Both the position numbers and the translations under genes were made by a program. A stretch of 61,073 bases of DNA, filler included. It is 9 parts of 9 records of this genome, joined end to end, with 100 filler letters (N's around TTAATTAATTAA, not from the genome) between each part and the next. Parts side by side here need not be neighbours in the genome. Positions count along the whole stretch, not along the records: positions 48,062 to 54,578 come from SRR31156797_61922; 8 more parts are not named here. One strand, given 5' to 3'. Shown in pieces: positions 1 through 61,073 of this stretch; within the stretch, counting starts at the first letter, position 1; each line of letters starts with the position of its first letter. A model generated the notes under the pieces. It ran no database searches. It had not been told where the DNA came from and saw only the letters and a program-made list of their open reading frames with translations.

Positions 1-204
1 ATCGCCGAGCTGGGCCCGGAGAGTTTTCGGGTCGCGGCGATTCCCGAGACCCTGGATAGAACGACCCTCGGTGGTGCCCGTATAGGGGACCAGGTGAATA
101 TCGAGATTGACATCCTCGTGAAGGTGATCCGCCGGCAATTGGAGCGTATCGTGCCGGGCGGGCAAGGCTTGACCGTGGAGCGTCTGAAGCAGATGGGATT
201 TTGA
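1..204 (+). CDS. ribE: Riboflavin synthase alpha chain, C-terminal part (5'-truncated)
   Basis: Manual translation of frame 1: ...IPETLDRTTLGGARIGDQVNIEIDILVK...ERLKQMGF*, the typical C-terminal lumazine-binding repeat. Confidence 0.85.
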   Translation: MAELGPESFRVAAIPETLDRTTLGGARIGDQVNIEIDILVKVIRRQLERIVPGGQGLTVERLKQMGF

Positions 205-255
205 AAGGTCGGAGAAGGCGGCTATCAATACTGATAACGCGATTCCCGGCGCAAC

Positions 256-1329
256 ATGATGAACAAGAACGATCCTCATAATTCGATTTCCGACCAGATG
301 GTCATCGGTGTGACCATGGGCGATGCCGCGGGTATCGGGCCCGAGGTAGTGGTCAAGGCCCTGGCGGACCCGGCGGTGCGCCGGGCGGCCAAGTTCATTG
401 TCTTCGGCATGAACGAGCAACTCTGCTACGCGGCCGACCGGGCCGAGATCGAACCGTTCTGGGGCCGGCACCCGCATGAGAAGTTGAGCCGGGACTATCC
501 CTACAAAGTAGTCGTGGCCGATTACGACGAATACAACGTGCCGCCGTGGGTCAGGGAGTCGAGCCATGTGGCCGGCGAGGCCTCGATCAAGTTCTGTCTC
601 GATGCGATCGAGGCGGCCAAAGACGGGATCATCGATGCCATCGTGACGGCGCCCATCAGCAAGGCCAGTTGGAAGCTGGCCGATGCGTCCTGGCCCGGGC
701 ACACGGAGATGTTTGCCCAGAAGTTCAAGGCCGTGCGCAAGGCCATGATGTTTGTCAGTGGGCCTCTGAAAGTGGCCCTGGCGACGATCCACGAATCGCT
801 CTTCGACGTACGCCACAAATTCACGATCGGATGTGTGTTTGAGCCGATCGATCTGCTCAATGAGGCGCTGAAGGAGTTCTTCGGCCTGCGGCATCCCCGC
901 ATCGGGGTCGCGGCGCTGAACCCGCATGCGGGCGAGGACGGTCAGTTTGGCGATGAGGAACAGCGTATCATCGCGCCGGCGCTCCTGCTGGCGCAGGAAC
1001 AGGGGATCGATTGCACGGGCCCTATCCCAGCCGACGCGCTGTTCATGCGGGCCGTGCGTGGCGATTTTGACGCCGTCGTGGCCATGTACCACGATCAGGC
1101 CATGATTCCCATCAAGTTGCTCGATTTCGAGCACGCCGTCAACGTGACGATCGGCCTGCCGGCTGTTCGTACGTCTCCGGCACATGGAACGGCCTTCGAC
1201 ATCGCCGGACGTAACCTGGCGAGCGCTTCCAGCATGAAATCGGCGATCTTAACCGCGGTCGACATGGCCCAGGTCCGGCGGGCGTGGCAGTTGGCCGGCG
1301 CGGCCGGCAGTCGGGCGCCGGACCAGTAG
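256..1329 (+). CDS. pdxA: 4-hydroxythreonine-4-phosphate dehydrogenase
   Basis: TMGDAAGIGPE, PGHTE, NPHAGE, AMYHDQ and HGTAFDIAG motifs; followed by rsmA. Confidence 0.93.
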   Translation: MMNKNDPHNSISDQMVIGVTMGDAAGIGPEVVVKALADPAVRRAAKFIVFGMNEQLCYAADRAEIEPFWGRHPHEKLSRDYPYKVVVADYDEYNVPPWVRESSHVAGEASIKFCLDAIEAAKDGIIDAIVTAPISKASWKLADASWPGHTEMFAQKFKAVRKAMMFVSGPLKVALATIHESLFDVRHKFTIGCVFEPIDLLNEALKEFFGLRHPRIGVAALNPHAGEDGQFGDEEQRIIAPALLLAQEQGIDCTGPIPADALFMRAVRGDFDAVVAMYHDQAMIPIKLLDFEHAVNVTIGLPAVRTSPAHGTAFDIAGRNLASASSMKSAILTAVDMAQVRRAWQLAGAAGSRAPDQ

Positions 1330-1363
1330 CTTGCACAGGACCTGTCGGACCCATCCACCCACG

Positions 1364-2254
1364 ATGCAGACGAAGAAACACATCCGCCAACTGCTTACCT
1401 CGGTCGGCGTCGCTCCCAGACGCCGGTTCGGCCAGCACTTCCTGGTCGATTTGAATCTGGTGCGCCTGCTCGTCGATGCGGCCGGTATCGGGCCTGAGGA
1501 CGTCGTCCTGGAAGTCGGCTGTGGGACGGGGTCGATCACGCAGGTGCTGTCCGAACGGGCCGGCCGCGTCGTGACCGTGGAGATCGATCCGGCCCTGGCC
1601 GGTCTGGCCCAGTCGCAACTGGCCGACTGCGACAATGTCCAGTTGATCAACGCCGATGCGCTGTCGAGCAAGGGCACGCTGAATCCTGTTGTGGTTGAGG
1701 CCATTGATCGCGCCCGTGAAGGACAGCATGGGCGTCTCCTGTTGGTGGCGAATCTGCCCTACGATGTTGCCTCTGCGTTGATGGTCAACCTGGTCAAGGG
1801 GCCGGTGGTTGCCGATGAGATGGTCGTCACCGTGCAGAAAGAGGTGGCCGATCGCATGGAGGCGCCGCCCAACAGCAAGAGTTATGGGGCGTTGAGCATC
1901 TTCCTGGGCGCGACCGGAGAGGTCCGGACGGTGCGCATCTTGAAGCCGAGCGTGTTCTGGCCCCCGCCCGGGGTGGATTCGGCGATTGTCCGTGTGGTCC
2001 GGGACGAGGCCAAATGCCGCCAGATCGAGCGGATGTCGCGCTTCAGTGAGGTCGTGGCCCTCTTCATGGGCCATCGTCGCAAGATGCTCCGGGCGTGCGC
2101 CAAGCATGCTCCCGAAGCGCTGGGCGGGCGGGCGCAGTGGATGAGATGTTTCGAGCGTTGCCAGATCGACCCGAGCCAGCGGCCTGAGGCCCTTTCGCCG
2201 GCCCAGTATGTGGCCCTGGCCAACCTCTTCGGCCGAGATGGCGCCGATCGCTAG
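1364..2254 (+). CDS. rsmA: 16S rRNA adenine dimethyltransferase RsmA/KsgA
   Basis: GQHFL, EVGCGTG (SAM binding), ANLPY, VQKEVADR and FWPPPGVDSA motifs; ATG at 1364. Confidence 0.93.
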   Translation: MQTKKHIRQLLTSVGVAPRRRFGQHFLVDLNLVRLLVDAAGIGPEDVVLEVGCGTGSITQVLSERAGRVVTVEIDPALAGLAQSQLADCDNVQLINADALSSKGTLNPVVVEAIDRAREGQHGRLLLVANLPYDVASALMVNLVKGPVVADEMVVTVQKEVADRMEAPPNSKSYGALSIFLGATGEVRTVRILKPSVFWPPPGVDSAIVRVVRDEAKCRQIERMSRFSEVVALFMGHRRKMLRACAKHAPEALGGRAQWMRCFERCQIDPSQRPEALSPAQYVALANLFGRDGADR

Positions 2255-2400
2255 GCCGGGCGCGCGGCCAAATCGTGCCGGGGCCCTGTCCGGCGCCAAA
2301 AAACGCCGTCATGTCACGGGGCCACGCACAAAATATCAAATCGGAATCCTTGCGTAACCTGTTCATTTCAGGAGACTTAGGGGGTTTGTGTGATTTGGGT

Positions 2401-2429
2401 TTGCACGCTTGTTATGACGATGCTATAAT
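2401..2429 (+). promoter_or_regulatory. Sigma70-type promoter for the prepilin-like gene cluster
   Basis: TTGCAC-17 nt-TATAAT with extended -10 (TGc), about 130 nt upstream of the ATG at 2560. Confidence 0.7.
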
Positions 2430-2559
2430 GATACGCGTGTGTAGTGGCGTTCTGTCTGTGTAGAAGGTCCGGGATTTCGTGGAACAGATCGGGTCTCCGG
2501 AGAATCTCTAATCCAGTGTGTGTTGCCTTATCACATTTCTCGTTGAAGGAGTATAGAAC

Positions 2560-3369
2560 ATGTCTAAGAGACGTGGTTTCACGCTGATCGAACTCCTGGT
2601 GGTTATTGCCATTATCGCTGTCTTGATGGCGATCCTTATGCCGGCGTTGCGTCGCGTCAAGGAGCAGGCGAAAATGGTCAAGTGTATGGCCACCTTGAAG
2701 CAGTGGAATCTGATCGCCACGATGCACGCCGAGGCCAACGACGGGAAATTCTGGGACAGCGAAGGAACCGCTTACTGGTGGGTCAGGCATCTGGAAGAAG
2801 AGTACAAGGATTGGAAGACGAACGAGCTCTGGTTCTGCCCGTCGGCGACGAAGCCGCTTATCGACGAATATGGCAACCAGGCAGCGAGTTTCAATATCTT
2901 CAACGCGTGGGGCATTTTCACGGGCGACAACCTGGGGCCCAACGGCGTGTGCGGCAGCTTCGGCATCAACGGGTACTGCCTGATTCCGTCCTCGGGTGCC
3001 ACCGGCGAGTATGAAGGGGGTGTGCCCGTGTCGAGAGGCTTCCACCGGGCGGGAGCGAAGGGTTCCAGCAACACGCCGTGGTTCATTGAGGCCTTGCGTT
3101 TCGACCTGTGGCCGCTGCATACCGATGCTCCGGCTGACAATGAGTTTGCGGCCTGGAGCGGCAACAACACCGGTCGCTGTGCCATCAACCGGCACCAGGG
3201 ATTCCTCAACGCCGCCTTCATGGACTGGTCGGTCAGGAAGATTGGCCTCAAGGAGGTCTGGACGTTGAAGTGGCACCAGGATTACAACACGTCGGGGATC
3301 TGGACGAAGGCCGGTGGTGTCCAGGCCACCGACTGGCCTGATTGGATGAGAAGATTCAAGGAATACTAG
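2560..3369 (+). CDS. Prepilin-type N-terminal cleavage/methylation protein (DUF1559/H-X9-DG-like)
   Basis: [28 protein letters not shown] class III signal; C-terminal [22 protein letters not shown]. Confidence 0.88.
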
Positions 3370-3389
3370 GGCGAAAGCAGAACATAGAG

Positions 3390-3422
3390 AAAGCGGCCGG
3401 TCCGAGAGGACGGGCCGTTTTC
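3390..3422 (+). terminator. Stem-loop / intrinsic terminator after the first prepilin-like gene
   Basis: GCGGCC GGTCC gaga GGAC GGGCCGT followed by a short T-run. Confidence 0.55.
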
Positions 3423-3469
3423 ATGTGAACCGGGCAGGCGTGTCTTTGCAGACGGGAGGCAAGAGCAGC

Positions 3470-4300
3470 ATGCGACAGAGATATGGCGACAAGGATGAGG
3501 CTTCGAGGGGGTTTACCCTCATAGAGTTGCTGGTCGTGATTGCGATCATCGCCGTGTTGATGGGGATTCTCATGCCCGCGCTGAGCCGCGTCCGCGAGCA
3601 GGGCAAGCGGGCGACCTGCCTGAGCAATCTCAAACAACTAACGATGTCGTGGATTATGTATGCCGACGACAACGACGACAAGATTGTCAACGGGGATTCC
3701 GGCGAGTACGGTCGGGCCGCCCAAAATGGGCCGTACTGGGTCCAGACGGACTGGACGCCCGGCATGACCAAGGAACAGCGCCAGCAAGCGATTCTCGACG
3801 GCGCGCTCTGGCCGTTCATCAAGGACCTGAAGATTTACAAGTGCCCGAGCGTCGAGCGCAAGACGATGGACTATTACAACGAGACCAGCCCTCCGGTGCG
3901 GACGTACTCGATCGTCGATTCGATGAACTGCATGGATTGGCCTGCCGACATGGGAGGGGCGACCAAGACGATCAAACGCCGCATGGCGATCAGGAATGCT
4001 GCGATGCGGGCCGTGTTCCTCGACGATGGGGGGACCTGCCCCTCGGCACTCGGTGGCTGGACTGTGTGGGCTACCAAGTGGTCGTGGTGGGACCCGCCAC
4101 CCGTGCGGCATGGCGATGGGACCACGTTCTCCTTTGCCGATGGTCATTCCGAGTACCACAAGTGGAAAGATCCCCGAACGCTTGAGTTCGGCAAGCGCGT
4201 CCCGCTTACGGCGCAATCGGACGTCCAAGACGGCAATGAGGATATCCATTGGTCGTCGCTGGTTGTTTGGGGCCAGAAAGAAACAAAGTTGCGCTACTAG
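3470..4300 (+). CDS. Prepilin-type N-terminal cleavage/methylation protein with canonical H-X9-DG motif
   Basis: [10 protein letters not shown]...; C-terminal RHGDGTTFSFADGHSE; SD GGGAGG before ATG 3470. Confidence 0.88.
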   Translation: MRQRYGDKDEASRGFTLIELLVVIAIIAVLMGILMPALSRVREQGKRATCLSNLKQLTMSWIMYADDNDDKIVNGDSGEYGRAAQNGPYWVQTDWTPGMTKEQRQQAILDGALWPFIKDLKIYKCPSVERKTMDYYNETSPPVRTYSIVDSMNCMDWPADMGGATKTIKRRMAIRNAAMRAVFLDDGGTCPSALGGWTVWATKWSWWDPPPVRHGDGTTFSFADGHSEYHKWKDPRTLEFGKRVPLTAQSDVQDGNEDIHWSSLVVWGQKETKLRY

Positions 4301-4404
4301 GGCCGAGCCCGTGGATTGCGCCGGATCAGAGACGTGTTGAGGCGAGTCGGGCCACCGAGGGTCCGGCGTTTTGAGTTGTGCGATCTCTTGAGGAGCATAC
4401 TCTC

Positions 4405-5202
4405 ATGGACAGACGTAAGGCGTTTACCCTCATTGAACTGCTCGTGGTCATCGCCATCATCGCGCTGTTGATGGGGATCTTGATGCCGGCCCTGTCGCGT
4501 GTTCGTCATCAGGCTCGCGGCGTGGTGTGCCAGTCAAACCTCAAGCAGTGGGGCACGATCTGGTCGATGTACTGCGACGACAACAACGGTATGTTTCCCA
4601 CGCGGGGCAGCAGCAGCGGCCGCTGGATCGACGTGCTGTTCGACTATTACTTCAAGGATGACAAGTTCCGCACCTGTCCGGTGGCCAAGAAAATCGCATA
4701 CGAGCAGTACCCTCCGGGCGCCTCAAGTTATGGTGACATCGCGGGCAATTTCGAAACGTCGTGGGGCCGTCTGAGTGAGACGTCGGGGCGTCCAGCCGGA
4801 ACCTATGGCAGCTACGGGGCCAATGGCTGGATCTATGTGTGCGCCGATGACACCCTTTACGGCAAGCCCAAGGAGTTCTTCTGGAAATCGCCCAATATCA
4901 AGGGCGCGCCGCAGATCCCGCTGTTCCTCGACAGCGTCTTTTGGTGCGGCTGGCCCGACAACACCGATACCCCGCCCAGCTATGAAACCGAGCACTGGTC
5001 GGGCGATGACAATTCGATGCACCGATTCGTCATGGACCGGCACAGCCAGGCCATCAATGCGGTCTATCTGGACTTCTCCGTCAGGAAGGTATGGCTCAAG
5101 TCGCTGTGGCGGCAGAAATGGAGCAAGCGGTTCAGCACCAATGAGTTGGCGCCCGTCTGGGAGACAGAAGCGCCCTGGATGGCCCATTTCAAAGGCGACT
5201 GA
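4405..5202 (+). CDS. Prepilin-type N-terminal cleavage/methylation protein (DUF1559-like)
   Basis: [10 protein letters not shown]...; C-terminal [22 protein letters not shown]. Confidence 0.88.
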
Positions 5203-5253
5203 GCAGGTTTTCCGTCTCTCCTCGAACGGTTCGGAGTGGCCCGCTCGATCCTC

Positions 5254-5998
5254 TTACAGCACAGCCGTCTTATGCCGATGGCTGTGACACTCGATATTCA
5301 CCGCCACGGGCAAAGACGCGATATGGCAGGGGGCGGTCTCAATTTGAACGGCCAGGGCGGTGGTATCGCCACCGAGACCCTGAGGCCCGACGCCGAGGGC
5401 GTTGATCTGGCCCAATAAATCCTGTTCCATCTGAGCATAGAACGCTTGCGGATTCGACTGTGCCAGGGGACGCAGCAAGGCGCGCTTGCTCAGCAGGCAA
5501 CTGAGTTCGAAGTTGCCCCCGATGCCCACGCCCACGACAAAGGGCGGGCAGGCGTTGGCTCCCGCTTCCTGGACGACATCGACGATCCAGGCCGCGACGT
5601 CCGCCGGTTCGGCGGTCGGGACGAACATCCGAAACTGGCTCTTGTTCTCGCAGCCTCCCCCCTTGGCCATGACCGCAATCCTCAAGGCCGCGCCGGGGAC
5701 TACCGTGTGGTGGATGACGGCAGGCGTGTTTGTCTGGGTGTTGGTCCGGGCGCCGAGCGGGTCGTCGACCACACTCTTGCGCAGATAGCCTTTCTCGTAG
5801 CCGGCCCGGACACCGTCGTTGATGGCATCGATGAGTGTGACGGGACGGGTGTGGTTGGCCGCCGTGATCGCTACTTCGGCGCCCTGCTCCGCGAAGACGA
5901 CCGTCAGGCCCGTGTCCTGGCAGAGCGGAATTCGATCGCGGGCGGCGATATCGGCATTGTCGATCAACTGGGAAAGGATTCGTGCCGCACCGGGATGA
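5254..5998 (-). CDS. Fe-S fumarate/tartrate hydratase alpha subunit (5'-truncated)
   Basis: PLCQDTG, KGGGCEN, NACPP and CHIASLPVAVNIECH motifs. Confidence 0.9.
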
Positions 5999-6098
5999 NN
6001 NNNNNNNNNNNNNNNNNNNNNNNNNNNNNNNNNNNNNNNNNNTTAATTAATTAANNNNNNNNNNNNNNNNNNNNNNNNNNNNNNNNNNNNNNNNNNNN
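5999..6098. other. Artificial contig-joining spacer
   Basis: N-run + TTAATTAATTAA (stops in all six frames) + N-run. Confidence 0.97.
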
Positions 6099-6178
6099 GC
6101 GTTGACTATAATTTGTATTGTGCCTCTTATTCGACAGAGATCATGGGCCGGGCCGGATGCACAAGGGGCTATGTTCAG

Positions 6179-8938
6179 ATGTTAAATGACAGACGCTTCA
6201 CTCTTCTTCTTTTTTTCCTTCTCTTGTTTCTGATTCCTCTTTCCTTTCTCAGCGCGGAGATCTCGGTTGCCGTTTTTGAGGTGGAGCCGGTTTGTTTCAG
6301 CGATGACGAAGGCAGGGCAAAAGGACTCTATCCCGCACTCCTTCGTCATATATTCGGAGAGGAGGAGCTTCGCTTTATAACGAACCTGAGCTTTCATGAA
6401 GCCTATACGATGGTCCTCGAAGGAGAGGCCGATGTTATGCCTGTCTTTATCAGAACCGAGGAGAGGGAGACGCTTTTCGCCTTCAACCGGGAGGTCGTCG
6501 CCGTCAGCTGGGGCCAGCTTTATATCGCTCCCCAGGACAGGATCGAAAGCGTTCACGAATTGAAGGATCAGAAAATCGGCCTTTTGAAAGGGGGGCAGAA
6601 CGGCATCAATTTCATCAATTTTATGAAGGGTTTCGATATCCCCTTCGATCCGGTCTATTTCATCAACGCCCAAGAGATGACCGAAGCCGTACTGAACGGA
6701 GAGATACGGGGGCTCGTCTCCATCGGGAGTTTCCAGATCGGCGAGAAGCGCCTGAAGGCCTCATCCATACTGTTTTCCCCCACCCAGGCCTTCTTAGCCG
6801 TAAAAAAGGGGGGGAAGGAGTGGATACTGGACAGCTTTGACGCTGCGCTCCGGGATATGAAAAGGGATAAGAATTCGGTTTACCAGCGGGAGGTCAACCG
6901 TTGGCTGGTCAAGGAGGGGGAGACGGTCGTCCCCCGCTGGGTGATCGTCCTGATTCTTCTTGTTCTGGGTATTGCCGCGGTAGCGATTCTTTTCTATATC
7001 GCCCTGAGGATCCGTGTCCGTCAGATAAGGGAACGGCTTCAGCAGAGCGAGGCCGAGTACCAGGGATTGTTCAATGCGGCGGGAGAGGCCATCCTGGTCT
7101 TTCCCTATGATCACAATCTGGAAGGAGAGTTTGTCGACGTCAACGATTCCTTCTGCAATCTGACGGGCTACGCAAGGGAAGAGATCCTCTCCCTGAGCAT
7201 CCTCGAATACTTCGGAGGCGATTCCCGTGACATCCTGGAAAGGCAGATGGACGAACTGCTGGGCAAAGGCTCTTCCCTGACCGAGATGCTAATGCCCACC
7301 CGGTCGGGGGGGAATATCCATGTGGAAACCTCTCTCAGGCGCTATGATTCAAACGGAGAGCCTCTGCTTTTGGCCATATGCCGTGACCTGAGGGATAGGG
7401 ACGCCCTGAGCTCCGCCCTTTCGGCGGTAGAACAGAAATATACCACCATAGCGGACTACAATTATGATTGGGAGTTCTGGATGGATGAGAACGATTCGTT
7501 CATCTATCTTTCCCCGTCATGCGAACGGATTTCGGGCTATAGGGCTGAGGAATTCTATGCGGATCCCGGTCTCTTGGAATCTCTTATCTACCCGGAGGAC
7601 AGGCCGCTTTGGCATAAGCACGAGCATGGCCTGACGAATGCTGACGACAACCAGTCCGAGCTGGTCTTCCGCATTGTCAGGAAGGACGGTTCGGTTCGCT
7701 GGCTGGACCATCAATGCCTGCGGATCTTCAGCCGCGAAGGCGTCAATCTGGGAGTGCGGGGCAATTTCAGGGATGTAACCCGTCAGAAGGATATGGAGGA
7801 GCAGCTGAACCGGAAGCAGCGCCTGGAATCCCTGGGCATCCTGGCCGGAGGGGTGGCCCATGATTTCAACAATATCCTGGCCATCATCAAGGGCTTTTCC
7901 GACCTGGGAATGAATCACCCCGGGGCCGGGCAGGAGATCAGAGACCTTTTTGAAACGATCAACCAGGCCTCGGGCAGGGCGGAGAACCTGACGGGAAAGA
8001 TCCTGGACTTCTCCCGCAACCGCAAGGTCGAGCTGAAGCCGGTCAGGATATCGGACATCGTCGGAGAGATCCACAGCCTGATCAAGGCCAGCTTCCCCAG
8101 TACGATCGAGATCAGGATGGAGCTGGAAAGGAGCGACTTCGTACTGGCCGATGAGGGGCAGCTCCACAGGGTCATCATGAATATCTGCACCAACGCCCGT
8201 CTGGCCATGCCGGAAGGCGGTGTGCTGACCATGAGTGTGGACCGGATCCGGCGGGAACAGATTCCCGGACGCTCTCCCGACGGGGACGGGACGCGTTTCC
8301 TGGAACTCTGCATCCGCGATACGGGCGTCGGCATGAGCGATGAGCTGAAGGCCAGGGTTTTCGATCCCTTCTTCACCACAAGGCCGGCCGGTGAGGGCAG
8401 CGGCATGGGACTGAGCGTCGTCCACGGCATAATCAGCGGCTGGAACGGTCAGATTCATATCGAAAGCGCCCCCGGAAAGGGGACGGCCCTTCATATCTAT
8501 CTTCCCGAGGCGGACGGGCTCGGCAAAGCGGAATCCCTTGAGGATGAATTGGAACTCAGCAGCGATCAGAAGGGGCTGGTCCTGGTGGTGGATGACGAAC
8601 CCCTTATCCTCCGGCTTGTTCAAACCTATCTGGAGAGGGCCGGCATGGACAGCGAGGGCTACCCGTCGGCGGAGGAAGCCCTCAGCGAATTCAGACGCGA
8701 TCCGAAACCCTATAGCCTCGTGGTCGCCGACATGACCATGCCCGGTATGAGGGGGGATCAGCTGGCCCTCCGGATAAAGAGCCTTCGCCCGGATCTTCCG
8801 GTCATCCTCTGCTCCGGATACAGCGAATACGCCGATCCGGATAACCTGCCCGAAGGAGCCGATGCCCTGCTGGGTAAGCCCTTCACCTTTGAAGAACTCT
8901 TGAGGGTTGCCGGGAGCGTTCAGGCCGGCAAGGCCTGA
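6179..8938 (+). CDS. Hybrid sensor histidine kinase (periplasmic SBP-type sensor, TM, 2 PAS, HisKA, HATPase, REC)
   Basis: Signal peptide and PBP-like N-terminus; H-box GVAHDFNNIL, DTGVGM, FDPFFTT, GSGMGL; REC VVDDE...DMTMPG. Confidence 0.92.
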   Translation: MLNDRRFTLLLFFLLLFLIPLSFLSAEISVAVFEVEPVCFSDDEGRAKGLYPALLRHIFGEEELRFITNLSFHEAYTMVLEGEADVMPVFIRTEERETLFAFNREVVAVSWGQLYIAPQDRIESVHELKDQKIGLLKGGQNGINFINFMKGFDIPFDPVYFINAQEMTEAVLNGEIRGLVSIGSFQIGEKRLKASSILFSPTQAFLAVKKGGKEWILDSFDAALRDMKRDKNSVYQREVNRWLVKEGETVVPRWVIVLILLVLGIAAVAILFYIALRIRVRQIRERLQQSEAEYQGLFNAAGEAILVFPYDHNLEGEFVDVNDSFCNLTGYAREEILSLSILEYFGGDSRDILERQMDELLGKGSSLTEMLMPTRSGGNIHVETSLRRYDSNGEPLLLAICRDLRDRDALSSALSAVEQKYTTIADYNYDWEFWMDENDSFIYLSPSCERISGYRAEEFYADPGLLESLIYPEDRPLWHKHEHGLTNADDNQSELVFRIVRKDGSVRWLDHQCLRIFSREGVNLGVRGNFRDVTRQKDMEEQLNRKQRLESLGILAGGVAHDFNNILAIIKGFSDLGMNHPGAGQEIRDLFETINQASGRAENLTGKILDFSRNRKVELKPVRISDIVGEIHSLIKASFPSTIEIRMELERSDFVLADEGQLHRVIMNICTNARLAMPEGGVLTMSVDRIRREQIPGRSPDGDGTRFLELCIRDTGVGMSDELKARVFDPFFTTRPAGEGSGMGLSVVHGIISGWNGQIHIESAPGKGTALHIYLPEADGLGKAESLEDELELSSDQKGLVLVVDDEPLILRLVQTYLERAGMDSEGYPSAEEALSEFRRDPKPYSLVVADMTMPGMRGDQLALRIKSLRPDLPVILCSGYSEYADPDNLPEGADALLGKPFTFEELLRVAGSVQAGKA

Positions 8939-9031
8939 AGGCTGAAAAACCATTGATCAGGGACGGATCACAGACCCTCGATCGCCCTATTGCATTCGGC
9001 AATGACACCGGGCGGGATCTCCGGTAGCGAA

Positions 9032-9571
9032 TCAGTTATCGTAGCGTGAGGCCGCCTGCTCCAGGATACGGGAGTGCTGCTTTCCGGTCAGAAGCATAAG
9101 GAACGATGCGATCAGTATGATGCCCGCGATGCTGGCGATCAGACGCGATACGGCGAAGCGGGGCCCCATGGCGTTGAGCTCGAATAGAAACATAGGAATC
9201 TTGGTGGTCGACCAGGCCCCTATAAAGATCAGGACATTGAAGAGACTGCTTCCCTTTTTCGCCATCACCGCGGCCACCGGAAAGGCGCCGTAGAGGGGAC
9301 CGGCGGCGGCTGAGCCCAGAAAGAAGGCGAGGACGACCCCCTTCAGGCCGCTGCCCTTGCCCAGGTGCCGCGTGATTCTCTCCCGGGGAACCCATACATC
9401 GAAGAGGCCCAGGAGTATAAAGACCGGCGGAACGAATAGCAGCATGGTCCTGAGCTGCCCCCACAGAGCCCGGCCCGCCTGCGGCCTGATCTCGGGAACG
9501 GCCGCTAAAACGGCGGCGAAAAGCACCAGCATGATCAGGGCCGGACGGTAGCGTTTGGCGAAGCTTTTCAC
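9032..9571 (-). CDS. DUF318-type permease, subunit 2
   Basis: Hydrophobic; GSAAAGPLYGAFP and GAWSTTKIPM motifs; GTG start overlaps the upstream stop (GTGA). Confidence 0.8.
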   Translation of the reverse strand: MKSFAKRYRPALIMLVLFAAVLAAVPEIRPQAGRALWGQLRTMLLFVPPVFILLGLFDVWVPRERITRHLGKGSGLKGVVLAFFLGSAAAGPLYGAFPVAAVMAKKGSSLFNVLIFIGAWSTTKIPMFLFELNAMGPRFAVSRLIASIAGIILIASFLMLLTGKQHSRILEQAASRYDN

Positions 9572-10050
9572 AGGGACACCCCCCATACCACAAAGGCGGC
9601 TGCCCCGAAGCTGAACAGGAAGGCCGCCAGGTTACGGGCGACGGCGACCTTTCTTCCGAAGAAGCTGGTTTCAAGGGGGAGGGTGACCACCCCCACCATC
9701 ATCAGGGAGGAGACGAAGGCCGCAAGCTGCGCGACGCCCGCTCCGCTCCTCAGGAGTTCCGCCGCTGCGGGAAAGGCGACGAATCCGGGGATGAGGGTGA
9801 CGCTCCCGATCAGAGAGGCTCCCAGTATGCCGGCGAAACCAGAGCTCTCTCCTATGAATCGGGAGATGAAGCGGGTATCGAAAACCGCCAGAATCAGGGA
9901 CACGAAGATCAGTACCGCGATGAACTGGGGCAGAATGTTATTCAATGATTTCAAGGCTTTTTTCAAAGCCATCCGGGTTTTCCGCCTGTCCCTGGCGAAA
10001 GAGACGATCAAAGCCGCCGCCGCCAGAATGTAAAGGACGATTGTGCTCAA
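9568..10050 (-). CDS. DUF318-type permease, subunit 1
   Basis: Hydrophobic; GSVTLIPGFVAFP and MMVGVVTLPLE motifs; TTG start with SD AGGAGA. Confidence 0.8.
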   Translation of the reverse strand: MSTIVLYILAAAALIVSFARDRRKTRMALKKALKSLNNILPQFIAVLIFVSLILAVFDTRFISRFIGESSGFAGILGASLIGSVTLIPGFVAFPAAAELLRSGAGVAQLAAFVSSLMMVGVVTLPLETSFFGRKVAVARNLAAFLFSFGAAAFVVWGVSL

Positions 10051-10087
10051 AAGGGGCTCTCCTGTATTAAAGTACGATATATTTCGA

Positions 10088-10116
10088 AGATTAACTAAGT
10101 GTATTGACCTCGTCAA
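10088..10116 (-). promoter_or_regulatory. Sigma70-type promoter for the permease pair
   Basis: Minus strand TTGACG-17 nt-TAATCT. Confidence 0.55.
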
Positions 10117-10156
10117 GGGAGGCCATCGGATATCGTTTATTATTCGTAAAAACATA

Positions 10157-10186
10157 GTGCAATTCCCCGTCCTTTCATACTATAAT
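10157..10186 (+). promoter_or_regulatory. Probable promoter of the MCP gene
   Basis: GTGCAA-18 nt-TATAAT upstream of the GGAG SD and GTG at 10223. Confidence 0.45.
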
Positions 10187-10222
10187 TCTTCCCAGTCAAT
10201 AATCTATTTCTCGGAGTTCATC

Positions 10223-11803
10223 GTGAGTCAAAATCCCAGGAAAGAGCAGAGGAAAATCTCCTTCGCCACTCCCCTTATCGTCCTTTTCATCTGCGTTCTG
10301 TTCACTGCCTTCGCCCTCCAGTTCTATCTGGTATCCAGAAATATGGAGAACGAGATCAGAGTGTCCCAAAAGGATAATTTCGTCGAGCTGACCCAGTCTC
10401 TGGTTGATCTTGTCGATCTGGAGATGAAGACCAATGAGAACCAGCTGATGGCCTATGCCGAAGCCATCAGTCTGACCATAGGGGCGCCCCTCTCTCAGAA
10501 GGAGAAAGACGGCACCCTCAATAGCCTGCTGAAGGAGATTAAGGCGAGTAACGAATTCTACGAAACCATTTTCATCGGCGATGCGACGGGAACGCTCCTC
10601 CATTCGTCCGAGGCGTCTGTCGTCGGGGCAAATGTCTCGGACAGAGAGTATTATTCCGATATCATCCAGAAAGGCCGAAATAAGACGACGACCAAGAAGG
10701 CCGTCCTTTCCAAGGTCACGGGGAGTCTGACCATCGTCCACGCCGTGCCTGTCTTCGACAACCATAAGCGCGTCGGTTTTCTGGGGGCCTCCCTCAATCT
10801 GGCTAAATTCGGAAAGGAAATGATTCTCAGCAAGACCATCGGGGAAACGGGTTATCCCTACATCATGGATGCGGAGGGGATGGTTCTTGTCCATCCCAAA
10901 GACTCCCTTGTGGCGACGCATGCCCAGGATGTGGATCCTTTCCTGCAGGAGATCGTAGACAACGGACAGATCCTCACCTACGCTTCCTACGAATTGAACG
11001 GTTCATCCAAACAGGGCGTCTTTATCAGGATGATTTCCGGTTGGATCGTCTGCCTGGCCATCGACGACGCCGAAGCCTTTCGCAGCATCTTCACCCTCAG
11101 GCTTATGCTGGGAATCATCAGTGTGATCCTCCTGGTCGTTACCAGTCTGATCCTGTTCTTCTATGTCAGGATCAGGCTTATCCGCAAGCTGGGGAGTATC
11201 GAGGAGGTTCTGTCCATTGCCTCCCGGGGGGATCTTACCGAACGGGGAGATATAAAGGGACGGGATGAGGTCGCCGGCATGTCCCGTTATTTCAACAGCT
11301 TTCTGGACACCCTCAGCGGCTTCTTCGCCACCTTGAGAGGGAACCTGCAGGAGCTGGACGAGGTGGGGCTGGACCTCTTCTCCAATATGGAAGAGACCGC
11401 CGCGGCGGTCCATCAGATCAAGACCAATGTGGAAAACTCCCTGGGGCAGATCGAGAAGCAGGAGCGAAGCGTTTCCTCCACCGTAACGGTGGCCGAGGAG
11501 ATCACCCAGAACATCGAGTCTCTGGACCGTAATATAGAGCGCCAGGAGCAGACCATTCAGCAGGGCTCCTCAGCGGTTGAGGAGATGATCGCACAGATCA
11601 AAACCGTCTCCGCTTCCACCGAGGACGCTGAGAATCTGATGGGCGTTCTGAACGAATCTTCCAGCCGCGGCCGGGAAAACCTTCAGAACGTCTCCAACCA
11701 GGTGAAGGATATAGAGGAAAAGTCCCGTGAGCTTGAGAAGGCCAACGCCCTGATCGCCGGCATCGCCGCCCAGACCAATCTGCTGGCCATGAACGCCGCC
11801 ATC
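10223..11803 (+). CDS. Methyl-accepting chemotaxis protein (dCache, HAMP; 3'-truncated)
   Basis: Two TMs flanking a Cache domain (GYPYIMDAEGMVLVHP), HAMP, IAAQTNLLAMNAAI signalling motif. Confidence 0.92.
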
Positions 11804-11903
11804 NNNNNNNNNNNNNNNNNNNNNNNNNNNNNNNNNNNNNNNNNNNNTTAATTAATTAANNNNNNNNNNNNNNNNNNNNNNNNNNNNNNNNNNNNNNNNN
11901 NNN
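11804..11903. other. Artificial contig-joining spacer
   Basis: N-run + TTAATTAATTAA + N-run. Confidence 0.97.
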
Positions 11904-12125
11904 GGTTACGCCATCGACGACGAGGAACATATCGAAGGGATCCGCTGCATTTCGGCTCCCGTTTTCGGCTATTCCGGACAGGTCGCCGCCGCCCTTTGCG
12001 CCCTCGGTCCGGCCAGCCGCATGACCCGACGAAAGCTGCGCAGCCTGCGCGAACCTCTGTTCGATCTGGCCCGCTCGTTTTCCGACCGGTTGGGCTGGCG
12101 CGGCGACGAATCGGCCAAGGCCTAA
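11904..12125 (+). CDS. IclR-family transcriptional regulator, C-terminal effector domain (5'-truncated)
   Basis: Manual translation GYAIDDEEHIEGIRCISAPVFGYSGQVAAALCALGPASRM... is the IclR signature. Confidence 0.85.
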   Translation, partial: GYAIDDEEHIEGIRCISAPVFGYSGQVAAALCALGPASRMTRRKLRSLREPLFDLARSFSDRLGWRGDESAKA

Positions 12126-12138
12126 CGGCCGTTCCCGG

Positions 12139-12798
12139 TCATCCTGCTTTCGAAAGCCTGTCGGCCAGCCGCGTCGGTTCCGGCAGGCGGAAACGTGTGG
12201 CGCAGTCGCGCGTGATGCGCACCGCCGTCTCAAGTCCGATCCGTTGGCCGACCGAAACATAGACCGGTTTGACCCGGCTTCGGCTGCGCAGAACGATGCC
12301 GATGGTTTCGCCCTTGTGCATCAAGGGCGTCGACGCACCCTTGTCCGGTCCCGGCTCGCCGTGTTCGCCGCACAGGCGGGATTTTCCGACGCCGACGGCC
12401 GGGAGATCGGCCAGCAGCCCGACATGGCAGGCGATGCCGAAGCGCCGCGGATGGGCCAGTCCGTGCCCGTCGACCATCAGCAGGTCGGGCCGCACTTTCA
12501 ACTCCGCCAGCGCCGCCAGGATGGCCGGGGCTTCGCGAAAGGACAGCAGACCGGGCACGTAGGGAAACCGGGTCGGTTCTTCGACGACCGTCGATTCGAG
12601 GGTTTCCATTTCGGGAAACGACAGAAGCACGATGGCCGCCCGCGTCACCCGCCCGCTTTGCGGGAAGGCGACGTCGATGCCGGCGATGGTTTCGATTTTA
12701 TCGAAGCGGTCCTCGGTCTCGATGCGCGGCGCCAAATCCTTCTGGATGGCGATGGCCTCTTTCGCCAACTTCGGCCAATCATCAGGGTTGCCCGTCAT
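12139..12798 (-). CDS. nfi: Endonuclease V
   Basis: AGIDVAF, FPYVPGLLSFRE, DGHGLAHPRRFGIACH and RLPEPTRLAD motifs. Confidence 0.95.
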   Translation of the reverse strand: MTGNPDDWPKLAKEAIAIQKDLAPRIETEDRFDKIETIAGIDVAFPQSGRVTRAAIVLLSFPEMETLESTVVEEPTRFPYVPGLLSFREAPAILAALAELKVRPDLLMVDGHGLAHPRRFGIACHVGLLADLPAVGVGKSRLCGEHGEPGPDKGASTPLMHKGETIGIVLRSRSRVKPVYVSVGQRIGLETAVRITRDCATRFRLPEPTRLADRLSKAG

Positions 12799-12808
12799 CG
12801 CAACGGGT

Positions 12809-13279
12809 TTAGCCGCCCAGAAGTTCGGGCCGCAGCACCCAGTTGAGGGACCATTTTCCTCCCTCGTCCCGTTCCAGGCAGGCCACAGTGCCCGGCGTGA
12901 ATGCGACCGAAACGCTCTCCTCATTTCCGGTCAGCAGGCGCGAGGCCATGTGGCCCAGAAACGGCATGTGCCCGACCACCATGAAATCTTCGTCCACGGC
13001 ATTGGCGGCGCCGGCCAGATGGTCGGTATTGCTGTTCGGCGACAGGCCGGATTCGGCCTGTTCGACCTCGCGGCCCGGTCCGATGACCTCGGCCATGGCC
13101 AACGCCGTCGCCAAGGCGCGGGGCTTGCCGGAATGGATGACGCGGGCGACCTTGACCCGGCTCCTGGCCAGAAAGGCGGCCAGCCGGCCGACATCCTTCA
13201 GGCCTTTGTCCGTAAGCGGCCGTTTCGGGTTTTCCTCGGCCGGCACGGCGGCGCCATGCTGCATGAGATAAAGCTTCAT
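12809..13279 (-). CDS. sixA: Phosphohistidine phosphatase SixA
   Basis: LYLMQHG, RPLT, HSGKPRA and VGHMP motifs. Confidence 0.85.
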   Translation of the reverse strand: MKLYLMQHGAAVPAEENPKRPLTDKGLKDVGRLAAFLARSRVKVARVIHSGKPRALATALAMAEVIGPGREVEQAESGLSPNSNTDHLAGAANAVDEDFMVVGHMPFLGHMASRLLTGNEESVSVAFTPGTVACLERDEGGKWSLNWVLRPELLGG

Positions 13280-13334
13280 CTGTCCTCCAACCTGCGGCTT
13301 TCAGCCTGCCTTTAAATCGATCCCGGCAATGCGC

Positions 13335-13910
13335 CTATTCCCAGCCGCCCAGTTCGCGCAGCTTGCGTTCGATGGCATCGAGGATGCGCCCGGCTTCTTG
13401 ATCCATGAAGGTGGCGAACTCGGGGCTGCTGCGGCGCAGCGGTTCGATCGTCCTGTCGAAATTCGGGTCCGGCCTGGTGCGTAAGCTATAGGCCAACTGC
13501 AGATCCTGCACGGCCTCTTCCTTGCGCCCCAAATCGGCCAGCAGGAAGCCGCGCAGGCTGTAGACGCCGCCGCGCACGCGCGGTGACGGTTCGGTATCGA
13601 TCAGCGCCACCGCCGCGTTCATGTCGGCCAGCGCCAGGCCCAGATTGCCGCCGGCCAATTCGATTCGGCCGCGTTCCAGCAGATAGGTCATGCGATATCG
13701 GTCCGGCACCGAGGCGTCGTCGATGGCGCGCGTATAGATCACGGCGGCCAGATCGTCGTCGCCTTTTTCGCGCGCCTTCGCCGCTTCGTCGAGCACATTA
13801 AACGGCGCGCCCTTCGCCGGCGCTTCGTCCGAACCTTGCGCGAACGCCGCCCCGCCGACGGCCAAAGCCAGCGGCAAAATCAGCAAACGGACTAGTCGGC
13901 CCAGACGCAT
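13335..13910 (-). CDS. Secreted TPR-repeat protein
   Basis: Signal peptide (...GAAFA|Q); TPR-like helices (YSLRGFLLADLGRKEEAVQDLQLA). Confidence 0.65.
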   Translation of the reverse strand: MRLGRLVRLLILPLALAVGGAAFAQGSDEAPAKGAPFNVLDEAAKAREKGDDDLAAVIYTRAIDDASVPDRYRMTYLLERGRIELAGGNLGLALADMNAAVALIDTEPSPRVRGGVYSLRGFLLADLGRKEEAVQDLQLAYSLRTRPDPNFDRTIEPLRRSSPEFATFMDQEAGRILDAIERKLRELGGWE

Positions 13911-13984
13911 GCGGCCCGGTTCCCTTTATCGGCCAAGCTTCCGGCAAATCTTAACCTTTTGGGCGGCTCGCGGAAACCCGGTCT

Positions 13985-14719
13985 TCAACCGATGGCGGAC
14001 GCGGGCAAACCGGCGGCCCGGGCCGAGTCCTGAAGACCTTCCAAAACGCCCAGGGTCCGGCCGTCGGCGGTTTCGTAGCTGGCCGTCAGTTTGCCGCCGG
14101 AAATCGCAAAAACCATATCCATCGCCTTGGTCTGTTCAGCGATCGACCGCGCCCAGGCATAATAGTCGTCGGCCTCCGAAGGATTGGATTTCGCGGCGTT
14201 CATGGCCATGCCGACGGCATTGCCGATGCGAACCATGTTCAATGTCGAACTGGCGCCGATCAGGGCATTGCTCACGTCCGCGTCCTCGTTGATGGCGGCT
14301 TCCAGCTTGGCGGCGTTCGGATCGTCGCCCTCGACGATCACTTTGCCGGTACCGTCGGTGCGTATCGTCACGTCGCGAAGATCAACGCCGGCTTCCGAGG
14401 CCAGGCGCCACAAACCCTGCTCGGCCTTGGCCGTGAGCTGATCGGCATGGGCCTGCATCTCGACCAGGGTAATCCGTCCGTCGCCATTGGCATCGCCCAG
14501 ACCAGCCCCCAATTCGGCCAGTGAAAAACGTCCGTCGGCAAACGTGCCGACCGCCGCAGCCGTTTGCCCGGCGGAGGAAATCTCCACCGTGTCGCCGTCG
14601 CCGGTCGCGGCGGTCCGGTTGGCGGTTTCATCGGCGCCGTCGGCGGCATTTGTTGCTGCCTCGGTACCCAGATGCGAAAAAATGGAATAAATTTTGGCGG
14701 AAGCCGATTCGACGAACAT
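13985..14719 (-). CDS. Hypothetical protein with EF-hand loop and FlgM-like DTVEIS motif
   Basis: DANGDGRITLVE; GDTVEISSAG; SD GGGGAG 6 nt before the ATG at 14719. Confidence 0.6.
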   Translation of the reverse strand: MFVESASAKIYSIFSHLGTEAATNAADGADETANRTAATGDGDTVEISSAGQTAAAVGTFADGRFSLAELGAGLGDANGDGRITLVEMQAHADQLTAKAEQGLWRLASEAGVDLRDVTIRTDGTGKVIVEGDDPNAAKLEAAINEDADVSNALIGASSTLNMVRIGNAVGMAMNAAKSNPSEADDYYAWARSIAEQTKAMDMVFAISGGKLTASYETADGRTLGVLEGLQDSARAAGLPASAIG

Positions 14720-14763
14720 GTACATCTCCCCTAGTTCACGGTTCCACCGTCCCGGAGATCGCC

Positions 14764-14788
14764 ATGCAATTTTCAATCCAGGATTGAA
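14764..14788 (-). promoter_or_regulatory. Candidate sigma54 promoter overlapped by a perfect 8-1-8 palindrome
   Basis: Minus strand TGG-ATTGAAAA-TTGCA (GG-N10-GC); TTCAATCC-A-GGATTGAA at 14772-14788. Confidence 0.4.
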
Positions 14789-14868
14789 CTCAGGGATTCC
14801 GCCGGTTTCGACGTGTGCCGGCCGGACAGGATCTGCCGCACCGGGAAAAAGATTCCCGGCAAACACGA

Positions 14869-15339
14869 TCAGACCCAGCGCCGCACCCGTTTCCTGTAGG
14901 CCCGGTATTCGTCGCCGAACTTATCCTCCAGCATGGCCTCTTCGACCGCGATGAAGCGGGTCGTCAGCAGCCAGACCAGGACGCCGACGATGAGGAAGGG
15001 CGACAACGTGCCGAGCAGCATGGCAACGCCGATACCGGCCAGCACCATGCCTAGATACATCGGATTGCGGCTGAACCGGAACGGCCCCTCATCGACCAGC
15101 ATATTGGCGTCGCCGAAGGGCTTCACCGTGGTCCGGCGTTTCCTGAACAGATGGTCGGCCCAGAAATTGAGGATCAAGCCGGCCCCGATGAACGGCGCGC
15201 CCAGCCAGGTGACCGGCGCCACCGCCAGTCCCGCCAGCGGATAAACCAGATGCACCAGCACCATCAGCACGACGGCGATCATCATGAAGGTCGGCGGCAT
15301 CATCGGCTTGTCGCCGATCGGAGGGCGTTGTCGGGCCAT
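14869..15339 (-). CDS. Isoprenylcysteine carboxyl-methyltransferase/PEMT-family membrane protein
   Basis: GPFRFSRNPMYLG...EEAMLEDKFGDEYRAYRKRVRRW. Confidence 0.88.
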   Translation of the reverse strand: MARQRPPIGDKPMMPPTFMMIAVVLMVLVHLVYPLAGLAVAPVTWLGAPFIGAGLILNFWADHLFRKRRTTVKPFGDANMLVDEGPFRFSRNPMYLGMVLAGIGVAMLLGTLSPFLIVGVLVWLLTTRFIAVEEAMLEDKFGDEYRAYRKRVRRWV

Positions 15340-15364
15340 GGTCGATTTCCGTCTTCCGTTTTCC

Positions 15365-15895
15365 TCAGATCCAGCGCCGGACGCCGGCGGCATAGGCCCG
15401 ATAGCCGTCGCCGAATTCCTCGATCATGGCCGCTTCCTCGGGTCCGGCGTGACGCACATCCAGGATCGCCGCGAAAAGGACAACCACGATGAAGGGCGTC
15501 GCCGTGCCGAACAAAACGGCAAGGCCGAAAACGGCCAGCACCATTCCCAGATACATCGGGTGGCGCGACCGCGCAAAAGGTCCGTCGGTGATCAGGACCC
15601 GCCGCTTCTCCTGCGGCTCGGCCGGGCGGATATGCTTGAAGATGGCAATGGCCCATATGTTCGGACCGATGCCGGAATCGGCGCCATGGCGTTCGAAGCA
15701 ATACCCGGCCCAGACGTTCAGGCCCAGACCGACCAGCGCCGGAATACCGCCGAGCCAAGTCCACGGCGGGCTCCACAATTGCCATCCCGGTTCCAGCAGG
15801 TGAAGCCCGATCATGAAAGCGACCGCCGCGACGAACGACTTCGGCGCTTCCGTTTGTATGGGTTGGAACAGGCGGGGTTGCGAGTCTTGCGGCAT
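15365..15895 (-). CDS. Second ICMT/PEMT-family membrane methyltransferase
   Basis: GPFARSRHPMYLG...EEAAMIEEFGDGYRAYAAGVRRW; start codon uncertain. Confidence 0.82.
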   Translation of the reverse strand: MPQDSQPRLFQPIQTEAPKSFVAAVAFMIGLHLLEPGWQLWSPPWTWLGGIPALVGLGLNVWAGYCFERHGADSGIGPNIWAIAIFKHIRPAEPQEKRRVLITDGPFARSRHPMYLGMVLAVFGLAVLFGTATPFIVVVLFAAILDVRHAGPEEAAMIEEFGDGYRAYAAGVRRWI

Positions 15896-16020
15896 CGATG
15901 GTTCCGTTTGCGGCAGCGGCCCCGGGGGACCTTTCATGACCCGCTTCAACCGGGCGAATACGTGCGGATATTACCCTGTCGCGGGGCTGCCGCCTACCGC
16001 CTGGCCGCACCGCCGTTGCC

Positions 16021-16716
16021 TCAGCCGCTTTCGGGTTCGGTCCGCTTGCGACCGCTCACCATCGCCCAGATCAGGTTTTCGCGGTGCGCGAAACTGGAAA
16101 ACAGGACGCCGGCAATATGGAAAAGCACCAGGAAAAAGGTGAGGTGGCCGAAGACGTCGTGGGCCTCCATCCAGGGCCCTTCGTCGTGCCCTTCTTCGTC
16201 ACGGTCGCCTTTTTCCTCGTCGTCGTCGTCTTCGTCATGATCGTCGTCTTCCCGCTCGCTCGCCATCGCGGTTGAAACGATCGAAGGGGCGGCGAAGGAA
16301 CCGGCGACGTTTCGCGAAAAGAACGGCGCCAGCGGTCCCTCGCCCTCGGTTTCGGCCAGGGCGCCAAGGCCGGTAACGACGGTTGCCGTCAGCATGACCA
16401 AAAGGACCACGATCATCGCCCCGCCGGCCGGACTGTGCCCCAGGAAACGCGGCGACTTCAAACGCAGATGGTCGACTGTGTAGGCAACAACGGCGGCGGG
16501 CGGTTTGACGAAATCGGCAAAGCGGGCGTGGCCGGATCCGACGAAACCCCAGACAACGCGCAGGATGACGACCGTGCCGACGACATAGCCGGCGATCACA
16601 TGCGGCTGCTCGGGTTCGCCCTCGGTGCCGAAAGCCACGAAAAAAGCGATCACCAGCAGCCAATGGGCGAAGCGCACGAAGGCGTCCCAGACCCGGATGA
16701 AACCGTTTGGCGGCAT
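16021..16716 (-). CDS. Cytochrome b/b6 (Ni-hydrogenase cytochrome b-like) domain protein
   Basis: VWDAFVRFAHW, HVIAGY, RVVWGFVG, GHSPAGG, HDVFGH, FHIAGV and ENLIWAM motifs. Confidence 0.88.
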   Translation of the reverse strand: MPPNGFIRVWDAFVRFAHWLLVIAFFVAFGTEGEPEQPHVIAGYVVGTVVILRVVWGFVGSGHARFADFVKPPAAVVAYTVDHLRLKSPRFLGHSPAGGAMIVVLLVMLTATVVTGLGALAETEGEGPLAPFFSRNVAGSFAAPSIVSTAMASEREDDDHDEDDDDEEKGDRDEEGHDEGPWMEAHDVFGHLTFFLVLFHIAGVLFSSFAHRENLIWAMVSGRKRTEPESG

Positions 16717-16887
16717 CGATCTTTCCCCCCCATGTCAATTTGGGCCGATCCGAGGTTAGCATGAACCGGGCCTTATCGGCTGTGAAGCCGATTACGGTTC
16801 GAATGACGTCAAAATCCTCTCGTCAATCCAATTGTATTCCTCCTAATTTGAGTCTAAAAATGAGTTATTCATAAAAATAATACAATC

Positions 16888-17061
16888 ATGAGGGGTGATG
16901 TGGTCTACCGGAGAAGCAAGGAAGGCGATGTCTGGCACTTTTGCCGAAACTGTTCGAAATGGCCGGTTGCCGACTACGAAGAATCGGACGAAATCACGCC
17001 GATCGAACCGTTGTGCGACGAATGCAAGGAACTGGAAGAAGCCGGCATCGATTGGCGGTAG
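16888..17061 (+). CDS. Small Zn-finger-like protein (53-57 aa), absent from the ORF track
   Basis: Manual translation MRGDVVYRRSKEGDVWHFCRNCSKWPVADYEESDEITPIEPLCDECKELEEAGIDWR*; two CxxC; alternative GTG start at 16900 after GAGGGGTGAT. Confidence 0.75.
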   Translation: MRGDVVYRRSKEGDVWHFCRNCSKWPVADYEESDEITPIEPLCDECKELEEAGIDWR

Positions 17062-17156
17062 AACGCACATCCCGTCTCCCGGTCGGCCCGGAACGCCCGC
17101 GACCGCGACGATCCGGGGTTTCGAACGCATCGTTATGCTTCCGGGGCTCGGCGCGG

Positions 17157-17453
17157 CTAACGCGGATACATAACCCAAATCAAAGCAACGGCGGCAGCAA
17201 TAGCCATAGCGACCAACAACCAGACCCGCCGGGAGAGATCCCTCAGCCTCAATCTTTCAGTTTCCGCGTTGCGTTGCGATTGTTGTTTGGTCGCGTCCGC
17301 TTCCTGTTCTCTCCGCGCGCCTTCGGCCTCGGCCAAGTCGCGTTTCCACGACCTTACAATTAGGTTGCGGTCAAGCCGCAGCCGAATTTCCTCAAGCGAA
17401 TGTCTCGCCAGGATTTTTTTGAATTTTTCCACTTCTTCCGGATCGTCGACCAT
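17157..17453 (-). CDS. Hypothetical coiled-coil protein with C-terminal TM anchor
   Basis: MVDDPEEVEKFKK...VWLLVAMAIAAAVALIWVMYPR. Confidence 0.55.
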   Translation of the reverse strand: MVDDPEEVEKFKKILARHSLEEIRLRLDRNLIVRSWKRDLAEAEGARREQEADATKQQSQRNAETERLRLRDLSRRVWLLVAMAIAAAVALIWVMYPR

Positions 17454-17759
17454 GACTATGACATCCCGTACTTCATGACAGGCCGGCGCCTCGTCGTTGG
17501 CGAGAAACCACGACAATCCCGCAGGGTGCGTATACGGCGTCAACGGATTTCGGTTTCCACCCTCAGATCTTCACACAGTTGGATTGAAACCCAACAGATA
17601 ATATATCCTTAACAAACAAGCTCTTATCCAATATTGAAAAATATAACAGAATAAAATTGGCAAATAATTTGACTTACAATCAAAAATAATACATAAAACT
17701 AGAGTCTATCGCTTCATTTTTCTAAGTTTTCTAAAATAATCCGGAAAAAAGTCAAAATA

Positions 17760-17882
17760 ATGACGGATCATGATACCAATGAACGGTCCGCCAACGGGCC
17801 GGTCATTTCTAATGGCAAGTTCTGGTTGATGATCGTAGCAATCATCGCGGTCATGGCTGTCGGCGGCATCTTAATGAGTTGA
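17760..17882 (+). CDS. 40-aa single-TM microprotein, absent from the ORF track
   Basis: Manual translation MTDHDTNERSANGPVISNGKFWLMIVAIIAVMAVGGILMS*; follows an AT-rich region; weak SD. Confidence 0.5.
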   Translation: MTDHDTNERSANGPVISNGKFWLMIVAIIAVMAVGGILMS

Positions 17883-18046
17883 TGCTCCATCCCTTCAACG
17901 GATCGATCGTGCATTAGGTTTCACTTCGGCATGCGCGGAAGAGGTGCGGCATCTATCCGGAAGCGATCGAAATATTCACCCTGTCCGTGTTGGAAAACTG
18001 CCGCCATCGAAGGGCCGAAACCGAACCCAAACAAAGGATATTTCTG

Positions 18047-18397
18047 ATGAAACAAGAAGACATCAAAACATTTGCCCAAGGCGCCCTCGTCGGGGCCGGC
18101 GTATTGGCGATCGGTATTTTCTGGAGCGGCATGGCGGTAACCTCCGGTTCGGCCGAGGAAATGGCCCGCGACCAAACCCGGGATGCCATCGTCGCGCAAT
18201 TGGCGCCGATCTGCCTTGCCCAGTTCTCGCAGTCCGCAAACTCTGCCCAACTGCGCAAGGACATCGAGGCCAAGGACAGCTGGAGTCGGGCCGGGTTCGT
18301 CAAGACGAACGGCTGGGCAACCATGCCCGGCAGTGACGCGCCGCGCGACGATATCGCCAGTGCATGCGCCGTGTTGATCATGGATCTTGACGCCTAG
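18047..18397 (+). CDS. Hypothetical membrane-anchored protein with a Cys pair
   Basis: SD AAGGA; N-terminal TM; LAPICLAQF...GWATMPG...ASAC. Confidence 0.7.
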   Translation: MKQEDIKTFAQGALVGAGVLAIGIFWSGMAVTSGSAEEMARDQTRDAIVAQLAPICLAQFSQSANSAQLRKDIEAKDSWSRAGFVKTNGWATMPGSDAPRDDIASACAVLIMDLDA

Positions 18398-18622
18398 TCG
18401 GCATTTTCCCCCCTTTTATCGGTTTCCTGATACAATCCGGGAACCACTGCCCTTTCAGGCGGTGTCGATCGATACTGCCCAATATGGGGCAACTGCTTAA
18501 AATTGATCGGGAACGGCCGACGGCCTAAGGAAAAGGCCGCCAAAAGGATTGTGTCCGCGGTCGCGCAGTGCGGCCCGGCGAAACTGCAATCGAACGAGAC
18601 GACAGACGCGAAAGGATTGCCG

Positions 18623-18802
18623 ATGGCCAAAAAGCCTAATTACCGTTTTGACCGCTTCACGCGGGAACGCCAGAAAGCCCAGAAAAAAGCCGAACGCCTG
18701 GAGGCGAAACGCGCCAAGGCCGCCGAAAAAAGAGAAGGGGCAACGCCTTCTGAATCTCCGGACACGGCTCCTTCCGATCCACCGGACGAAACCGCGGACT
18801 GA
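18623..18802 (+). CDS. Small basic protein (59 aa)
   Basis: SD AAAGGA; MAKKPNYRFDRFTRERQKAQKKAERLEAKR followed by an acidic/Pro tail. Confidence 0.65.
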   Translation: MAKKPNYRFDRFTRERQKAQKKAERLEAKRAKAAEKREGATPSESPDTAPSDPPDETAD

Positions 18803-18880
18803 AGCGACGATCCCAGCGGAATCGTTCAATCAACGAACCCGGCGATTCCGATTTTGGCTGAAGATTTAAGGAAATACAAA

Positions 18881-19072
18881 ATGCATGGGACCAAACAATC
18901 GGCCGATACGCCCGATGTGCCCGTCCATTCCCATGGCGCCGGTCAGCGAGCCGTCGGCGACGTACCGAGCGAGCGGCCCTGTCTGGCCTGCGGAGAACCG
19001 TTCCAAAGCGACGGTTGGGGGAACAGATTGTGCCCGAAATGCTGCAAACGCAGCAATCCGCCGAACCGCTAA
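18881..19072 (+). CDS. Small zinc-ribbon protein (63 aa)
   Basis: SD AAGGA; RPCLACGEPFQSDGWGNRLCPKC (CxxC...CxxC). Confidence 0.7.
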   Translation: MHGTKQSADTPDVPVHSHGAGQRAVGDVPSERPCLACGEPFQSDGWGNRLCPKCCKRSNPPNR

Positions 19073-19138
19073 ACCAGGGCTTCGGCCGGTATTCGTATCG
19101 GACTCCGGAAAATAAGATCTTTTGCGGACCTGGGGAAC

Positions 19139-19546
19139 TCAGGCGCCGGCCGCTTCGACAAGGGCTTCCGCCACCTTGATCTCGGCTTCGGCCGCGGCGA
19201 CGCCCTCTTCCTCGCTTTGCGCCTTGGCCAGGGCTTCGCGCGCCGCATCCAGGCGTTCGGAAGCCTGCGCCGTGTCGATGTCGCCGATGTCGACGGCCTC
19301 TTCGGCCAGCACCGTAAAGCCGCTCTCGGAAACTTCCGCAAAACCGCCGGCGACGAAAATACGGCTTGTCACCTCGTCGCCCTCGTAAATATTGACGATA
19401 CCCGGGCGCAGGGTCGACAGCAGCGGCGCGTGGCCCGGCAGCACGCCGAAATTGCCGTCGCCGCCCGGAACCACCACCATGTCCACCTCGGCGGTGGTCA
19501 TGATCCGTTCCGGTGTCACCAGTTCAAAGGCGACCTTGTCGTCCAT
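19139..19546 (-). CDS. atpC: F1 ATP synthase epsilon subunit
   Basis: FELVTPER, GNFGVLPGHAP and VAGGFAEV motifs; downstream of atpD. Confidence 0.95.
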   Translation of the reverse strand: MDDKVAFELVTPERIMTTAEVDMVVVPGGDGNFGVLPGHAPLLSTLRPGIVNIYEGDEVTSRIFVAGGFAEVSESGFTVLAEEAVDIGDIDTAQASERLDAAREALAKAQSEEEGVAAAEAEIKVAEALVEAAGA

Positions 19547-19573
19547 GGCGGTTTCCTTTTTCCTTCGATCCGG

Positions 19574-20230
<657 letters not shown>

Positions 20231-20330
20231 NNNNNNNNNNNNNNNNNNNNNNNNNNNNNNNNNNNNNNNNNNNNTTAATTAATTAANNNNNNNNNNNNNN
20301 NNNNNNNNNNNNNNNNNNNNNNNNNNNNNN
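20231..20330. other. Artificial contig-joining spacer
   Basis: N-run + TTAATTAATTAA + N-run. Confidence 0.97.
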
Positions 20331-20507
20331 GCCCAGGGCTCGAAGCTGTTGCCATTGCTGGAGCAAGGACACTACGACGTGAAGCTGACAGACGATGAAC
20401 TCTATCGCATCACCCTGTGGCTGGATCTGAACAGCAACTTCTACGGCGTCTACCACGACCTGCAAGCCCAAGCCCAGGGCCAACTCATCCCGCCCATCCT
20501 GGAATAG
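20331..20507 (+). CDS. C-terminus of a planctomycete protein, probably HzsA-related
   Basis: Manual translation AQGSKLLPLLEQGHYDVKLTDDELYRITLWLDLNSNFYG...PPILE*; family recalled from memory. Confidence 0.5.
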   Translation, partial: AQGSKLLPLLEQGHYDVKLTDDELYRITLWLDLNSNFYGVYHDLQAQAQGQLIPPILE

Positions 20508-20531
20508 CTCCTTCTGGCGTCGCTGCGGGAC

Positions 20532-23500
20532 TCATCTCATTCGCTCCGGCTCTGACTGAACGCGGCGTAGCATCTCGTCGGACAACTTCAGGGTGAACTG
20601 TCGATCTGTATCCTCAACCCCTCGGACTTCGAATGGCACGCATTCATCGAATCGCTCCCGTGCCTGCGGATCGATGTGACAGACACAGAATCTGCCAGTG
20701 GAATGGACGGCCACCTTCACCGGTACCTGGCCATCGATGTCCGTGGGGCGAGGCATGCGGTAGCCCATCTCGTTGTGGTCGTAGCGGAGGATGCGGAGCC
20801 CGGAGACGGGATCGCCTTTCGTATCTACAACTCTGACAAGGACTTCGACACTCTGATCGAACTCGACGCGGCCCAGGTCGACGACCTGTCCCTGCTGCAA
20901 TGTCATGCGCCCCAGGAAGAGCGATGGGGGGGGACTGGCCGAGGCGTGGTATAGGGTGAACTCCTGTTCGACACCCGCTGGTATGTACAGTGTCTGGGAG
21001 ACATTGGGCCGCAGCGCATCCCGGGCGGAGACGCGGGTATCGAGCCAAGACGGCCTGGCCCCGTCGGTAATCCGATGAAGCAGGTCAAGCCGCTCTATCC
21101 TCCGGCGACCGCCCGAGTCGGGGACGACGGGGTGGATGACGACGGTGCCGGCCGGAAACAGCTTGCGCGGCTCCAGCATCACGAGGCCGTTTTCGTCGGG
21201 CACCAACGGTTCAGAAGCTAGTCCTCGACTCGAGTCGTTACCGCGGCCTGTGTACGACTGGAGCGCCTGACGAACACCGAGAAAATGCTCATCCAAGATG
21301 AGTAAGGAGTTGAGACTCTTCATGGCCTGATGTTCGATCTGGATACGGAACCATCCGTCGTCATCCGTGAGCGTGCAAGGGCCACTGTGCTTGCGTGTTC
21401 GGTCGAACAACGTCGTCCACAAGGGGCCGAGAGCCGGATGGGCCGGGTCGAGAGCCAGCCCCAGCGACTTGATCGTCGTCCAGTGTCCGGGTTCGAGGGC
21501 GGAGGCATCCTCGTTCGTAGGGGAACAGTAGATCACAATGGCTTTGGGTATCGGTCGGCCGGTGACGCCGTGGATCACCCGGCCCTGGTAGATCACGTCG
21601 GCATGCCAGATTTCCCGGGGCCTGAAAACAACGGTATCCGGGCAGGCCCCGGTCAGATCCACCGGCTCAAACGTGTAGCGCTTTCGGTTCCACACCGCTT
21701 CGGCAAAATAGACGCCGGCGTAGAACGGTCCTTTCTCGATATAGGTACTCAGGCTGTCGACACCGTACTCACGCGTCCTGTCTCCAATCTGATTTCTAAT
21801 CCTGATTCTAATCTTGGCAAGCTCGTCGGGGTCGGTGACGGGCCCGGCTTCGGATTCAAAGACAAAAGTGGGCATGAAGAGCGGTTTATCCAGCGGTGAC
21901 AGTGTGAGCGTCCCCAGGTCCGTGAGACCATCGGCTCCCGGATCCCGATAGGTGGCACTGACGCTGGCGGAAGGATGCCCCGGTGCCTTGGCGACAAACC
22001 TGTTGAGGGTGCGGTTGAAGCCGGGCATGAAGGTCAGCTCGTAGAATCCGTCGGCGTCCGTCATCGTGACCCTATCGCGCATTCGATAGAGCACTTCGGC
22101 AGAACGGTCGACGGTCTCGCGAACGGCCTGCGCACGCAGTTGCTGCCATTGAGTCTCAGTGAACGCGCAGGGATCGGTTCGGGCCAGCGTGTGATCGGCC
22201 AAGACGAGCACGTCGGGCATGGGTGCTTCCGTCGCGCCATCGACGACCCGACCCCGGTAGAAGACAGGTTCGCGCGTTCGGATCACGAGATGTTTGGGAC
22301 TGTCCGGCGTCAGCTCAATCTCCTGAAACCCAAACGATTGGCCCCAGCGTTTCATGGCCGCGCGGAGGATCCCGGTGGGCAGGGCGTAGCCGGACTTGAA
22401 CTGATCGTAGGTCAGGTGCACGGAGGGCCTGTCGTCACGCATGAGTGTCAGGACTATGTTGCCAAGCTCGTGGGGATCGGTGACGGGGCCCTCATAATAC
22501 TCGAAGGCGAAGGTGTGGAAGGTCTTCTCCGTCTCCATAGGCGTGAGCGTGAACGTCACGCGGGTGCCGGCCAAGACAGTGAGTGGTATCGGCTTGCCCA
22601 GTTGGCGGAGATGCGACTGTCGGGGCGGCTGGACCTCCACCTTGTATCGAGCGCCGGCCGGCGGCAGGCCTGCGAGTTCATCATCCTCTGTCACAAGCGG
22701 CACGCACAGAGAGAACGAGCCCTGCCCGTCAGTAACGGCGCGCAAGCTATATCTCTTGTCGCGATCCAGGGACCGGCCATCGGCATCCTCCAGCCCTGCA
22801 CAACGGACCATGGCCCCCGGGACCGGGCGGTTTTCACTATCCACGACCGTTCCCTGGATGGACGAAGAAATCTCCGGGGCATCGAGGGGTAGCAGAGGGA
22901 CGACGCAGGTGCCCGATGGGGCGCTCATAGAGGGTGAATAGTGCATGCGGGCGCTGCCGTAATCCGGATGTGAGACCGTGAAGGTCAGCGATCCGGACGG
23001 TCTCAACCGTTGGAGTCGGCCTTGGCGGTCGAGGGTTTCTTCGCCGAGATAGACAGTGCCGGAAGGATGCATGATGGTGTGTTCTATTCTCACGGTGGCG
23101 TCGGCTATAGGATCACCCAGTGCGTCCACAAAAGTCCACCACGGCTCGTACGGCACCGCCTCAAGGCCCAGGTAGAGGGACAAATAACCATCTTCACGAT
23201 AGGTACTCGTGTACACGCACCGAGCCAGAACCATTGTGATGGCCTCATCGGTTTGATCGGGACCGAGAAACACCACGCGGGCGGCTGTGGTGATAGTTGG
23301 ATAGGCCGCTTTGACGTTTTTATGGCGGATGGTTACCGCTCTTCTGCCGCCTCGGCGTTCGATGGGTCGTACGGTAATCGCGACACGGACCTTCTCAGAG
23401 CGCGCGGGGTCATTGGCCGCGTCCGGATAGATCCGGACAACGGCGGTACAACCGTCGAGCAGATCGGCAATGGATTGGCGCAGCTCCTGCTCATGCTGCC

Positions 23501-23594
23501 GTCGGTCCTGGTCCGAGAGGTTCGCCCGCACTGCGCATGGCAAATACGCCACCGCGACCATTGCGCCTATCAGGTAGAAGCATCTCCGCCGCAT
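20532..23594 (-). CDS. Large secreted protein with carboxypeptidase-regulatory-like domains and an internal ~215-aa duplication
   Basis: Signal peptide; repeated GxVVD...P(I/V)P.A.V and TD.DG.F motifs; GPVTDP.EL occurs twice. Confidence 0.75.
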   Translation of the reverse strand: MRRRCFYLIGAMVAVAYLPCAVRANLSDQDRRQHEQELRQSIADLLDGCTAVVRIYPDAANDPARSEKVRVAITVRPIERRGGRRAVTIRHKNVKAAYPTITTAARVVFLGPDQTDEAITMVLARCVYTSTYREDGYLSLYLGLEAVPYEPWWTFVDALGDPIADATVRIEHTIMHPSGTVYLGEETLDRQGRLQRLRPSGSLTFTVSHPDYGSARMHYSPSMSAPSGTCVVPLLPLDAPEISSSIQGTVVDSENRPVPGAMVRCAGLEDADGRSLDRDKRYSLRAVTDGQGSFSLCVPLVTEDDELAGLPPAGARYKVEVQPPRQSHLRQLGKPIPLTVLAGTRVTFTLTPMETEKTFHTFAFEYYEGPVTDPHELGNIVLTLMRDDRPSVHLTYDQFKSGYALPTGILRAAMKRWGQSFGFQEIELTPDSPKHLVIRTREPVFYRGRVVDGATEAPMPDVLVLADHTLARTDPCAFTETQWQQLRAQAVRETVDRSAEVLYRMRDRVTMTDADGFYELTFMPGFNRTLNRFVAKAPGHPSASVSATYRDPGADGLTDLGTLTLSPLDKPLFMPTFVFESEAGPVTDPDELAKIRIRIRNQIGDRTREYGVDSLSTYIEKGPFYAGVYFAEAVWNRKRYTFEPVDLTGACPDTVVFRPREIWHADVIYQGRVIHGVTGRPIPKAIVIYCSPTNEDASALEPGHWTTIKSLGLALDPAHPALGPLWTTLFDRTRKHSGPCTLTDDDGWFRIQIEHQAMKSLNSLLILDEHFLGVRQALQSYTGRGNDSSRGLASEPLVPDENGLVMLEPRKLFPAGTVVIHPVVPDSGGRRRIERLDLLHRITDGARPSWLDTRVSARDALRPNVSQTLYIPAGVEQEFTLYHASASPPPSLFLGRMTLQQGQVVDLGRVEFDQSVEVLVRVVDTKGDPVSGLRILRYDHNEMGYRMPRPTDIDGQVPVKVAVHSTGRFCVCHIDPQARERFDECVPFEVRGVEDTDRQFTLKLSDEMLRRVQSEPERMR

Positions 23595-23963
23595 AATTGT
23601 CCCTCGCAAAGCATAGTCAAGCTAAGCGAAATTATAGCAGCAAGGAACCCGTCAGGACAAGGTCTTTCGGGCCGTCTGCACCAGCGCTGGTTCCCATTCT
23701 CCGGAACGCTCACGAATTCGCTGATGGGCAAATCCCTTGGAGCGGCAAGGCAGGGGGCAGTCCGGTAATGTAACCGCAAGGGTCCACTGCGTTGTCCCGT
23801 CCAAGAAAATCGCCTCTGTCTGGTTCCCAGGAGCGACCAGGAGCATTCTGGATAGCCTTTTGCTAATCCTAGGAATAGGCGGGCGCCCCTGTCGATACAC
23901 GAGAGGGCTCCTATTCTCGTTCGAGCCCGCGCGTATGCCTGAGAAGCAATGGGGGTAGCACCA

Positions 23964-25073
23964 ATGAACAGATGTCGGATCGAAGCGATCATTCTGTCTC
24001 TGTGCCTGATCGTCGCTGGCACCGCCGGTGAACTGAAGAAACACCGGATACTCGTGGTCAGCAGTTACCATCGCGAATACCTGTGGTCTCAAGACACGCA
24101 GGCCGGTCTCTGCCAGGGGCTCATTGAGTTCGGATTCCTGGAGAATGAGCAGCAGTCGGCAGTGTTTACCGCCACGGACAATGTGGAGAGCGCGCATGCC
24201 GTCGTCCGAAAGCTGTGGATGGACACCAAGCGCAAGAATGAGAAGAAGGACATCGTCGCCAGCCTAAACGCGACGATGGCCGAAGTGGAAACATTCCTGC
24301 CTGATGTGGTGCTCCTGGGAGACGACAACGCCACGAACTACATCGGCAACCAACTGCTCGACACCGACACGCCCGTCGTGTTCTGGGGTGTCAATGGACG
24401 GCCTTTGAAGTACGGCCTACTCGACTCGCTCAAGACCCCTGGCCACAATATCACCGGAGTGTATCAGGCGGGGTATCCGAGAGAATGCCTCGATTTCCTG
24501 AAACGCATCATGCCCAACGTCAAGACGATCGCCATCCTCTCCGATGACACGCCGACCGGACGGTCCAAGGCCAAGCAGATTCAGCGCATCCTCCGGAACC
24601 CGGACCTGTCGATCGACTTGGTGGCGACCGTCGTCACCAACTCATATGCCAAGTGGAAGCAGGGGGCCCTGGATCTTGAAGACCGGGTCGATGCGTTCTT
24701 CATCCTGAACCATAACAGCCTCAAGGATGACGCCGGCAATCCCGTCGACCCACTGAGGGTCGGCGCGTGGTATCTTCGGAACATACAGAAACCGGAATGC
24801 GCACACGAGAAGCAGTTCGTCCAGGAAGGCATGCTCTCGGTGTGTGACGACTCCGGTCACAACCAAGGGTATGAAGCCGCCAAGTTGGTCTATCGGATTC
24901 TCGTGAAAAAGGAAGATCCGGGCTCACTGGCCGTGCGGGCACCGAAGCGGGGCCCGTTCATTGTGAACCGCCAGAGGGCCCAGATGCTCGGGATTGAACT
25001 CACCGATGCGATGGGCATTGAAGAGACCGTGCCTACGGCACTGGCCCTGCAGGCGAATGCGGAAGGTCGTTGA
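23964..25073 (+). CDS. ABC_sub_bind-type periplasmic solute-binding protein
   Basis: Signal peptide; LVVSSYH, LGDDNA, PVVFWGVN, NITGV and FIVNRQRAQMLGI motifs. Confidence 0.8.
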   Translation: MNRCRIEAIILSLCLIVAGTAGELKKHRILVVSSYHREYLWSQDTQAGLCQGLIEFGFLENEQQSAVFTATDNVESAHAVVRKLWMDTKRKNEKKDIVASLNATMAEVETFLPDVVLLGDDNATNYIGNQLLDTDTPVVFWGVNGRPLKYGLLDSLKTPGHNITGVYQAGYPRECLDFLKRIMPNVKTIAILSDDTPTGRSKAKQIQRILRNPDLSIDLVATVVTNSYAKWKQGALDLEDRVDAFFILNHNSLKDDAGNPVDPLRVGAWYLRNIQKPECAHEKQFVQEGMLSVCDDSGHNQGYEAAKLVYRILVKKEDPGSLAVRAPKRGPFIVNRQRAQMLGIELTDAMGIEETVPTALALQANAEGR

Positions 25074-25074
25074 T

Positions 25075-26312
25075 ATGAGACTGGAGAAAGAACGCTCCCA
25101 AATCCGGCGAATCCCCCTGCACTGGCGGATCTGCTCGGTTTTCATGCTCATTTTCAGCGGCGTGACGCTCTTGGGTGGATTCGTGTACTACAGCAGCGCC
25201 CGACGGGCCGTGGTGACCGCGCTGGAGGAGAGCGGCGAGGAGTTGTGCGAGCAGGCGACCCGATCATTCACAGAGCATTTCGCGCATTCGGCAGAGTTCA
25301 TGTTGAGTCTTCTGGAGTCTTCGCCCCAGGTGAATGCGTATTTGATGTCCCCGAAAGACGAACTCTTGCTCCGCCGGTCGGAGGTTGAGAAACTCTTCGT
25401 GAAGATCTCCCAAGGAGATGACGCTCACATCTCGGTACGGTTGCTCGATATCGCCGGACACGAAAAGGTTGTTACCGTCGGCAACCGACGCGTGAAAACG
25501 TATCGATCTTTAGATGAAATGGCCTCCGACAACCGCGTGGCCACCCGTCTGAGAGAACTCTTCCTGGCGTTGCGACAAGATGAAGGCAAACCACTGGTTT
25601 GCACCGACGCCTTCCGTGACGATGCCGGCCGGTGGACGTTTCTGGCGGGCGTGGCGAAGCAGGAGCCGGAGGTCGGCGGGTTTGGAGCTGCAATTGTCCT
25701 CCATTGCAGCCTCGACCCATTCATCGAGATGGTATCAGAACTCGGTGATGGAAATGACCCCGTGGTATCCGCCTGTCTGCTCACGGGAGAAGCAATCGCC
25801 TCTGGCTCGGCCGGTCCGGAAGGCCTCAATCCCGGATCCGGCCCTATGAAAGCAAGTCCGCAGAACAACGTTCGGAGGTTCACCAGGGAATGCGTCGTTT
25901 TCGGCGATCAGCCTGTTCTGACGGTAGAGGCCCGCATTCCCGATGCCCTTATCTCAGAACAAGTCGCTCCCGTCATCGGGTCAGCGTTGGCCGTGTTCCT
26001 ACCGACCCTGCTGGCCTCGGCGGTGGCATCGCTCTGGGCCTCGCGCTGGATTTCCCGACCGATCCGCAAACTCACCGGCGCCGTGGCAAAAGTCAGGAGC
26101 TCACATCTGCATCTCGGTCTGCCCGAGGACATCGTACGATCGAACAACGAGATTGGAGATCTCGCCAGCACGTTTCAGCGCATGATCCGCGATCTTCGCG
26201 ATACGACAACATCGGTGGAAGCCCTGAACCAGGAAATTGCGGAACGTGAAGAGGCCGAGGCGCAGTTGCGCAAGGCGCAGATGAAGCTGGTGGAAGCGGC
26301 CCACCGCGCCGG
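25075..26312 (+). CDS. Membrane sensor, probably a histidine kinase (TM-periplasmic-TM-HAMP; 3'-truncated)
   Basis: Two TMs; HAMP (ISRPIRKL...NEIGDLASTFQRM); ends in AQMKLVEAAHRAG, which normally precedes an H-box. Confidence 0.75.
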
Positions 26313-26412
26313 NNNNNNNNNNNNNNNNNNNNNNNNNNNNNNNNNNNNNNNNNNNNTTAATTAATTAANNNNNNNNNNNNNNNNNNNNNNNNNNNNNNNN
26401 NNNNNNNNNNNN
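26313..26412. other. Artificial contig-joining spacer
   Basis: N-run + TTAATTAATTAA + N-run. Confidence 0.97.
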
Positions 26413-26586
26413 CAGCTTCTCAAAACCGACGATCCCCAGGCTCCCCTTGATGGTATGGCAATGCTGATAGGCCTTATGGAGATCATCAGAGCTCCTGCCC
26501 TTTTCATACTCAAGGATAAGCTGTTCCAGATCGTCGCACAGCTCTTGAGTCTCTTCACTGAATACCTTCCAGATATCGCTATCCAT
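26413..26586 (-). CDS. Hpt-domain protein (CheA P1-like; 3'-truncated)
   Basis: FSEETQEL...HTIKGSLGIVGF. Confidence 0.75.
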
Positions 26587-26647
26587 TAATTCTCCGCTGA
26601 TCTGATGATGCTCACTTATTCACTCATAGTATAGTTTACCGAAAGAC

Positions 26648-26681
26648 AAAAAAAAAGACGGAGCCTTCCGATTCCGTCTTT
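26648..26681 (-). terminator. Intrinsic terminator of ftsH
   Basis: AAAGACGGA/TCCGTCTTT stem followed by a T-run on the minus strand. Confidence 0.8.
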
Positions 26682-26708
26682 ATGAATCCCGGGGGTCTGG
26701 CATTAGGA

Positions 26709-28922
26709 TCAGTTATCTTCCGAATCCTCGGGGGTCTCCATGGTCAGGGGCACCTCTCTGACGAAAGGATTCTCCCTGGAATGCTCAGGCTTCACTGTGG
26801 GAGGCTCGTTCTTCTCCGCCAGCTCACGGGCTTTGTTCCGGGCGATGATGGCGTCGTTACGCTTCTGCCCCTTCTCCGCCGCCCGTTTCGAGATCTTCAT
26901 ATCCTTCTCTTTCCGGACGGCCAGCTCTTCGGCTCCCTTCTCATCCTTCTCGATAAAGCTCATGAACTCTTCGGTGGAGACGACCTCTTCATCCATCAGG
27001 TGGTCGGTAACGGCTTCCAGAAGATCCCTGTGCTTCGTCAGAAGGCCGAGGACATGGTTGTACCGCTCTTCCATAAGACGGGAGATCTCTTCGTCAATAT
27101 ACTGCTGGGTGACTTCGGAGTACTCTTTCTGAGCCGCCCCGCCTTCCAGATAGCCGCCGTTGCGCTTGGTAAGGGTCACGTTGCGGAACTTCTCGCTCAT
27201 ACCGTACTCGGTAATCATATTCCGGGCAATATCGCTGGACTTCATGATATCGTTGGACGCTCCGGTGGAGATCTTGCCGAAGACGATCTGTTCCGCGGCC
27301 CGGCCTCCCAACAGGATGTCTATCCGACCTATCAGCTCCTCCTGGGTCATCAGGAAACGGTCCTCCGTGGGGGTCTGAAGGGTATAGCCCAGAGCCCCCA
27401 TGCCCCTTGGGACGATGGAGATTTTCTGTACCGGATCGGCGTCGGGCGTAAAGGCGGCCACCAGGGCGTGACCCGTCTCGTGGTAGGCCACGATCTCCCT
27501 CTCACGGGGATTGATCAGCCGGTTCTTCTTCTCGAGACCGGCGATGGTCTTCTCTATGGCCTCATCCAGATCATGACGGGAAACCTCTTGCCGTCCCCCT
27601 CTTACAGCGAGGAGGGCGGCCTCGTTGATGATATTGGCCAGGTCGGCGCCCACGAAACCGGGGGTGGCCTTTGCCACTTCCTTCAGGTCCACCTCATCCC
27701 CCAGTTTCACCTCGGAGGAGTGGATCTTCAGGATGGCCTCCCGTCCCAGCAGGTCGGGCTTGTCCACCAGGACCTGACGGTCGAAGCGCCCTGGCCTCAG
27801 AAGGGCCGGGTCCAGCACCTCGGGCCTGTTGGTGGCGGCCAGGATGATAACGCCCGAGGTGGAGTCGAATCCGTCCATCTCAACCAGCAGCTGGTTCAGG
27901 GTCTGCTCACGCTCATCGTTGGTGCTGATCGCGCCGGCGCGGCTCTTTCCTATGGCGTCCAGCTCATCGATAAAGATGATGCAGGGAGCCTTCTCACGGG
28001 CCTGTTTGAACAGGTCCCTCACACGGGCGGCGCCCACGCCCACGAACATCTCTACGAAGTCGGCGCCGCTCATGCGGAAGAAGGTAACCCCCGCCTCACC
28101 GGCCACGGCGCGGGCCATCAGGGTCTTACCGGTTCCCGGAGGGCCTACCAGCAGGACGCCCTTGGGGATCTTGCCTCCGATGGAGGTGTACTTGTCGGGG
28201 GTCTTGAGAAAATCGACGACCTCGACCAACTCATCTTTGGACTCCTCGCATCCCGCCACATCCTTGAAGCGGGTATTCAGGTCCTCCTCGGCAACGATCT
28301 TGGAGTTGTTCTGTCCGAAACTCATGACATTGGAACCGCCCATATTCCCCATGCGCTTGAAGATCATGCGCCAGATAAAAAAGAGGAACAGCAGGGGCAC
28401 CACCCAGCTCAACAGGATCTCGAGGAAGTAGTTCCGCTTCTCCTGTTCGGCGAAAAATTCAACCTCCCGCTCCTCCATCAGAGGCACGAAGCCGGGATCG
28501 TTGATGGGGACGGTCTTGTATACGTTGCCCTGGGCCGCGGAGGGACTCCCGCCCTGAAGCCTCTGGGTCAGCGTGCCCACCATCTGCTCAGCGTATTCGC
28601 CGGAGGTATAGGTCATGCCGTAGTAATAGGACGGCGTCATCTTGACCCTGCGGATCTCTCCCTGCTCCACCTTCTCCTTGAAGACGGAGAACTCGATCAC
28701 CTCGTCGGGGGCCTTCAGAAAGAGAAAGTTCAGGACCGCCAGGACGACGATGACGAGCAGGAAATACCAGAAGGAGAAACGGTATTTTCCATTGCGGAAT
28801 TTCTTGATCCGTTTCTCCATGTTTTCCGGTTTCAGCTCATCCTGAAACTTCTTGCGCCAGTCGTCGTTATTATTGTTATTTCCCTGGGCATCCAGTTTAT
28901 TATCATCAGGTTCGTTGCTCAT
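26709..28922 (-). CDS. ftsH: ATP-dependent zinc metalloprotease FtsH
   Basis: Two TMs; [23 protein letters not shown] and HETGH motifs. Confidence 0.97.
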
Positions 28923-29019
28923 TTATATCTCCCGTCCGTCAGAGTTTACCGACAGACTTAAGTCCGGACGTTTTTCCGGTATATCTAAGATAAGGATTCC
29001 CGTCCCGGAAGTAAAGGCC

Positions 29020-29052
29020 AAAAAAAACCTGTAGACCCGGAAGATCTACAGG
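29020..29052 (-). terminator. Intrinsic terminator of topA
   Basis: CCTGTAGA/TCTACAGG stem plus T-run on the minus strand. Confidence 0.75.
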
Positions 29053-29073
29053 AGAATGAAAGTTCATATTATT

Positions 29074-31314
29074 TTAAGATTTACCCTCGCCGTCCTTTTC
29101 TTCATCGGACTTCTTCTTTTTCGAGGGCTTTTCCTCTCCGGGCAGGGGCTTGGCGTTCCGGCATTTCGGGAATCCCGTACAGGCCAGGAAGGGACCTCTC
29201 CGGCCCATCTTCACCTCCATGGGCTTGCCGCATTCGTCGCAGTCCCTTTCGATCTTAGGCAGCTCGACGGGCTTGCCGTCCTTGTCCACGCTCATGGTGG
29301 TTTTGCACTCGGGGTACTTCGAACAGGCGAGGAATTCCTTGCCGAAGCGGGACTTCTTCAAAACCATATTGCTGCCGCACTCGGGACAGGCCACCGCCTC
29401 GGCGGGCTCGGCGCCCTCATCCTCGCTCTTCTCGCCGGGCATGGGGATCAGCCCCTTGCACTCGGGGTAGGTGGAACAGCCCAGAAAGGCTCCGTTCACC
29501 GAATAGCGGACCACCAGAGGGCTTTCGCAAAGGGGGCATTTCTCATCGCCGTCCCAGGGCCGGCCCTTGAGTGCCTCGGCATCCTTCAGGGCCTTCTCCA
29601 GTTTGGCATCGAAGGGCTTGTAGAAGTTGTCGATAAGGGCGACCCAATCGGTCCTGCCCTGCTCCACATCGTCCAGGCCGCTCTCCATACCGGCGGTAAA
29701 CTTCAGGTCCATGATATCTTCAAAGTTAGCGACCAGGATATCGTTCACAGCCATCCCCAGCTCGGAGGCATGGAAGGAGCGGTTCTCAAGGCGGACATAG
29801 CCCCTGTCATTGATAGTTTTGATGATGGGGGCGTAGGTAGAGGGACGTCCGATCCCTTCCTTTTCCAGGGCCTTGACCAGCGAGGCCTCGGAAAAACGGG
29901 AGGGGGGCTTGGTGAAGTTCTGGGTCACATCCAGATTGTCCAGATCCAGGGGATCTTCGGCCTTCACATCGGGGAGGTCCTGGTACTTGCCGGCCTCCTT
30001 CTTCCTGTCGCTCTCGGAGACGAGGACGGTATGACCGGGGAAACGGACGATCCTTCCCTTGGCCTCCAGCTCGGCCTCGCCCGCCCCTATGGTCACGGTG
30101 GTGATGTCGTAGCGTGCGGGGGGCATCTGGGAGGCCACGAAGCGGCGCCATATCAGCTCGTAGAGGCGGTACTGGTCCCGGGTCAGATAGGGTTTGACCT
30201 TCTCGGGGGTCAGCTCCACCGAACTGGGGCGGATCGCCTCGTGGGCGTCCTGGGCGTTCTTGCCCGTGGCGTAGTTCTGAGGTTTCTCGGGCAGGTACTC
30301 CTTGTCGAAGTTGGCCTCGATATAGCCGCGCACCTCGTCGATCGCCTCGGGGGCGATCCGGGTGGAGTCGGTTCTCATATAGGTGATAAGCCCCTGGGTG
30401 GTGCCGTCGATCTCCATACCCTCATAGAGCTTCTGGGCCACGCTCATGGTCTTGGTGGTACCGAAGTTGAGATAGGTGCTGGCCGCCTGCTGGAGGGTGG
30501 AGGTGATATAGGGGGGACTGGGGCGGCCCTTGGCCTCCCTGGTCTCTATGCCCGCTACCTTCAGGTCATGGGAGCGCACATGCTCGGCCACCACGGCAGA
30601 GGATTCTTCGTTGGAAGCGGCGGGATTGCCCAGCTCGAACTTCTTCCCCTGCCAGCGGACAAGGGCCGCCTCGAAGGCGTCCTTCTTCTTCTCGGGGGGA
30701 GAGACGAGGGCCTTGATCTTCCAGAACTCTTCGGGGACGAAGGCCTGGATCTCGCGCTCACGCTCCACGACGATCCTCACGGCCACCGACTGCACCCGTC
30801 CGGCGCTGAGGTTCTTGGCCACCTTCTTCCAGAGGAAGGGAGAAAGGCTGAAACCCACGAGCCGGTCCAGGACCCGGCGGCCCTGCTGGGCGTTGACCCG
30901 GTCCATGTCGATCTCCCGGGGATTCTCCAGGGCCTGGAGAACGGCGCGCTTGGTAATGGCCGAATAGGTGACCCTGTGGGCCTCCTCGTCCTTGAGTTCG
31001 AGGGCTTCCTTCAGGTGCCAGGCGATGGCCTCCCCCTCGCGGTCGGGGTCGGGAGCCAGATAGACTTCATCCGCCTTTGCTGCGGCGTCCTTGAGTTCCT
31101 GAACGGTCTTTTCCTTACCTTTGATGATGGTGTAATCGGGCTTGTAGTCATGCTCCAGGTCGATGCCCAGCGCCTTCTTGCCGCGGCCGCTGCTTTTCAG
31201 GTCGCGGATATGCCCCACCGAGGCTTTTACGGTAAAATCCTTACCGAGAATTTTTTTAATTGTTTTTGCTTTTGCCGGGCTCTCCACGATCAAAAGCTTC
31301 TTTGTAGCAGCCAA
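29074..31314 (-). CDS. topA: DNA topoisomerase I with C-terminal Zn ribbons
   Basis: IVESPAK, DPDREGE, SAGRVQS, LITYMRTDS and AHEAIRP motifs; three Cys4 ribbons; TTG start with GGAGG. Confidence 0.96.
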   Translation of the reverse strand: MAATKKLLIVESPAKAKTIKKILGKDFTVKASVGHIRDLKSSGRGKKALGIDLEHDYKPDYTIIKGKEKTVQELKDAAAKADEVYLAPDPDREGEAIAWHLKEALELKDEEAHRVTYSAITKRAVLQALENPREIDMDRVNAQQGRRVLDRLVGFSLSPFLWKKVAKNLSAGRVQSVAVRIVVEREREIQAFVPEEFWKIKALVSPPEKKKDAFEAALVRWQGKKFELGNPAASNEESSAVVAEHVRSHDLKVAGIETREAKGRPSPPYITSTLQQAASTYLNFGTTKTMSVAQKLYEGMEIDGTTQGLITYMRTDSTRIAPEAIDEVRGYIEANFDKEYLPEKPQNYATGKNAQDAHEAIRPSSVELTPEKVKPYLTRDQYRLYELIWRRFVASQMPPARYDITTVTIGAGEAELEAKGRIVRFPGHTVLVSESDRKKEAGKYQDLPDVKAEDPLDLDNLDVTQNFTKPPSRFSEASLVKALEKEGIGRPSTYAPIIKTINDRGYVRLENRSFHASELGMAVNDILVANFEDIMDLKFTAGMESGLDDVEQGRTDWVALIDNFYKPFDAKLEKALKDAEALKGRPWDGDEKCPLCESPLVVRYSVNGAFLGCSTYPECKGLIPMPGEKSEDEGAEPAEAVACPECGSNMVLKKSRFGKEFLACSKYPECKTTMSVDKDGKPVELPKIERDCDECGKPMEVKMGRRGPFLACTGFPKCRNAKPLPGEEKPSKKKKSDEEKDGEGKS

Positions 31315-31448
31315 AAATGCCTCCCAAAAGGTATAAAATGTCAAGACCTTGGGTAAATAAATAATCAAGGATGTTTAGCTTGTCAAGTTCTGTTTTTTCA
31401 TTATCCCGCCCTCTTGTACCGAATAAGCGGGCTCTTTAAGATGAAAAA

Positions 31449-32990
31449 ATGGGCAGAACAGAGATCAATATCAAGCTGAAAACAGACTATGACGGGACCG
31501 ATGTGGACCGGATCGTCCGCAGGGAAACGGGCCTGAGAGATTTCCGCTGGGAGATTATCAGGAAGAGCCTGGACAGCCGCCGCAAGGACAGCATCCGCTG
31601 GCAGATAAGACTCCGCGTCGAGTCCCCCTCCCTCCCCGGCGACAGCTGCGCCGACCCTCCCGCGCTCGGGATTCCGCGCTTAAGAAGCGGCCGGAGGATA
31701 CTGATCGCCGGCTCGGGGCCGGCGGGCATCTTCTCCGCCCTCTACCTGCAGAGGGCGGGGCTGAAGGTGACCCTGCTGGAACGGGGACCCGAAGTCAGGG
31801 CCAGGCAGAGGGATATCGAGGCCTTCGAGAGGGACGGCCGGCCCGTGGGGAGCGGGAACTACAGCTTCGGCGAGGGCGGAGCCGGTACCTTCTCAGACGG
31901 AAAGCTCACCTCCCGGAGCAAGCACATTAAGAAGGAAAGGCGTTACATCCTCTCCGAGTTCGTCAGGCACGGCGCGCCGGAGGAGATCCTCTATCTGGCC
32001 CATCCCCATATCGGCAGCGACAACCTCGTCCCCATAGCCGAGAGCATGAGGCGCAGCCTCCTGGAGACGGGGGGAGAGATCCTGTTCGATACGGCCCTGG
32101 AGGACCTCGTCATCACTGACGGCGTTCTGAAGGCGGCGGTCACGGACAGGGGAGAGCTGGAAGCCGATCATTTCATCCTGGCCACGGGCCACTCGGCCCT
32201 GGACAGCCTCCGCATGTACATCCGCCGGGGCATCCCTTACAGGGCCAAGAACTTCGCCCTGGGATTCCGCATGGAGCATAAACAGGAGCTTATCAATCGC
32301 GTCCAGTGGGGAGTCCCCGCCCTCCCCGGAGTGAAGGCGGCAGAGTACAGGCTGACATCCAGCGCCGCCGGGCTTCCCGTTTACAGCTTCTGCATGTGCC
32401 CCGGAGGGAGGATCGTCCCCGCCGCCCCCTTTCCCGGACGCAATATCGTCAACGGCATGAGTTTTTTCGCCAGGGACGGGGAGTTCGCCAACGCCGCCAT
32501 AGTCGCCGGCATCTCGCCCGGGCTCATCGGGAATGGGGACGAAAACGCCCTTTACAGCCTGGACTGGCTGGAAAGAATGGAGGAAGCCTTCTACCGGGAG
32601 GCCGGCGACAGCTACCGGGCCCCCGCCATGAGGATAGCCGACTTTATCGGCGGGAAGAGCACGGGAGACCTTCAGCCCAGCTCCTACCCCCTGCCCCTCG
32701 TCCCCTCCGATCTCGGCTCCCTGCTCCCCTCCCCGGTCTCCGAGGCCCTGAAACAGGGACTGGGAGACCTGTGCCGCCGGCTTCCGGGCTGGGAGAAAGG
32801 GCAGCTTCTGGGACTGGAAAGCAAGACCTCATCGCCCGTGCAGGTCCTCCGCGACAGAGACAGCGGCCTGACCGAAGGGATGAGCAACCTGTTTATCTGC
32901 GGAGAGGCATCGGGCTGGTCGGGGGGGATCATCAGCTCCGCTTCGGACGGTCTGAAAGCAGCCCTATCCATTGCCGGATCCCTGGCCTGA
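31449..32990 (+). CDS. NAD(P)/FAD-dependent oxidoreductase
   Basis: GSGPAG Rossmann motif; GEGGAGTFSDGKL and SFCMCPGG motifs. Confidence 0.85.
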   Translation: MGRTEINIKLKTDYDGTDVDRIVRRETGLRDFRWEIIRKSLDSRRKDSIRWQIRLRVESPSLPGDSCADPPALGIPRLRSGRRILIAGSGPAGIFSALYLQRAGLKVTLLERGPEVRARQRDIEAFERDGRPVGSGNYSFGEGGAGTFSDGKLTSRSKHIKKERRYILSEFVRHGAPEEILYLAHPHIGSDNLVPIAESMRRSLLETGGEILFDTALEDLVITDGVLKAAVTDRGELEADHFILATGHSALDSLRMYIRRGIPYRAKNFALGFRMEHKQELINRVQWGVPALPGVKAAEYRLTSSAAGLPVYSFCMCPGGRIVPAAPFPGRNIVNGMSFFARDGEFANAAIVAGISPGLIGNGDENALYSLDWLERMEEAFYREAGDSYRAPAMRIADFIGGKSTGDLQPSSYPLPLVPSDLGSLLPSPVSEALKQGLGDLCRRLPGWEKGQLLGLESKTSSPVQVLRDRDSGLTEGMSNLFICGEASGWSGGIISSASDGLKAALSIAGSLA

Positions 32991-33092
32991 AGCCGGGAAA
33001 AGTCGGTGCTCAGCCCCTCCCTTCCGGAGCCGAAAGGCTCTTTCCCGAAGGTTTTACTTGAAATGAGCCTCCCCTGCTGATACGATTGTCCT

Positions 33093-34607
33093 ATGAAGAC
33101 AATGCAAGACATATTCAAGGATATTCCCACCCTGGACAGCAGGGGAGATCTGAACCGCGAGATCAGCTCTCTGGAATATGATTCAAGACAGGTAGAAAAG
33201 GGTTCTCTCTTCTTTGCTCTTGAGGGGATCCATACGGATGGACATAAATACATAGATCAGGCCGTTCAGCGGGGCGCTGCGGGCATCGTGCTTTCTCAGG
33301 AACCTGATCACTATATCGAGGGCGTACCCTATATAAGGGTGAGGAACAGCCGCGCCGCCCTCTCGCCCGCTTCAGCGGCCTTCTACGATAATCCTTCCCA
33401 CAGGATGAAGGTCATCGGCGTGACCGGTACGGACGGAAAGAGCACGACCGTCTCTTTTATCCATCAGCTCCTGCAGATGGAGGATAAAAAGGCGGGCTTC
33501 CTATCCACCGTTCAGTACCAGAGCGGCGACAGCCCCCAATCCAATCCCTATCGCCAGTCCACTCCCGAGGCCAATATTATCCACAGGATACTGAAGGAGA
33601 TGGAGGACGGCGGTATCAGATACGCCGTGCTTGAGGCCACGAGCCACGGCCTTTCCGAGAAGAACGCCCGCCTGGCGGATGTTCAGTTCGACGCGGCCGT
33701 ACTGACCAACGTCACCCACGAGCACCTGGAGTTCCACGGCACCGTCGAGCAGTACAGGCTGGACAAGGCCAATCTGTTCAAGATGATCGCCGATGCCGAA
33801 TCGGAAGACGCCTTCGGAGTGGTGAACGACGACGATCAGTGGTCCGAGATCTACATGGACGCGGTGGGAGAGAAGCCGGTTTTCCTCTACAGCCTGAAGG
33901 ACAAGGACGCCGATCTGTGGTGCAGCGACTACAAGACCGACGAAAAGGGAATCGCCTTTACCCTCCATGTTCCCAACGGGAAAAAGGAAACCCGCCTGAA
34001 CATGCCCGGCCTCTTCAATGTGGAGAACGCCATGGCCGCCCTTCTCACAGTTTCCGAGCTCCTGGAAGAGGATGTCCTGGAGATGGCCGGCCATCTGCCC
34101 CGGCTGGTCGGCGTGGACGGCAGAATGGCTCCCGTCACAGGGGATATGCCCTTCTCCGTGATGGTGGATTACGCCCATACTCCGGGCTCCTTCGAGAAGC
34201 TGCTCCCCCTGATCCGCAGCGACGTGAAAGGCCGCCTCATCATCCTTTTCGGCTCGGCGGGAGAAAGGGACATCGAAAAACGCTCCGAACAGGGAGAGAT
34301 CGCTGACGACTACGCGGACATCATCATCCTGAGCGACGAAGATCCCCGCGGGGACGATCCCATGGATATCCTGAACGACATCGCCGAGGGGATCACTTCA
34401 AAGGATCCCGGCGAGAACCTCTTTCTGATCCCGGATCGTAAGGAAGGAATGGCGAAGGCGGTGGAATTGGCGCGGGAGGGAGATATGATCCTTGCTCTGG
34501 GCAAGGGGCATGAGAGCTCTATCATCTACGAAGACGGCCCCCGTCCCTGGAACGAAAGGAAAATGCTGATGGAAGCCCTGACCGAGGCCGGCTACAAGCC
34601 GGACTGA
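33093..34607 (+). CDS. murE: UDP-MurNAc-tripeptide ligase MurE
   Basis: GTDGKST, EATSHGL, HEHLEFH, DYAHTP, DEDPR and GKGHE motifs. Confidence 0.93.
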   Translation: MKTMQDIFKDIPTLDSRGDLNREISSLEYDSRQVEKGSLFFALEGIHTDGHKYIDQAVQRGAAGIVLSQEPDHYIEGVPYIRVRNSRAALSPASAAFYDNPSHRMKVIGVTGTDGKSTTVSFIHQLLQMEDKKAGFLSTVQYQSGDSPQSNPYRQSTPEANIIHRILKEMEDGGIRYAVLEATSHGLSEKNARLADVQFDAAVLTNVTHEHLEFHGTVEQYRLDKANLFKMIADAESEDAFGVVNDDDQWSEIYMDAVGEKPVFLYSLKDKDADLWCSDYKTDEKGIAFTLHVPNGKKETRLNMPGLFNVENAMAALLTVSELLEEDVLEMAGHLPRLVGVDGRMAPVTGDMPFSVMVDYAHTPGSFEKLLPLIRSDVKGRLIILFGSAGERDIEKRSEQGEIADDYADIIILSDEDPRGDDPMDILNDIAEGITSKDPGENLFLIPDRKEGMAKAVELAREGDMILALGKGHESSIIYEDGPRPWNERKMLMEALTEAGYKPD

Positions 34608-34625
34608 CGCGATTCCTTACTGTGC

Positions 34626-34670
34626 AAAAAAATAGGCTCTCCCCGAAGAATCACCGGGGGAGCCTTTTTT
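34626..34670. terminator. Bidirectional intrinsic terminator between murE and DUF212
   Basis: A-run, AGGCTCTCCCC...GGGGGAGCCT stem, T-run, between convergent genes. Confidence 0.8.
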
Positions 34671-34740
34671 GTCGGTCGTTAAGGCCGCTTGGAGACCTGC
34701 GCCATGCTTTGGATCAGCGCGGAAGCCCTCCCGAAGGGGA

Positions 34741-35196
34741 TCAGATGGCCAGACTGCCCATGCAGGCGTAGCCCACGAGGATACCCACCAGGGTACCCAT
34801 GAGGACCTGGGGATAGGTATGGCCCAGCAGGGTTTTCAGGGCCTTGGGGGAGTCCCCTTCTTCAAAGAGATGGGACAGCTCGGTAACCAGGCTGTTCAGG
34901 ATCTCCGCATGCTTTCCCGCGGCCCTCCTAACGCCTGTGGCATCGTATATAACAATGGAGCCGAAGACGACGGCGAGGGCAAAGTAAGGGCTCTGAACCC
35001 CGTATTCCAGCCCGATGGACGTAGCCAGAGACGCAACGGCCGCGGAATGGGATGATGGCATGCCTCCTGTCTCGGTCAGCCTGTCCATGGCGAGACGGCG
35101 TTCCAGCAGCAGAATAAGCACAACCTTGGCGATCTGCGCCACCAGCATCCCCATAAACGCCGAAAAGATAAGGGGATTGTAAGTGAAAATATTCAT
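34741..35196 (-). CDS. Divergent PAP2 family protein (DUF212)
   Basis: GGMPSSHSA, YDATGVRR and LLGHT motifs; SD GGAGG. Confidence 0.9.
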   Translation of the reverse strand: MNIFTYNPLIFSAFMGMLVAQIAKVVLILLLERRLAMDRLTETGGMPSSHSAAVASLATSIGLEYGVQSPYFALAVVFGSIVIYDATGVRRAAGKHAEILNSLVTELSHLFEEGDSPKALKTLLGHTYPQVLMGTLVGILVGYACMGSLAI

Positions 35197-35322
35197 GAAT
35201 CCTCCGGATTCGGGGGGATGGGTATTTCTGACGAACATCGGCACCCCCATATCTATAGTCTCATACATTAGCATGACTGGGATGGCTTGAGAAGGCCCAC
35301 TTAATCATGTATCCTTGTAGTC

Positions 35323-36017
35323 ATGAATAAAACATCCGTAGCTCTTCTATACGGGGGACGTTCGGGAGAACACGAGGTCTCCCTGCGATCGGCGGCTTCC
35401 GTCTACAAACATCTGGATAAAGAGAAATACTATGTCCATCTGATCGGCATAAGCAGGCAGGGAGTCTGGTATCTCCAGCCGACCCCCAATACGGTCGAGG
35501 ACATCCTGGATATCGAGGAAGATTCCCAGCATATGATCAGCATCGTGCCCGGCAAGGGCTTAAGCTCCTATACGGGCCCCATAGCCGTGGACGTGGTCCT
35601 TCCCATTCTTCACGGCACCTTCGGAGAGGACGGCACCCTACAGGGGCTCCTGGAGCAGGCGGATCTCCCCTATGCCGGAGCCGATACGGGCAGCAGCTAT
35701 TTGAGCATGGACAAAGATATAGCCAAGATCATCTGGCAGCATCACGGCCTCCCGGTCGTCCCCTTCCGCAGCCTCAGAAAGAAAGAGTGGGAAGAGGAGT
35801 CCTTTTCCTGGAGCGCTCTGACGGCGGATCTTGAAAGGGAGTTCGGCTTCCCCCTGTTCGTCAAACCCTCCCAATGCGGCTCGTCCGTCGGCGTTTCCCG
35901 GGCGGAGGATGAAAAGTCGCTGCGGACGGCTGTGGAGGAGGCGTTCCGTTTCGACGCCAAGATCCTTATCGAACCGGCCGTCAACGCCAGGGAGGTGGAG
36001 TGTTCGGTACTGGGCAA
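35323..36017 (+). CDS. ddl: D-alanine--D-alanine ligase (3'-truncated)
   Basis: GGRSGEHEVSL, LHGTFGEDGTLQG, PLFVKP and GSSVGV motifs. Confidence 0.95.
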
Positions 36018-36117
36018 NNNNNNNNNNNNNNNNNNNNNNNNNNNNNNNNNNNNNNNNNNNNTTAATTAATTAANNNNNNNNNNNNNNNNNNNNNNNNNNN
36101 NNNNNNNNNNNNNNNNN
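36018..36117. other. Artificial contig-joining spacer
   Basis: N-run + TTAATTAATTAA + N-run. Confidence 0.97.
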
Positions 36118-36118
36118 G

Positions 36119-36853
36119 GTGGGGTTTGCCATTTCCTGGAAGGCCATTGAGCCAAAGCTCTCCCGCATCGATCCCATCAAGGGATTTGCCCAGAAATTCA
36201 CGTCCAGGGCCCTGATGGAGTTTGTCAAGAGCATCCTGAAGATCATCATCATATTTGCGGTTTCTTACAAGGTCGTCAAATCGGAGCTTACAGACATCAT
36301 AATGCTCTATGACCACGGTGTGGCGGCGATTATGATTTATATCCTCAAGGTCGCCTTTGAAATTTTCATCAAGGTGCTGATGGTGATGGTGGTTCTGGCC
36401 GTCCTGGATTATGCCTTCCAGAAGTGGAAGTTCCTGGAGGATCAGAAGATGACCAAGCAGGAGGTCAAGGACGAGCACAAGCAGACCGAGGGTGACCCCC
36501 AGGTGAAATCCAGGATCCGCCAGCTCCAGGCCGAGGCGGCCCGGAAACGGATGATGGCCGATGTCCCGGCGGCGGACGTGGTCGTGACAAACCCCACCCG
36601 TCTGGCCGTTGCCATCAAGTATGACGGTATGACCATGGAGGCCCCCACGATTGTGGCCAAGGGCGCCGGGGCCGTTGCCGCCAATATTCGAAGAATTGCC
36701 CGGGAAAATGACGTTCCTTTGGTGGAGAACAAAATCTTGGCCCGAAATTTGTATAAGATGGTGGAGGTAGGGCAGGAGGTCCCGTCGGAACTGTTCCAGG
36801 CCGTGGCCGAACTCCTTGCCCATGTGTACAGACTGAAGGGAAAGACCCTTTGA
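36119..36853 (+). CDS. flhB: Flagellar export protein FlhB (5'-truncated)
   Basis: KMTKQEVKDEHKQTEGDP, TNPTR and VAKGAG motifs. Confidence 0.95.
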   Translation: MGFAISWKAIEPKLSRIDPIKGFAQKFTSRALMEFVKSILKIIIIFAVSYKVVKSELTDIIMLYDHGVAAIMIYILKVAFEIFIKVLMVMVVLAVLDYAFQKWKFLEDQKMTKQEVKDEHKQTEGDPQVKSRIRQLQAEAARKRMMADVPAADVVVTNPTRLAVAIKYDGMTMEAPTIVAKGAGAVAANIRRIARENDVPLVENKILARNLYKMVEVGQEVPSELFQAVAELLAHVYRLKGKTL

Positions 36854-36936
36854 CGGTGAGTGTCAACCTTTTGGCGCCAGCGTCAAATAACGGTCGTTTT
36901 TTCATGAAACAACGGATGATTTTTAACGAGGATTGA

Positions 36937-39036
36937 ATGGCAGCTGAACAGACAGGGATATTAGCAGGCCTACGGAGCGAAGCTTCTGACGTTGCAATGA
37001 TCGTTGCATTGATTGGTATTCTCATGGCCATGATTTTGCCGCTTCCGCCAACGCTTCTTGATTTCTTCCTGGCCCTGAGCATCACTTTTGCCGTGATCGT
37101 GCTCATCACCACCATGTACACCAAGGCTCCCCTTGATTTTTTCATCTTTCCATCCATGCTGCTGATGCTGACCCTGTTCCGACTCTCGTTGAACGTTGCG
37201 TCCACCCGGCTGATCCTTCTCCACGGAAGCGAAGGCCCCCGGGCCGCGGGCTCCATTATCATGAGCTTCGGCAGCTTTGTGGTCGGGGGAAACTATGTGG
37301 TGGGAATGATCATCTTTATCATCCTGGTCCTGATCAACTTCATGGTCATCACCAAGGGTGCGGGACGAATCGCGGAGGTGGCTGCGCGGTTTACCCTGGA
37401 CGCCATGCCCGGAAAGCAGATGGCCATCGATGCCGACCTCAACGCCGGCATGATCGATGAGGTGGAGGCCGGTGAGCGGCGTAAGGCTGTTGCAAAGGAA
37501 TCCGAGTTCCACGGCGCCATGGACGGTGCCAGCAAGTTTGTAAGGGGAGATGCCGTTGCAGGTATCATCATCACCATGATCAACATCGCCGGCGGGATTG
37601 TCATCGGCGTGGTCCAGCAGGGCATGCCCGTGGGCGAGGCGCTCACCAATTATACCCTGCTCACCGTCGGCGACGGCCTGGTCTCCCAGATACCGGCCCT
37701 GCTCATCTCAACCGCGGCTGGTATTCTTGTTTCGCGATCCGGGTCTGAAAACCGGATGGGACAAGAGTTCGTGGCCCACCTGCTCTCCAGCACCACCCCG
37801 GTTTACGTGGGATCGGTGATCATCTTCTGCTTTGGGCTTGTGCCCGGCCTTCCCGCCTTTCCGTTCATGACCCTGGCCCTGCTCCTGGGAGGGGGGTGCT
37901 GGTACTTTATCGGCAGGCCCGGGGCCGAGGTCGAAGAGATGGAGCCCGGCGCCGCAGCCGAGGCCGAAGAGGGGGCAGACCCAGGGGCTCCCGAAGAGGT
38001 GGATCATCTGTTGACCCTGGATACCATCGAGCTCGAGGTCGGGTACGGGCTCATCCCCCTGGTGGACAAACAGCAGGACGGTATCCTGCTTGGCAGAATC
38101 CGGGCCATACGGCGGCAGTTTGCAAGTGAGATGGGCATTATTATCCCACCCATTCATATCCGGGACAATCTCAAGCTGAATCCGGCCCAGTACCGGGTCA
38201 TGATCAAGGGGGTTGAAGCGGGCGGGAGCGAACTCATGGTCAATCACCTTCTGGCAATGGATCCGGGGGGAACGGCCCAGGAGATCGAGGGTATCCCCAC
38301 CACCGAGCCGGCGTTCAATCTGCCTGCCCTGTGGATTCCCCAGGACCAGGAGGACGCGGCCAAGTTTGCCGGATACACCGTGGTTGACAACTCAACGGTC
38401 ATTGCCACCCATCTCACCGAGATCATTCGGAACAATGCCTACGATCTCCTTGGCCGGCAGGAAGTGCAGTACCTGCTCGACAACCTTGCCAAGACAAGTC
38501 CGAAGGCCGTGGAAGAGCTTGTGCCGAATCTTCTTTCCGTGGGAATCGTGCAGAAGGTGCTTCAAAATCTGCTGCGGGAGAGGGTTTCCATCCGGAATCT
38601 TCTCACCATTGTGGAGACCCTGGCCGATTACGCGCCCATGGGCAAGGATCCGGATCTGTTGACCGAATATGCAAGGCAGAGAATCGCCAAGGGCATGCTT
38701 GCCCCCTTTGTGGGGGAGGGCAAGACCCTTCCGGTGATCATCCTGGACCGAAACGTCGAGGAGCTGCTTGGAAAGAACATAAAACACACGGAGCATGGGG
38801 CATACCTTGCCGTTGATCCCAAGATTGCAGAGCAGATCATCGCCTCAGTATCGGCTGAGGTGGAAAAACAGCTTGCCATGGATGTGCAGCCTGTTATTAT
38901 GTGCTCCCCGGGGTTGAGGCGTCATCTCAGGAAGTTGCTTGAACATGCCCTGCCGTCGGTATTTGTGGTATCCCATGCGGAAATCGTGGATGACATTAAT
39001 TTGCAGGCAGGCGGAAAGGTTAAATTGAAACAATGA
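36937..39036 (+). CDS. flhA: Flagellar export protein FlhA
   Basis: RIAEVAARFTLDAMPGKQMAIDADL and GAMDGASKFVRGDA motifs. Confidence 0.97.
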   Translation: MAAEQTGILAGLRSEASDVAMIVALIGILMAMILPLPPTLLDFFLALSITFAVIVLITTMYTKAPLDFFIFPSMLLMLTLFRLSLNVASTRLILLHGSEGPRAAGSIIMSFGSFVVGGNYVVGMIIFIILVLINFMVITKGAGRIAEVAARFTLDAMPGKQMAIDADLNAGMIDEVEAGERRKAVAKESEFHGAMDGASKFVRGDAVAGIIITMINIAGGIVIGVVQQGMPVGEALTNYTLLTVGDGLVSQIPALLISTAAGILVSRSGSENRMGQEFVAHLLSSTTPVYVGSVIIFCFGLVPGLPAFPFMTLALLLGGGCWYFIGRPGAEVEEMEPGAAAEAEEGADPGAPEEVDHLLTLDTIELEVGYGLIPLVDKQQDGILLGRIRAIRRQFASEMGIIIPPIHIRDNLKLNPAQYRVMIKGVEAGGSELMVNHLLAMDPGGTAQEIEGIPTTEPAFNLPALWIPQDQEDAAKFAGYTVVDNSTVIATHLTEIIRNNAYDLLGRQEVQYLLDNLAKTSPKAVEELVPNLLSVGIVQKVLQNLLRERVSIRNLLTIVETLADYAPMGKDPDLLTEYARQRIAKGMLAPFVGEGKTLPVIILDRNVEELLGKNIKHTEHGAYLAVDPKIAEQIIASVSAEVEKQLAMDVQPVIMCSPGLRRHLRKLLEHALPSVFVVSHAEIVDDINLQAGGKVKLKQ

Positions 39037-40163
39037 GAGTGAAAATTTTTAAGGGCCGTACCATTCAAGAGGCCATGGCATCGATCAAGGAGGAGTTGGG
39101 CCCGGACGCAATGATCCTTTCGACCCGGAGGGTTCCCAAGAGTCCCCGGGATCCCTATGCAAAGGAGATGTTCGAGATCGAAGCGGCGCCCAAGGCCGAC
39201 CCCAAGGAGGATGTGGTGGCAAGTCCCAAGGGGTATGTGCTGGAAAGCAAGCCGGACGAGGAGATGGCTCCCCTGAAGGATGAGCTTGCCTCCATCAAGG
39301 ACCTCATCTCCTTTGTGGGGCTTGAAAGCGGGCTGGATTCCCTGATGAGCGATCATTCGGAAGCGGCCGGTCTCTTTGCCTCCCTGCTCAGAAGCGGTAT
39401 TTCTGAAAAAAGGGCGAAGGGGATCCTGAAAAACGCCAGTGCCGCCATGGAGGGCGAGCCCGACCAGGAGGCCGCCTCCATCTCAAGTTTTAAAAAGTAT
39501 GTGATCAAAGAGTGCCTCAAGGAGATCGAAACGGTGGATCCCTTTGCCGAGGGACCGGACGGACTCGGCCAGCCCCATGCGGCCGCCTTTGTCGGACCCA
39601 CCGGGGTCGGAAAGACCACCACCATTGCAAAACTTGCCGCGGAGCTCAAGTTCAAGAGAAAGAAGAACGTTGGCCTGATCTCCATTGACAGCTATCGTAT
39701 GGGCGCCTTTGAACAGTTGAAGTCCTATGCATCCATCATGGGGATCATGTGTGTTCCCGCCTTTTCCAGGGAGGATCTGGTCAAGGCCCTTGAGAGAATG
39801 AGGCATATGGATATTGTTCTCATTGATACGGCCGGCCACAGCCATTCCGATACTGCCAGGATGGAGGAGGTTGCCCAGGTCCTTGACGCGGATTACAAGG
39901 TGTCTGTTCACCTTGTGTTAAGCATGACAACCGGATTCATCGACATGAAGACCGCAGCATCGGCCTTTTCCGCGTTGAATCCTGAATCCTACGTTTTTAC
40001 GAAGATCGATGAGACAGGGCGGTGTGGAAAAATGCTGGACCAGGTGGGTGATTTGAAATTGCCGATCTCCCTGGTGACCAATGGGCAACGAGTCCCTGAG
40101 GATTTGATCGTACCCAAGCCCCAGGATCTTTTGGGATTGATGCTGGGTCGGGATCAGGGATAA
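39033..40163 (+). CDS. flhF: Flagellar SRP-type GTPase FlhF
   Basis: GPTGVGKTTT, DTAG, TKIDE and GQRVPED motifs; ATGA overlap with flhA. Confidence 0.93.
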   Translation: MRVKIFKGRTIQEAMASIKEELGPDAMILSTRRVPKSPRDPYAKEMFEIEAAPKADPKEDVVASPKGYVLESKPDEEMAPLKDELASIKDLISFVGLESGLDSLMSDHSEAAGLFASLLRSGISEKRAKGILKNASAAMEGEPDQEAASISSFKKYVIKECLKEIETVDPFAEGPDGLGQPHAAAFVGPTGVGKTTTIAKLAAELKFKRKKNVGLISIDSYRMGAFEQLKSYASIMGIMCVPAFSREDLVKALERMRHMDIVLIDTAGHSHSDTARMEEVAQVLDADYKVSVHLVLSMTTGFIDMKTAASAFSALNPESYVFTKIDETGRCGKMLDQVGDLKLPISLVTNGQRVPEDLIVPKPQDLLGLMLGRDQG

Positions 40164-40176
40164 AAGGAGGTAACAG

Positions 40177-41073
40177 GTGGATCAGGCAAGCGGGCTTAGA
40201 ACAATTGTAAAATCAGATGCCCTGTCAAGGAGCATGAATGTGAAGGGGACATCCGGGGAGAGATCGGTTCCAAGGGTCATTGCCGTCACAAGCGGTAAGG
40301 GCGGCGTAGGCAAGACCCATTGTGTCGGAAGTCTTGCCCTTGCCCTGACAAAACTTGGGAAACGGGTGGTTGTACTGGATGCCGATGTGGGACTTGCCAA
40401 CATCGATATCCTTTTCAACATGCGCCCCCGGTATAATATCGGCCACATTATCAGCGGTGAAAAAGAACTGAAAGAGGTGATGGTGACCACCAAGCAGGGG
40501 GTGAAGATCATTCCCGGCGGCAGCGGGTTTGCCAACCTGACCCAGCTCACGGACGGTGAAAAGCTCAATCTGCTGACTGAGTTTGAGACATTGGAGGATA
40601 TGGCAGACATCGTGCTCGTGGATACCGGTGCCGGCATATCGTCCAACGTGCTTTATTTTAATGCGGCCTCGGACGAGAATATTGTCATCGCAACCAGGGA
40701 GCCCACTTCCATCACCGATGCCTATGCCTTGATGAAGGTCCTTGCCCGGGATCATGGAATCAGGTATTTTAAACTGGTGATAAATATGGTAAATTCAGAG
40801 AAAGAGGCCAAATCCGTCTATGCCTCGCTCGGGGGAGCCATGGACAGGTTTTTGGGAAATGTCGTGCTGGAGTATTACGGGTATATCCCCTTTGATCCCC
40901 AGCTTCAACAAGCCGTGCTTAAGCGCAGCACCGTTTTTGATTACGCTCCCGAATCTCCTTCGGCGACCCGCATTGGAACGTTAGCTAGAAAAGTGGCGGA
41001 TTCAAAGATCAGGCCGGGATCTGATGGAAACATCAAGTTTTTCATGAACCGGATTTTTGATGGTGTCCGGTAA
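40177..41073 (+). CDS. flhG: MinD-like ATPase FlhG/FleN
   Basis: N-terminal DQASGLR; SGKGGVGKT and EPTSITDAYA motifs. Confidence 0.92.
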   Translation: MDQASGLRTIVKSDALSRSMNVKGTSGERSVPRVIAVTSGKGGVGKTHCVGSLALALTKLGKRVVVLDADVGLANIDILFNMRPRYNIGHIISGEKELKEVMVTTKQGVKIIPGGSGFANLTQLTDGEKLNLLTEFETLEDMADIVLVDTGAGISSNVLYFNAASDENIVIATREPTSITDAYALMKVLARDHGIRYFKLVINMVNSEKEAKSVYASLGGAMDRFLGNVVLEYYGYIPFDPQLQQAVLKRSTVFDYAPESPSATRIGTLARKVADSKIRPGSDGNIKFFMNRIFDGVR

Positions 41074-41124
41074 AACAGGCGCTTGGGGGCGGACAAAAAA
41101 ATGTTGACAAGGGCATTGGCGTAA

Positions 41125-41904
41125 ATGAAACAATCATATCGGGACAGAAAAAAGCAGGGCGGTTCCTGGCGGGAGGAGATGATTGTCGAGTACTCTTTTC
41201 TCGTTAAGCAGATCGCTTCGCGATTTGCCCGGCGGCTTCCCTCGAGCGTGCTTTTTGACGAGCTTGTGAGTGCTGGTTCCCTGGGGCTCATTGATGCGGT
41301 GGATAAGTTTAACCCGGATAAGCATGTCAGCCTCAAGACATATGCCCAGTACAGGATAAAGGGCGCCATTCTGGACGAACTCAGGAGTATGGATACCTAC
41401 TCCAGGTCCATGAGAAAAAAAATTCAGGACATTTCAAAGGCGGTCAAGGCGATTGAGGATGAAAAAGGGCGGCCGGCCTCGGACGACGAAGTGGCAAAGG
41501 CCCTGGGGGTCGAGCTGGAAACCTATTATAACATGCTCTCCAGCATCCACGGCGCAGCGATTTTAAGCCTTGATGCCTTTATCCGGACAAGGGACAACGA
41601 TACCTCCTCCAATACACGATTTCAGTCGGGGCTTAAAGGTGGGGACAATCCTGCCGATCTTCTTGACAGGGAGGAGATGAAGTCTGAGCTTGCCAAGTCC
41701 ATCAGGACCTTGACCGAGAAAGAGCAGCTTGTTGTCTCCCTTTACTATTATGAAGAGCTGACGTTAAAGGAGATCGGGGAGGTCTTGAGTTTGACGGAGT
41801 CAAGGATCTGCCAGATTCATACGGCCATCCTGATCAAGCTGAAGACAAGGCTCAAGAGCTATTTTGGAAAAACCACTTCGGTTTTAACGGCGTTTGGTCT
41901 GTAA
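41125..41904 (+). CDS. fliA: Flagellar sigma factor sigma28
   Basis: GLIDAVDKF, YRIKGAILDELR and ELTLKEIGEVLSLTESRICQIH motifs. Confidence 0.93.
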   Translation: MKQSYRDRKKQGGSWREEMIVEYSFLVKQIASRFARRLPSSVLFDELVSAGSLGLIDAVDKFNPDKHVSLKTYAQYRIKGAILDELRSMDTYSRSMRKKIQDISKAVKAIEDEKGRPASDDEVAKALGVELETYYNMLSSIHGAAILSLDAFIRTRDNDTSSNTRFQSGLKGGDNPADLLDREEMKSELAKSIRTLTEKEQLVVSLYYYEELTLKEIGEVLSLTESRICQIHTAILIKLKTRLKSYFGKTTSVLTAFGL

Positions 41905-41921
41905 ACTTTGAGAGGTCTTAA

Positions 41922-42182
41922 ATGTCTGTATCCAATTCCGATGACGATACCCTGATATCCCAGGATGATATTGACAAGCTGCTGAGTGCGTCATCCCTTG
42001 ATGAAGCGGAAGATGCCATCGGCTCATCCGATGATGAGCTGGGGGAGCTTTCCCAGGATGATATCGACAGCCTGTTGAACAATGTCTCCCTGGATGCCGA
42101 TCTTCCCGGGGATGATGCCGTTCCTGCCGAACCGGATGAGGATGATCTGGAACTGGTGTCCCAGGATGATATCGACCGGCTC
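41922..42182 (+). CDS. Acidic protein with tandem SQDDIDxLL motifs (3'-truncated)
   Basis: SD GAGG; ISQDDIDKLL, LSQDDIDSLL and VSQDDIDRL; DNA repeat TCCCAGGATGATATYGAC at 41958, 42051 and 42159. Confidence 0.8.
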
Positions 42183-42282
42183 NNNNNNNNNNNNNNNNNN
42201 NNNNNNNNNNNNNNNNNNNNNNNNNNTTAATTAATTAANNNNNNNNNNNNNNNNNNNNNNNNNNNNNNNNNNNNNNNNNNNN
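42183..42282. other. Artificial contig-joining spacer
   Basis: N-run + TTAATTAATTAA + N-run. Confidence 0.97.
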
Positions 42283-42283
42283 G

Positions 42284-43270
42284 TACGATATTCTTCATCG
42301 CATCATTCGCGACGTCGAAATGGCCGTGCGCAAACGGGTCGCCAATTACGTCGCCGAACGGGCGGATGTCAGCCTCGAGCTGGCCAATCTGTTGGCCAAT
42401 GACGAAATCGAGGTGGCCTATCCCGTCCTTCTCAAGAGCGAGGTCTTGAAAGACGCGTCTCTGATCGAAGTCATCCGCAACCGAACCCTGGAACACCAGT
42501 TGGCGATCGCCATTCGCCACGATGTCAGCGAAGCGGTCTCGGATGCCCTGGTTGAATACGGCGACGAGAGCGTCATCAAGGCCCTTCTTAACAACGACAA
42601 CGCCCGACTATCGAAGGCGACGATGGAATCGCTGGTCGAGCAGTCGCGGCGGATCGATACGTTTCGGGAACCGGTTTTGCGCCGGGCGGAATTGGAACCG
42701 GTACTGGCAAAACGGATGTTCCTTTGGGTATCCGCGGCGCTCAGGCAGATAATCGTCGAACAGTTCAAACTCGATCCGGAAACCGTTGACGACCTTCTGG
42801 AAAAAGCCGTGTTCGAAGAACTGGAAGAGAATGACGGAGGCAGCCGGCCGACAAAAACGACCGAATTGGCGGCTTCCCTGGTGGAAACCAAGGAAATCAC
42901 GCCGGAGATGCTGATTTCCCTTTTGGAAGAAGGGGAAGTATCCCTTTTTGTTTCGGTTTTCGCCCGCATGACAAAAATATCGGACAAGTTGGTCATGCGG
43001 ATCCTTTTCGAACCCGGCGGCGAAGGCTTGGCCATCGCCTGCAAAGCCTTGGATCTGGAAAAACTCATCTTTTCCTCGATCTTCACACTGTCGCGGAAAG
43101 CCAGACCCAGTCTCCGCCAGACGTTGCGACGGGACCTGCGGCGATCGCTTGGTCTTTACGATCAAATGACCGAAAAATCCGCGAGAAAAGTTTTACGGCT
43201 TTGGCAACGCAACACGGATTACCTGAGCGCGATCAGGGAACTCGAGATATCGTCGACAAAGCATGCCTGA
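42284..43270 (+). CDS. DUF2336-domain protein (5'-truncated)
   Basis: LANDEIEVAYPVLLKSEVLKDASLIE...HQLAIAIR...VSEAVSDALV...LLNNDNARLS. Confidence 0.85.
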   Translation, partial: YDILHRIIRDVEMAVRKRVANYVAERADVSLELANLLANDEIEVAYPVLLKSEVLKDASLIEVIRNRTLEHQLAIAIRHDVSEAVSDALVEYGDESVIKALLNNDNARLSKATMESLVEQSRRIDTFREPVLRRAELEPVLAKRMFLWVSAALRQIIVEQFKLDPETVDDLLEKAVFEELEENDGGSRPTKTTELAASLVETKEITPEMLISLLEEGEVSLFVSVFARMTKISDKLVMRILFEPGGEGLAIACKALDLEKLIFSSIFTLSRKARPSLRQTLRRDLRRSLGLYDQMTEKSARKVLRLWQRNTDYLSAIRELEISSTKHA

Positions 43271-46148
43271 TTGGAAAGTCGGAAAAAAACATCCGGGTGA
43301 AGACGGGGCACCTCCTGCCAAGGGACACGAATTCGGCGGGAACAAGGCCGATCTTGTGCGTCGCCTCGACGATATCACTCGGCTTGTTTCCGACTGGGTA
43401 TGGGAAACCGACGAAGAATTCCGCCTGACTTTTCTGTCGTTCAGGGTGTTCGAGGTCCTTGGTTTTCATTCGCTTGAACTGGTCGGCCGGCGGATGACCG
43501 ATTTGGGGGCCTTTTCATCGGAAGACGGCACCCCGATCGAACTTGACTGGAAGGTGCCTTTTCGCGACGTCGCCCTCGAAATCGAAGACCGCAACGGAAA
43601 CCACAAGCATTTCCGGGTCAGCGGACTGCCCGTCTATTCGCCGGAATCGGGGGCATTTACCGGTGTTCTCGGAACCGCGCGCGATATCACCCTTCACCGT
43701 CGCGCCGAACTGGCGCTTAGGGAATCCGAGTATCTGCTGCGTACGGTCGTATCCAACGTGCCGGTTATTCTGTCCTCGTTGGACCGCGACGGCACATTTG
43801 TGCTGTCCGAAGGGAAAAGCCTTTCCGCCTTGGGTTTGGGCCCCGGCGAGGCCGTCGGCAAATCGGTTTTCGAACTCTACCGCGATGTTCCCGAGGCCGG
43901 CCGCTGTTTCCGCCGCGCCCTTGCCGGCGAGGTGGTTCAAGCGATTGTCGAGTATGGCGATTCGACATTCCAAAGCACCTACTCGCCGATTCGTGACGAC
44001 CAGGACCAAATAACCGGCGTCATCGGTGTTGCCGCAAACATTACCGGGCGGGCGCGGGCTCAGAACGAACTGCGCGAAAGCGAAGAGAGGTTCAGAAACC
44101 TGATCGAAGGCTCCCTGTTGGGAATCGTCATCGACCACAATGGCGAACCGGCCTTCGCCAACCAGGCCTTTGCTCAAATGTTCGGATACGGCAGCGGCGA
44201 ACAGATACTCGGGTTGGAATCACTGGACGCTTTGTACCAGTCGCAGGAAGTCGAGAGGATCCGGAAATACCGGGCGGACCGCATGGCCGGACGGCCGGCT
44301 CCGACCCGCTACGAGTTCGCCGGACGCAAACGCGACGGAACGCCGATTTTGGTGGAAACGCAGGTCCGGGCGGTCACTTGGAAGGGCCGTCCCGCGGTGC
44401 AATCGACAGTCATCGACATTACCGACCGGCAACGGATGCTGGACAATCTTAGACAGCTCTCGCAGGCGGTCGAACAAAGCCCCGCCTCGGTCGTCATCAC
44501 CAACACCAAAGGTGCGATCGAATATGTGAACGAGAAATTCGTCCGCATTACAGGCTATTCGGCCGAAGAGGCGATCGGAAAAAACCCGCGCATTCTTAAA
44601 TCCGGCAAAACGCCGCCGGAAAGATACGAGGAAATGTGGCGGGCGTTGGGTGCGGGGCTCGAGTGGCGCGGCGAATTCCTCAACAAGAAGAAAAACGGCG
44701 ATTTGTTCTGGGAATACGCGTCGATCTCGCCGATCAAGGATCTCGATGGCGAGACGACCCACTATCTGGCCGTCAAGGAAGACATAACCCTTCGCAAGGA
44801 ATATGAAAAAAGGCTGATTCAACAGGCCAATTTCGACGAGATGACGGGCCTGCCGAACCGCGGCCTGGCCGTCGACCGGCTATTCCAGGCAACCGCAAGA
44901 TGCGCCCGGGAAAATGCGAAGGTCGGCCTTATGTTCATCGATCTGGACCGTTTCAAGGCCGTCAACGATACATTGGGGCATGCCTCCGGCGATATCGTGC
45001 TGAAGGAGGCGGGCGAGCGAATCAGGGCATGCCTGCGGGCCGGCGACACGGTCGCCCGTCTCGGCGGCGACGAATTCACGGTCATCCTGCCGGGTCTGGC
45101 GATGGGCATCGACGCCGAACCGGTCGCCCAAAAGATCCTCGAGACGTTCCGCCCGGCATTTTTGATCGAGGGACGCGAGGTCTTCCTGTCCGCCAGTGTC
45201 GGCATCACAATTTGGCCCGACGACGGGGCCGATCGGGACCAGTTGCTTGGCAACGCCGATTCGGCCATGTATCAGGCGAAGGAATTGGGCCGCAACAATT
45301 TCCGGTTTTTTACGCCGGAACTGAACGAGAAGGCCCTTGGCCGGGCGCGCATGGAAAACCAAATCCGGCATGCCCTGGAACGCGGCGAATTCGAGCTGAA
45401 CTACCAGCCGATGGTGGATCTCCGCAGCGGCCGGATGATCCGTGTCGAAGCCTTGATTCGCTGGAACAATCCGGAATTGGGCAGAGTCGGTCCCGATCAG
45501 TTTATCCCGCTGGCCGAAGATATCGGCCTGATCGGAAGCATCGGCGAATGGGTGGTGAAGCGGGCTTGCCGGCAGGCCGAAGACTGGCGCATCAAAGGGA
45601 TCGTGCCGGAACGCATCTCGATCAACGTCTCAAGCCGGCAGTTCCGGGGACCGGGGTTGATCGAAATGGTTCTCGGCGCATTGGAACAAACGCTGATTCA
45701 GCCCGACAATCTTGAACTTGAGATCACCGAAAACCTGTTGATGGCGGATATCCCGGAGATCCGGGAATTGCTCGATCGGTTGCGGCAATTGGGAATAAGC
45801 CTGTCGATCGATGATTTCGGCACCGGTTATTCGTCATTGAGCTACCTTCGCCGTTTCCCGGTAAACGTTCTGAAGATCGACAAGTCATTCGTTCAGGACG
45901 TGACGACCGATTCGGAAAGTGCCTCCCTGGTCGAAGCCATCGTCAACATGGCTCGAAGCCTGGGTCTTGAGGTTGTCGCCGAAGGCGTGGAAACCGATGG
46001 CCAGATGGAATTCCTGCGGGCCTGCGGTTGCGACGTCGCTCAGGGCTATTATTTCAGCAAACCGATCCCGGGCGATCGGTTCGAATCCCTCGTAAAAAGT
46101 TGGGATCCTGCCGCCTATATCGGAAAAGCGGAACCGACGGCCGAATAG
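43263..46148 (+). CDS. 4xPAS-GGDEF-EAL c-di-GMP cyclase/phosphodiesterase
   Basis: Four PAS/PAC units; RAGD I-site five residues before GGDEF; EAL, DDFGTGYSSL and EGVE motifs. Confidence 0.94.
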   Translation: MPDWKVGKKHPGEDGAPPAKGHEFGGNKADLVRRLDDITRLVSDWVWETDEEFRLTFLSFRVFEVLGFHSLELVGRRMTDLGAFSSEDGTPIELDWKVPFRDVALEIEDRNGNHKHFRVSGLPVYSPESGAFTGVLGTARDITLHRRAELALRESEYLLRTVVSNVPVILSSLDRDGTFVLSEGKSLSALGLGPGEAVGKSVFELYRDVPEAGRCFRRALAGEVVQAIVEYGDSTFQSTYSPIRDDQDQITGVIGVAANITGRARAQNELRESEERFRNLIEGSLLGIVIDHNGEPAFANQAFAQMFGYGSGEQILGLESLDALYQSQEVERIRKYRADRMAGRPAPTRYEFAGRKRDGTPILVETQVRAVTWKGRPAVQSTVIDITDRQRMLDNLRQLSQAVEQSPASVVITNTKGAIEYVNEKFVRITGYSAEEAIGKNPRILKSGKTPPERYEEMWRALGAGLEWRGEFLNKKKNGDLFWEYASISPIKDLDGETTHYLAVKEDITLRKEYEKRLIQQANFDEMTGLPNRGLAVDRLFQATARCARENAKVGLMFIDLDRFKAVNDTLGHASGDIVLKEAGERIRACLRAGDTVARLGGDEFTVILPGLAMGIDAEPVAQKILETFRPAFLIEGREVFLSASVGITIWPDDGADRDQLLGNADSAMYQAKELGRNNFRFFTPELNEKALGRARMENQIRHALERGEFELNYQPMVDLRSGRMIRVEALIRWNNPELGRVGPDQFIPLAEDIGLIGSIGEWVVKRACRQAEDWRIKGIVPERISINVSSRQFRGPGLIEMVLGALEQTLIQPDNLELEITENLLMADIPEIRELLDRLRQLGISLSIDDFGTGYSSLSYLRRFPVNVLKIDKSFVQDVTTDSESASLVEAIVNMARSLGLEVVAEGVETDGQMEFLRACGCDVAQGYYFSKPIPGDRFESLVKSWDPAAYIGKAEPTAE

Positions 46149-46257
46149 ATCGAAAAGGCGATATCCGAGCGAAGGGACCTGCCGGGTCAATCGAACGATC
46201 TGAATGTTGACGCGCCGCCGGCAATACGAACCGGTTTGGCGAAGGGATTTTGAACGC

Positions 46258-47202
46258 ATGTTTCCGGAACTCGAACCTTACTCCCACGGTTTTCTCGAGC
46301 GTGACGGAGGCCATCGGATCTATTGGGAGGAATCGGGTTCATCCGACGGTATTCCGGTGGTGTTCCTGCATGGCGGGCCGGGGGCCGGCGCTTCCCCCGT
46401 TCACAGACGATATTTCGACCCCGGCCAATACCGTATCGTCATCTTCGATCAGCGTGGCGCCGGCCGATCGCGTCCGCACGCCAGGATCGAGGAAAACTCG
46501 ACGCCGCATCTTGTCGGCGACATGGAGGCGTTGCGGAAATACCTGGGCATCGATCGCTGGCTGGTCTTTGGCGGCTCCTGGGGGGCGACGCTGGGCCTCG
46601 TCTATGGCATCGAACACCCGACGAAATGCCTGGGTTTCGTGCTGCGAGGCGTTTTCCTGGGATCGGCCGAGGAAACCGATTGGTTCCTTCACGGCATGGC
46701 CCGTATCCAGCCCGAGGCCCATCGGGCTTTCACCGGATACCTGCCGGAAGCCGAACGCGGCGACCTGTTGAACGCCTATCGCCGCCGAATCGAAGACCCG
46801 GATTCGAAAATACATCTGCCCGCCGCGCGGGCCTGGATGGGGTACGAAACCGCCTGCTCCACCTTGAAACCGCAATCGGGCGCCACCTTCACAAGCCCCG
46901 CAAACGACCGGGCCGCACTTTCGATGGCCCGCATCAGTACGCACTATTTCGCCAACCGGTTTTTCCTGAACGACCGCCCTCTGGTCGACGAAATCGGGGC
47001 GATTCGGCAATTGCCGGCAATCATCGTGCAGGGGCGCTATGATCTCGTTTGTCCGATTGCCGCCGCCGACCGCCTGGCCGGAGCCTGGCCGGACAGCGAG
47101 TTGGTGATCGTCCCGGATGCCGGGCATTCGGCCCTTGAACCGGGCATTCGCCAGGCCCTGGTGGCGGCTACCGACAAACTTAAGCGGGTGCTGAGAAAGT
47201 GA
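46258..47202 (+). CDS. pip: Proline iminopeptidase
   Basis: LHGGPG, FDQRG, GGSWG, QGRYD and AGHS motifs. Confidence 0.93.
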   Translation: MFPELEPYSHGFLERDGGHRIYWEESGSSDGIPVVFLHGGPGAGASPVHRRYFDPGQYRIVIFDQRGAGRSRPHARIEENSTPHLVGDMEALRKYLGIDRWLVFGGSWGATLGLVYGIEHPTKCLGFVLRGVFLGSAEETDWFLHGMARIQPEAHRAFTGYLPEAERGDLLNAYRRRIEDPDSKIHLPAARAWMGYETACSTLKPQSGATFTSPANDRAALSMARISTHYFANRFFLNDRPLVDEIGAIRQLPAIIVQGRYDLVCPIAAADRLAGAWPDSELVIVPDAGHSALEPGIRQALVAATDKLKRVLRK

Positions 47203-47304
47203 CCGCTTCGCCTATCGGGAGCGGACAAGCGCTTTGATTTCCTTGCATATTCCGCCCCTTTTCGTAAGATGCGCTTGAATCGGCCTGGAAAAACGGGGAA
47301 CCCG

Positions 47305-47823
47305 ATGCCGAAATCCTGGATTGTTCCAATCGCCTTGCTCGCATTTTGGTGCGGCCTCTTTGGGCTGCAGCCGGCGCGGGCCGACGACCCCGATTTTCTT
47401 TCCTTCGGCGCCGGGTATTTCGACTTCAACCGCAAAAAGGACGAAGGCGCCGAATTCCGGCTCGAATACCGCTCGGACTGGAAACTTTGGCAGATCAAAC
47501 CGTATGCCGCCATTGCCGGCGCCACAAGCGGCCATGGATTTGTCGGCGCCGGCATCCTGATGGACGTCTTTTTCGGACGCCGCTTCGTGGTGACGCCGAG
47601 CTTCGGTCCGCATTTCTATTTCGGCGGCGACGACGATTTGGACCTCGATTATCCCTTGGAATTCCGCTCGCAGATCGAATTCGCCTACCGGTTCGACGAT
47701 CGTTCCCGCCTCGGCTTGGCGATCAGCCACTATTCCAACGCCAGCCTCGGCGATTCGAACCCGGGCACCGAAACGGCGACGGTCTATTACTCGGTTCCCT
47801 TCGACAAGGTCTTCGGCAATTAG
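47305..47823 (+). CDS. PagL-like lipid A 3-O-deacylase (acyloxyacyl hydrolase) outer-membrane barrel
   Basis: Signal peptide; EFRSQIE and HYSNAS...NPGTE motifs. Confidence 0.85.
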   Translation: MPKSWIVPIALLAFWCGLFGLQPARADDPDFLSFGAGYFDFNRKKDEGAEFRLEYRSDWKLWQIKPYAAIAGATSGHGFVGAGILMDVFFGRRFVVTPSFGPHFYFGGDDDLDLDYPLEFRSQIEFAYRFDDRSRLGLAISHYSNASLGDSNPGTETATVYYSVPFDKVFGN

Positions 47824-47914
47824 TCGATTATTTTTGCGGCGCCCGGGATACCGAATTCGTCGGATTTCAGGCGTGACGGCAACCGTCCCGATTATGATAT
47901 AAGGTCGTACGCGC

Positions 47915-47961
47915 GGCCCCGTAGCTCAGCAGGATAGAGCACCAGATTCCTAATCTGGGTG
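47915..47961 (+). tRNA. tRNA-Arg(CCT), 5' portion (truncated by contig end)
   Basis: GGCCCCG-TA-GCTC AGCAGGATA GAGC D-arm; anticodon arm CCAGA-TTCCTAA-TCTGG. Confidence 0.88.
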
Positions 47962-48061
47962 NNNNNNNNNNNNNNNNNNNNNNNNNNNNNNNNNNNNNNN
48001 NNNNNTTAATTAATTAANNNNNNNNNNNNNNNNNNNNNNNNNNNNNNNNNNNNNNNNNNNN
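47962..48061. other. Artificial contig-joining spacer
   Basis: N-run + TTAATTAATTAA + N-run. Confidence 0.97.
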
Positions 48062-48526
48062 CAGTATGTCCAAAACTATTCCGTCGATCTCTTCACCCTC
48101 GGCCATATCATGGAGTTTCAGCCCTACGCCAACCAGATCCCTGACTGTTTTGCGCGGATGTAAGGAAGAGTAAGGATCCTGGAAAATGAGTTGCACCATC
48201 TTGGCCCGTTCATGAGCATCTTGACCGGTCAAACGCACGATGCTTTGATTCTTGAATTCAATTTGACCGGACGTCACCGGCGCCAATCCGACCAGGGCTT
48301 TTCCCAGGCTGGTTTTGCCGCAGCCGGATTCGCCCACTAAACCGACCGATTCACCCGGCCAAAGCTGCAAGGTCACTCCGCCCACGGCCTTGACGGTATG
48401 TCGGCTGCGATGCAACAGTCCTTCCCGGATGGGGAAATGCACATGAAGGTCGGTCAGTTTCAAGATGGGAGTATCCGACTCTTCATCCCGAGAGACGGCA
48501 AGGTTCCGGTTATTATTAAAGGCCAT
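48062..48526 (-). CDS. Peptide ABC transporter ATPase, DppF/OppF-like (3'-truncated)
   Basis: GESGCGKT and IFQDPYSSL motifs. Confidence 0.9.
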
Positions 48527-48544
48527 GCATTCCTCTGTCTGCAA

Positions 48545-49558
48545 TCAGGCGTTAAGCTGCTCGTTCAATTCCTTAGCCTCGGCGTGATCGCCTAAAAGAT
48601 AACAGGCGGCCCGGCGTTCAGGACTTAATTGATACATGGGCGGCGGCATTTGGTCGCACGGTCCAAATCGATTATCGCAACGCGGCGCGAATCCGCAGGC
48701 CTTATGGGCGGTCAGCAGCGTGGGCACCGCGCCCTTGATCGAAAAAAGCGGCTGGTCCGGGCGGGCCTTGTCCGGGAGCGTTTGCAGCAACCCTATCGTA
48801 TAAGGATGCTTGGGATCTTTCAAAACGTCCCGCACGGGTCCGATTTCCACAATTTGCCCGGCATACATAACGGCTACCCGGTCGCAGCTTTCGGCCATGA
48901 CGCCCAGGTCATGAGTAATCATCAATACCGACGTTTGAATGTCCCGTATCAGTTTGTTCATAAGTTCAATAATCTGGGCTTGAATCGTCACATCCAGGGC
49001 CGAGGTCGGTTCATCGGCGATAAGCAGTTTGGGTTTGGTGACCAGCATCATGGCGATCATTATCCGTTGGGCCATACCGCCGCTCAGTTCGTGAGGATAT
49101 CGCCGGGCGACGCGTTTCGGGTCCGGAATGCCAAGAAGTGCCAGCATATCCACAGCCTGCCTGTCGGCTATCTTGCGATTGATTGATTGATCGTGAATGA
49201 GGAGCGTTTCGGCAACCTGGCGGCCCACCCGGATAACCGGGTTCAGGGACATTTTCGGCTCCTGCATGATCATGGAGATTTCGCCGCCCCGGAGAGACCT
49301 CATTTCGGTTTCGGTTAAATCCAGAAGGCTTCGACCTTCAAAATGGACTTCTCCTCCGGCGATTTGGCCGGGTGAAACGATCAGCCTGAGCACTGCCCGA
49401 GCGGTTACGGACTTGCCGCACCCGGTTTCGCCCACCAGCCCCAATGTTTCCTGTCGATTGATATGAAAGCTGACGCCTTGAAGGGCATGGACCACGCCGC
49501 GCAGGGTATGAAAATTGACTTTCAGGTCTTTTACCGTAAGAAGCGGCTGCTCGTTCAT
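48545..49558 (-). CDS. Peptide ABC transporter ATPase, DppD/OppD-like
   Basis: GETGCGKS, LSGGMAQR, ADEPT and HPYT motifs; C-terminal Cys cluster. Confidence 0.92.
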   Translation of the reverse strand: MNEQPLLTVKDLKVNFHTLRGVVHALQGVSFHINRQETLGLVGETGCGKSVTARAVLRLIVSPGQIAGGEVHFEGRSLLDLTETEMRSLRGGEISMIMQEPKMSLNPVIRVGRQVAETLLIHDQSINRKIADRQAVDMLALLGIPDPKRVARRYPHELSGGMAQRIMIAMMLVTKPKLLIADEPTSALDVTIQAQIIELMNKLIRDIQTSVLMITHDLGVMAESCDRVAVMYAGQIVEIGPVRDVLKDPKHPYTIGLLQTLPDKARPDQPLFSIKGAVPTLLTAHKACGFAPRCDNRFGPCDQMPPPMYQLSPERRAACYLLGDHAEAKELNEQLNA

Positions 49559-49559
49559 A

Positions 49560-50471
49560 TCAATTCTGCCTTTGGTGAGGATCCAGAATGTCTCTGATCC
49601 CGTCGCCCAATAGATTGAACCCGACCACGACGACGAGTATGGCGATGCCGGGCAGCGTGGAGACCCACCATTGATCAACCAGAAAGTCTCTTCCGTCGCT
49701 GACCATCAGCCCCCATTCAGGCGTGGGCGGCTGGGCGCCCAAACCCAGGAATCCAAGGCCGGCGGCGGTCAGGATGATGGCTCCCATGTCGAGGCTCATG
49801 CGCACTATAATCGACGACAGGCACATGGGCGTGATATGACCGATCATAATTCGAAGGTTGCCTGCGCCAAGAACGCGCATGGCCTGGATGTATTCGTTGT
49901 TTTTAACGCTTAGCGTCTCTGCACGTGCAAGACGGGCGTAACTGGGCCAGTTGGCCACGGAAATGGCGATGATGGCGTTTTCCACGCCTGGTCCGAGTGC
50001 GGCGGCAAAGGCGATGGCCAGAATCAATTTGGGAAAGGCCAGAAAAATGTCGGATGTTCGCATCAGGAATTCATCCACGGCGCCTCCGAAGTACCCGGAG
50101 ATAACGCCAATGGCCATGCCCAAAGGAGTGCTGATGGCGGCCACGAGAAAGGCTATCAGGAGCGTTACCCGGGAACCGTACACCACGCGGGAATATATAT
50201 CCCGCCCCAGGGAATCCGTTCCGAAAAAATATTGGGATGACGGCGGTTGAAGGCGGTCCTTGGACTTCTGGTCAAATGGTCCATGTGTGGCCAGCAACGG
50301 CGCTGCAGCGGCCACAAGGAGCAGAGATACGATGATAATTGTACCTATGACCATCAATCGATTCCGCCGCCAAAGGGTAAAAGTGTCCCGCCAGTACTGT
50401 TTTCGGGCGTTGGATCGGTGACGGCGGGCATCTGATTTGTCTATTTTGGTGTGTGTCGATGTATTGTTCAT
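49560..50471 (-). CDS. Peptide ABC transporter permease, DppC-like
   Basis: FGTDSLGRDIYSR and FLGLGAQPPTPEWG motifs. Confidence 0.92.
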   Translation of the reverse strand: MNNTSTHTKIDKSDARRHRSNARKQYWRDTFTLWRRNRLMVIGTIIIVSLLLVAAAAPLLATHGPFDQKSKDRLQPPSSQYFFGTDSLGRDIYSRVVYGSRVTLLIAFLVAAISTPLGMAIGVISGYFGGAVDEFLMRTSDIFLAFPKLILAIAFAAALGPGVENAIIAISVANWPSYARLARAETLSVKNNEYIQAMRVLGAGNLRIMIGHITPMCLSSIIVRMSLDMGAIILTAAGLGFLGLGAQPPTPEWGLMVSDGRDFLVDQWWVSTLPGIAILVVVVGFNLLGDGIRDILDPHQRQN

Positions 50472-51481
50472 TAGTCGCTATAGGTGATTTTGGGGTTCAG
50501 AAACGCGTAGATTAAATCCACGATTAGATTGACCAGGCAGAAGGTGAACGCCACCAGCATGGTGCCGCCGACAACGGCGTTCAGGTCAAGGGTTAAAAAC
50601 GCTTTGGCCAGATAGCGTCCCAGCCCGGGCCAGGAAAAAATGGTTTCGGTCAGCACGGAACCTTCCAGCAGGCCGCCATAGGTCAGTCCGATTACCGTAA
50701 CCGCAGGCACCAGTGCGTTTCTTAGAGCATGCCGGGTAAGGACCTTGTATTCGGCCAGCCCTTTTATCCGAGCCGTTTTGATATACTCCTGGGATAAAAC
50801 GTCCAGCATGCTGGATCTGACGATCCTGGCTATTCCGGCCATTCCCCACATGCCGAGCACCGAGGCCGGCAGGATCATGTGCCAAAGCGCATCAAAAAAA
50901 ACTTCCCAGTCCCAGGCGAGAATCGCATCCACCAAAAGAAATCCGGTGACTTCGTTCGGTTCGATAAGCATGATGTCGAGCCGTCCCGGTTCCGGGAACC
51001 AGTTCAATTTAAAATAGAAGATTAGAAGCAGCACCAGGCCCGTCCAGAATACCGGCATGGATACTCCGATCAAACTGAAAACCCGCGAGAAGTGATCGAT
51101 AATCGAATTGCGGTATACCGCCGAGAGAACGCCTAAAGGGATTCCTACGAGGATACTGATGAACAGGGCCATGGTGGCCAGTTCAATGGTTGCCGGAAAA
51201 TAAGACAGGATGTCCTCCATGACCGGCCGGCCGGTTTGAAACGATTCACCCAGGTCGCCATGGGCCAGACGCGAGATGTATCGTCCGAACTGGATGTAAA
51301 CCGGTTGATCGAAACCATAGAGCTTGCGCAACCGTTCAACGGTTTCTTCGGGAGCCTGGGGGCCGGCGATAGCGGCCAGAGGGTCAAGGGGTACGACCAG
51401 GGAAATAAAAAAGGTCATGACCATGATCCCGAGCAGGGTAATGGTCAAGGTGACCAAACGGCGTGTGAGATATTGCAACAT
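50471..51481 (-). CDS. Peptide ABC transporter permease, DppB-like
   Basis: GDLGES, YIKTARIKGL and ETIFSWPGLG motifs. Confidence 0.92.
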   Translation of the reverse strand: MLQYLTRRLVTLTITLLGIMVMTFFISLVVPLDPLAAIAGPQAPEETVERLRKLYGFDQPVYIQFGRYISRLAHGDLGESFQTGRPVMEDILSYFPATIELATMALFISILVGIPLGVLSAVYRNSIIDHFSRVFSLIGVSMPVFWTGLVLLLIFYFKLNWFPEPGRLDIMLIEPNEVTGFLLVDAILAWDWEVFFDALWHMILPASVLGMWGMAGIARIVRSSMLDVLSQEYIKTARIKGLAEYKVLTRHALRNALVPAVTVIGLTYGGLLEGSVLTETIFSWPGLGRYLAKAFLTLDLNAVVGGTMLVAFTFCLVNLIVDLIYAFLNPKITYSD

Positions 51482-51603
51482 AGATGTTTTTTCCAAGGCG
51501 CGGTCAATTAACCGGCCATTATTTAACCGCTTTTACAACCCCGGATCGACATTGCCCCACGGAGCATAATTCGCCCATTTATAGGGCAGGCGCTCCAGGA
51601 ATG

Positions 51604-51633
51604 AAAAGAGCCGCCCGACTACGCCGGGCGGCT
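51604..51633 (-). terminator. Stem-loop/terminator after the solute-binding protein gene
   Basis: AGCCGCCCG/CGGGCGGCT stem followed by CTTTT on the minus strand. Confidence 0.65.
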
Positions 51634-51648
51634 GAAGCTATTCCTGAT

Positions 51649-53226
51649 TTATTTTTTGACGATGGGATACAGCTTCCAGAGGTCAAAAGACGGGGCGGCA
51701 TAGAAACCATCTATATTATTCCGCACCGCATGTTCGTACATCGGCTGAAGGATGAAGGCGTAAGGGCCGTCTTCCTGAATGATGTCGTTGGCCTTCTGGT
51801 AAAGGGCTATCCGCTTGGCATTGTCCATTTCCTGGCTGGCTTGCTGGATAAGGTCGGAGGTTTCGTCATTGTAGTATACGTTCCTCCAGCAGAGCTGCTT
51901 GGCTTTGTAGTCCGCGAACGGTTGGGCGTTGGTGTGGGGATCGATGTAGTCAGGTCCCCAGCGGGCCAGCAGCAGCTGATGCTTCTGGGCGCGGTATTTG
52001 GGCCAAAGTTGTGAGGTGACGAGTTTGTTCAGTTTCACCTTGATGCCGATGGCGGCCAGTGAATTCTGAATGAACTGGGCGCATTCGGGGAAAGGCGTCT
52101 GATCGCCGTGATCCATTTCCACCTCGAAACCGTTCTCATACCCGGCTTCCTTCATCAACTGTTTGCCCTTGGCCACGTCCCTGGAATAGATGATCTTGTC
52201 GGTGTAACCGGCGAAGCCGGCGGGAATGAAGGTGTTGATCGGAGTGGCCGCGCCGCTCATGATGTCATTGATCAGGCCGTCGTAATCAATGGCGTATCGA
52301 ATCGCCTTGCGCACTTTGGCCTTGCTGAGCGGACCTTCTTTTACGTTCATGGCCAGGTAGTATATCGGCATGGCCGGAACGCTCTGAACTGTCAGTTCTT
52401 TATGGCCCTTGAGAGCCTTGACCTGGTCGGCCTGAAGTTCCCAGGCGATGTCCACGTCGCCCTTTTCCACCTGCAGGCGTCGGCTTGCGGCTTCATTGAT
52501 TTCCTTGATGATGACGCGTTTGACATGAGGCGGGTTTTTGAAATGGCCGGGAAAGGCGTCCAGCACCACCTTGTCGTTCTTTTCCCATGAAACAAGTTTA
52601 AAGGGGCCTGAACCGGCGGAATTCCTGGACAGCCAGGTCATACCGAAGTCTCCGTCCGGATACTTGTCGGTTTTCTGGACGTGTTTTTTGACCACTTCCG
52701 AATCCACAATGCCTGCCACTCCAGCCGATAGGCACGCGAAAAAGATGCCCGAAGCATACTTTTTGTCCAGGGTGACGGCGACGCTATACTTGTCCACGGC
52801 TTTCAGGGATTCCGGAGTAATACCGAACTGGGTCAGGATAAAGGATGGTTGGTCTTTCAGGCTGACAACTCGGGTGAAGGAATAGACCACGTCATTGGCG
52901 GTCATTTCATTACCGCTGTGGAACTTGATGCCTTCTTTCAGTTTAAAAGTAAAGGTTTTGCCGTCGTCGGATACTTTGTACGACTCGGCCAGAGAAAGTT
53001 CCGGGGTATCGAATTTACCGGCCGGAAAATCGAGGAGTCGGTCGTATAACTGGACTTCGATCCCGACGCCGGAAAACTCGAATGCTTTTGCCGGGTCCAG
53101 CGAAATAATGTCGCTGGTGGCCATGCCGATAACGAGTACGTCACTTTTACCCGCATAAGCAGGAGCGGCAAAGGATAATGCCCCAATAAGCGTGAATACC
53201 AAAAACGTGATCAGTGATTTCTTCAT
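51649..53226 (-). CDS. Family 5 peptide-binding protein, DppA-like
   Basis: Signal peptide; SLDPA, KFHSG, GSGPFKL and VRKAIRYAID motifs; SD GGAGG. Confidence 0.92.
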   Translation of the reverse strand: MKKSLITFLVFTLIGALSFAAPAYAGKSDVLVIGMATSDIISLDPAKAFEFSGVGIEVQLYDRLLDFPAGKFDTPELSLAESYKVSDDGKTFTFKLKEGIKFHSGNEMTANDVVYSFTRVVSLKDQPSFILTQFGITPESLKAVDKYSVAVTLDKKYASGIFFACLSAGVAGIVDSEVVKKHVQKTDKYPDGDFGMTWLSRNSAGSGPFKLVSWEKNDKVVLDAFPGHFKNPPHVKRVIIKEINEAASRRLQVEKGDVDIAWELQADQVKALKGHKELTVQSVPAMPIYYLAMNVKEGPLSKAKVRKAIRYAIDYDGLINDIMSGAATPINTFIPAGFAGYTDKIIYSRDVAKGKQLMKEAGYENGFEVEMDHGDQTPFPECAQFIQNSLAAIGIKVKLNKLVTSQLWPKYRAQKHQLLLARWGPDYIDPHTNAQPFADYKAKQLCWRNVYYNDETSDLIQQASQEMDNAKRIALYQKANDIIQEDGPYAFILQPMYEHAVRNNIDGFYAAPSFDLWKLYPIVKK

Positions 53227-53874
53227 AATCCTCCCTCTCTCTCCAAAATTATGCGGCAGGCGCCGCGATTTCCCTGTTTCAGCCCTTCTGAATCAGTCTT
53301 TTGCCGCGTGTGGGCAGCTAACCCGGCCAAGCGGCTTGTAACTCATAATAATAGGCGATTATTCGCCAATTTATTTGAAAATCTTACATTTTTACTGATT
53401 TCGAGCCATAGTAATCCATCGTTTGTCGCCTCGTCAAGCAAAAACAAGGATAAATGGGGTCATTATCCATAACGTTCATGCCGGATTGTGCACCCGGAAA
53501 AAACAGCAGTTGGAAGTCACCGGTTTGTTCGAGGTTTAACAGCTTTTTTCTAGTCCTTCCCTGGCTGGTTAATTGGAAGCGACTTCAGAGCCAATAGTGT
53601 ATGCTTTAATCTTATGCATTGCAAAGCAAGGAAAGCGTTTTCGCCGGCTCCCTCAACATTCATCTATTTTGTGAAGTCAAACGAAAATTTGATAATTATA
53701 AAAGGATCGCCCTTGTTATACATTTGGAACAAGATGTAAAACTCTGGTATAAATAAAAATATAATAAAAATTTAATGTGATGAAGCGACTCCAGTTTGGA
53801 TTGAGACTAATCTGAGAACCGGCGCTTATTGATGATATGTCTTTTAAATGACTTATAAAACAGGAGTAATGCTG

Positions 53875-54450
53875 ATGAGAAAATTATTAGCGGCCATAAT
53901 CCTGGTGATCGGCTTAGCCCAGGTTTCAGTCGTATTCGGACAGGGAGTAGTGGTTAACGGTCGGCCGGTCAGCCTGCAAGAAATTAAAAAGCTGCAGCAA
54001 AGCCTGGGTATTAAAGGAAATGTCACAATTCCTTCCGGACGATACTGGTACGATCCTGTTTCAGGTATCTGGGGTATTGAAGGCGGCCCCACCGAGGGGC
54101 AGATTTATCCGGGGCTTAAATTGGGCGGTCCGCTCCGGAGCAACGCCTCCAATGGAAACACCGGTGTATTTATTAACGGTCGCCAGATTCATTACCTGGA
54201 ATATGCCTGGCTCAAAAAAATCTTTGGCGTTGTTTACCAGGGGCGTTACTGGATGAATGCAAGGGGCGTCGGCGGTTATGAGGGCGGCCCGGCATTGTTC
54301 GATCTATCGTCGGCCATGGCCTCAAGTCGATCCCAAGACGGGATGTATGGGGGATACACCAGGAGGACGCCGTTTGGCGGTATTGGCGGAGATTCCAACT
54401 GCTTTTACTACATGCATCCCGGCGGTTCCAGCGTTATGACCTGTGATTAA
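53875..54450 (+). CDS. Secreted hypothetical protein with a two-fold internal repeat resembling the plant XLG/EDR4 domain
   Basis: SD AGGAG; signal peptide; GVVVNGR..GRYWYD..GIEGGP and GVFINGR..GRYWMN..GYEGGP. Confidence 0.8.
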   Translation: MRKLLAAIILVIGLAQVSVVFGQGVVVNGRPVSLQEIKKLQQSLGIKGNVTIPSGRYWYDPVSGIWGIEGGPTEGQIYPGLKLGGPLRSNASNGNTGVFINGRQIHYLEYAWLKKIFGVVYQGRYWMNARGVGGYEGGPALFDLSSAMASSRSQDGMYGGYTRRTPFGGIGGDSNCFYYMHPGGSSVMTCD

Positions 54451-54578
54451 ACGGCTGCCGAATACCGGGACACTAGCAAATCCTTTTCTATGATAAGACT
54501 TGCAAACCCTCTCGCTACGGGCGACCGCCGCCTACCGGGATGGCGCATAATTATAGCGTTTCTCATATTTAAATTCCG

Positions 54579-54678
54579 NNNNNNNNNNNNNNNNNNNNNN
54601 NNNNNNNNNNNNNNNNNNNNNNTTAATTAATTAANNNNNNNNNNNNNNNNNNNNNNNNNNNNNNNNNNNNNNNNNNNN
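54579..54678. other. Artificial contig-joining spacer
   Basis: N-run + TTAATTAATTAA + N-run. Confidence 0.97.
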
Positions 54679-55765
54679 CGAAAATCATTAGGAGAAATAC
54701 CAAAATCAAGCCGAAACGGAAACCGTATTCTTGGATTCTCGGCGTTAAAGGTCGGCCACGGATCGCTTCGGCCAAAAAGAACACGAGATGGCCACCATCC
54801 AGCATCGGTATCGGAAAAAGGTTAATCAAACCCAAATTGATCGACAGAATCGCCATGAAATTGATCAGATTGACCAATCCGCCCTGCGCCACTTCCGCCG
54901 ACATCTGGGCGATCCGAATGGGGCCGCCGACTTCGTCGGCCGGCCGCGATCCAACGACGATCTCGCCGAGATAGACCAAAATCCGCTTTGTCATGGAATA
55001 GGTTGCTTCGACCGACTTCCACACGGCCGTCGCCGGATTATAACGGATATAGTCAACCTGCGTGGAATCGGCGGTAACCCCCAATAGGCCCTTTTCCTGT
55101 ACCGAGCCGTCGGCCAGTGTCTGCCGCAGAACGCCCGGATTTACCGGAAGCACCAGTTCCGCCTCGCCGCGCAAAACGACGAGATCGATCCGGTTGCCGG
55201 GATTGACCGCGATGATGCGTCGCAAATCGTCGAACCAGAGGATTTCCTCTCCGTCGCCCTGAACGATGCGATCGCCGGTCTGCAGGCCGGCCTGTTCGGC
55301 GGCGCTGCCCGCCTCGATACCGCCAACATAGGGCAACAGCCGGGGACTGCCGGCAACACCGAGAAGCGCCGAGAACAACAGGATGGCAAGGAGGAAATTT
55401 GATATCGGGCCGGCAGCGACGATAGCCGTTCGCTGGAGCAGCGGCTTGTGAACGAACGAAATCTTTTTTTCTTCGTCGGTCAGGTCCCGCTCTTCCCCGT
55501 CTTCGGTTTCAAGCGAATCGCCCTCGCCGAACATCTTGACGTATCCGCCCAGGGGAATGGCGCCGATTTTCCACCTGGTGCCGTGCCGGTCGTTGCGGCC
55601 GAACAGCTCTTTCCCAAAACCGATCGAGAAGACTTCGACACGTACGCCGCACCGCCGGGCCACCCAGAAATGGCCAAGCTCGTGTACAAAAACGAGAACC
55701 GTCAAAACAAACAGAAACGGGACGACGTTGTCCCAAACGAGCCCGAAAAAATCCATCAAATCCAT
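54679..55765 (-). CDS. rseP: RIP metalloprotease RseP (3'-truncated)
   Basis: HELGH, PDZ domain, NLFPIPMLDGG. Confidence 0.95.
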
Positions 55766-55798
55766 TCCGCCATTAAAAAAAGCCGGCCCGCGACACTA

Positions 55799-56995
55799 TC
55801 ACCGCCGAACCGAAAGGCGCCCGATTATTCTCCGTGAAACCTCGCGGGCGTGCCGGTCGGCCTCGTCGACATCGTCGAGCGTGTTCAGCGGCCCGTTGGG
55901 CGTCGTGTCGAGCGTTTCCTCGACAATCCGTGCAATATCGAGGAAACCGATGCCTTCCTGAAGAAAGCTTCCGACCGCTTCCTCGTTGGCCGCATTCAAT
56001 ATGGTGGTTGCGGCACCGCCCGTTTGCAATGCCTGACGGGCAAGACGAAGACTCGGAAACCGTTCCGGGTCCGGCGGCTGGAAGGACAAGGTACCGATTT
56101 CGGACAACGACAGCCGTGGCGAAGGCGTTTTCATCCGCGTCGGCCATCCCAGCGCAAACGATATCGGAATCCGCATATCGGGCGATCCCAGCTGCGCCAG
56201 GACCGATCCGTCGACATATTCGACCATGCTGTGGATCACCGATTGCGGATGAACCAGGATTTCGATTCGTTCCTCGGTAACCGGAAACAGGTGGAAGGCT
56301 TCGATGAGTTCGAGGCCTTTGTTCATCATGGTCGCCGAATCGACGGAAATCTTGGCACCCATGTCCCAATTCGGGTGGGCCACCGCCTGTTCGCGGGTTA
56401 CGGTTTCCATCGCCCCGGCATCCATGCCAAGGAACGGACCGCCCGAGGCGGTCAGGATGATCCGCTCGATTCGGTCGCTCTGTTCGAAATCGAGGACCTG
56501 AAATATGGCGTTATGTTCGGAATCGACCGGAAGCAGGACGGCGCCGCTTTGCTCGATCTCCGCCATCATGACGTCGCCGGCCGAAACCAGGCATTCCTTG
56601 TTGGCAAGGGCAACGATGGCGCCGCGGCGGACGGCACTGAGTGTCGGACGAAGACCGGCGGCACCGACGATCGCCGACATCACCCAGTCGGCCGGCCGAT
56701 CGGCCGCTTCGACGACCGCGTCGTCACCGGCCGCCACCTCGATGCCGGTTCCCGACAGGGCCTCTTTCAACTGCGCATATTTGCTTTCGTCGGCGATTAC
56801 CGCCAATCGCGGTTTCAGCAGGCGCGCCTGTTCGACCAGTTTCGCGATATTGGCATTGCCGGTAATGGCTTCGACGCGGAATCGTCCGGGCTCCCGCCCA
56901 AGAAGGTCGACCGTGTTGCAGCCGATCGAACCCGTCGCCCCAAGAATGGTGACGCTGCGGGGTTGAGACGATTCGCTTGAATTGATTACAGCCAT
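55799..56995 (-). CDS. dxr: 1-deoxy-D-xylulose 5-phosphate reductoisomerase
   Basis: LGATGSIG, LANKE, LPVDSEH and HPNWDMGAKISVDSATMMNKG motifs. Confidence 0.96.
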   Translation of the reverse strand: MAVINSSESSQPRSVTILGATGSIGCNTVDLLGREPGRFRVEAITGNANIAKLVEQARLLKPRLAVIADESKYAQLKEALSGTGIEVAAGDDAVVEAADRPADWVMSAIVGAAGLRPTLSAVRRGAIVALANKECLVSAGDVMMAEIEQSGAVLLPVDSEHNAIFQVLDFEQSDRIERIILTASGGPFLGMDAGAMETVTREQAVAHPNWDMGAKISVDSATMMNKGLELIEAFHLFPVTEERIEILVHPQSVIHSMVEYVDGSVLAQLGSPDMRIPISFALGWPTRMKTPSPRLSLSEIGTLSFQPPDPERFPSLRLARQALQTGGAATTILNAANEEAVGSFLQEGIGFLDIARIVEETLDTTPNGPLNTLDDVDEADRHAREVSRRIIGRLSVRR

Positions 56996-57828
56996 ACCAG
57001 TCCGTTTTCTCCGCCGGCGTAGGCGATGGCGGCAACCACGATCACCACGGCAAGCAATCCGTCGACGCGATCGAACAGGCCGCCGTGCCCGGGCATGATG
57101 GAGCCTGCGTCTTTTACGCCGATCCGCCGCTTGACCCAAGATTCGAATAGATCCCCGCCTTGCGCGGTAATTGCCAGACCGCCGCTCAACGCCGCCAGCG
57201 GCCACAGCGCCTCGTGTTCCGAGACGTGTGCGAACGCCGCCCCCACCGCTCCGGCACTCAGGATACCGCCGAAAAGACCGGCCCAGGTTTTTTTCGGGCT
57301 TATCGCCGGCGCCAGTTTCGGCCCGCCAATCAGCTTGCCGAAAACAAACGCGCCGGTGTCGGTCGCCCATACCAGGACGAAAAGCCAAAACACCGTGTCA
57401 CGCCCGCAAACGTCGCGAAGCCAGATCAGGAGAACCGCCGGCACCCCGAAATAGATGATTCCGGACCCGACCCAGTTTCGGCCGAGCACGACTTCGATCC
57501 CGCTTTTCCCGTTGCCCTCGCCCGGTTGTTGCGCCAGTGAAGCGGCCACGGTCGCTGCCACGGCGCCGGTGGCGATCAGCCCGAGCGATAGTCCCAAGCG
57601 CCCCTGAATTGCCGCCACGGTTGCGGCGATCAAGGCGACATAGGTCAACAGGATCGGCAACGCAGCGGGCGAAAGGCCACACATGCGGCCCCATTCCCAC
57701 CCGAGAATCAGGCAGCCCGCCAGAATGAAAACACCAAAAACGGGCGACCCGTAATGAATCGCGGCCAATGTGGGAAACAGCGCGATAACCGCCGACAATA
57801 TACGCGTCCGAGTGGATCCTAATTCCAT
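56986..57828 (-). CDS. cdsA: Phosphatidate cytidylyltransferase
   Basis: SPKKTW, GDLFESWVKR and PGHGGLFDRVD motifs. Confidence 0.94.
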   Translation of the reverse strand: MELGSTRTRILSAVIALFPTLAAIHYGSPVFGVFILAGCLILGWEWGRMCGLSPAALPILLTYVALIAATVAAIQGRLGLSLGLIATGAVAATVAASLAQQPGEGNGKSGIEVVLGRNWVGSGIIYFGVPAVLLIWLRDVCGRDTVFWLFVLVWATDTGAFVFGKLIGGPKLAPAISPKKTWAGLFGGILSAGAVGAAFAHVSEHEALWPLAALSGGLAITAQGGDLFESWVKRRIGVKDAGSIMPGHGGLFDRVDGLLAVVIVVAAIAYAGGENGLVWL

Positions 57829-57829
57829 C

Positions 57830-58564
57830 TCAGGTGCCGGCGTTGCCGTAACGCCTTTCGCGGCCCTGGAACTCGTGAATCGCCTGCTGGAGATCCATTC
57901 GCGAGAAATCGGGCCACAGGGTATCGACGAAGACGAACTCGGTATAGGCAAGCTGCCAGAGAAGGAAATTGCTTATGCGCTTCTCGCCGCTGGTCCGGAT
58001 CAGAAGATCGGGATCCGGCAGATCGCCCGTAAACAGGCACCTCGCGAACATCTGCTCGTCAACATCGTCAAGGCTAAGCCGGCCCTCCTTGACTTCCGAC
58101 GCCAAATGCCGGGCGGTCGACACGATCTCGTGCCGCCCCCCGTAATTGAGCGCAATCATAAGATTGAGCCGTTGGTTTTCCCGCGTCAGGTCCTCGGCCT
58201 GTTCGATCGACGAGACGATGTCGGGTGCCAAACGGGATCGTTCGCCGATAATCTGAAGGCGGATTCCGTTTTTGTGCAGATTGCCCACCTCGTTGCGTAA
58301 ATACAGGCGCAACAGCCCCATCAGGTCCCGAACCTCGGACTCCGGCCGGGTCCAGTTTTCCGAGGAAAACCCAAACAGGGTCAGGTAACCGACACCCATG
58401 TCGGCAGCGGCTTCGACGACCACCCGTGCCGCCTCGACGCCGCGGCGGTGGCCCGCCGTGCGGGGCAAACCACGCGCTTTCGCCCATCGCCCATTGCCAT
58501 CCATGATAATGGCAACATGCAAGGGTTGCGGCGAACCGCCACCGGAAAGGGAAACAGCCTCCAT
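57830..58564 (-). CDS. uppS: Undecaprenyl diphosphate synthase
   Basis: HVAIIMDGNGRWA, FSSENW and RTSGEKRISNFLLWQ motifs. Confidence 0.96.
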   Translation of the reverse strand: MEAVSLSGGGSPQPLHVAIIMDGNGRWAKARGLPRTAGHRRGVEAARVVVEAAADMGVGYLTLFGFSSENWTRPESEVRDLMGLLRLYLRNEVGNLHKNGIRLQIIGERSRLAPDIVSSIEQAEDLTRENQRLNLMIALNYGGRHEIVSTARHLASEVKEGRLSLDDVDEQMFARCLFTGDLPDPDLLIRTSGEKRISNFLLWQLAYTEFVFVDTLWPDFSRMDLQQAIHEFQGRERRYGNAGT

Positions 58565-58568
58565 CTAA

Positions 58569-59132
58569 TCAGACCTGCATAATTTCTTCTTCTTTGGCGG
58601 CCAGGGTCTCATCGATATTGCCGATATGTTCGTCCGTAAGATCCTGAACCTGTTTGCTGAAATCGTGCAGCTCGTCCTGGGATATTTCGCCGTCCTTTTC
58701 CAGTTTTTTCAGATCGTCCATGGCGTGACGCCGAACATTTCTGATGGCGACGCGGGCATCTTCGGCATATTTCCCGGCGACTTTCGTCAATTCGACGCGG
58801 CGTTCCTCGGTCAACGGCGGTATCGGCACCCTTATCAACTGTCCGTCGATGGCCGGATTGAGCCCGAGCCCCGATTCCAGGATGGACCTTTCAACCGCCT
58901 TGACCAATCCCTTGTCCCAAACCTGGACCGTCAGCATCCTCGGTTCGGGCACGCCGACGGTGCCGACCTGATTGACCGGCATCTGCGCCCCATAGGCGTC
59001 GACCGTCAAAGGTTCCAACAGGCTTGTCGACGCTCGCCCCGTACGCAGCCCCCCGAATTCCTTCAACAAGGCATCAACGGCGCCATGCATACGACGCGAA
59101 AAATCTGATTTCATCTCCCCAAAATTCGCCAC
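58569..59132 (-). CDS. frr: Ribosome recycling factor
   Basis: [15 protein letters not shown] and IRNVRR motifs. Confidence 0.96.
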
Positions 59133-59150
59133 GGCTCCATCTACCTCCCT

Positions 59151-59867
59151 TTAGCAGATTTCCGTAAATTTGCCGTCGCCCCGGACGACGTCCCCCAACC
59201 CTCCCGGATTTTGAAGCGAAAACACCAGGATGGGAACCTTATTGTCCCGCGCCAATACGATCGCGGATGCATCCATCACCTTCAAATCGCGAGTCAGCAC
59301 TTCGCGGTAGGTCAGTTTTTCAAAGCGTTCCGCCGACGTATCCTTCTTCGGATCGGCGCTATACACGCCGTCCACCTGCGTCCCCTTGAACAGCGCTTCA
59401 CAGCCCATTTCGACGGCACGCAAGGCGGCCGCCGTATCGGTCGTGAAAAACGGGTTGCCGGTGCCGGCGGCGAAAATAACGACGCGGCCTTTTTCCATGT
59501 GCCGGATGGCGCGGCGCCGGATGTAGGATTCGCATACCGAGGCGATCGGAATGGCCGATTGCACGCGGGTTTCGATGCCGAGCTTTTCGAGGACGTTCTG
59601 CATCGCCAATGCGTTAATGACGGTCGCCAGCATGCCCATATAGTCGGCGCCGGCGCGTTCGAGCCCGGCATCCTGCGCCATATTGCCGCGGAAAATGTTT
59701 CCGGCTCCAATCACCAACGATATCTGAACGCCAAGGTCGGCCACCGATTTGACCTCTTCGGCAATGCGATTGACGACCCCGAAATCGTAACCGAATTCAC
59801 GATCGCCCATCAGGGCTTCGCCCGAAAGCTTAACCAGGATTCGGCTGTATTTCGTTTTTGGCGGCAT
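59151..59867 (-). CDS. pyrH: Uridylate kinase
   Basis: KLSGEAL, GNIFRG and [11 protein letters not shown] motifs. Confidence 0.96.
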
Positions 59868-60065
59868 ATCGGGCCCGTTTGTCAGATCGGATTAGAAAAC
59901 AGCCGCGGGTATTTTCCGCGGCCTTGCCGGAGCGGCCTGAAGCGCTCTCGCCAACAAGCTCCCCCCGGAACCTATGCAGATACTACACCATTCACTGCAT
60001 ACCGGTCTTGGGGATTTTGGCCGAATGGGCCGCCCCGGCATTCCCCGGAAGCGGCCCGTTTCGAA

Positions 60066-60974
60066 TCAGCTGCCGGCCGCGGCCGCGACTTCGGCGGCGA
60101 AATCGTCGTCCTTTTTCGCCAAGCCTTCGCCAAGCGCGTAGCGAACGAACCCGCTGACCTTCGCACCGGCGTCCTCGACAACCTTGCCGACCTGGGTTTC
60201 GCCGTCGATCACGAAGGTCTGATCGACCAAGCAGACCTCTTCGTAATATTTGCGCAACCGCCCCTCGACCATCTTCTCGATGATGTTTTCCGGCTTGCCG
60301 CTGGCCCGCGCCTGATCGGCCAAAACGGTCTTTTCGCGCTCAAGCGTCTCGGGATCGAGGTCTTCGCGCGAAACCGACTGCGGATTGGCCGCCGCAACAT
60401 GCATCGCGACCTGTTTTCCGGCCGTCGCCAGATCGGCGCCGTCGGCATCGGAAGCAAGCGCCACCAGCACGCCGATCTTGCCAAGGCCGTCGGCGACCGA
60501 ATTGTGCAGGTAGGAGCCGAGAACACCCTTCTCCACCTTCAGCGAGACGGCACGCCGCAGGGACATGTTCTCGCCGATCGTCGCGATCATATGGGTCAAT
60601 TGGTCGGCGACATTGCGGTCGGTTCCCGGGAAGGGGGCCGCTTTGACCGCCTCCAGATCGCCGTCCTTATCAAGGGCGATCCGGGCCGCCGTGCGGACAT
60701 ATTCCTGGAAGGTCTCGTTCCTGGAAACGAAGTCCGTTTCGGCGTTGATTTCGATCAGGGCGCCGGCATTTCCGTCGACGACGATACCGACAAGCCCTTC
60801 CGAAGCCGCCCGGCCCGCCTTCTTGGCGGCGGCGGCCAGGCCTTTCTTGCGCAGCCAGTCGACCGAGGCTTCGATGTCGCCGTCGTTTTCGCCGAGCGCC
60901 TTTTTACAATCCATCATGCCAGCGCCGGTGCGCTCACGCAGTTCCTTCACCATGGAAGCGGTGATCTGTGCCAT
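60066..60974 (-). CDS. tsf: Elongation factor Ts
   Basis: [19 protein letters not shown] and ETDFV motifs. Confidence 0.97.
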
Positions 60975-61033
60975 TTTCTTCCTCGTCCGTTCGCTTTCGG
61001 GTTTCGGGATTACCCGGTTAAACTGTTGCTCGC

Positions 61034-61073
61034 CTAGGCGCTTGCCTTCGCTTCTTCGGCAGCAGGCTCGGCC
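61034..61073 (-). CDS. rpsB: Probable C-terminal tail of 30S ribosomal protein S2
   Basis: ...[12 protein letters not shown] directly upstream of tsf; call rests on conserved rpsB-tsf synteny. Confidence 0.6.

What the first reader, a model, noticed from the sequence alone, without database searches (positions are those of the whole stretch)
53875..54450. Stand-alone secreted bacterial protein resembling the 'plant-specific' XLG/EDR4 domain
Seen: a 191-aa ORF with a Sec-type signal peptide and a two-fold repeat, GVVVNGRPV...GRYWYDPVSGIWGIEGGP...GGPLRSNASNGNTGVFINGRQI...GRYWMNARGVGGYEGGP. It ends in a Gly-rich tail with two Cys. Recalled knowledge, not searched: the region preceding the G-alpha domain in plant extra-large G proteins (XLG1-3), and the C-terminal region of EDR4-like proteins, carry the same ordered motifs (V.VNG.P, G.YWYD..SG.WG..G, GG.....ASNGNT.VFINGREI). 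Inference: this is a bacterial, exported, free-standing version of a domain tied to plant G-protein and immune signalling. It could indicate the domain's origin and offer a tractable way to find its ligand or fold.
Basis: partly seen in the sequence, partly recalled or inferred. Interest (0 to 1): 0.82.

Follow-up and report, generated by a model that had tools for sequence, protein, structure and literature searches.

The report
Bacterial relative of plant XLG domain
A small exported bacterial protein is a free-standing copy of a widespread, unnamed bacterial domain that also forms the uncharacterised stretch in front of the G-alpha part of plant extra-large G proteins, which makes that plant stretch much easier to study.

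Summary
Window 53875-54450 (+) encodes a 191-aa protein with a signal-peptide-like N-terminus, an internal two-fold repeat and a Gly-rich tail with two Cys.

The XLG reading is supported. Direct search gives plant XLG proteins at E 4e-15 to 1e-9 in 5.8 billion sequences. BLASTP gives 43-49% identity over 93-115 residues. A bacteria-only profile reaches E 2e-27. A plant-only profile scores P0001 at 74 bits against at most 6.3 bits for shuffled or reversed controls.

The EDR4 link could not be tested here. An earlier scan note on other DNA reports it.

The family is large: 1452 representatives in at least 8 phyla. It has no Pfam or NCBIfam model. Confident models (pLDDT 91) find no solved fold. 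Six literature searches found no paper linking XLG to bacteria.

In relatives the domain is the outer part of single-pass kinases and cyclases, or follows PDZ or caspase domains. It is most likely a binding or sensor module with an unknown ligand.

The window is a chain of contigs, so the apparent neighbour rseP lies on another contig.

The parts
53227..53874 (.). 648-bp AT-rich spacer between the divergent ABC-transporter binding-protein gene and this gene. It presumably holds the promoter.
   Evidence: GC is 0.33-0.46 here against about 0.50-0.56 in the flanking genes. One sigma-70-like site lies on the + strand at 53669-53696; the region holds 4 such sites against 1.7 expected, which is not decisive. 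No Rfam family matches.
53862..53866 (+). Shine-Dalgarno-like AGGAG, 8 nt before the start codon
   Evidence: Read directly.
53875..54450 (+). Coding sequence of the 191-aa protein P0001, stop codon included
   Evidence: P0002 is 95% identical and also 191 aa.
53875..53940 (+). Residues 1-22: Sec-type signal peptide (MRK, hydrophobic core, VFG before Q23)
   Evidence: By inspection. The AF2 model has a helix at residues 2-14, detached from the fold. 266 of 310 bacterial family members have a hydrophobic 11-mer (Kyte-Doolittle >=2.0) upstream of the domain.
53941..54093 (+). Residues 23-73: repeat unit 1 (beta-hairpin VxVNG, helix, beta-hairpin GRYWYD..SGxWG, EGGP)
   Evidence: It aligns to XLG P0155 residues 253-300.
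54094..54159 (+). Residues 74-95: conserved linker (GQIxPGLxLGGPLxxxAS.G)
   Evidence: G75, G84, G85, L87 and A91 are nearly invariant and S92 is invariant. A91 and S92 are 100% conserved in plants.
54160..54297 (+). Residues 96-141: repeat unit 2 (TGVFINGR, helix, GRYW..G.GG.EGGP)
   Evidence: It aligns to XLG P0154 residues 438-478.
54298..54447 (+). Residues 142-191: helix, then a Gly-rich four-strand beta tail with C176 and C190. This part is specific to bacteria and absent from XLG.
   Evidence: The model has H144-151 and strands 160-165, 168-173, 176-180 and 186-190, at pLDDT 64-92. Both Cys are invariant in A2. Among members with an upstream hydrophobic segment and a tail of at least 35 residues, 175 of 237 have >=2 Cys in the tail.
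54579..54678 (.). Contig joint: N run, TTAATTAATTAA, N run. The gene's contig is 48062-54578. Everything to the right (rseP, dxr and onward) is another contig.

Best explanation
SHOWN. The ORF is a real gene for a small protein. Its mature part (about 169 aa) is one free-standing copy of a large, unnamed bacterial domain family.

The domain has three parts:
- a duplicated unit (beta-hairpin, helix, beta-hairpin), present twice;
- a conserved linker between the two units;
- in most bacterial members, a short beta tail with two Cys.

The two-repeat core is homologous to the conserved segment between the Cys-rich zinc-finger region and the G-alpha domain of plant extra-large G proteins. The invariant residues are shared between the two kingdoms: N, WYD, S, NGR, W, E.

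INFERRED, location. The protein is exported by Sec, and the tail Cys pair forms a disulfide outside the cytoplasm.

INFERRED, mechanism. The domain is a binding or sensing module rather than an enzyme. In relatives it is the extracytoplasmic end of single-pass Ser/Thr kinases and class III cyclases. There, occupancy by a ligand or partner would be passed through the membrane. It is also attached to periplasmic PDZ and caspase-like domains, where it would target or regulate them. The stand-alone form in this window would then be a soluble periplasmic binder of the same, still unknown, ligand or partner. The surface built from the invariant Trp/Tyr/Asp/Asn/Arg/Ser/Glu residues is the likely binding site.

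INFERRED, evolution. In plants the same core was recruited to the cytosol in front of a G-alpha output domain, and its second repeat then diverged. The bacterial form is the less derived one.
For: Gene is real:
- A Shine-Dalgarno site lies 8 nt before the ATG.
- 684 homologues of similar length match.
- 1452 representatives match, 939 of them at E<=1e-10.

Homology to XLG:
- Searches give E-values down to 2e-27 in 5.8e9 sequences.
- The reciprocal plant-only profile gives P0001 74.1 bits, E 2.9e-15. The best of 909 shuffles scored 4.5 bits and the best of 303 reversals 6.3 bits.
- Bacterial invariants are 100% conserved in 107 plant segments.

Duplication.

Location outside the cytoplasm:
- 266 of 310 bacterial members have a hydrophobic segment upstream of the domain.
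- The kinase fusion P0139 and the cyclase fusions P0144, P0152 and P0153 have the catalytic domain first, then one hydrophobic helix, then the domain.
- The caspase and PDZ fusions start with signal peptides.
- The tail Cys pair is present in 175 of 237 members that have an upstream hydrophobic segment and a long tail.
- The subfamily without any hydrophobic segment (P0123, P0124, P0243, P0318, P0304, P0324, P0361, P0267) has no Cys in the tail.

Signalling and binding context:
- 17 PDZ fusions, 3 cyclase, 1 kinase, 1 caspase, 2 SHOCT and 1 DUF4412.
- Further cyclase, kinase and caspase fusions.

Not a known enzyme or fold:
- No family in Pfam, NCBIfam or PADLOC.
- No solved fold matches.

Polarity:
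- Identity between repeats within one protein has a median of 37% in 297 bacterial proteins and 23% in 107 plant proteins.
- Plant repeat 1 is closer to bacterial repeat 2 (17/45 consensus positions) than to plant repeat 2 (11/45).
- Bacterial diversity spans at least 8 phyla. The 24 plant rows form one tight clade.
Against: - No ligand, partner or activity is known for any member in either kingdom. The binding-module reading rests on domain architecture alone.
- No conserved gene neighbourhood gives a functional hint. The commonest neighbour cluster occurs in 7 of 81 loci, and ORF calling there was crude.
- Identity of 40-60% across phyla, with invariant polar residues (D60, S92, R103, E136), would also fit a small enzyme.
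- The signal peptide and the disulfide are read by eye and by simple hydropathy, not by a dedicated predictor or experiment.
- 52 of 237 apparently exported members lack tail Cys, so the disulfide is not universal.
- The fold is a prediction (pLDDT 91, pTM 0.71). Absence of PDB matches does not prove a new fold.
- The tree is unrooted. The symmetry argument could also reflect faster evolution in plants after an ancient common origin.
- The host organism is unresolved, because the gene sits on a 6.5-kb contig.
Confidence: 0.7

Rival explanations
1. The domain is a small extracytoplasmic enzyme, for example one acting on a cell-envelope polymer. The fusions to PDZ, caspase, kinase and cyclase domains would then reflect a catalytic accessory rather than a sensor.
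For: Conservation across phyla is very high for a small exported protein: 40-60% identity. Invariant or near-invariant polar residues D60, S92, N28, N101, R103 and E136 are kept in both kingdoms.
Against: No match to any enzyme family or fold was found. The position as the sole ectodomain of single-pass kinases and cyclases is typical of sensor domains. The invariants lie symmetrically in two repeats (N28/N101, WY/YW, EGG/EGG), which is more typical of a duplicated binding scaffold than of a single active site.
Confidence: 0.12
2. The domain has no ligand. It is a self-associating or scaffolding module that dimerises receptors and periplasmic proteins.
For: Class III cyclases and many Ser/Thr kinases work as dimers, and both occur fused to it. 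One protein carries two full tandem copies (P0235). The domain itself is an internal duplication.
Against: Nothing measured supports self-association. A stand-alone exported copy present in hundreds of species is hard to explain as a pure dimeriser.
Confidence: 0.1
3. The protein is a secreted antagonistic peptide (bacteriocin-like), because it is small, exported, Gly-rich and disulfide-bonded.
For: It has a small size, a signal peptide and a Gly-rich Cys-containing tail. It is a variable, stand-alone gene without a conserved neighbourhood.
Against: No immunity or export partner recurs beside it. The same domain is built into receptors and periplasmic multidomain proteins. It is highly conserved across phyla instead of fast-evolving. 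PADLOC gives no match and PHROGs only one weak one, E 0.24.
Confidence: 0.03
4. The likeness to XLG is not homology. It would be a product of Gly-rich composition or convergence, or of contamination between plant and bacterial assemblies.
For: The segment is short (about 115 residues) and rich in Gly.
Against: Shuffled and reversed controls score at most 4.5 and 6.3 bits, against 28-93 bits for the real sequences. The match is collinear over both repeats and the linker. The invariant residues are the same in both kingdoms. The plant hits sit on contigs of up to about 200 Mb and carry a G-alpha domain in the same protein. The bacterial ones sit on bacterial contigs, including complete MAG chromosomes (CP070815.1, CP070722.1).
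Confidence: 0.02

Closest known systems
Plant extra-large G proteins (XLG1/2/3): the conserved segment between the Cys-rich (4 x CxxC) region and the G-alpha domain
   Same: The two-repeat core and linker are homologous and collinear. Identity is 43-49% over 93-115 residues. Profile positions 2-113 of 116 are matched. N28, W58, Y59, D60, G64, G67, S92, N101, R103, W126 and E136 are each 100% conserved in 107 plant segments.
   Different: XLGs are cytosolic or nuclear proteins of 800-950 aa. They have a zinc-finger-like region before the segment and a G-alpha domain (PF00503) after it. P0001 has neither. It has a signal peptide and a Cys-bridged beta tail that plants lack. Plant repeat 2 has diverged (G123T, R124H, G134E, GGP to GQN).
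EDR4 / DUF3133 (PF11331) plant proteins, some annotated 'extra-large G-like'
   Same: These are leads only. Earlier scan note e1-5131808 reports 43 EDR4-type hits with bacteria-only patterns. [quoted passage not shown]
   Different: Not tested here. P0001 has no PF11331 match, and none of my searches returned an EDR4-type protein.
Small XLGs (SXLG) of Lotus japonicus (bioRxiv 10.1101/2025.06.18.660248)
   Same: These are plant proteins made of the XLG N-terminal part without G-alpha, that is, a free-standing form of the plant region (abstract and section 24).
   Different: They are defined by the NLS and the Cys-rich region. Whether they include the segment studied here is not stated in the text I read. 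They are plant cytosolic or nuclear proteins, not exported.
Extracytoplasmic sensor domains of bacterial single-pass Ser/Thr kinases and class III cyclases (e.g. PASTA, CHASE, Cache; named from general knowledge)
   Same: It works like these: it holds the same place in the architecture, as a C-terminal ectodomain after one membrane helix, and it also occurs as a stand-alone exported protein.
   Different: No sequence match to any Pfam sensor family and no fold match. The ligand is unknown.

Membership tests
Unnamed bacterial family (this protein's own family) | Two-repeat core with invariant N28, W58-Y59-D60, G64, G67, S92, N101, R103, G134 | tested here: met
   P0001 carries all of them. The core profile matches it, and it scores 74.1 bits even with the plant-only profile.
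Unnamed bacterial family (this protein's own family) | N-terminal signal peptide or membrane helix, and a C-terminal beta tail with two Cys | tested here: met
   The hydrophobic N-terminus and C176/C190 were seen by inspection. The same holds in 266 of 310 members (hydrophobic segment) and 175 of 237 members (Cys pair).
Plant XLG proteins | C-terminal G-alpha domain (PF00503) | tested here: not met
   No Pfam family matches P0001 at E<=10. The protein ends 50 residues after the core.
Plant XLG proteins | Cys-rich region with four CxxC motifs before the segment | tested here: not met
   P0001 has only two Cys, both in the tail, and no CxxC.
Plant XLG proteins | Conserved segment VxVNG...GRYWYD..SG.WG...ASNGNT.V.INGRE between the zinc-finger region and G-alpha | tested here: met
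EDR4 / DUF3133 (PF11331, zinc_ribbon_12) | PF11331 zinc-ribbon domain | tested here: not met
   No Pfam match at E<=10.
EDR4 / DUF3133 (PF11331, zinc_ribbon_12) | C-terminal segment said to share the XLG motifs | not tested
   No EDR4-type sequence was obtained: none among 103 hits or among the 120 listed of 121 hits. Only leads exist.
Known extracytoplasmic sensor or binding domains (PASTA, Cache, CHASE, LysM, PDZ etc.) | Match to the family's profile or fold | tested here: inconclusive
C-terminal sorting signals (PEP-CTERM, MYXO-CTERM and the like) | Terminal hydrophobic helix followed by basic residues | tested here: not met
   The last 50 residues have no hydrophobic stretch and are modelled as four beta strands. 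No Pfam or NCBIfam sorting-signal model hits P0001.

The most novel reading that the evidence does not exclude
An old bacterial extracytoplasmic sensor domain with a fold not yet seen in any solved structure was taken up once by an ancestor of green plants. It still uses the same invariant surface (N, WYD, S, NGR, W, E) to bind the same class of ligand or partner. If so, the ligand and structure of the 'uncharacterised' XLG N-terminal region could be found with easily made bacterial proteins such as this one.
Probability: 0.4. Interest if true: 0.88.

Novelty: categorically new. Interest (0 to 1): 0.76.

Why it matters
XLG proteins are central to plant immune and developmental signalling. The papers I read still call their N-terminal half 'uncharacterized', 'of unknown function' and plant-specific:
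- passages of PMC13185490;
- passages of bioRxiv 10.1101/2021.10.08.463358;
- section 24 of bioRxiv 10.1101/2025.06.18.660248. This paper reports that BLAST with small XLGs found only plants and some algae. It also reports that AlphaFold gave very low confidence outside a portion of the Cys-rich domain.

Here about 115 residues of that half turn out to be a defined, duplicated domain. It has hundreds of bacterial relatives and a confident predicted structure. This gives four things:
1. domain boundaries and a list of invariant residues to mutate in XLG2 and XLG3;
2. small, soluble bacterial proteins for structure determination and ligand screens;
3. a likely bacterial origin for part of a 'plant-specific' G protein;
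4. a new, widespread sensor-type ectodomain of bacterial kinases and cyclases.

The function is still unknown in both kingdoms.

Tried and rejected
EDR4 link:
- Neither the single-protein search for longer proteins (103 hits) nor the bacterial-profile search (120 of 121 hits listed) returned a protein with PF11331 or an EDR4 name.
- With all three searches used, the link stays untested.

ESM Atlas: two look-ups gave 'no usable hit'.

Fold searches:
- Foldseek against the PDB found 0 matches at E<=1e-3 for the full and the mature model.
- A PDB sequence-profile search found only one chain, at E=1.

Homodimer prediction gave no verdict, so it counts neither for nor against.

Public sequencing runs: no RNA holder was listed.

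Own genome: none is held.

Gene neighbourhood:
- All-against-all clustering of crude ORFs within 5 kb in 80 loci plus the window found no recurrent neighbour. The best cluster occurs in 7 of 81 loci.
- In GC-rich loci the ORF caller often picked antisense ORFs: 19 loci had one over the gene itself.

Adjacency to rseP was first taken as context and then rejected. A contig joint lies between the two genes.

Host assignment:
- dxr is 64% identical to an alphaproteobacterial MAG, but it lies on the other contig.
- The same-contig binding protein reaches only 31% identity to any of the five genomes tried.
- The host is therefore unresolved.

Other negative results:
- Rfam on the whole window: 0 matches.
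- The promoter and terminator scan was not decisive.
It was repeated with 18 closer sequences.
- Pfam on 19 longer bacterial relatives that had no precomputed Pfam domain: 15 gave nothing. The rest gave one DUF5640, two cyclase matches (P0150 just under the cut-off) and one PEP-CTERM match below the cut-off.
- P0381, with an M32 peptidase hit truncated at both ends of the model, may be a chimeric gene call.

Full report
WHAT IS THERE

On the + strand an ORF runs from 53848 to 54450. The ATG at 53875 is preceded at 8 nt by AGGAG (53862-53866). The closest database relative is 95% identical and also 191 aa (P0002).

The protein has five parts:
- Residues 1-22: a positive N-terminus, a hydrophobic run and small residues before Q23. 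I read this as a Sec signal peptide by inspection; no predictor was available.
- Residues 23-73: repeat unit 1.
- Residues 74-95: a conserved linker.
- Residues 96-141: repeat unit 2.
- Residues 142-191: a Gly-rich tail with C176 and C190.

The two units align at 18 of 50 identical residues, E 1e-8. At family level hhalign gives probability 99.1%, E 1.7e-18, over 45 columns.

THE WINDOW IS A CHAIN OF CONTIGS

Eight linkers (an N run, TTAATTAATTAA, an N run) divide the window (searches show two of them). The gene's contig is 48062-54578.

On this contig the only neighbours are the genes of an Opp/Dpp-type ABC transporter on the other strand: an ATPase, two permeases and a family-5 binding protein. 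A 648-bp AT-rich spacer separates them from the gene.

The rseP, dxr, cdsA, uppS, frr and pyrH genes to the right belong to another contig. Their adjacency means nothing. The host is unresolved.

THE FAMILY

P0001 matches no model in Pfam, NCBIfam or PADLOC, and PHROGs gives only E 0.24. Yet the family is large:
- 684 proteins of 105-335 aa match at E<=1e-3. All 120 listed are unnamed or 'hypothetical' and carry no precomputed Pfam domain.
- An exhaustive HMMER scan of 1.84 billion cluster representatives finds 1452 at E<=1e-3 and 939 at E<=1e-10.
- In one genome per species, 259 of 292 pattern matches encode relatives.
- The best 80 loci come from Pseudomonadota (47), Gemmatimonadota (20), Thermodesulfobacteriota (4), Nitrospirota (3), and one each from Bdellovibrionota, Methylomirabilota, Planctomycetota and Acidobacteriota. 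Two are unplaced. Nearly all are metagenome-assembled genomes.

Identity to P0001 stays at 37-63% across 88 homologues. Ten columns are invariant: N28, W58, Y59, D60, G64, G67, S92, N101, R103 and G134. No gene recurs next to it; the best neighbour cluster is in 7 of 81 loci, and ORF calling there was crude.

HOMOLOGY TO PLANT XLG

- A search among longer proteins with P0001 alone gave 103 hits. Of these, 32 are bacterial multidomain proteins and 71 are plant-type proteins. Of the plant-type proteins, 67 carry the G-alpha domain PF00503, many named 'extra-large guanine nucleotide-binding protein', at E 3.8e-15 to 7.7e-8.
- BLASTP gives 46/93 identical (E 5e-23) to residues 253-342 of an 824-aa XLG-type protein. 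It gives 49/115 (E 3e-24) to residues 367-478 of a 942-aa one.
- In both proteins Pfam sees only G-alpha further downstream, and nothing on the matched segment.
- A profile built from 89 bacterial sequences only finds XLG1- and XLG3-type proteins at E 2.3e-27 to 1.7e-19. It covers profile positions 2-113 of 116, so both repeats and the linker are matched.
- The reverse test used a profile of 107 plant segments only. It scores 302 of 303 bacterial proteins at E<=1e-3 for a database of 5.77e9. P0001 scores 74.1 bits. The best of 909 shuffled copies scores 4.5 bits and the best of 303 reversed copies 6.3 bits. The bacterial targets had been picked by the bacterial profile, so the controls, not the selection, carry this test.
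- All bacterial invariants except G134 are 100% conserved in the plant segments, as are W126 and E136.

This is homology, not composition or contamination.

EDR4

Two leads exist:
- One paper passage says the DUF3133 protein AT3G61670 is described as 'extra-large G-like' (PMC10421300). Another places EDR4 among DUF3133 proteins (PMC6428781).

The scan has thus met this family before, on other DNA.

STRUCTURE

AlphaFold2 with the family alignment gives mean pLDDT 90.9, pTM 0.71 for the full protein. For the mature protein it gives 90.7 and 0.71.

Each repeat is modelled as beta-hairpin, helix, beta-hairpin. The tail is a helix plus four short strands.

None of the fold searches found a relative:
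- Foldseek against 350,542 PDB chains: 0 matches at E<=1e-3.
- A sequence profile against PDB chains: nothing significant.

This does not prove a new fold, but no solved relative is visible.

WHERE AND HOW IT LIKELY WORKS

I looked at 310 bacterial proteins with a near-complete core.
- 266 have a hydrophobic 11-mer upstream of the domain.
- Of the 237 of these with a tail of at least 35 residues, 175 have two or more Cys in the tail.
- A subfamily with a soluble N-terminal domain, in some cases followed by SHOCT, has no hydrophobic segment and no Cys in the tail.
- This pattern fits a disulfide formed outside the cytoplasm.

In multidomain relatives the domain always comes last. One search gives the Pfam domains. 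The membrane helices and signal peptides were read from the sequences.

| Architecture | Examples |
|---|---|
| Ser/Thr kinase, one membrane helix, linker, domain | P0139, P0375 |
| Class III cyclase, one membrane helix, linker, domain | P0144, P0152, P0153 and others |
| Signal peptide, caspase-like peptidase, domain | P0122, P0338, P0372, P0377 |
| Signal peptide, PDZ, domain | 17 proteins |
| DUF4412, domain | P0125 |

This is the architecture of a sensor or targeting module. I therefore read the stand-alone protein as a soluble periplasmic binder. The conserved aromatic and polar surface would be the binding site. The ligand is unknown.

The steps 'exported', 'disulfide' and 'binding module' are inferred. 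The main rivals are an enzyme or a pure dimeriser. A homodimer prediction gave no verdict.

DIRECTION OF EVOLUTION

In a tree of 86 core segments the 24 plant rows sit on one side of a long branch (length 1.29, SH-aLRT 100). Diversity inside the plant group is low, and the 62 bacterial rows are deeply divergent. The tree has no root.

An independent polarity argument comes from the repeats:
- The two repeats of one protein are 37% identical (median) in 297 bacterial proteins and 23% in 107 plant proteins.
- The plant repeat 1 consensus is closer to bacterial repeat 2 (17/45) than to plant repeat 2 (11/45).
- The bacterial form therefore keeps more of the ancestral symmetry, and the plant form is derived.

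This favours a bacterial-type ancestor. Faster change in plants after a very old common origin is not excluded. The rows are related, so the rank test overstates significance.

LITERATURE

Searches found no paper that links the XLG N-terminal region to bacterial proteins or to EDR4.
- Only one paper holds both 'EDR4' and 'XLG...' (an RLK review, listing only).
- Passages of the 2026 review PMC13185490 call XLGs plant-specific, with an extended N-terminal region.
[quoted passage not shown] - Section 24 of bioRxiv 10.1101/2025.06.18.660248 reports BLAST hits only in plants and some algae.

By arithmetic on the alignment, E293 and nes387 of XLG2 would fall at the start of the domain and in its second helix. 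This guess is not verified: I had neither the AtXLG2 sequence nor the figure.

Subscription papers, figures and supplements were not searchable.

VERDICT

The XLG interpretation is supported. EDR4 is untested here. The function is unknown in both kingdoms but is best read as a binding or sensor module.

I found no description of the family in Pfam or NCBIfam, among solved structures, or in the papers I could search.

Noticed in passing
window 6043, 11848, 20275, 26357, 36062, 42227, 48006, 54623: The window is nine short contigs joined by linkers (N run, TTAATTAATTAA, N run). Gene adjacency across these points is artificial, for example this gene and rseP. GC differs between pieces, from 0.50 to 0.64.
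   Followed up: yes
window 53227-53874: A 648-bp AT-rich spacer (GC down to 0.33) lies upstream of the gene, with no Rfam match and no clear promoter. It is unusually long for a bacterial intergenic region.
   Followed up: partly
P0123, P0124, P0243, P0318, P0304, P0324, P0361, P0267: A subfamily has a soluble N-terminal domain of unknown family (with SHOCT in P0123 and P0124) and no hydrophobic segment. It has no Cys in the tail, which suggests a cytoplasmic branch of the bacterial family.
   Followed up: partly
P0235 (315 aa): This protein has two complete tandem copies of the core, at residues 24-138 and 151-263.
   Followed up: no
P0166 (418 aa), P0176 (453 aa): These plant-type proteins from transcript-like contigs have the XLG N-terminus, the Cys-rich region and this domain. 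They end just after the domain in a hydrophobic stretch instead of G-alpha. They may be short XLG isoforms or truncated assemblies.
   Followed up: no
P0381 (418 aa): A truncated M32 carboxypeptidase match (profile positions 101-368 of 489) is followed directly by the domain. Its domain is nearly the same as that of a cyclase fusion, so this is probably a chimeric gene call or assembly.
   Followed up: partly
L001 and L019; L011 and L036; L040 and L054: Three metagenome-assembled genomes each carry two loci with a family member, so paralogues occur within one genome bin.
   Followed up: no
XLG-type protein P0155 residues 253 and 336-342: By position arithmetic only, XLG2 E293K and the export signal mutated in nes387 (bioRxiv 10.1101/2021.10.08.463358) would fall at the first residue of the domain and in the helix of repeat 2 (LELRVLK). 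If so, published loss-of-function alleles already hit this domain.
   Followed up: partly
window 43263-46148 (+), on another contig: A 961-aa PAS-PAS-GGDEF-EAL protein, that is, cyclic-di-GMP turnover. It is ordinary.
   Followed up: no
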